Source: a virus
Lineage: Duplodnaviria; Caudoviricetes
DNA length: 24,645 nt
Virus record (IMG/VR): IMGVR_UViG_3300028557_000185
Location: 1-24,645 of that record
Direction: 5' to 3' (one strand)
The notes beneath the pieces are model-generated. The model saw nothing but the letters and a program-made list of their open reading frames with translations. It was not told the origin of the DNA and did not search any database. The number at the start of each line of letters is the position of its first letter. Within the stretch, counting starts at the first letter, position 1. Positions 1 through 24,645 of this stretch are shown here, in pieces. Made by a program: the position numbers and the translations under genes.

Positions 1-119
1 TTTTGCTCAATAAGCGGAATGGCTATGTATGCCGGAATCAATCCATCGTTCAAAGCGCTTTGCAATTGCTGGATGCTATAGCGCCCAGGGTTAGCCATGA
101 TCTGTTGTGCAATGCTCAT
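1..119 (-). CDS. 5' part of a hypothetical protein (probable internal virion/ejection protein), runs off the window
   Basis: ATG at 119-117 overlaps the upstream TGA (ATGA). Open frame to the window edge: MSIAQQIMANPGRYSIQQLQSALNDGLIPAYIAIPLIEQ. Confidence 0.7.
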   Translation of the reverse strand, partial: MSIAQQIMANPGRYSIQQLQSALNDGLIPAYIAIPLIEQ

Positions 120-2425
120 GCCCGGCCTCCCTTCATAGCGCGTCGTAGCGCCAACGCTTCAATCCCGCGCTCTTTAATCTTGCCGCCTTTCTTTTTCTGA
201 CTAGCGCCATATGCAATAGAACCAAGACCGGCTAACTGACCGCCAATACTAGGCGACGCAGAATACTGAGAAACAGTAGTCGTAGGCGTCATGTAGCCAC
301 GGATCAAACCACTGTATTGGGACATACGCTGGAACGGGTTCTCTTGCGCCATCGCGTAGTTCTGGACCGCTTGATTGATGATCTGCTGTTCGCGGTCTTG
401 CTGTGCTGCACCCATCTGTGACTGGAAGCCCATGCGCGACAAGTCAGCCGCCTGCTGTGCGGTACCAATGTTTGCCAAGTTTGTGCCTGCTTGACCTGCC
501 AATCCATATCCAGCCTGCGCACCAGTGACTCCCTGCAGTCCAACCTGAGCGCCCTGCATACCTTGAGCGGTGCCTTGAAGACCAACTCCGGCTCCTTGAA
601 GACCGAGCTGCCCGGCATTGATGGCTTGTCCGACCCCCTGAAGCCCGAGTCCAGCACCCTGCATGCTTTGCCCAGTACCAGCCAAAGCGGATTGAATGCC
701 TTGTTGTTCCAATTGTCCTGCGGCCAAAGCCCTATCAGCCGCTGATAATCCAAATTGGGCACCCTGCATACCCTGAGCGGTACCAGCCAACCCACGGTCA
801 GCACCAGACAGGTCAAGCTGCCCAGAGGCAAGCGCTCTATCAACGCCAGACAGTCCAACCTGAGCGCCCTGCATACCCTGAGCGGTGCCAGCAAGTTGAC
901 GATCGATGCCAGCCAATCCGGCTTGTGCACCCTGGATGCCTGTTTGTGCACCCTGGATACCCACACCATACAACTGGCCGGCTTGGCCAAGCCCTTGAAG
1001 GCCCATTCCAGCACCAGAGATACCGGCCTGTTGACCTGCAATAGCCTGTCCAATACCGGACAGACCCAGTTGACCACCTTGAAGGGCAGTACCAAGTCCC
1101 GATTGTGCTGCCTGCAATCCAGCCAAACCTTGGCCAGTACCGTATTGCATAGATTGTATGGCCTGGTTGTACGCCGACTGCAGCCCTTGCGCACGAATAG
1201 TATCAAGTTGTGTGTTAAGCGCGCGATCTGCTTCGGCTCTTTGAACGGCTTCCCGACCACCACCAAAAGCTCCGGCGCGGGTGGCTTGGGATTGAAGCTG
1301 AGTGCGCTGAATTGCAGCGTTTCGGCGTGCCGCTTCTTCTTGATTTTGAACCACCGACTCCATGTACGGAGACATGTAGCGCTGTACAGAAAAAGGATCT
1401 GTGGCTTGAGCTGCATAACCTTGACCAGTTAGTGCAGCCTGGCGAGCAAACTGCCGGGCTTCTTCGCCTACGTCACGGCCATAGTCTTGAGCAGCAAGTG
1501 CCATTTCGCCAATATTGGCCGCACGTCCACCATACCCCGCGCCCATGCCGCCATACATTTGTGCTTGATTGGCGAGAGCAGCAGCTTGCGCTCCGTAGCC
1601 GGCGCCTTGAGCGCCATATCCAGCACCCATTTCTCCGAATCGCTGACCACCTTGAATACCAAGTTGCTGCCCCATCATTCCCGACTGGAATCCAGCATTC
1701 CCATATCCATAGGCTGCCTGTTCCGCTTGCTGGGCACGCTCAGCCGCTCGCTGTGCAGCCTGAAGGCCAACCTGCTGCCCTAGCGCTCCAGCGCCCTGCC
1801 CCATCATGGCCGACTGCATCGCTATGTCGGTTGCTAGATTGGCCCGTGAGGAGGCTTGTTGTGCCCCCATTCTGCCAATATTTTCACCACGCATACCGGC
1901 CTCTTGACCTTGCGCTCCATACCCATATGATGCGTTTTGCGCTTGTGCTGCCTGCATTGCAGCTACATCAGCCGCGCTCATGCCGAGGTTTTGGCCTGCC
2001 ATGCCAGATTGGAACCCGGCGCCACCATACATATTGGCATCTTGAGCACTACGCAAACCACCCATACCCGCCAAGCCAGCAAGTTGAGTTGCGTCTTGAA
2101 ACTGCCCCGGCCGCTGCATACCAGCAGCCTCACGGAAAACAGCCTCTTGTTGCGGAGAAAACCCAGCTACGTAATCTTGAGCACGGGTGCTGTATGGGGT
2201 GTACGGCTTAACACCCGTGATGTTGCCTTCGCTATTAACGCTAAAAAACTCAGGAATAGCACCGGCAATAAGATTTAGAGCGGCAGGCTCAAGGGCCGCA
2301 TTAAGATTACTTGTGTAAGTAGTCGTGCTAGACGGCCCACCGCCGCCCCCTTCAAGGGTCATGCCATACTTGCTATGGGGTTGAAATGCCCGTTCGGGCA
2401 ACATGTCTAGATGGTCATATCTCAT
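116..2425 (-). CDS. Gly/Gln/Ala-rich putative internal virion (DNA ejection/pilot) protein, 769 aa
   Basis: Long ORF with ATGA overlaps at both ends. Short leader then GGGGG, G-x-Q-G heptad repeats, a predicted helical segment (SPYMESVV...AFGGGREAV) and a basic C-terminus. It follows a GNAT-like gene, as P22 gp7 follows gp14. Confidence 0.7.
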   Translation of the reverse strand: MRYDHLDMLPERAFQPHSKYGMTLEGGGGGPSSTTTYTSNLNAALEPAALNLIAGAIPEFFSVNSEGNITGVKPYTPYSTRAQDYVAGFSPQQEAVFREAAGMQRPGQFQDATQLAGLAGMGGLRSAQDANMYGGAGFQSGMAGQNLGMSAADVAAMQAAQAQNASYGYGAQGQEAGMRGENIGRMGAQQASSRANLATDIAMQSAMMGQGAGALGQQVGLQAAQRAAERAQQAEQAAYGYGNAGFQSGMMGQQLGIQGGQRFGEMGAGYGAQGAGYGAQAAALANQAQMYGGMGAGYGGRAANIGEMALAAQDYGRDVGEEARQFARQAALTGQGYAAQATDPFSVQRYMSPYMESVVQNQEEAARRNAAIQRTQLQSQATRAGAFGGGREAVQRAEADRALNTQLDTIRAQGLQSAYNQAIQSMQYGTGQGLAGLQAAQSGLGTALQGGQLGLSGIGQAIAGQQAGISGAGMGLQGLGQAGQLYGVGIQGAQTGIQGAQAGLAGIDRQLAGTAQGMQGAQVGLSGVDRALASGQLDLSGADRGLAGTAQGMQGAQFGLSAADRALAAGQLEQQGIQSALAGTGQSMQGAGLGLQGVGQAINAGQLGLQGAGVGLQGTAQGMQGAQVGLQGVTGAQAGYGLAGQAGTNLANIGTAQQAADLSRMGFQSQMGAAQQDREQQIINQAVQNYAMAQENPFQRMSQYSGLIRGYMTPTTTVSQYSASPSIGGQLAGLGSIAYGASQKKKGGKIKERGIEALALRRAMKGGRA
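527..895 (-). repeat. About 3.5 copies of a 105-nt (35-aa) coding repeat, LAGTAQGMQGAQxGL...
   Basis: ccctgcat recurs at 552, 657, 762 and 867, exactly 105 nt apart. Confidence 0.85.
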
Positions 2426-2862
2426 ATTTGCACTTCCACTAAAGTGGATACAGGTTCAAATCCTCGGCGCTTTAGCATACGCGCCACAGATTCTCGACAA
2501 TACGCTTGGACTTTTGTCGCCCCGTAGGTCTTTAACAACGCAGTGAGTTGGTAAAACTCATTTTCTCCCGTGACTAACTTCCCACCAGTCAAGGTTATAA
2601 CTGCAACCCTACTCATCGGATAATTCATAAACGAGACTGTTGCAGCTCCTTTAATTATCCCATCTTCTACTGCCACTACCAACAGCCAAGTGCCATTAGA
2701 AATAAAACTTTGCACATGGTAGATGTTGTAGCAACCATTCCAGTTTGGTACTTCTTCAACTTGCTCTTCACCTTCAAGCAAGCTTTGCTCCAAGTAGTCC
2801 CTTACTTCTGGCCATATTACAGCCAAGTAATTAGGATCTATTGCTTGCAATTTGTTAGCCAT
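2422..2862 (-). CDS. Hypothetical protein, possible GNAT-fold acyltransferase (P22 gp14/T7 gp13 position)
   Basis: Start MANKLQ at 2862 overlaps the upstream stop. Beta-rich core (WLLVVAVEDGIIKGAATV) and C-terminal VARMLKRRGF resemble GNAT motif B. Lies directly before the ejection-like gene. Confidence 0.55.
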   Translation of the reverse strand: MANKLQAIDPNYLAVIWPEVRDYLEQSLLEGEEQVEEVPNWNGCYNIYHVQSFISNGTWLLVVAVEDGIIKGAATVSFMNYPMSRVAVITLTGGKLVTGENEFYQLTALLKTYGATKVQAYCRESVARMLKRRGFEPVSTLVEVQI

Positions 2863-3838
2863 CCAGCAGCCCGGCAATTCCCGTATCTACATCACCACCT
2901 TTAGCGTATGCATACACTGGCTCGCGCGGGGGATTAATACCAATACGCCCGCCAAACCTAGGCGGAAGAACGCGTGGCATGCCGCCCATTCCACCAAAAC
3001 CCATGAACGGATTAAACCCACCATACGGGTTCATCTGACCACCAAACGGGCCTTGGAATCCTTGAGGCTGGTAGTTTTGATAGCGGCTCAAATAAATTGG
3101 CTGAAAAAACTGTTGCGACTGAATGTTTTGACCATTCCCTCCCGCCTGCGGAGAGTAGGGCACAAATACCTGACGAGTGCGGGGGTCATACCCCTCTACT
3201 TCTTGATTATTAATTCCGTAGGCTGCATTTATTGCTGCCCCATAGCCGCCGCTGGAACCACCGGAGCGCCTAACCTCGTCTCCAGTTGCTTCTCGATAGT
3301 AACCCTGTTTGCCATCCACAGTAACAAGCTCCTGACCTTGAGGGCCAGTCGTGGGCGCAGCCACCGATGCAACCGCTTGGCTAGGATTAAAAGGGCGACC
3401 AGTAGGGCCGGGACGGAATTGTTGGGTGTACGCCTGCTCGTACTGTTGCTGACGCTGAAATTCAGGAGAGCCAACAAAACCAGAAACAAGCTGTTGACCG
3501 GTAAGCCCTCGATTGGCCATCTGATCTTGCCATCCTGCTGCGCCAACATCATCAGCTGGGCGACCAAGAATACGAGAATACGCATCGCCAACAAGATTGA
3601 CTACATCACCAGGAATACCTCGTGTATCGGGGGGCGAAGCCGGCATCTGTTGAAACGGTTGTGTTTGAAAAGGGCCAGTGCCTGTTGCGCGCATTCCACC
3701 AAACATGCCGCCCAGTGAGTTTTGAATAATAGAATTAGTAAACCCACCTAAACCACGACCAGAATATTGCGCTGGCGTGGGCTGAGACATAGTCTGCCCG
3801 GTTCCCATTCCTTGAGATGAAGAGCCTCCACCAGCCAT
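2855..3838 (-). CDS. Gly/Gln/Pro-rich putative internal virion protein with a DUF4214-like segment
   Basis: SD AAGGAG upstream, MAGGG start, segment AYSRILGRPADDVGAAGW...FVGSPEF, YAKGG near the C-terminus. Confidence 0.65.
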   Translation of the reverse strand: MAGGGSSSQGMGTGQTMSQPTPAQYSGRGLGGFTNSIIQNSLGGMFGGMRATGTGPFQTQPFQQMPASPPDTRGIPGDVVNLVGDAYSRILGRPADDVGAAGWQDQMANRGLTGQQLVSGFVGSPEFQRQQQYEQAYTQQFRPGPTGRPFNPSQAVASVAAPTTGPQGQELVTVDGKQGYYREATGDEVRRSGGSSGGYGAAINAAYGINNQEVEGYDPRTRQVFVPYSPQAGGNGQNIQSQQFFQPIYLSRYQNYQPQGFQGPFGGQMNPYGGFNPFMGFGGMGGMPRVLPPRFGGRIGINPPREPVYAYAKGGDVDTGIAGLLDG

Positions 3839-3848
3839 ATTTATCTCC

Positions 3849-4844
3849 TTACGCTGGCAAGAGCTTGCGGGCTTTGCTGTCTACAGCAACGCGATTCTTG
3901 CCGGTGGTTTTGTTGCGACGAGACTGAACCCGGTTCATCATGGCGTAGAGTTGGCGAGCGCCAGCATCAGTAGAACCGTTGCCCAATTCAGACACAATAC
4001 GTGCCGGCACAACAAATTCGCCATCTGCAAGGCGAGCCGGCTGTCTACGACCAATCTGTGCGGGGATGCTGTCCGACACCCCATCGCCCGGACCTTTCAG
4101 CAAGCGCCCACCATCAGAATAAGACCCTAGATCCGAGATGCCACCACTGCGCATCATAATGACCGGGTTGCCAGGCATACGACTGGTGTTGCCCACATCC
4201 AGATCAGTGATACCCCCTCCGTTGTTATAGGCCGGACGGTAGATGCGAGGGTCAAACTTGTAGTAGGCAATATTATCCATAGCACGCCGCATTTCGGGGG
4301 AAACGGGCGGCCCATCAATCTTTCCTGGCTCAAACATTTTGGATAGAGCGGTACTGCCCGCAATACCTACCCCAATCTTTTCTCCAGTACCAAGAGCTGC
4401 ATATTTATCCATCAGCCCCTTAAGAAAATTGGGCTGCGCAGCAGCACCCGCTGTTTGTCCGACCACGTTTGCCCCGGCACCAGTAAGGCTGGGAGTAACG
4501 CCGGGGGCCACACTTTGCACAAGACTGGGGGCGCCAGTTCCGAGTCCAGAGCCAAGCGTGCCTAACCCAGACCCAGCCGCATTAGCGCCCACGCTCCCAG
4601 CTACATTAGCTCCAGCAGTGCCTACAGTATTAACTGCAGCACCAGCACCAGCACCAGAACCAGCACCAGCACCAGCACCTGCTCCACCCCCAGCACCTGC
4701 GGCACCGCCAAAGGCACCGCCAACGCCACCAAGAGCTCCGCCAAGTAGCGCGCCTTGTAGTGGATCTTTACCAGTAAGAAGAGCGCTGCCACCACCGACG
4801 GCTGCCCCAATTAGTGCTGCTTCTCCAATTCCGCCACCAGCCAT
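3849..4844 (-). CDS. Putative internal virion protein with Gly/Ala hydrophobic N-terminus and conserved C-terminal domain
   Basis: SD AGGAGG. The motif GPGDGVSDSIPA...LADGEFVVPA is common in phage tail and ejection proteins. Confidence 0.7.
   Translation of the reverse strand: MAGGGIGEAALIGAAVGGGSALLTGKDPLQGALLGGALGGVGGAFGGAAGAGGGAGAGAGAGSGAGAGAAVNTVGTAGANVAGSVGANAAGSGLGTLGSGLGTGAPSLVQSVAPGVTPSLTGAGANVVGQTAGAAAQPNFLKGLMDKYAALGTGEKIGVGIAGSTALSKMFEPGKIDGPPVSPEMRRAMDNIAYYKFDPRIYRPAYNNGGGITDLDVGNTSRMPGNPVIMMRSGGISDLGSYSDGGRLLKGPGDGVSDSIPAQIGRRQPARLADGEFVVPARIVSELGNGSTDAGARQLYAMMNRVQSRRNKTTGKNRVAVDSKARKLLPA
4637..4680 (-). repeat. (GGTGCT)n hexamer tandem encoding a Gly-Ala linker
   Basis: About 7 copies of cagcac on the + strand with one variant unit. 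Confidence 0.8.
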
Positions 4845-4867
4845 AACAACCTCCTGTAAGTGCCTAA

Positions 4868-4896
4868 ATCTTAGCGTTGTTTCCGCTTATAGTCTA
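4868..4896 (-). promoter_or_regulatory. Possible weak sigma70 promoter for the internal-protein genes
   Basis: TAGACT-N17-TAAGAT at one of the few intergenic gaps. Each box matches consensus only 4/6. Confidence 0.3.
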
Positions 4897-5226
4897 TGGC
4901 GTAACTGTTCCCGAACTGCCACTACTTGTAACGCCTGTAAGATAAACCACATTTGTTGCCGTCTTGATTCTTAGCATCTGGCTTCCAGCCTGCACGCCGT
5001 CTTGCGTATCTCTGTATACATCACCCAGTCTAAGAGTATTAAAGTCTGCTTCTGTTGGCAAAGTATTGAGATCAATATTTAATCTTGCTATGTCAATCTG
5101 CTGTACTGCGTTAATTCCAGTAAAAAACAAACGCAGAAGGTTGTTAAGCTGATCTTGATACTGCTGGCTGTATTCTTTTGGCGCCAGGGCAAGATTGGGG
5201 ACGGTTTGATTTTTGAAGAGGGGCAT
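4894..5226 (-). CDS. Hypothetical virion protein
   Basis: 110 aa ORF, TGATG-coupled to the upstream tail gene. Confidence 0.7.
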   Translation of the reverse strand: MPLFKNQTVPNLALAPKEYSQQYQDQLNNLLRLFFTGINAVQQIDIARLNIDLNTLPTEADFNTLRLGDVYRDTQDGVQAGSQMLRIKTATNVVYLTGVTSSGSSGTVTP

Positions 5227-7334
5227 CAGCGTCTGCCGTCAGGTCTGATATCGATTCGGGGCGCACCCAGCTGCCAAGTAGTCCCCACTTGATCAGATTC
5301 AATTTCAAAGATCAACTGACGCCCACGGGCACGGGTATAGATCTGCCCAGTGAACTCTTCGGTAATAACATATGTGCTGCCCTTTGTTACGTTGGCGGCG
5401 GCCGAATTCCCTGTACCAGAACCCGAGTTTTGCATCGGGTAGAGCGTCATCGTTACTTTTGGTGCATCACCGTTCGGCGCATTGCTTGAGCTTTCAAAAG
5501 TAATGTCTGGAAGGATTCTCCAAACATAACCAAAATTATGACCGTCATTTATGTCGAACTCAGATGAAGAAATGTATGCATTAATAGCGGCTGGCGTGCC
5601 CGTCTCGTTATCATCTACACCGTCTTCGTGCTGCACTAACAAATTGTTGTATGTAGCAGCAATAGGGTGCGGCAGTAGTCCAGAATCAAGCCATGCAGAA
5701 CGGCCAATGGTGCCGTAGTACCAGATATCCTCAAGGTAGTTGTAAACCACATATCGATCCGTATTGCTACTGTTGGCAGACGGATAGAACCACCATACTT
5801 CGTTGAAACCTTCGTTGGTCCCTGCGTAGACTTGCTGCGCCTGACTCATATTGAAATCAGCAAACACATGGCGCCGTAGGTCACATCTTAGTGTTTGTAC
5901 GCGGCCATCATATTTGTAGAACTTATCTACGCCCATCCAGTAGATAACCCCAGAGGCAATTACAGCCGCGTTGGGACCAATGATGGATACGTTGTCACCC
6001 AAAAGCTGGACACCCCATACCAGCGGTGCACCCAGGTATTGCATCGAGTAAAGCGCAGAGTCAGTAAAGACGTTGATTTCTTGTCTGGTTTGTATTGCCG
6101 CAACAATTTCTGACCCATGAGACAAACGCAGGCTTCCGGCTTGGTTTGTAATAGATGGAGACCAGGTGAATGGATCTTCTTGGTCGGACCACCTAATAAG
6201 CATTGGGTCAAGCACCGTGCTGCCATAGTCATTAGTGCCAAACACAATCACAAATCGTGAGCTGGCCGACACTGTGGTAGTTAGCTGGAATAGCGGGCAG
6301 TCTGCATCTGACAAATCAAACAGATCCAGCCCTCTAGAAGAAACGCGATGCGTACCAGACCCTGCGCCAGACGTTGTTATTGAAGGCCCATCGTATGTGT
6401 TGGACACCTCAAACGTATTGGCTGAAGAATTAACCACATAGTAGATATTGCCTACAGTAAGGCCAGTAGGTAGCGCTCCTGTAGTAGTAAATGTAATCGC
6501 AGTGCCGTCTCGTATTTCAAAACTAGCAGGCAACGTAATAACGGCCGGCGACGCTACGCTTATAGTGACTTGGATAGGACTTGTGCCAACCGAAGCGTAC
6601 CAGTAGTACACCCCACCGCCGCGCACGCCAAAGATGAGATCTTGGCCAAAGTTAATTTGGCTCCAAAGCTGCAACGATGTAGCGCTGGTTGATCCTACCC
6701 CCCAAGTCCCAGACCCCCATGCACCAGCGCCCCAGCCGGTCAAAGGAATTTGCTGCGCTGTCCCAGTGTTGACTTGGTATTGGGTTACAACTGAGCCGCC
6801 ACCCGGGGAGCCGGATACGTCTGTTGCGTTTGCCGTAGCTGAAACTGTGATTGTGTAGGTGTTGGCGTTTACAACGGTTACCTGAAACTCGCCCGTAAGC
6901 ACAGCTGCAGTTATGTTGCCGCCAAGACTTGTAATTCCCGAACCACTGAAGGTGACAAAATCTCCAGTAACGCAGCCGTGAGCATTGTCTGCAACAGAAA
7001 TGGTAGAAGAACTAAGGGTTGCAGTGAAAGGATTGGTTAGAGTAACCGTGCTGCGAATGGGCGTAACGTCGTTGTAGACACTGCCTTGATTGATGTAAAA
7101 CTTAAGATTGGTGCCAACACCAACCAGGCTCACATTGTCTAGCGTCACCCAGTTCCACAAAGAACGGCACGTGCCCAGATACGTTTGTGGCGAAAACTGA
7201 ACCCAGCCTCCAATTTTTTCTGGAGTCCCTTGGCGAAAGCGCACCTTGTCACACTCGTACCAGCCACCTTCATTGGTATATCGAGTGTTCTCTTTGTTAA
7301 CGCCTGGCTTCATCAGCACTTTTTGCAGGCTCAT
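5226..7334 (-). CDS. Tail nozzle / packaged-DNA stabilisation-like protein (P22 gp10-like position) with inserted beta-rich domains
   Basis: Start MSLQKV with GGAG SD. Beta-propeller-like Trp/Tyr-rich segments (IRWSDQED, EVWWFYPS, RYVVYNY) and C-terminal DIRPDGRR. Confidence 0.65.
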   Translation of the reverse strand: MSLQKVLMKPGVNKENTRYTNEGGWYECDKVRFRQGTPEKIGGWVQFSPQTYLGTCRSLWNWVTLDNVSLVGVGTNLKFYINQGSVYNDVTPIRSTVTLTNPFTATLSSSTISVADNAHGCVTGDFVTFSGSGITSLGGNITAAVLTGEFQVTVVNANTYTITVSATANATDVSGSPGGGSVVTQYQVNTGTAQQIPLTGWGAGAWGSGTWGVGSTSATSLQLWSQINFGQDLIFGVRGGGVYYWYASVGTSPIQVTISVASPAVITLPASFEIRDGTAITFTTTGALPTGLTVGNIYYVVNSSANTFEVSNTYDGPSITTSGAGSGTHRVSSRGLDLFDLSDADCPLFQLTTTVSASSRFVIVFGTNDYGSTVLDPMLIRWSDQEDPFTWSPSITNQAGSLRLSHGSEIVAAIQTRQEINVFTDSALYSMQYLGAPLVWGVQLLGDNVSIIGPNAAVIASGVIYWMGVDKFYKYDGRVQTLRCDLRRHVFADFNMSQAQQVYAGTNEGFNEVWWFYPSANSSNTDRYVVYNYLEDIWYYGTIGRSAWLDSGLLPHPIAATYNNLLVQHEDGVDDNETGTPAAINAYISSSEFDINDGHNFGYVWRILPDITFESSSNAPNGDAPKVTMTLYPMQNSGSGTGNSAAANVTKGSTYVITEEFTGQIYTRARGRQLIFEIESDQVGTTWQLGAPRIDIRPDGRR

Positions 7335-7348
7335 GCTACACTCTCCAG

Positions 7349-8098
7349 ATGGCAATTAACCAAGAACACACCATGTATGTCTACATCTGGAAGACCACTG
7401 ACGGAACTCCTTTCTATGTTGGTTTTACAAGAACCCGCCATCGCACCAACCCGCTGAATGCCGGCGGACGCAATTGGCTGTGTAAACAAAAGTTGGCCGA
7501 AGTTGGCGCTGAAAAAGTTATCATCGAACTGAGGCCTGTTACCTCCATCGAAGAAGGCACCGCACTTGAGTGCAAACTTATTGCGGAAATTGGCCGCATA
7601 CAGACCGGCACTGGGCCGCTGACCAACCTTACCTCTGGTGGAGACGGTGCTCATTCGCCAACTCCTAAACACCGAGAAATTCTGCGACAAGCAATGCTTG
7701 ATCCAAGGCACCCCGCGCGAAGCCCGGAGGCTAGGGCCAAAATTTCCAAACGCATGAAGTCACCTGATGTACAGGCGCTTTTCCTTGGTGACGCCAACCC
7801 TGCCAAGCGCCCAGAAGTGCGAGAGAAGATCAAAGCTAGGTGGGCTGACCCGGAGTACCGCGCAGCGATGTCTGCCAAAAAAGTTGGCAAACCCATACAT
7901 TCTGAAGAAGATAAAGAAGTCAGGCGCTTGAAGCTAATGGATCCAAACAACCCATTGCGCCAGTACCACAAAGTATTAAACACAGATCCAGAAATAGCTG
8001 CCAAGCGTGCTGCTACATTGCGGTTGCCAGAACAGCGCAAACGACAATCTGATGCAATGAAGGCGTATTGGGCTCGGAAGAAATTACAAACAACGTAG
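7349..8098 (+). CDS. GIY-YIG-family homing endonuclease with NUMOD3-like repeats
   Basis: N-terminal YVYIW...FYVG...R...E...LTN pattern. Repeated basic helices (SPEARAKISKRM, RPEVREKIKARW, HSEEDKEVRR). Alternative start at 7373. The only credible + strand gene. Confidence 0.75.
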   Translation: MAINQEHTMYVYIWKTTDGTPFYVGFTRTRHRTNPLNAGGRNWLCKQKLAEVGAEKVIIELRPVTSIEEGTALECKLIAEIGRIQTGTGPLTNLTSGGDGAHSPTPKHREILRQAMLDPRHPARSPEARAKISKRMKSPDVQALFLGDANPAKRPEVREKIKARWADPEYRAAMSAKKVGKPIHSEEDKEVRRLKLMDPNNPLRQYHKVLNTDPEIAAKRAATLRLPEQRKRQSDAMKAYWARKKLQTT

Positions 8099-8147
8099 CG
8101 CACCGTTCACCTCCCGCATTAAAGCAACCACGCATTGCGTAAAAGAA

Positions 8148-8621
8148 TTATTCCACAGCGCCATTTCTTAGTGCTTCGTATCCTGCTTTGCAGGCGTTGT
8201 ATTGGGCTTGGAGTCGGGCTGCGTCGGCAGCGTACCCTGCAAGAAATTCTGCATCTGGCTTTGCCAATCCCTCTCCGGTGCATCCCACAGCATTTGTGGA
8301 ATCTGCGGGCACTGAGTCTTGACGGGCTTCGGGGCGGTCGCGCAGGCTGTCAACAAGAGCGTTGTAGCGACGATTAACAATTTGGCTTTCACGAATACGC
8401 TCCTTCTGGATCTTGTCGGCTTTGGCTTGCATTCGGCGCTCTTTCTCAATTGCCTCATTGGCCTTGGCTAGCATTTCGCGTTCTTGCACTACCTTTTCAG
8501 CGTCCCACTTTTCTTGGACGTTTTCCTTACCATAAGTGTAACCCTTCCAATACGAAAAGCCGAGCATAACTAGCCCGGCCAATCCGCCCAACACCCATCG
8601 ATTCATTAGTAACCCAAGCAT
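8148..8621 (-). CDS. Rz: Inner-membrane spanin (Rz-like)
   Basis: N-terminal TM segment (WVLGGLAGLVMLGFSYW), then coiled coil with C-terminal Cys residues. Follows the endolysin. Alternative start at 8606 (TAATG). Confidence 0.8.
   Translation of the reverse strand: MLGLLMNRWVLGGLAGLVMLGFSYWKGYTYGKENVQEKWDAEKVVQEREMLAKANEAIEKERRMQAKADKIQKERIRESQIVNRRYNALVDSLRDRPEARQDSVPADSTNAVGCTGEGLAKPDAEFLAGYAADAARLQAQYNACKAGYEALRNGAVE
8168..8392 (-). CDS. Rz1: Outer-membrane spanin lipoprotein (Rz1-like), embedded in Rz
   Basis: GTG start 7 nt after AAGGAG. Signal peptide MKAKLLIVATTLLLTA-C with LTAC lipobox and Pro-rich mature part. Lies in a different frame inside Rz. Confidence 0.8.
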   Translation of the reverse strand: MKAKLLIVATTLLLTACATAPKPVKTQCPQIPQMLWDAPERDWQSQMQNFLQGTLPTQPDSKPNTTPAKQDTKH

Positions 8622-9061
8622 TTTTTAAACTCCTCTTGCCTGCGTTTTGTTAGGCCAGGTAGAGCTCGCCCTTTAAATTTATCCCAACGAAGAATCTGCT
8701 GGCAGGCTTCTTCATACTTTTGTTGGTTAAGTAGTTTGACCAGAGAGCTTTTACAGAATGCGTTTTCGCCGATGTTATAAGTTAGAGAAACGTAGGCATC
8801 AAATTCATATTGATGCATCGGCACCGGTGCACAGCGACGTACAGCGTTTTGAAATTTATTGGCATCATTAAGTAAACGGACCAGGGCGCGCTCTGGAGTA
8901 ATGCGATCCCCTATCTCTACATCTTCTGTGGTGCCAAAGCCTATGGTCGGTACGTCACCTTTTACCGGCTCGTATGCCTCACCTCGATACCCTTCATGTA
9001 CAGCAATACCCACCAGCGCGGAAGCACTGAGGGCGAGAAGAGCGGGGCTAAGGCGAGGCAT
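8606..9061 (-). CDS. Endolysin, GH24 lysozyme with SAR-type N-terminus
   Basis: Ala/Ser/Leu-rich N-terminus directly before HEG (catalytic Glu). Motifs GDVPTIGFG, FDAYVSLTYNIG and LPGLTKRRQEE. Confidence 0.9.
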   Translation of the reverse strand: MPRLSPALLALSASALVGIAVHEGYRGEAYEPVKGDVPTIGFGTTEDVEIGDRITPERALVRLLNDANKFQNAVRRCAPVPMHQYEFDAYVSLTYNIGENAFCKSSLVKLLNQQKYEEACQQILRWDKFKGRALPGLTKRRQEEFKKCLGY

Positions 9062-9062
9062 T

Positions 9063-9449
9063 TTATCTAACAAGAATCTCAGTTGTAATTTGTTGAATCC
9101 ATTTTGCATCCCAACTTGTTACCTTGCAATCAAAATGCTCCGGCGGTACAAAAAGTCTGTTCGTATCAAGATGCTTTGATTCAACAACAGTGTCCATCCA
9201 TACAACATAGTCAGCATCAAAAATCTCACGCATCTCTGGCAGAGGGCACACAAAGTCAGCAATCACATCTTTGTCACCAGCTAACTCTCTCATGCGTCTG
9301 GCCTGCCTCAGCCTGCCTTCAATGGTGAAATCCCAATCGTTTGCTTCTTGCCTTATTTGGTCTGCATTCAATCTTACAAACGGCAACGGTAAAGAATCAG
9401 CGAGTGTGGTCTTACCGGAACCCGGTAGGCCCATGACAAGCACTCTCAT
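9063..9449 (-). CDS. cysC: Short adenylylsulfate (APS) kinase-like P-loop kinase
   Basis: Walker A GLPGSGKT. NADQIR, DFTIEGRLRQARR, ADFVCP and FVPP parallel CysC motifs DGDNVR, GFSxxDRxENxRR, SFISP and YExP. The lid region appears to be missing. Confidence 0.6.
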   Translation of the reverse strand: MRVLVMGLPGSGKTTLADSLPLPFVRLNADQIRQEANDWDFTIEGRLRQARRMRELAGDKDVIADFVCPLPEMREIFDADYVVWMDTVVESKHLDTNRLFVPPEHFDCKVTSWDAKWIQQITTEILVR

Positions 9450-10264
9450 GCTTGTTCCCAGCGAACCTTAAACCCTTCCACTTCGGCGGGTTTGCGCCAG
9501 AACTCCTTGCCTGAGTACTTCTCCCACACCGACTTGGGCAGGATGGTGGGGCGCTCTTGCCACGACACTTGCTTGCGGACTGTGTGCAAGCTCTTCATGT
9601 TCAGCGCCTTGTCGTACACCTCGTTATCGTACTCGACGTTCATGTAATCGTGGTCGAAATACGGTTTGCCAATGAAGCCATACAACTCCCGCATCACGCT
9701 CTCGGGCTGCTTGCACAGCATCTCGTACTCCACCAGCATGATCATGTCGGGGTTTAAGAGCAGACCCTCTTCCAAGAAGTAGTAGGGCTTGACCACCTGA
9801 CCTTGCTTTTTCACATCCATCAGCGCATCGCACCGGGTGGTGACTGTTTGGCTAGATTCGTCATCCGTCAGGCTGGCGTTCCACAAAGTGTTCTTGGCCG
9901 CGATCCGCTCAAAGCTGTCCAGTATCCACGGCAAGTCCCGCACGCAGCAGATGATCTTGGTCTGTGGGTACAGGGTCTTCAGGAGAGATGTCTTGGATGT
10001 CCAGCCCCGGCTGGTGTCGAACACGATGGGCGGCTCAACAGCGTCGTAGTAGGCGTTGAACATGGCCCGCAGGATGCTCTTGCGGCGATCTTCATCAATC
10101 AGGTGGTTGCTCTCACTGCCCGTGATGACGTTGATGGTCGATGCCACCAAGCCTTGCACGGGCGAGGAGATGTCTGCGTAGAACTCAGGGTTCTGGCGCA
10201 AGATGGCCGACAGCAGGGTTGAGCCTGACCGTGGCAGTCCCGAGATGAAGAAGAACTCTTTCAT
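9446..10264 (-). CDS. PAPS-dependent sulfotransferase family protein
   Basis: 5'-PSB loop FISGLPRSGSTLL, 3'-PB motif KIICCVRD...ILDS, and VEYEMLCKQPE...FIG. ATGA-coupled at both ends. Confidence 0.85.
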   Translation of the reverse strand: MKEFFFISGLPRSGSTLLSAILRQNPEFYADISSPVQGLVASTINVITGSESNHLIDEDRRKSILRAMFNAYYDAVEPPIVFDTSRGWTSKTSLLKTLYPQTKIICCVRDLPWILDSFERIAAKNTLWNASLTDDESSQTVTTRCDALMDVKKQGQVVKPYYFLEEGLLLNPDMIMLVEYEMLCKQPESVMRELYGFIGKPYFDHDYMNVEYDNEVYDKALNMKSLHTVRKQVSWQERPTILPKSVWEKYSGKEFWRKPAEVEGFKVRWEQA

Positions 10265-10695
10265 GCCTGTGGTTCCATTGGCACCCAGTTGACTGTGGCC
10301 TCGTCCCACTGGTAACGCACGTTGCCACCGTTCATGATGGCATCAATAGGACGGGGTACTGGAGCGCCCCAGCTCATGGTGTCCAAGTAGCCGATCCACG
10401 ATGGGTACGGGCGTGTAGCTTCGTGCTCTGCAACACGGCGCTCGTTCCACTCGGTCTCGGTCAGGACTTCCAACACGCCGGGAATGTTTGTATCGGCGTC
10501 GTCATCACAGGTGCCGTAGTACTTGGGCGCACGCAGGTATGTGCCTGTGGAATCTGTTGGGACAGGCCATGTGGACTTGTCTTGCCAGATGATGCGCAAG
10601 CCTTTGACGGCTGGCATGGATGGCCCTGTGCGCTGTGGCTCGACAGTGCAAGGGATGCGGGTGTTGTGGTCAACTTCGGTTACGACGATGTGCAT
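10261..10695 (-). CDS. Hypothetical protein, possible tail-fibre accessory or chaperone
   Basis: 144 aa, overlaps the RT end by 16 nt. C-terminal PYPSW...W.APVPRP...YQWDEATVNW pattern is seen in small phage tail-associated proteins. Confidence 0.65.
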   Translation of the reverse strand: MHIVVTEVDHNTRIPCTVEPQRTGPSMPAVKGLRIIWQDKSTWPVPTDSTGTYLRAPKYYGTCDDDADTNIPGVLEVLTETEWNERRVAEHEATRPYPSWIGYLDTMSWGAPVPRPIDAIMNGGNVRYQWDEATVNWVPMEPQA

Positions 10696-11810
10696 TGTGA
10701 TGCTCCTAATCTGACAAGTTTTGTAAGCTGGCCATCAAACCAGCAGCCGGATTTACCAAGGTGTGTTGCTGCACGCTTGCGTTCTTTAAAAGCGTTAGCG
10801 TGCCGTAACATACCAAAATAACTGTTGACCGTTGCACGCAGAGGCTCAAATTCAGAATGCAGTGCAGTGCGCTTGTACATATTGGCAATCGTGGATCGGC
10901 GAATGTATTTACACCAAGGTTTAATAATATAGCCTACAAAGTTTATTCCCACCTCAACCCGATTAATTTCTTTTTTGTTAGGGTGAAACTTGACGGCAAG
11001 ATGTGTCTCGGCAAAAACCGACATTTTTTCATAAGCCTCGTTCAAATCGGTTCCGCTTCCGCCGATCACCACGATGTCATCGACATAACGGGCGTAATGC
11101 CGCAGCTTTAGCGTGTTCTTGGCGTACTGATCTAGCGCATCCAGATAGACGTTGGCAAAGAACTGACTGGACAGATTGCCAATCGGCAGACCAAAACCAG
11201 CTGTGGCGTTGAGCAAACTTTTGTGAGCGGGTACTTTAGAAAGTAACGACGCATCGCTCTTGATGTAAACATTTTCTTTTGGGTCTTTGTGCAAGATTGT
11301 CCGTGTCAAGGCCATCCACCACGGGTCGGTGATGTGCCGCGCCAGCATGGCGTCCAAAATTGACTTGTCAATAGACACAAAAAAATTTGCTACGTCAGCC
11401 TTTAAGAACCACGCCGGACGAGTGTGATTTTGAGTGGCCGACCGAATGAAATGTTGCACACGATTGGCTGCGCGGAGTGTGCCCTTTTCAGGGATGCAGG
11501 CGTAGCTGTCATGAATAAATCGCCGGTAAAAGTGGCCCGAGTAGCGGTTGTACAAAATGTGGTGTACAACCCTGTCCTTAAAATTTGCAGCCCAAACTTC
11601 ACGCGCCTTAGGTCTGGTGACGACAAACATGATGGATCGCCCCGGTTGGTAATTGCCAGCCACCAGCTCGTAGTACAAGTCCATCAGGTTGCGCTCAAGT
11701 TGACTTTCAAACTCAATTGCATTCCATGTATTGCGCTTTGCCTTTCGGCAGTCGTAATACGCCTGAAAAACTTCCGAAATTGACAGATCACACTGCATAC
11801 TTGGCTCCAT
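10680..11810 (-). CDS. DGR reverse transcriptase
   Basis: Motifs FKDRVVHH, DSYACIPEKGT, LKADVANFF, GLPIGNLSSQ (DGR-type SQ), YARYVDD and INFVGY. About 376 aa with no maturase or endonuclease domain. Alternative start at 11798. Confidence 0.95.
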   Translation of the reverse strand: MEPSMQCDLSISEVFQAYYDCRKAKRNTWNAIEFESQLERNLMDLYYELVAGNYQPGRSIMFVVTRPKAREVWAANFKDRVVHHILYNRYSGHFYRRFIHDSYACIPEKGTLRAANRVQHFIRSATQNHTRPAWFLKADVANFFVSIDKSILDAMLARHITDPWWMALTRTILHKDPKENVYIKSDASLLSKVPAHKSLLNATAGFGLPIGNLSSQFFANVYLDALDQYAKNTLKLRHYARYVDDIVVIGGSGTDLNEAYEKMSVFAETHLAVKFHPNKKEINRVEVGINFVGYIIKPWCKYIRRSTIANMYKRTALHSEFEPLRATVNSYFGMLRHANAFKERKRAATHLGKSGCWFDGQLTKLVRLGASQCTSS

Positions 11811-11812
11811 CG

Positions 11813-11939
11813 CCGAACTGCTCGAACCCGGTTTGAATTGTTCTTATTGTTGTTGTTCTGGTTGCCGTTATTGAAGTTCTGTTTCCATGCGTTCGTTGCA
11901 GAATTCTCAGTACTAGACCAGTAATTGTCAGCCGCAAAC
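11813..11939 (-). repeat. DGR template repeat (TR)
   Basis: 127-bp ungapped copy of 12465-12591. Contains 14 AAY codons in the VR frame and 46 adenines. Confidence 0.97.
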
Positions 11940-11998
11940 GCAAAGGCCATGCACTCACACAACGCAATGCAGATTTTTCCACACTGAGATTGGCTTGC

Positions 11999-12071
11999 GC
12001 CCTTTCGTTGGTTTCCCAACGGGCATGGCCCGAGATAGATGGGTCGCTAACGATCACCGTAATCATCGTTA
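11999..12071 (-). other. Stem-loops in the avd-TR spacer (5' part of the DGR RNA)
   Basis: CGTTGG-GAAA-CCAACG (12021-12006, GNRA loop, extendable by GCCC/GGGC) and TAACGAT-N10-ATCGTTA (12071-12048). Confidence 0.6.
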
Positions 12072-12428
12072 TTCCGCCCTCAAGTCTGGTGTATGTGTAA
12101 TCCATCCTTGTGCCTGACGCGCAAGCGAGTCAGTCAACAAGACGATTTCGGAAAAAACGGTAACATTAAGCAAACGCAAGTCTTTGGCAAGCCGAAGCAT
12201 TAATTCAATGACCTGCACTCTTTCAAGTATTTGCTGTAAGTGCTCTTTTCTTTGCTGGCGCAGTGTGTTGGCTTTATAAATAAACACAACCAATTCAATG
12301 CACTCATTTCTAATCTTGTCCCCTAGTGAGTATTTAAAATCACGGGGAAAATCTTTAGTTTTGCGCGTTACCATTTCAAGCAACTGGTAGGTTGTCTTGT
12401 ATATTGGTAAGTGTTTGTACTGTGCCAT
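12069..12428 (-). CDS. avd: DGR accessory variability determinant (four-helix bundle)
   Basis: 119 aa, basic and helical: LPIY...FPRDFKYSLGDKI...LRLAKDL...QAQGW. Located between VR and TR. Confidence 0.9.
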   Translation of the reverse strand: MAQYKHLPIYKTTYQLLEMVTRKTKDFPRDFKYSLGDKIRNECIELVVFIYKANTLRQQRKEHLQQILERVQVIELMLRLAKDLRLLNVTVFSEIVLLTDSLARQAQGWITHTPDLRAE

Positions 12429-12449
12429 GCAAAGAAAAGAATTAAAGAA

Positions 12450-13094
12450 TTAAACGGGCAATCTCCGAACTGCTCGAACCCGGGTCGAATAGTCCTTATT
12501 GTCGTAGTTCTGGTTGCCGCCACCGAAGAACTGTCTCCATGCGCCCGTCGCAGAAGGCTCAGTACTAGACCAGTAACTGCCAGCCGCAAACTCTTCTGCA
12601 CCACCAGTTACAAACGCCGCCGCCGAAGTTTGCGCAGGTGTTCCCGAAGTGTAACTACTATCCCTTCTGGGCACAGCGTTGGCGTTAACGCCTGCGCCGG
12701 TGTCATTGCCCGCTGTAGTGGGTTTTAGGTTGTAATAACACACTTCAAGTTCGTTTTTTGCGGGCATGTACCAGTCAGTAAAGCCGCCAATGGTCAAGCC
12801 TTTACAGAACTGCGCCGCTGGATGGCTTGCATTGTTCATGTTAGCGCTATTGGTTGGGCCGTCAATAACCGAAGATGTTCCCGCTGTGGACGTATTTGTG
12901 GTTTTCCATTGTTTAGATGAATTTTCGCCAGAAGATTTTGGGGCAACAACTAAATAAAAATCTGCAACCCCATTGCCAGCGGTTGAAATCTGACCTGCGT
13001 AATACCCGCCCTCATACGCAGAACCAATCGCACCCGGCGGTGGCGGGCCAAACGACCTCTGGTTCATAAATACAGCTTGAGATACGCCGCTCAT
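12450..13094 (-). CDS. DGR target: receptor-binding protein with C-type-lectin-like (DUF1566/Lcl-like) C-terminal domain
   Basis: ATGA-coupled to the tail fibre gene. Motifs DWYMPAKNEL, YWSSTE, AW and VRAVRR. VR lies at the 3' end. Confidence 0.9.
   Translation of the reverse strand: MSGVSQAVFMNQRSFGPPPPGAIGSAYEGGYYAGQISTAGNGVADFYLVVAPKSSGENSSKQWKTTNTSTAGTSSVIDGPTNSANMNNASHPAAQFCKGLTIGGFTDWYMPAKNELEVCYYNLKPTTAGNDTGAGVNANAVPRRDSSYTSGTPAQTSAAAFVTGGAEEFAAGSYWSSTEPSATGAWRQFFGGGNQNYDNKDYSTRVRAVRRLPV
12465..12591 (-). repeat. DGR variable repeat (VR)
   Basis: 20 differences from TR, all A to N on the coding strand (13 G, 4 T, 3 C). Confidence 0.97.
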
Positions 13095-14425
13095 GTCAAA
13101 CCACTCCCTGAGATAATCCATTCAGTGCTAGTAACTTTAATGCAAGTTGCCGAACCGTTAGCCGCAAGAGTTCGGCTACCAGTAGTACCAGCAGGTGACA
13201 ATCGCATTGTGTCGGTGGTAATTGCAATAGTTACAACACCAGCGCCGTTTTGATTGATAAACGTAATAGCAGTCCCAATAGGGAAAGCCACGCTACTGTT
13301 AGCAGGAATAGTAAACGTGCGTGCGGTCGTATCAGCAGATGGGTGCAGGATATGCTTACCGGAATCCGCTAGAACAAGCGTGTATGCAGCAGATTGAGAG
13401 TTCTGCGGGATATTCCTAAACCCAAGAGTGCAAGTCTCGTCTGGAAGCGTACATGTGTAGTCAGCAGCAAGGCTATCAGGGGCTTTTAGCGCAACATAGT
13501 TACTGCCGTTGTCGGTATCTTCTGGCAAACGCAGTTCTGCACCAGCACTGCTATTTCCAATAACAGCAAGGGGGGTTGCCAAAGATGCACCGGATACAAA
13601 ACTCAGCGCACCAGAGCCATTGGTTTGCAGAACCTGACCATTAGTCCCATCCGCCGACGGTAGGGTGAAAGTCAGATCGCTTGCTAATGTATTTGGCGCC
13701 TTCAGTGCCACATAGTTGGACCCGTTATCAGTATCTTCAGGCAAGCGGAGTTCTGCGCCAGCGGTGGCATTCCCTACAACAGCCAATGGAGTTGCAAGTG
13801 AGGATCCCGATACAAAACTCAGAACGCCACTGCCGTTTGTTTGAAGCACCTGTCCGTTTGTGCCATCTGCATTTGGAAGGGTAAATGTGACATTTCCCGC
13901 GAGTGTGTCTGCCGCTTTCAACGCAACGTAGTTGCTGCCATTGTCGGTGTCTTCCGGCAAACGAATTTCAGCGCCGGCGGTAGAGTTACCCGTTACAGCC
14001 AAGGGGGAAGCAAAAAACGTAGAAGAGACCGTTACAAAGTCAGAACCATTCCAAGCTACAAGAGCTTTAGTACCGGCCGGGATTGTCACACCCGTAGTGG
14101 GACCGGCGCCTCGAATGACAATTGACTGGCTTCCGCCCGTTGCATTAATAACAACGTATGCCTTGCTTTGGGCTGGCGCGGTGATGTTCCGCGTTGTTGA
14201 TCCAGTAGCAGTCCACAGAATAACTGCACTGCGAGCCTGGTTTGCCGCACCATTGGTGGTAGACAATGTTACGTCTGTATCCGCACTGAGAGTCGTCGTG
14301 CCAGCTACGGCAGTGTCAAGCAACGATGTAATCGCGGTGTTAACTTCTGTACCCCAAGTGCCCGATAGATCCCCTGTAGTGGGAAGGGCTAGGCCCAGAA
14401 GGGTGGTGTAATTGGTTGTAGCCAT
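13091..14425 (-). CDS. Tail fibre protein
   Basis: N-terminal anchor-like LGLALPTTG...GTWG, internal 72-aa repeats with TLP.ADGTNGQVLQTNGSG.LSF, and C-terminal beta domain ending WIISG. Confidence 0.85.
   Translation of the reverse strand: MATTNYTTLLGLALPTTGDLSGTWGTEVNTAITSLLDTAVAGTTTLSADTDVTLSTTNGAANQARSAVILWTATGSTTRNITAPAQSKAYVVINATGGSQSIVIRGAGPTTGVTIPAGTKALVAWNGSDFVTVSSTFFASPLAVTGNSTAGAEIRLPEDTDNGSNYVALKAADTLAGNVTFTLPNADGTNGQVLQTNGSGVLSFVSGSSLATPLAVVGNATAGAELRLPEDTDNGSNYVALKAPNTLASDLTFTLPSADGTNGQVLQTNGSGALSFVSGASLATPLAVIGNSSAGAELRLPEDTDNGSNYVALKAPDSLAADYTCTLPDETCTLGFRNIPQNSQSAAYTLVLADSGKHILHPSADTTARTFTIPANSSVAFPIGTAITFINQNGAGVVTIAITTDTMRLSPAGTTGSRTLAANGSATCIKVTSTEWIISGSGLT
13433..14011 (-). 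repeat. About 2.7 tandem 216-nt (72-aa) repeats in the tail fibre
   Basis: RLPEDTDNGSNYVALKA occurs three times. gatacaaaactcag occurs at 13593 and 13809, 216 nt apart. Confidence 0.9.
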
Positions 14426-14436
14426 TAATTCAACTC

Positions 14437-15318
14437 CTATTCGGTTACCACATGTTGCCAGTTTGGTGTCTGGTTGTCATCAATTAAAGACCAATAAAAT
14501 ACTTGCAGCGTGCCCACATTACCCATAGCTTGACAGCCAGTTATTGCAATAAGGTGCTGCCCTAGAACATTGCCTGCAGCGCCATTTGCTACAACGCCTG
14601 TAATGGGGATTTGTGTATTAGTTCCTGCAGTCCCCGCTACCCCAGATGCAACAACGCCAGATAGCTGCTTTTCTGTTGCTGGTGTTTCTACACCCACAGC
14701 TCCAGACGATTCAACCCCAACTAGAGCTACGGAAGTTATTGTCTGTAGCGGTAGGTTTGTTCCACCCCAGGTGCCTACGCCCCAGCCATAATCTCCCCAT
14801 CCGGAAGATCCACCAACATTTCCAGTAGCCTCAGCTCCGGATAGCCCTTTTGATATTGCAACTATCCCTGCGCTACCTGATGCCTCAACACCTGTAAGAG
14901 CAATCTGTCTTTCATCAACAGCTACAGATCCAACAACACCTAATGCTTCTGTACCGCTAACAACGGCCCCATAAACAAGCGTTCCAACATTACCCGCAGC
15001 AGCAACACCAGTAAGGGCTATTTGTCTTTCATCAACTACTACAGCGCCTACTGCACCAGAAGCCGTAACGCCCAATCCAGCGGGAGAGACAGTTTCAGTT
15101 ACATCTCCTGCGCTTCCCGAAGCAGATACCCCCGTAAGAGCTAACTGCCTTTCATCAACCGCTACTAAACCAACAGCGCCAGTAGAACCAACTCCAGACA
15201 AACTCAAACCAAAAACAACGTCACCTACAGATCCAGACGCAGCAACGCCCGTTAGGGTTTCACCAAGCCCACCCCATGTACCATCACCCCATGCACCCGA
15301 ACCCCACCCGGTAGCCAT
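14437..15318 (-). CDS. Gly/Val/Ala-rich repetitive virion protein
   Basis: Repeats of LTGVxAxGxVG, VDERQ(L/I)ALTGV three times, and two GWG..WG.GTWG motifs. Confidence 0.75.
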   Translation of the reverse strand: MATGWGSGAWGDGTWGGLGETLTGVAASGSVGDVVFGLSLSGVGSTGAVGLVAVDERQLALTGVSASGSAGDVTETVSPAGLGVTASGAVGAVVVDERQIALTGVAAAGNVGTLVYGAVVSGTEALGVVGSVAVDERQIALTGVEASGSAGIVAISKGLSGAEATGNVGGSSGWGDYGWGVGTWGGTNLPLQTITSVALVGVESSGAVGVETPATEKQLSGVVASGVAGTAGTNTQIPITGVVANGAAGNVLGQHLIAITGCQAMGNVGTLQVFYWSLIDDNQTPNWQHVVTE

Positions 15319-15341
15319 AGTTACTACCTTTCAGGGTTAAA

Positions 15342-15818
15342 TTACGTCGTAGAAAGGCGCAGCAGAGCGTTGGTAGTGTTGTTGGTCGGCATAGTCAGAG
15401 TAAACGTACCAGCGGTCACGGTTTGCGAACCAAAGGTATGAACACTGACAGCCTTATCACTTTGCGTCGAGTTGTAGATCAACACAGTATCAAACGCAGT
15501 GGTCAAAGTCACCGTGCTATAAGTAAAAGATGCCGTGGGCGTCGTAAAAGCAACGCCGGCAGTAGCCGAAGCGTTGGTAGCCGTCGGGGCATTCCAGGAA
15601 GAAATAGATACGCCACCAGCGGTATAGCCCGAGCCACTAACTTCTCCACTTACAGTGTACGCAGTTGTACTGGCATTAATAGTTGCCGAGGCAAGGTACA
15701 AAGCGGCCTTAAACGTGTCCGCTGTAGTAGATGCTCGAATAACACCAGTACCAAAGTTATGAGTACCAGTAAGAAGTTCCCCCATAAAGGAGGTGCACAT
15801 CGATTGAGTATTAGCCAT
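15342..15818 (-). CDS. Conserved hypothetical virion protein (paralog of 16026-16451)
   Basis: SD AGGAG. Pattern CTSF...FKAALY...TTAYT..GE..G..Y.AGG...LIY...KAV.V..FG. Confidence 0.8.
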   Translation of the reverse strand: MANTQSMCTSFMGELLTGTHNFGTGVIRASTTADTFKAALYLASATINASTTAYTVSGEVSGSGYTAGGVSISSWNAPTATNASATAGVAFTTPTASFTYSTVTLTTAFDTVLIYNSTQSDKAVSVHTFGSQTVTAGTFTLTMPTNNTTNALLRLSTT

Positions 15819-15831
15819 CTAATGCTCCTAA

Positions 15832-16026
15832 TTAAAAAGATGCCGCTTCTGCACCAGCAAAAACAGGCATTTGTTTCAAAGTCACGTGTACAGACCGATG
15901 GACAAGTTCATCTTCATGCCAATACTCAACCCACGTTGTGTACTCGTTATCATTGTCTACGAAGCCTTCTTTTTTCTCAAGCAGAGCTTCGTCCATATCA
16001 CCTTTTGTGGTAGTAATAAAAGCCAT
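15832..16026 (-). CDS. Small acidic hypothetical protein (64 aa)
   Basis: Start MAFITTTKG is TAATG-coupled to the upstream gene. Confidence 0.7.
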   Translation of the reverse strand: MAFITTTKGDMDEALLEKKEGFVDNDNEYTTWVEYWHEDELVHRSVHVTLKQMPVFAGAEAASF

Positions 16027-16451
16027 TACGTAATCCTTATAATTGCCGATGTACTTGTTGCTGCAGGAAATTCTACGGTAAACGTAGCCGTAGAGGTTTT
16101 GTCGTTTCCAAAATCCAAAACACAAACTGCTGGATTGGTAGTTCCGTTGAACTTGTAGATTAACGCTCCACGGGCTGTAATTGATCCGGTCCACGTTGCG
16201 TTACTAAAATCTACATACGACGTGCCATTCAAAGAGGCTAGAGATGGCGTAATTGTGTTTCCACCAGCCACATAGTTTCCGCCGCTTGTTTCACCATTGG
16301 CGGTGTATGCGGTTGTTGTTTCGTCTAGCGATGCTGCATTCGTATACAAAGCAATTTTGTATACATCAGACGTGCCTGATCCAAAATCAAAAGACCCGTC
16401 AAACAGACCTTCTTTAAAACTATTGCAGGTGTAGTTTCCAGTAAATGGCAT
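16026..16451 (-). CDS. Conserved hypothetical virion protein (paralog of 15342-15818)
   Basis: Pattern CNSF...YKIALY...TTAYT..GE..G..Y.AGG...LIY...PAV.V..FG. Confidence 0.8.
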   Translation of the reverse strand: MPFTGNYTCNSFKEGLFDGSFDFGSGTSDVYKIALYTNAASLDETTTAYTANGETSGGNYVAGGNTITPSLASLNGTSYVDFSNATWTGSITARGALIYKFNGTTNPAVCVLDFGNDKTSTATFTVEFPAATSTSAIIRIT

Positions 16452-16452
16452 T

Positions 16453-17169
16453 TCAAGTCACCGGCTGCCGATATTGACCAGAACGATATGCGTCCTGGCG
16501 CTCCATGCCGTCGCCCAAACGCTTGGCCAGCCCAAGAGCTTCTTTGTACTTGGCCTCGTAAAGCTGGAGCATGTCTGACTCACCCTTCATATAGGTGTAT
16601 GCCTCAACCAAAGCTCCATATAGCAAAACGCTATCAAAATTGTCACCAACCCAAGAAGTACCGGCGGTCACAATTGACTCTGGATAGTAGTAGTAGTGCA
16701 ACTCTACGTTGTAGATTGCATCAGGCGTTGGGCCAAGAATAAAAGACAGCTCTGTTGTAATGGTTGCGCTCATTACCTTTGGCCCAAACAAAGCGTAATA
16801 CTTTGGCACCCCGGTGTCGTTGGGTGTTGGGTAGGCTTGTCGGATGTAGTTCACATCTTTGTTTAGCAAATACTCATACGTGCCAGTATTGAGATTGCCG
16901 CCCGTAACGTCCGTTATCACGGCCATTGAATACACGGCCAAAAAATCTTCAGGGCAAGACAAGTATTTGTTGTTTGCTTGCGTAACCCCAACCATGTTTT
17001 TTCTGATTGAGGGAAACTGCACAGTGTTATAGATGCGCTGTTCCGCTTGTTGAATAAAGCGGTTGATCTGTTCAGTCGTTGTGTCTGTACTCGAATCGGC
17101 GAGCGTAAACGCCGGAAAATTATTTTCCGTGTATGACTGAATAGCATCAAACAACTGCGTATAGTTCAC
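16453..17169 (-). CDS. Head-tail adaptor / tail tubular-like protein
   Basis: GTG start in a GTGA overlap. Pattern FIQQAEQRI...P.DFL...G.PKYY...LGPTPD..Y...YY...LLYGAL.EA. Confidence 0.65.
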   Translation of the reverse strand: MNYTQLFDAIQSYTENNFPAFTLADSSTDTTTEQINRFIQQAEQRIYNTVQFPSIRKNMVGVTQANNKYLSCPEDFLAVYSMAVITDVTGGNLNTGTYEYLLNKDVNYIRQAYPTPNDTGVPKYYALFGPKVMSATITTELSFILGPTPDAIYNVELHYYYYPESIVTAGTSWVGDNFDSVLLYGALVEAYTYMKGESDMLQLYEAKYKEALGLAKRLGDGMERQDAYRSGQYRQPVT

Positions 17170-17456
17170 GCCATCGGCCCCCGAGCCATAGTGCCCTTGG
17201 TTGCGGCACCCGTACCACGGATCTTGATGCCATCCGTCTTAACGTCATCGCGGTCGGGATTGCCAACACTAACGCGCATTGCCGGAGTTTCCGGACGAAC
17301 GTCTTGCGAACGCATGCGGTTGGGATCTTCTCCAGTACTAACCGCGCGCTTCATATCTTGCGTAGTCATAGCCTTACCTTTCATATCATGCGGCGGCGCG
17401 TATACCTCTGCAGCACCGACTTCTTTCCCGCTGATTTTATGTGAGTACTTAGCCAC
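17166..17456 (-). CDS. Small basic hypothetical protein
   Basis: GTG start overlaps the upstream stop. Ends KIRGTGAATKGTMARGPMA. Confidence 0.7.
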   Translation of the reverse strand: MAKYSHKISGKEVGAAEVYAPPHDMKGKAMTTQDMKRAVSTGEDPNRMRSQDVRPETPAMRVSVGNPDRDDVKTDGIKIRGTGAATKGTMARGPMA

Positions 17457-17628
17457 GGCCGGTCTTCTTATAAGTAAACGACGGGGACTTTTGATTGGCA
17501 ACCTTAGCCATGCCACGGCCCAAGCTCTTCATTTCTTCGTTAGTTTTGCCACCCTTGCGCAGCTTGGTCATGGGCTTGCCGGGATGCATAGCCTTTTCAT
17601 GCTTGTGAACAGCCTTCTTTGCGTCCAT
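17449..17628 (-). CDS. 59-aa basic protein missing from the ORF track
   Basis: AAGGAG-N6-ATG. Sequence MDAKKAVHKHEKAMHPGKPMTKLRKGGKTNEEMKSLGRGMAKVANQKSPSFTYKKTGRG fills the intergenic gap exactly. Confidence 0.8.
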   Translation of the reverse strand: MDAKKAVHKHEKAMHPGKPMTKLRKGGKTNEEMKSLGRGMAKVANQKSPSFTYKKTGRG

Positions 17629-17638
17629 TTCTTGCTCC

Positions 17639-18067
17639 TTAAGTAACGGCCACCGTTACGGTGCCCAGCTGAATATTCAGCACTAGATTGTTGGGGGTAA
17701 GCCCAGCATCGTTAGCTCTTGATCCACCAACAGGCGCCCAGCCCCACTGAATGATACGACTGCCACCTTCAGGTGTACCAAATGCATCCGGATCTGTTGT
17801 ACTAGTATCTACAATCTGTAAACCACTTGTGCCAGATACTCGATAGCTTACATCCGGGCGCGGCTCACGAACAGCTTGTGGATCGTTTACCGGGTACATG
17901 CCCAATTGTAACTGCGGATGATCTGGATCCCAACAACTACGGCACACTTTAACTTTGTACGGCTTAGTCTTAACCGTTTGAGTCCTAAGCTCTTTCAGCT
18001 TATATCGCTGCCCGCATCGATCACATTCAGCAATCGCAAACTTGCCGGATGCAAAACGATTAGGCAT
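17639..18067 (-). CDS. Hypothetical protein with Zn-ribbon-like CxxC...CxxC
   Basis: CDRC and CRSC motifs. Start MPNRF overlaps the upstream stop. Confidence 0.75.
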   Translation of the reverse strand: MPNRFASGKFAIAECDRCGQRYKLKELRTQTVKTKPYKVKVCRSCWDPDHPQLQLGMYPVNDPQAVREPRPDVSYRVSGTSGLQIVDTSTTDPDAFGTPEGGSRIIQWGWAPVGGSRANDAGLTPNNLVLNIQLGTVTVAVT

Positions 18068-18989
18068 AGAACATATTCCTCGGCACAAACCGCAACGGAG
18101 CCTTATCTCGGTCCTCATCCGCTGCCATTTGGAACTGCTGTTCGTAGTCCATCTTTAGTGCTTGAATGCGCATAGGGTCAACCCCTTCCAGCTTCATGCT
18201 TAGCTGCGACGCCAGCCCGGCAACCATGCACGGAATAAAGCGGAAAGGAATGTCTTGAACCGACGTGCCGCCACCAGCATCTTGAATGCGTCGCATACGG
18301 TAGTACACAAACATGTACTGATCGCCAGGCGAGCTAGGAGTCGGCCACACGTTGATAGAAGGAAGGTTCTGAACAGTAATAGCAGCCCCGCTAGTATGGG
18401 AAGCTGCAGTTGTGTTGTTTTGCCCGCGAGCGCAGTTGAGAAGCTGCTTAGTGTCTGGGTCTACGTTCGGGTAGCTGATAGTTTCGCTACCGATCTTGAT
18501 GAACCCTGCAGAGGCTAGACCTTGCACGGAAGACAACGTAATCGTCGTGTCTGTGGCAGATATATTTGCAGCTAGGGTTACAGATGTAGCATTTTCTTGC
18601 CCTGATTGGCGGTTTACCCACACCTGAATCGGGCGCCCTTGGGCTAGCTTGTTTGGAATGCTGATATATGTCGGTTCAGCAATGCGGCTGATATTGATGT
18701 CGGTCTGATTGGAGGTGCCGTTGTTTTGGCGAATTACAGTGTCCAACAGATCAATGGTATCGACAGGCAATGGATAAATGGCCTGACCAGTAGCCATCTG
18801 AATCTGACCCTGCTCTACCGTCCACAGATTAATGCCGCGATTGGCCCATTCAATCGTTAGCAGATTTAACGAACGACGGGCTGTACGAAAGTCGTAACCG
18901 GTCCTCAGCTCTTTGCCACAACGCTCGAACGCCTCTTCAATAAGGTCGTTCATGTCTAGGTTAAAAGCTGTAGTGCCAGTGGTGGTCAT
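18060..18989 (-). CDS. Head-completion / adaptor-like virion protein with inserted beta domain
   Basis: IEEAFERCG...ARRSLN...W.NRG.NLW, an insertion TLAANISATDTTITL...RGQNNTTAASH, and position in the head-tail block. Confidence 0.6.
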   Translation of the reverse strand: MTTTGTTAFNLDMNDLIEEAFERCGKELRTGYDFRTARRSLNLLTIEWANRGINLWTVEQGQIQMATGQAIYPLPVDTIDLLDTVIRQNNGTSNQTDINISRIAEPTYISIPNKLAQGRPIQVWVNRQSGQENATSVTLAANISATDTTITLSSVQGLASAGFIKIGSETISYPNVDPDTKQLLNCARGQNNTTAASHTSGAAITVQNLPSINVWPTPSSPGDQYMFVYYRMRRIQDAGGGTSVQDIPFRFIPCMVAGLASQLSMKLEGVDPMRIQALKMDYEQQFQMAADEDRDKAPLRFVPRNMFYA

Positions 18990-19231
18990 CTAAATCTCGC
19001 GGTTTTCTTTGCAATGGTTTTTGGCTGCGCTACGAACTGCTTCCCTGCTCTTTTTCCCGCTCTCTTCGCTCTAGTCGTTGCAGCATATTCTGACGAAGAT
19101 AACGATTTAATCGCTGCTTCCGGTAAGTATCGCTCTCCGGTTGCTTTCGATCCTTGCGTTGACGGCTTGCCACTACGGGTTCTCCACTTCTGATCAGTCC
19201 AATTCTTAAGGCTTTGTTGGGGCTTTTTCAT
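18986..19231 (-). CDS. Small basic hypothetical protein
   Basis: SLKNWTDQKWRT...GERYLP. TAATG and ATGA coupled. Confidence 0.8.
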   Translation of the reverse strand: MKKPQQSLKNWTDQKWRTRSGKPSTQGSKATGERYLPEAAIKSLSSSEYAATTRAKRAGKRAGKQFVAQPKTIAKKTARFR

Positions 19232-19512
19232 TAGTCGCGGTACCCACCGCCACGCTTCTTGTATTGCATGGCTAGCATTTGACTTTTACGCGCTGACCAC
19301 TGCCCCGGTGCGCCGCCCTTGCCGCCAGCCTTAATGCTGTTAAACAAAGACTTACGCATACCGGGTTTGGTGTAATTGCCTGCTTCATTAACTTTACTTA
19401 CACCACCTTCTTTGTATTGAGTAACTTCGTCGGGGTTGTCTTTGCGACGAATAGTCTTAGCCTTCGGCATCTTTGAAGGATTGATACAGCCCATACCCCG
19501 ACTCGGTCTCAA
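19231..19512 (-). CDS. Small basic hypothetical protein
   Basis: TTG start overlapping the HNH stop (TTGA). MRPSRGMG...YTKP...PGQWSARKSQ. Confidence 0.75.
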   Translation of the reverse strand: MRPSRGMGCINPSKMPKAKTIRRKDNPDEVTQYKEGGVSKVNEAGNYTKPGMRKSLFNSIKAGGKGGAPGQWSARKSQMLAMQYKKRGGGYRD

Positions 19513-19970
19513 ACTACACCCCCACAACGAACGCCATTAACTATCCTACTTATATGCGGTTGTTTTACTCCATACATACGCGCTAAAGCAGATTGACTAT
19601 AAGAAGAGCTAAAGTATAAGTCTTTAATCTCTTTAATTTGCGCATCAGCAAGTTTAGACATACCGTTAGATTGGCCTATAAAACGTTTGTACCCGCTTCG
19701 CCCTTTTTTGACTCTATCCGCTACATTATCAGCGTTAGTGCCTAAAAATAAGTGGTCAGGATTGCAGCATTTCGGGTTATCACATGTATGTAAAACGTGT
19801 AGTGACTCAGAAAGACTAGAAATTTTTCCAGATAACAAAGCAGCTACGCGATGCGCATGTTTGGGTTTGCCATCTACATTAAACCACCCATATCCATTGT
19901 TAAGCGCACCCGTCCATTCCCAGCACCCTTCTTTAGTGCTGTCTACTTTGACCCAGAACCGCTCTTTCAT
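19509..19970 (-). CDS. HNH homing endonuclease with C-terminal HTH
   Basis: CWEWTG...GYG...AHR...VLHTCDNPKCCNPDHL..GT..DN and SQSALARMYGVKQPHISRI. ATGA-coupled start. AT-rich. Confidence 0.9.
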   Translation of the reverse strand: MKERFWVKVDSTKEGCWEWTGALNNGYGWFNVDGKPKHAHRVAALLSGKISSLSESLHVLHTCDNPKCCNPDHLFLGTNADNVADRVKKGRSGYKRFIGQSNGMSKLADAQIKEIKDLYFSSSYSQSALARMYGVKQPHISRIVNGVRCGGVV

Positions 19971-20281
19971 ACCATCTTCCCACGGGTCTTGCCCTTGATG
20001 CAGCAACCATCAGCACGTGCAGAGGCAGATCCGCCTTTAGCGTACTTTTTGACCTTGCCGCCTTTCTTCATGCCATCTTCAGAAGGAGCTGCAGGAAGAG
20101 CCTTTTTGCGATTTTTGGTTGCCTGATATGCATCTTGCATTTCTTTGGCTTCTTCTTTGGTCGTTCCCATGTACTGCTCTGCACGAAGCTCTTTCTCGCT
20201 TTTATCGCGCATACGCTTGTACGGCTCAACAACATATTCTTTTGCCATGCGGCTAAGAAAACTATCTTTAGTAGTTGGCAT
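19967..20281 (-). CDS. Small Lys-rich hypothetical protein
   Basis: SD AAGGAG. Motifs MKKGG, YAKGG and ADGCCIKGKT. Confidence 0.8.
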   Translation of the reverse strand: MPTTKDSFLSRMAKEYVVEPYKRMRDKSEKELRAEQYMGTTKEEAKEMQDAYQATKNRKKALPAAPSEDGMKKGGKVKKYAKGGSASARADGCCIKGKTRGKMV

Positions 20282-20291
20282 TACTAGCTCC

Positions 20292-20720
20292 TTAGCACTT
20301 GCCGCCGCGCTTCATGCCGGTTGATCCGGCCATCTTGGGCATCATGGCCTTAGTCTTGCCCTTTTTAGCAATACCATCAGCTGCCTTGTGACCAGCAGCC
20401 AGACCACCCTTGGCCATGCACTTAGCCTTGCCGCCCTTGGCCATCTTGCCCTTGCCGTCAGCAGCAAAAGCCGGCACCTTTTGGCCGTTCTTCTCGACCA
20501 TCGGCATACCACCAGCAGCCATCTTCTTACAAGCCATACCACTCTTCTTCATCATTGCCTTAGATTCTTTCATTTCACCACCTCGTTGAAATTTGCGGCC
20601 TTCATCGGCCTTCATGAATTCTTCTCCAACCTTCTTGGAGATACCAACCTTCTTGGCAAACTTGGGATTGTTAACCACCGCCGCCATAAGGTTATGCTGC
20701 TTTTTACTTACGCTAGGCAT
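20292..20720 (-). CDS. Lys/Met/Gly/Ala-rich hypothetical protein
   Basis: MPSVSKKQHNLMAA start, several M-x-x-GG repeats, ADGIAKKGKT. Confidence 0.8.
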   Translation of the reverse strand: MPSVSKKQHNLMAAVVNNPKFAKKVGISKKVGEEFMKADEGRKFQRGGEMKESKAMMKKSGMACKKMAAGGMPMVEKNGQKVPAFAADGKGKMAKGGKAKCMAKGGLAAGHKAADGIAKKGKTKAMMPKMAGSTGMKRGGKC

Positions 20721-21041
20721 TTAAATCAACCCAAGCATCTTAGCTACATACATGCAAAGGAGGCCAGCGGCTCCCCATACTGCATTCATCACCCAAGTTG
20801 CGGCTTGTCCGTGCTTAACGTCTGCTTTTTCAAGCGCATCAACTCGACCTTCTAAACCGTCAATCTTTTCCATCATTCGCTTTTGTGTGGCGTTTGAATG
20901 GGACTGACGCTCTTCCACGAGGGTTAGTTTATTTAGGGCCATAGCTACATCTTTCAAAGCGGACTTCATTTCGCCTACATCCTGATGTAGCGCATCAACC
21001 TTGTGCCCTAGAATTGCAATTGTGGCGTTTTGATTTTCCAT
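20721..21041 (-). CDS. Coiled-coil protein with C-terminal TM segment (possible holin-like)
   Basis: Heptad-rich N-terminus and hydrophobic WVMNAVWGAAGLLCMYVAKMLGLI. Confidence 0.6.
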   Translation of the reverse strand: MENQNATIAILGHKVDALHQDVGEMKSALKDVAMALNKLTLVEERQSHSNATQKRMMEKIDGLEGRVDALEKADVKHGQAATWVMNAVWGAAGLLCMYVAKMLGLI

Positions 21042-21042
21042 G

Positions 21043-21297
21043 TCAGCATTTCCATGCCCGCAGGCTTTTATTGATGCGCGAGTTAGGATCGTTAGCAGTC
21101 TTAGAAGAGGTTAGCTTCTTCTTCATTCCAGACATCCGGGCGCAGAATGACTTTTTACGAGCCCCGCCTTCCGGCTGCGGAGCCTTAAGACCAGGCTTAC
21201 CCGGATTAGCTGCGTTGTAAGATGCACGGCCCTTGGCGTTCAACCCGCCTTTGGGGTTCTTGCCTTCCTTACGCGTCCAAGCCGGGGACTTAGCCAT
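21043..21297 (-). CDS. Small basic hypothetical protein
   Basis: MAKSPAWTRKEGKNPKGGLNAKGR...KSFCARM...W.C. Overlaps the upstream stop. Confidence 0.8.
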   Translation of the reverse strand: MAKSPAWTRKEGKNPKGGLNAKGRASYNAANPGKPGLKAPQPEGGARKKSFCARMSGMKKKLTSSKTANDPNSRINKSLRAWKC

Positions 21298-21577
21298 AGA
21301 ACACCGTACAGGCAGAAACATTTGAAAGATCTACGTAAATACCGTTCGGGTACAAAATCCCCTCGCCGGGCAACAAAACATAGATAGTGAACGAATCGCT
21401 TGTGCCAACATCAAGCTCGCAAAGAATTGCGCCGCTTGAACCGCCATTGCGCAGGCGCACATACCCGTCGTTACCGTTTCCCCTGTAGGAAATAGATTTA
21501 AATCGAGTGCGGTTTAGACCTTCAACACTGCCGCTGGCAGTGAAATGCTGCGCTTTTACATCAGTCTGCATTGCCAT
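21290..21577 (-). CDS. Hypothetical beta-rich virion protein
   Basis: 95 aa, GGGGG SD-like element, C-terminal PGEGILYPNGIY...TVFYG. Confidence 0.75.
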   Translation of the reverse strand: MAMQTDVKAQHFTASGSVEGLNRTRFKSISYRGNGNDGYVRLRNGGSSGAILCELDVGTSDSFTIYVLLPGEGILYPNGIYVDLSNVSACTVFYG

Positions 21578-21589
21578 AGCAGCCCCCTA

Positions 21590-22231
21590 TTAGGCTTCAA
21601 ACGTAGCAGCAGGAATGGCGGCAAGGTAGAAAACGCTAGAGCCAATCTTTACCTTCAAACCACGAAGGTTTGCACCACCAAGGGCAGTACCAGTAGCCGT
21701 AGCAGCAAACGTAGCACCCGGAGTAGCAACAGCATCAGCAGCACCAGCAGTAACGCCAGCAAGTGTCAGGATAGCGCCATTAGTATCAAAAGTAGCAGCG
21801 CCAGCGCCGTTAACCGAAGCGTAGATGAGGGAGGTTGCCGTGCCAGTCGAAGCGCCCGAAGGGACGTTCAGTTCGATTTCAACCGGAGCATAGGTGCCCG
21901 ATGAAGTGCCAGCCGACAAAGTCATTTCAGCAACGAACGACGAGCCAAGGCCCGTGGTGCGGCCAGAAGCGCCGTAGGTAACATCAGCCTTCAACGCATT
22001 TGAGAAGCTGCCAAGGGCGACATTGGTGTTCATGTTGAAGTTAGCACGTCCACCGTCAGCACCAGCGCCAGACATGGTGGTGGAAACAACGAGGGGCTGG
22101 AAGGCGCCCGAGGTTGCGGTGTTCGTAGTAGTGATTGTATTGCCGGTCTCGGTGCTATTCAGCGTACCGACAAACGAACCTTCAAAGCCATTGTCCGACT
22201 TTACCGGACCAGAGAAAGTAGTACGAGCCAT
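21590..22231 (-). CDS. Hypothetical virion (head decoration/fibre-like) protein
   Basis: SD AAGGAG, start MARTTFSGPVKS, Thr/Ala/Gly-rich. First gene after the capsid terminator. Confidence 0.75.
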   Translation of the reverse strand: MARTTFSGPVKSDNGFEGSFVGTLNSTETGNTITTTNTATSGAFQPLVVSTTMSGAGADGGRANFNMNTNVALGSFSNALKADVTYGASGRTTGLGSSFVAEMTLSAGTSSGTYAPVEIELNVPSGASTGTATSLIYASVNGAGAATFDTNGAILTLAGVTAGAADAVATPGATFAATATGTALGGANLRGLKVKIGSSVFYLAAIPAATFEA

Positions 22232-22242
22232 GACTGCTCCTT

Positions 22243-22314
22243 GTGTTGTAGCACTACGCCCGTAAGTCTCTACAAAGTCTGCTAGGTCAGTCGTACGGGC
22301 TGGGATTCCTAGGT
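22243..22314 (-). ncRNA. Structured, probably pseudoknotted RNA downstream of the gpT-like capsid gene (candidate Mu-gpT-DE-type motif)
   Basis: Stem GCCCGTA/TACGGGC encloses CTG-ACCTAG-CAG. Loop CCTAG is complementary to 5' CTAGG, and inner TTGTAG is complementary to 3' CTACAA. Confidence 0.6.
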
Positions 22315-22320
22315 AGCTTA

Positions 22321-22349
22321 TTTATACCAGCACCTAAAATATTGTGCAA
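22321..22349 (-). promoter_or_regulatory. Sigma70-type promoter with extended -10
   Basis: TTGCAC-N17-TATAAA, with TG-n directly before the -10. Predicted start about 22314. Confidence 0.7.
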
Positions 22350-22350
22350 T

Positions 22351-22381
22351 AAAAAGAAAAGGGGGCCGAAGCCCCCTTCTT
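22351..22381 (-). terminator. Rho-independent terminator after the major capsid gene
   Basis: AAGGGGGC-TTCG-GCCCCCTT followed by TTCTTTTT. Confidence 0.92.
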
Positions 22382-22394
22382 GATGCATTACTTC

Positions 22395-23306
22395 TTACGA
22401 CGCGCCAGGCGAACCGAACATACCCAGCGGATCCGACCAGCCAAACGAATAACGCTCACGGCTCTTGTAACGGACGTTGCCCGTATCGAAGTCGCCGTCC
22501 ATCGACTGTTGCCGCGGGGTACGAACAAAATGCTTCATACCGTTCGGCACATCAGTGGTCAGGAACCAAGCGTTGGTGTCAGTCAAGAAGTGGTTGATCG
22601 TATAGCCTTCCGGGATCGAACCGTTGTTCTTGATGGCGTTGATGTCGTTATCAGCCGTCGAAACACGAAGTTCGGTTTCGAGCAGGCGGGTAGCAACGAA
22701 TTGCAGCGCCGGGGGAACAACAAGCTTCTTCGGCTTGGCAGCGATCAGCAGGCCACGTTCGTCCGTCCAAGCAGCGATCTGAATAACAGCGGCTTCAAGC
22801 GAAGTCTCATTCAGGTCAGCGGCAGTAGCCGGAGTGTTGCTGTTAACACCACCAGTGATCAGCGGGTGCGAGGTCGAGAACAGGGAAACGCCGTCACCAC
22901 CAACATAGGTAGACGAGAAGCCGTTGTTCAAAACCGAAGCAGCCTTGACCTGCTTGGTGTAAGCCATAGCACGAGCCAGAGCCTTGGTGTAACGCGCCGA
23001 CAGCGAATCGTAGAGGTTATCTTCGATTGCTTCTTCAGTCAGCGAGAAACCCAGAGCGATGGTTTCGTGGTTATAGCGAGCAGTCCAAGCTTCTTGCGCG
23101 TTGTCATACGCAATTGCCTGGCCTTCGTTCTTGACCGGAGCGGCCGAGAAGCCAGACAGCTTGGTTTCTTCTTCAAAGGAACGTTCCGAGGCTTCGGTCT
23201 CGTAGATTTCCTTGTGTTCCTCGCCGTAGCGAGCGTACTCCAGACCAAACAGCGCATTCAAGCCGGGCAGGAGTTCCTTGAGTAGCTGGGCACGAGAAAT
23301 TGCCAT
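22395..23306 (-). CDS. Major capsid protein (Mu gpT-like, HK97 fold)
   Basis: 303 aa, SD AGGAG, biased codon usage and a downstream terminator. Motifs MAISRAQLLKEL.PGL, K.EG..I.YD, GDGV.LFS..HP, P..LVVPP.L and RERYSFGWSD. Confidence 0.9.
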   Translation of the reverse strand: MAISRAQLLKELLPGLNALFGLEYARYGEEHKEIYETEASERSFEEETKLSGFSAAPVKNEGQAIAYDNAQEAWTARYNHETIALGFSLTEEAIEDNLYDSLSARYTKALARAMAYTKQVKAASVLNNGFSSTYVGGDGVSLFSTSHPLITGGVNSNTPATAADLNETSLEAAVIQIAAWTDERGLLIAAKPKKLVVPPALQFVATRLLETELRVSTADNDINAIKNNGSIPEGYTINHFLTDTNAWFLTTDVPNGMKHFVRTPRQQSMDGDFDTGNVRYKSRERYSFGWSDPLGMFGSPGAS

Positions 23307-23318
23307 GATTAACTCCTA

Positions 23319-24125
23319 TCAGGTAGCGACGGCAGCGCCGGTCGAGTTGTAGTACGAATGCCAACCGTGGTTGAACTTGACCAGAACTTCGGGCGAACCG
23401 AGGAAAGTCAGAGTAACAGCCGTAAGGTTGGCAGCCACCGACAGGGTCAGGGTCGTACCAGAGATAGACACCACATAGGTGCCGGCAGTAACGCCGGTGC
23501 CAGTGACACTCATGTACGGCTTGATAGCAGTGTTAGCTGCAGTCAGAGTGACAGTGGTGCTTGAACCGCTGGTGCTACCAACCGAGGTCGTGGTTTGAGC
23601 CGTGTCCGGAACAACGCCCACAACGCGAACGATGGTGTTAGTAGCAGCCGGGGCTTGACCGCCAATAGCGACAAGAGCGTCACCAGTGGTAGTCGAACCG
23701 CCGTTCTGGATGAGGGCGGCGTTCTTGCCAACAGCCCATTGACCCAGAGCAGCAACGGTTTGGCCGGTGTTGCAGATAACAGCCTTGAACACGGTGTCCG
23801 GATCGTCACAAACATAAGCAACAGCATCCGAAGCAACCGTACCGGCAGGCCAGTATTGAGCACGAATCTTTTGATTGGTGCCGGGGTTGGTGTATTCAAC
23901 ACCAAGAAACACGCCAACAATACCAGCGAGAGGCGAGGTGCCGGTGGTGGTGGGGTTTACAATCAGAGTGCCGTCCGTAGTCAGCTGCACAACTTGGCCG
24001 TTAAACAGGCTGGTGTTGTAACCGCTGGCAATCGGGAACATGCGGGTCGAGCCCGCAAACACCTGACCGCCGATCAAATTGATCGGCTGAAGCCCGTAGG
24101 GCTTGTCAACAGTCGGGTAAGCCAT
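23319..24125 (-). CDS. Capsid-associated (cement/decoration-like) protein
   Basis: Directly upstream of the capsid gene. PYGLQP...GVF.G.EY...V.DDP...F with a Thr-rich inserted domain. Confidence 0.65.
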   Translation of the reverse strand: MAYPTVDKPYGLQPINLIGGQVFAGSTRMFPIASGYNTSLFNGQVVQLTTDGTLIVNPTTTGTSPLAGIVGVFLGVEYTNPGTNQKIRAQYWPAGTVASDAVAYVCDDPDTVFKAVICNTGQTVAALGQWAVGKNAALIQNGGSTTTGDALVAIGGQAPAATNTIVRVVGVVPDTAQTTTSVGSTSGSSTTVTLTAANTAIKPYMSVTGTGVTAGTYVVSISGTTLTLSVAANLTAVTLTFLGSPEVLVKFNHGWHSYYNSTGAAVAT

Positions 24126-24145
24126 AATTAGCTCCTTAGATTAGA

Positions 24146-24592
24146 TTAGCCTTTGCCAAAGCTAGTCGAAGACTTGCGCTCTTTGAACAGCGGCATCCTC
24201 GGATCACTTTGACGCATCAGGTTGTTATCTACCGCTTCAGTCTGAGCCTGGGTTTGTTGATTAACATACGCATTGCGCTGTTCAACAAATTCAGACGGAG
24301 TCTTGCAAAGCAATAGACCGCCAATCTCAATATTGTCTTTAAAACGACTACTGGGATCGACTAGCAGTTGGAATTGGGGTTGCTCCTCGATAGCTACCGG
24401 CTCCCAACCTTCACGGAGCTTGGCCGAGAGGTTGCGGGGGTCTGCCTGATTCAAGGTTGACACACGGATCCAACGATACTCGTAACCGGGTTGCCGATCA
24501 GGCTCCGGGAGTAGTTCGGGAGGCATCCACTGCTTGGGACGCTCTTGTTGAGTCCGGGTTTCTACTTCACGAGCAATTCTGGTCTCAGCCAT
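24146..24592 (-). CDS. Conserved hypothetical head-module protein
   Basis: W.PP..LP.P...YRWIR...REGWEPV...GGLLLCK. Overlaps the upstream stop. Confidence 0.8.
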   Translation of the reverse strand: MAETRIAREVETRTQQERPKQWMPPELLPEPDRQPGYEYRWIRVSTLNQADPRNLSAKLREGWEPVAIEEQPQFQLLVDPSSRFKDNIEIGGLLLCKTPSEFVEQRNAYVNQQTQAQTEAVDNNLMRQSDPRMPLFKERKSSTSFGKG

Positions 24593-24645
24593 TTTGATTC
24601 TCCGTCTTCAAGAATTCCCGCACATATTGTTCGGGAGTAATGTTC
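24585..24645 (-). CDS. 3' end of a probable scaffolding-like protein
   Basis: Open frame NITPEQYVREFLKTENQNG* entering from the window edge. The T-PEQY ending and position fit a scaffold C-terminus. Confidence 0.5.
   Translation of the reverse strand, partial: NITPEQYVREFLKTENQNG

Follow-up and report, generated by a model that had tools for sequence, protein, structure and literature searches.

Tens of thousands of diversity-generating retroelements (DGRs) are known, and the lake-phage DNA analysed here (24,645 nucleotides of the Caudoviricetes record IMGVR_UViG_3300028557_000185; hereafter the window) raises the question of what such an element rewrites and whether a phage lineage keeps it. 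We consider it very probable that an intact DGR rewrote a lectin-fold tip, likely docked on the tail fibre, and that related phages have repeatedly deleted the DGR, which would freeze the tip. Assigning the reverse transcriptase (RT) to its family by similarity, we find that the window carries a genuine and complete DGR in the order target-avd-TR-RT (Table 1). As the first-pass annotation had claimed, the template repeat (TR) and the variable repeat (VR) align without gaps over 127 nt and all 20 mismatches fall on TR adenines (13 A>G, 4 A>T, 3 A>C; chance probability 5.6e-11, hypergeometric), with 13 non-synonymous and two synonymous codon changes (GCA>GCG, TCA>TCG). Its variant space of 15^14 (2.9e16), calculated from the AAY codons, was likewise reproduced and grows to ~10^23.7 possible proteins once all variable codons are counted; two of these codons (AAA, AAG) can mutate to stop. 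A longer contig identical to the window adds 19.4 kb of adjoining sequence, and neither this stretch nor the window holds a further target for TR.

Table 1. Features of the DGR locus and its surroundings (positions in the window)
Feature	Position	Strand	Remarks
144-aa gene behind the cassette	10261..10695	-	conserved; AGGAG at 10703-10707 (Shine-Dalgarno-like) inside the RT tail
DGR RT, 376 aa	10680..11810	-	IGNLSSQ and YVDD motifs
Stretch deleted in a co-occurring strain	10761..12270	.	joint 10760 to 12263 in X13
TR	11813..11939	-	46 A, 14 AAY codons; 3' end 2 nt from the RT start codon
Structured helper RNA between avd and TR (predicted)	11921..12092	-	~130 nt non-coding; covariation
avd accessory gene, 119 aa	12069..12428	-	pI 9.5; Pfam and PHROG profile matches
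Periodic motif	12436..12454	-	8-bp-periodic, T-rich, consensus TTYRRTHM repeated; over and past the target stop
DGR target gene, 214 aa	12450..13094	-	MSG leader (short, N-terminal) and one Lcl_C/DUF1566 C-type-lectin-fold domain
VR	12465..12591	-	changed residues between 172 and 204 of the target
Invariant 3' tail, 19 nt	12465..12483	-	common to VR and TR; last mismatch at 12484
Fibre-like protein, 444 aa	13091..14425	-	72-aa repeats (216-nt repeat), C-terminal XD-like domain

The protein components are intact as well, both RT and avd being open frames as previously annotated. Among solved structures, the RT best matches bRT (8ub7, E 3.8e-46; runner-up E 3.5e-6) and retains its residues for catalysis and mutagenesis (K29, F66, R74, D138, I181, G182, Q187, D215, and D216), and, of the 80 viral RT loci nearest to it, 73 contain an A-biased TR/VR pair. 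The avd product matches PF22296 (48.5 bits, cut-off 40) and phrog_3206 (E 3e-29), as well as NF033474 at 50.8 bits, which is below the cut-off of 80.

The target protein matches PF07603 (E 2e-11), and the structure prediction that the first-pass annotation had proposed as a check returned a C-type-lectin fold (pLDDT 94) with the VR at its C-terminus. Neither the target nor the fibre tip had a significant match when solved structures were searched by sequence; by fold, the best solved match of the target model is the C-terminal domain of Legionella Lcl (8q4e; Z 13.0, rmsd 3.1, 126 aligned). The target start codon overlaps the stop of the fibre-like gene, and the target lies within a structural operon flanked by tail-like genes and lysis genes. 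The last 112 aa of the fibre-like protein (model pLDDT 79) resemble T4 gp9/gp10 and tailspike XD domains, with CBA120 TSP4-N matched at Foldseek E 7e-4 and TMq 0.65. Of 24 distinct fibre-tip domains, 23 are followed within a few bases by the start of a gene whose product begins with M[ST]G. From these sequence and model data, the fibre-like protein is likely the carrier of the target: the MSG leader would attach to the XD-like last fibre domain and the target would bind a host surface receptor. Thus, the "tail-fibre-tip lectin" of the first-pass annotation stands as far as a C-type-lectin fold directly behind a fibre-like gene is concerned, and the coupling of the two is suggested by gene order and folds; counting against docking, no fibre-tip domain was detected upstream of several MSG-leader targets (L108, L128, and L135). 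That the target is a small lectin-fold protein acting on its own in some other role, rather than a virion adhesin, is quite unlikely. Related DGR targets encoded in early operons are suspected of such a role, the upstream gene has no Pfam or PHROG match, and the closest cultured homologues of the target are proteins without a name in Pseudomonas phages (28-37% identity); the position in the structural operon, the overlap with the fibre stop, and the recurrent leader behind XD-like domains argue against it. In Atlas searches, neither the fibre nor the 144-aa gene received a family name; PF07880 occurred in 13% of one cluster from these searches, which we regard as a lead only.

Comparison with characterized systems identifies the element, on sequence grounds, as a DGR and not a copy of that of Bordetella phage BPP-1 (mtd-avd-TR-brt; NC_005357). 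The BPP-1 arrangement noted in the first-pass annotation holds for gene order and fails for target family, post-VR hairpin, and TR-RT spacer. Both systems share the gene order, an A-specific TR/VR pair, and a target in the tail module, and their RTs are 35.6% identical with key residues kept. However, the BPP-1 target is Mtd, to which the Lcl_C/DUF1566 target of the window shows no significant likeness (best BLASTP E 1.1) and which is absent among the matches listed in fold searches. TR and RT are 2 nt apart in the window (-16 to 33 nt in 19 relatives) and 144 nt apart in BPP-1, whereas avd and TR are separated by ~130 nt here and 0 nt in BPP-1. The target is comparable to those of category 'd'/CLec2 DGRs such as Legionella LdtA, which, in the available portion of PMC5758913, have a short DUF1566-type target with a C-terminal VR, about half of the category 'd' targets being such single-domain proteins. 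Likened by description in the same partial source, LdtA is a bacterial surface lipoprotein, whereas the window target has the MSG leader and lies behind a phage fibre gene.

The avd-TR gap measures 123-170 nt in 19 of 19 loci and is predicted to encode a structured helper RNA, in which 30 of 37 pairs covary and 95% of cells are paired, compared to 31-47% in slid controls; the resulting model recovers the held-out loci L009, L016, L047, and L056. Since single-sequence folding of the TR region is no better than shuffles (z -0.13), this structure is visible by covariation only. An Rfam search of 10600-12700 yielded one chance microRNA match, the helper RNA matched none of the Rfam RT families at E<=1, and scans for promoters and terminators did not exceed chance level. 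The closest counterparts are phage DGRs with the Rfam RNA RT-15 (RF03018), which matches two of 13 loci (L030 and L037), with RTs near that of Pseudomonas phage Cruim01 (52%). Like the window, these DGRs have a structured RNA in the avd-TR gap, in which a long hairpin is predicted to precede a three-arm junction, and the periodic motif after VR. In contrast, the window RNA is shorter and its model misses both L030 and L037, and many RT-15 DGRs have several targets and a hairpin where the window has one target and none. BPP-1 is not found by the helper RNA model either. Given that the helper RNA lies on the opposite side of TR from that in the solved BPP-1 complex, priming would have to follow another arrangement or draw on RNA within the RT gene.

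How the cDNA would find its target is a related question, as BPP-1 carries a GC-rich hairpin with a GRNA loop after its IMH and the window has no hairpin after VR (z 0.6, 0.1, and -0.6). None of 16 near DGRs has a stem of at least 7 after VR, and a BPP-1-type hairpin is reported for only 34% of DGRs (available part of PMC5758913). The invariant tail of VR is likely the start of the IMH/IMH*, by analogy with the same partial source. What does follow VR is the periodic motif, present at 16/16 near VRs, 47/47 remote VRs, and 8/8 scars of deleted cassettes, compared to 2/61 TR ends, 1/43 cassette-free target ends, and 0/33 paralogue ends. Its association with VRs is thus observed, and its role as a hairpin-free landing mark is putative. 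It is improbable that the motif is a mere AT-rich translation or transcription signal for avd rather than a homing signal: it is AT-rich, 65 of 1260 shuffles pass the threshold, and in the window it directly precedes an avd start that has no AGGAG, but the remote VRs, which are not those beside avd, all bear it, and only 7 of 612 other gene ends do. As a candidate landing mark, the motif of this compact, single-target element offers a possible replacement signal for the hairpin that is directly mutable.

Whether retrohoming continues is less clear. The first-pass annotation read the lack of non-adenine drift as recent or ongoing activity, which is too strong: the pure A-to-N pattern is the majority state, seen in 65% of DGRs (Wu 2018, PMC5758913, available in part) and in 12 of the 16 nearest relatives, and does not date the event. 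Repeated past retrohoming from one TR is shown by a second VR allele in runs X13 and X14, in which 23 of 23 listed differences from the window fall on adenines of the same TR (P 7e-13); TR itself shows no change in the X13 contigs that cover 10767-11866 and 11837-12292. The other allele in X13/X14 has at least 3 differences off TR adenines among the 25 listed, plus a 3-nt insertion, in a table with 26 further rows. We give slightly less than even odds to a DGR that is constitutively active now, with many rare VR variants beneath a single dominant allele in the population. All DGR parts are intact, X13/X14 hold different alleles, and 50-75% of DGRs look recently active, with purifying selection able to mask activity (PMC8144416). 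On the other hand, the VR is identical, letter for letter, in four of four other assemblies of the window phage and in contigs of X1, X8, X9, and X12 (X12 contig depth 103), a survey that covers contigs, which may drop rare variants, outside the low-share runs X16-X24, and in which these datasets may all be one campaign. X8, X9, and X12 also have a common bubble just upstream of VR (12625-12743).

The fate of the cassette can be followed among relatives. The 57 distinct target loci with the downstream 144-aa gene comprise four intact, seven scarred (four by rule, three by eye), 44 clean (no cassette), and two other loci, and in cassette-free relatives the 144-aa gene directly follows the target. 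The VRs of two scars fit a sister template, most of their mismatches to the TR of L009 being at its adenines (L089, 24/25; L159, 16/19). On a tree of 47 rows, scars need four changes, all forced by well-supported branches. The target, the periodic motif, and the downstream gene's ribosome-binding site survive the deletions. Recombination between TR and VR was rejected as a route of loss because all scars keep the avd start.

Deletion can also be seen within populations: three junctions occur alongside the intact form in two lake runs (X13 and X14), one of them also in the assembled contig L161, with the X13 joints found at 80% likeness and with sides of 30 and 36 letters, a range prone to artefacts. 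The 10760/12263 deletion runs between two copies of an 8-nt repeat (10761-10768 and 12263-12270), takes out TR, helper RNA, most of RT, and half of avd, and has the same loose end in X13 and X14. A pattern scan of metagenomes gave three loci, this deletion form not among them. In Treponema denticola (PMC4891356) and Thiohalocapsa (PMC10907252), targets likewise persist after loss of RT and TR; from the available portions of these sources, both cases are bacterial chromosomes, whereas loss here recurs in a phage tail module and intact and deleted forms share the same water samples. Since a single water sample can hold both intact and deleted cassettes, it can be asked directly whether hypermutation is a trait that phages retain for a limited period. 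In literature consisting mostly of papers free of subscription and without supplements, we found no description of recurrent DGR deletion in phage populations or of the periodic motif; either may be shown in the supplements of Wu 2018 (TR-VR alignments) and Weinberg 2017 (RT motif file).

The predominance of clean loci (44/57) could also mean that the cassette is mainly a recently gained mobile module, exchanged into the interval between the conserved target end and the 144-aa gene, that most clean loci never had it, and that loss is plain decay without adaptive meaning. We hold this to be a serious contender, if somewhat less probable than its opposite. A DGR may have been absent from all 44 clean loci from the outset, which counts against the deletion reading. 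Where an alignment was found (31/44), the VRs of clean loci differ from any TR by 12-38% at non-A sites. Moreover, the clean locus L160 has ~30 nt at the target end in common with the window, and the intact rows do not form one group on the tree. Yet the scars prove loss in at least four lineages, and gain and loss are not exclusive. In addition, the clean locus L109 is sister to scar L139, with common junction-side sequence and part of the motif kept, and therefore some clean loci are eroded scars.

Returning to repeated deletion of a once active DGR, the following course can be proposed. An RNA that covers both TR and the structured spacer behind avd would, as in BPP-1, likely be bound by RT and Avd and copied into cDNA, with errors arising opposite adenines. 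This cDNA would take the place of VR, and the invariant tail and the periodic motif likely serve, instead of a hairpin, to mark the target. Short-repeat deletions then remove avd-TR-RT, which would leave the tip frozen in its last state, and further erosion would likely make scars look cassette-free. A bolder proposal, which we think has little chance of being correct, is a disposable, shared mutator: phages without the engine keep VR and motif, and rewriting of their own fibre tips goes on in trans at co-infection with an intact minority. BPP-1 works with avd-TR-brt supplied in trans (available part of PMC3240598), and in X13 and X14 the contigs bearing the two VR alleles have far greater depth than the TR and RT contigs (X13: 58 vs 4-9), contig depth not being a copy number. 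The motif is retained in all scars, but this follows from breaks inside avd; non-A drift affects 5-12 sites in older scars, and the alleles are not phased with the junctions.

As for lifestyle, an integrase or other lysogeny module would be expected with a temperate-phage DGR (PMC6199706), and no integrase (PF00589) was found in four of four incomplete records (61-78% complete). Lytic DGR phages are already in print (10.1101/2020.10.09.334284, available in part), and a ParB-like gene is present in the phage described here.

The window element is a diversity-generating retroelement (DGR). As the first-pass annotation had claimed, the template repeat (TR, 11813-11939) and the variable repeat (VR, 12465-12591) align without gaps, and every one of the 20 mismatches sits on an adenine of TR (13 A>G, 4 A>T, and 3 A>C; probability that all land on A, 5.6e-11). 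They cause 13 amino-acid changes and two synonymous ones, there are 14 AAY codons, the reverse transcriptase (RT) and avd frames are both open, and every number given at that stage was reproduced. The best solved relative of the RT is bRT of Bordetella phage BPP-1 (E 3.8e-46; next-best 3.5e-6), and all nine bRT residues that the available text of 10.1101/2023.10.23.563531 assigns to template, nucleotide, and catalytic contacts are conserved (K29, F66, R74, D138, I181, G182, Q187, D215, and D216). Among the 80 viral loci whose RTs are nearest, 73 have an A-biased TR/VR pair, and by sequence the window RT would belong with the DGR RTs. Avd scores above the Pfam and below the NCBIfam cut-off.

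Equating the element with the BPP-1 arrangement holds for gene order, while the hairpin, the TR-RT spacer, and the Mtd target differ. TR lies 2 nt from the RT start (144 nt in BPP-1), and the window VR is followed by an 8-bp-periodic T-rich motif, with no hairpin at the position where BPP-1 has one. GC stems of 7 or more after VR occur in 0/16 nearest DGRs, compared with 17/45 more distant ones. A hairpin was put forward as a general need in the text available from PMC3240598; according to PMC5758913, in the portion at hand, 34% of DGRs have one, making its absence common. A matrix for the motif, built from 43 distant VRs and cut at the 99th percentile reached by 612 other gene ends, passes 16/16 near VRs, 47/47 remote VRs, and 8/8 loci from which the cassette was deleted (scars), counts that are not independent because the loci are related. 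Among controls, it passes 2/61 TR ends, 1/43 target ends of cassette-free ("clean") loci, 0/33 paralogue ends, and 65/1260 shuffles; an earlier, stricter regular expression had found two motif units in just 45/67 proximal and 16/53 remote VRs. The gap between avd and TR (123-170 nt at 19/19 loci) contains a conserved RNA, with changes on both sides in 30 of 37 pairs and 95% of cells paired across 16 sequences; 0/500 shuffles were as good, and slid controls reached 31-47% pairing. Rfam RT-15 occupies the same gap at two phage DGR loci (L030 and L037) with a similar outline, and neither model detects members of the other. PMC5737381, in the part available, speculated that further RT motifs function in DGRs. 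Diversification would proceed by error-prone reverse transcription of the BPP-1 kind, with the periodic motif acting as a landing mark.

The lectin reading of the target is supported as regards its fold: the 214-aa protein belongs to Lcl_C, and its predicted structure (pLDDT 94; alignment of 102 rows), which had been called for, shows the fold of C-type lectins. Among solved structures it matches the C-terminal domain of Legionella Lcl best (Z 13.0, rmsd 3.1, 126 aligned); further C-type-lectin folds come next. No significant likeness to Mtd was found. The target therefore appears closer to the DUF1566/CLec2 category, as described in the accessible part of PMC5758913, than to Mtd. Coupling to the tail fibre, also proposed earlier, stands as far as a fibre-like gene lies upstream. 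Its 444-aa product contains 72-aa repeats, and its last domain looks like domains of T4 gp9/gp10 and like TSP4-N of CBA120 (E 7e-4, TMq 0.65); in TSP4, such domains bind other tailspikes (PMC8825819, in the text available). Since an M[ST]G leader opens the immediately following gene in 23/24 distinct copies of this domain, including the window's own, docking of the target at the fibre tip is likely, although not every MSG target has this domain upstream. The target would bind a receptor. In many cassette-free relatives (L085-L159), two or three paralogues of the target stand in tandem, each with its own N-terminal leader; this may be another means of varying receptor binding. Common allelic blocks lie in the target upstream of VR, at 12625-12743 (14 differences/119 nt in metagenome runs X8 and X9) and 12890-13184 (40 differences/292 nt in X13); thus, the target gene also varies by strain exchange.

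The lack of non-adenine drift had been taken to mean recent or ongoing retrohoming. This does not follow, because pure A patterns are what most DGRs show and cannot serve as a clock: 65% of DGRs (PMC5758913, in part) and 12/16 nearest TR/VR pairs have one. Identical copies of the window VR stand in L001/L082, L002/L081, L083, and L162, and in contigs of X1, X8, X9, and X12, which may be the window's source or a single campaign; contigs also lose rare variants. X15 shows one differing letter across 12507-12660 at low depth. Two other alleles, present in X13 and X14, differ from the window VR mainly at TR adenines: 23/23 listed differences for allele one (P 7e-13) and 22/25 for allele two, which has a 3-nt insertion among AAY codons (each contig holds 27 differences, with four and two outside the list, respectively). 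TR is invariant in X13 contigs. From these alleles, retrohoming from the window TR happened repeatedly in the past. The VR of L009 (1247-1375) has a 3-nt insertion relative to its own TR, resembling the one in allele two of X13/X14; the available part of PMC5758913 describes indels at AAC runs that keep the reading frame.

The cassette has also been lost recurrently. A homologue of the target occurs at 168 viral loci, of which the 80 best were analysed. Setting aside 8 without the downstream gene and 15 duplicates, the remaining 57 comprise 4 intact loci (one being the window's phage), 4 scars by rule, 3 by eye (L108, L113, and L139), 44 clean, and 2 other loci. Scars retain the motif, the avd start, and the ribosome-binding site of the next gene. 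Compared with the TR of intact L009, 24/25 mismatches of the L089 scar VR and 16/19 of that of L159 fall on A; the VRs of L122, L108, L101, and L139 show 5-12 non-A differences from their best TR, and no alignment to TRs was obtained for L113. On a tree of two downstream proteins (47 rows, restricted to loci with both genes, and thus excluding L009, L089, L108, and L122, among others), five scars correspond to four changes, each forced by well-supported branches. X13 contains three deletion junctions: 10760/12263, flanked by 8-nt repeats; 10802/12376, in a diverged strain; and one at 12397, shared with contig L161. The loose ends of all three recur in X14. Contig depth in X13 (4-9 for TR and RT, 44 for joint 10760/12263) is a hint and gives no share. 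Behind the target stop, sister loci L109 and L139 seemingly represent two stages of a scar eroding to a clean-looking spacer. Loss of the DGR core in bacteria has been published (PMC4891356 and PMC10907252, in the parts available); for phage populations, such loss is not described in the accessible text of PMC8867640 and PMC8144416. Cassette loss may bring some benefit.

The window takes in a tailed phage's structural half, with capsid and adaptor genes, tail-like genes, and genes for lysozyme and spanin (further genes in the table). A 43.9-kb contig of identical sequence extends this set by portal, terminase, helicase, primase, and ParB-like genes. No tyrosine integrase was found in any of four incomplete records. 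The capsid protein shares 73% identity with that of MinM2/Pag-Yong1 and 64% with that of pelagiphage HTVC023P, and runs containing at least 0.68 of the window's words are lake-water metagenomes. Most target loci have the sulfotransferase as well, placed behind the downstream 144-aa gene. The Lcl-like fold adjoins sulfation genes. In the longer contig of the same phage, a GroES-like gene separates the portal gene from the head genes (L173:17979-18398, +).

Further genes of the window
Feature	Position	Strand	Remark
Gly/Ala/Gln-rich protein, 769 aa	116-2425	-	105-nt repeats; no family match; probably ejection protein
Homing-endonuclease-like gene	7349-8098	+	opposite strand, within structural operon
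Sulfotransferase (PF13469, E 4e-18) and small P-loop kinase (weak APS-kinase match)	9063-10309	-	behind tail-tip module
Homing-endonuclease-like gene	19509-20006	-
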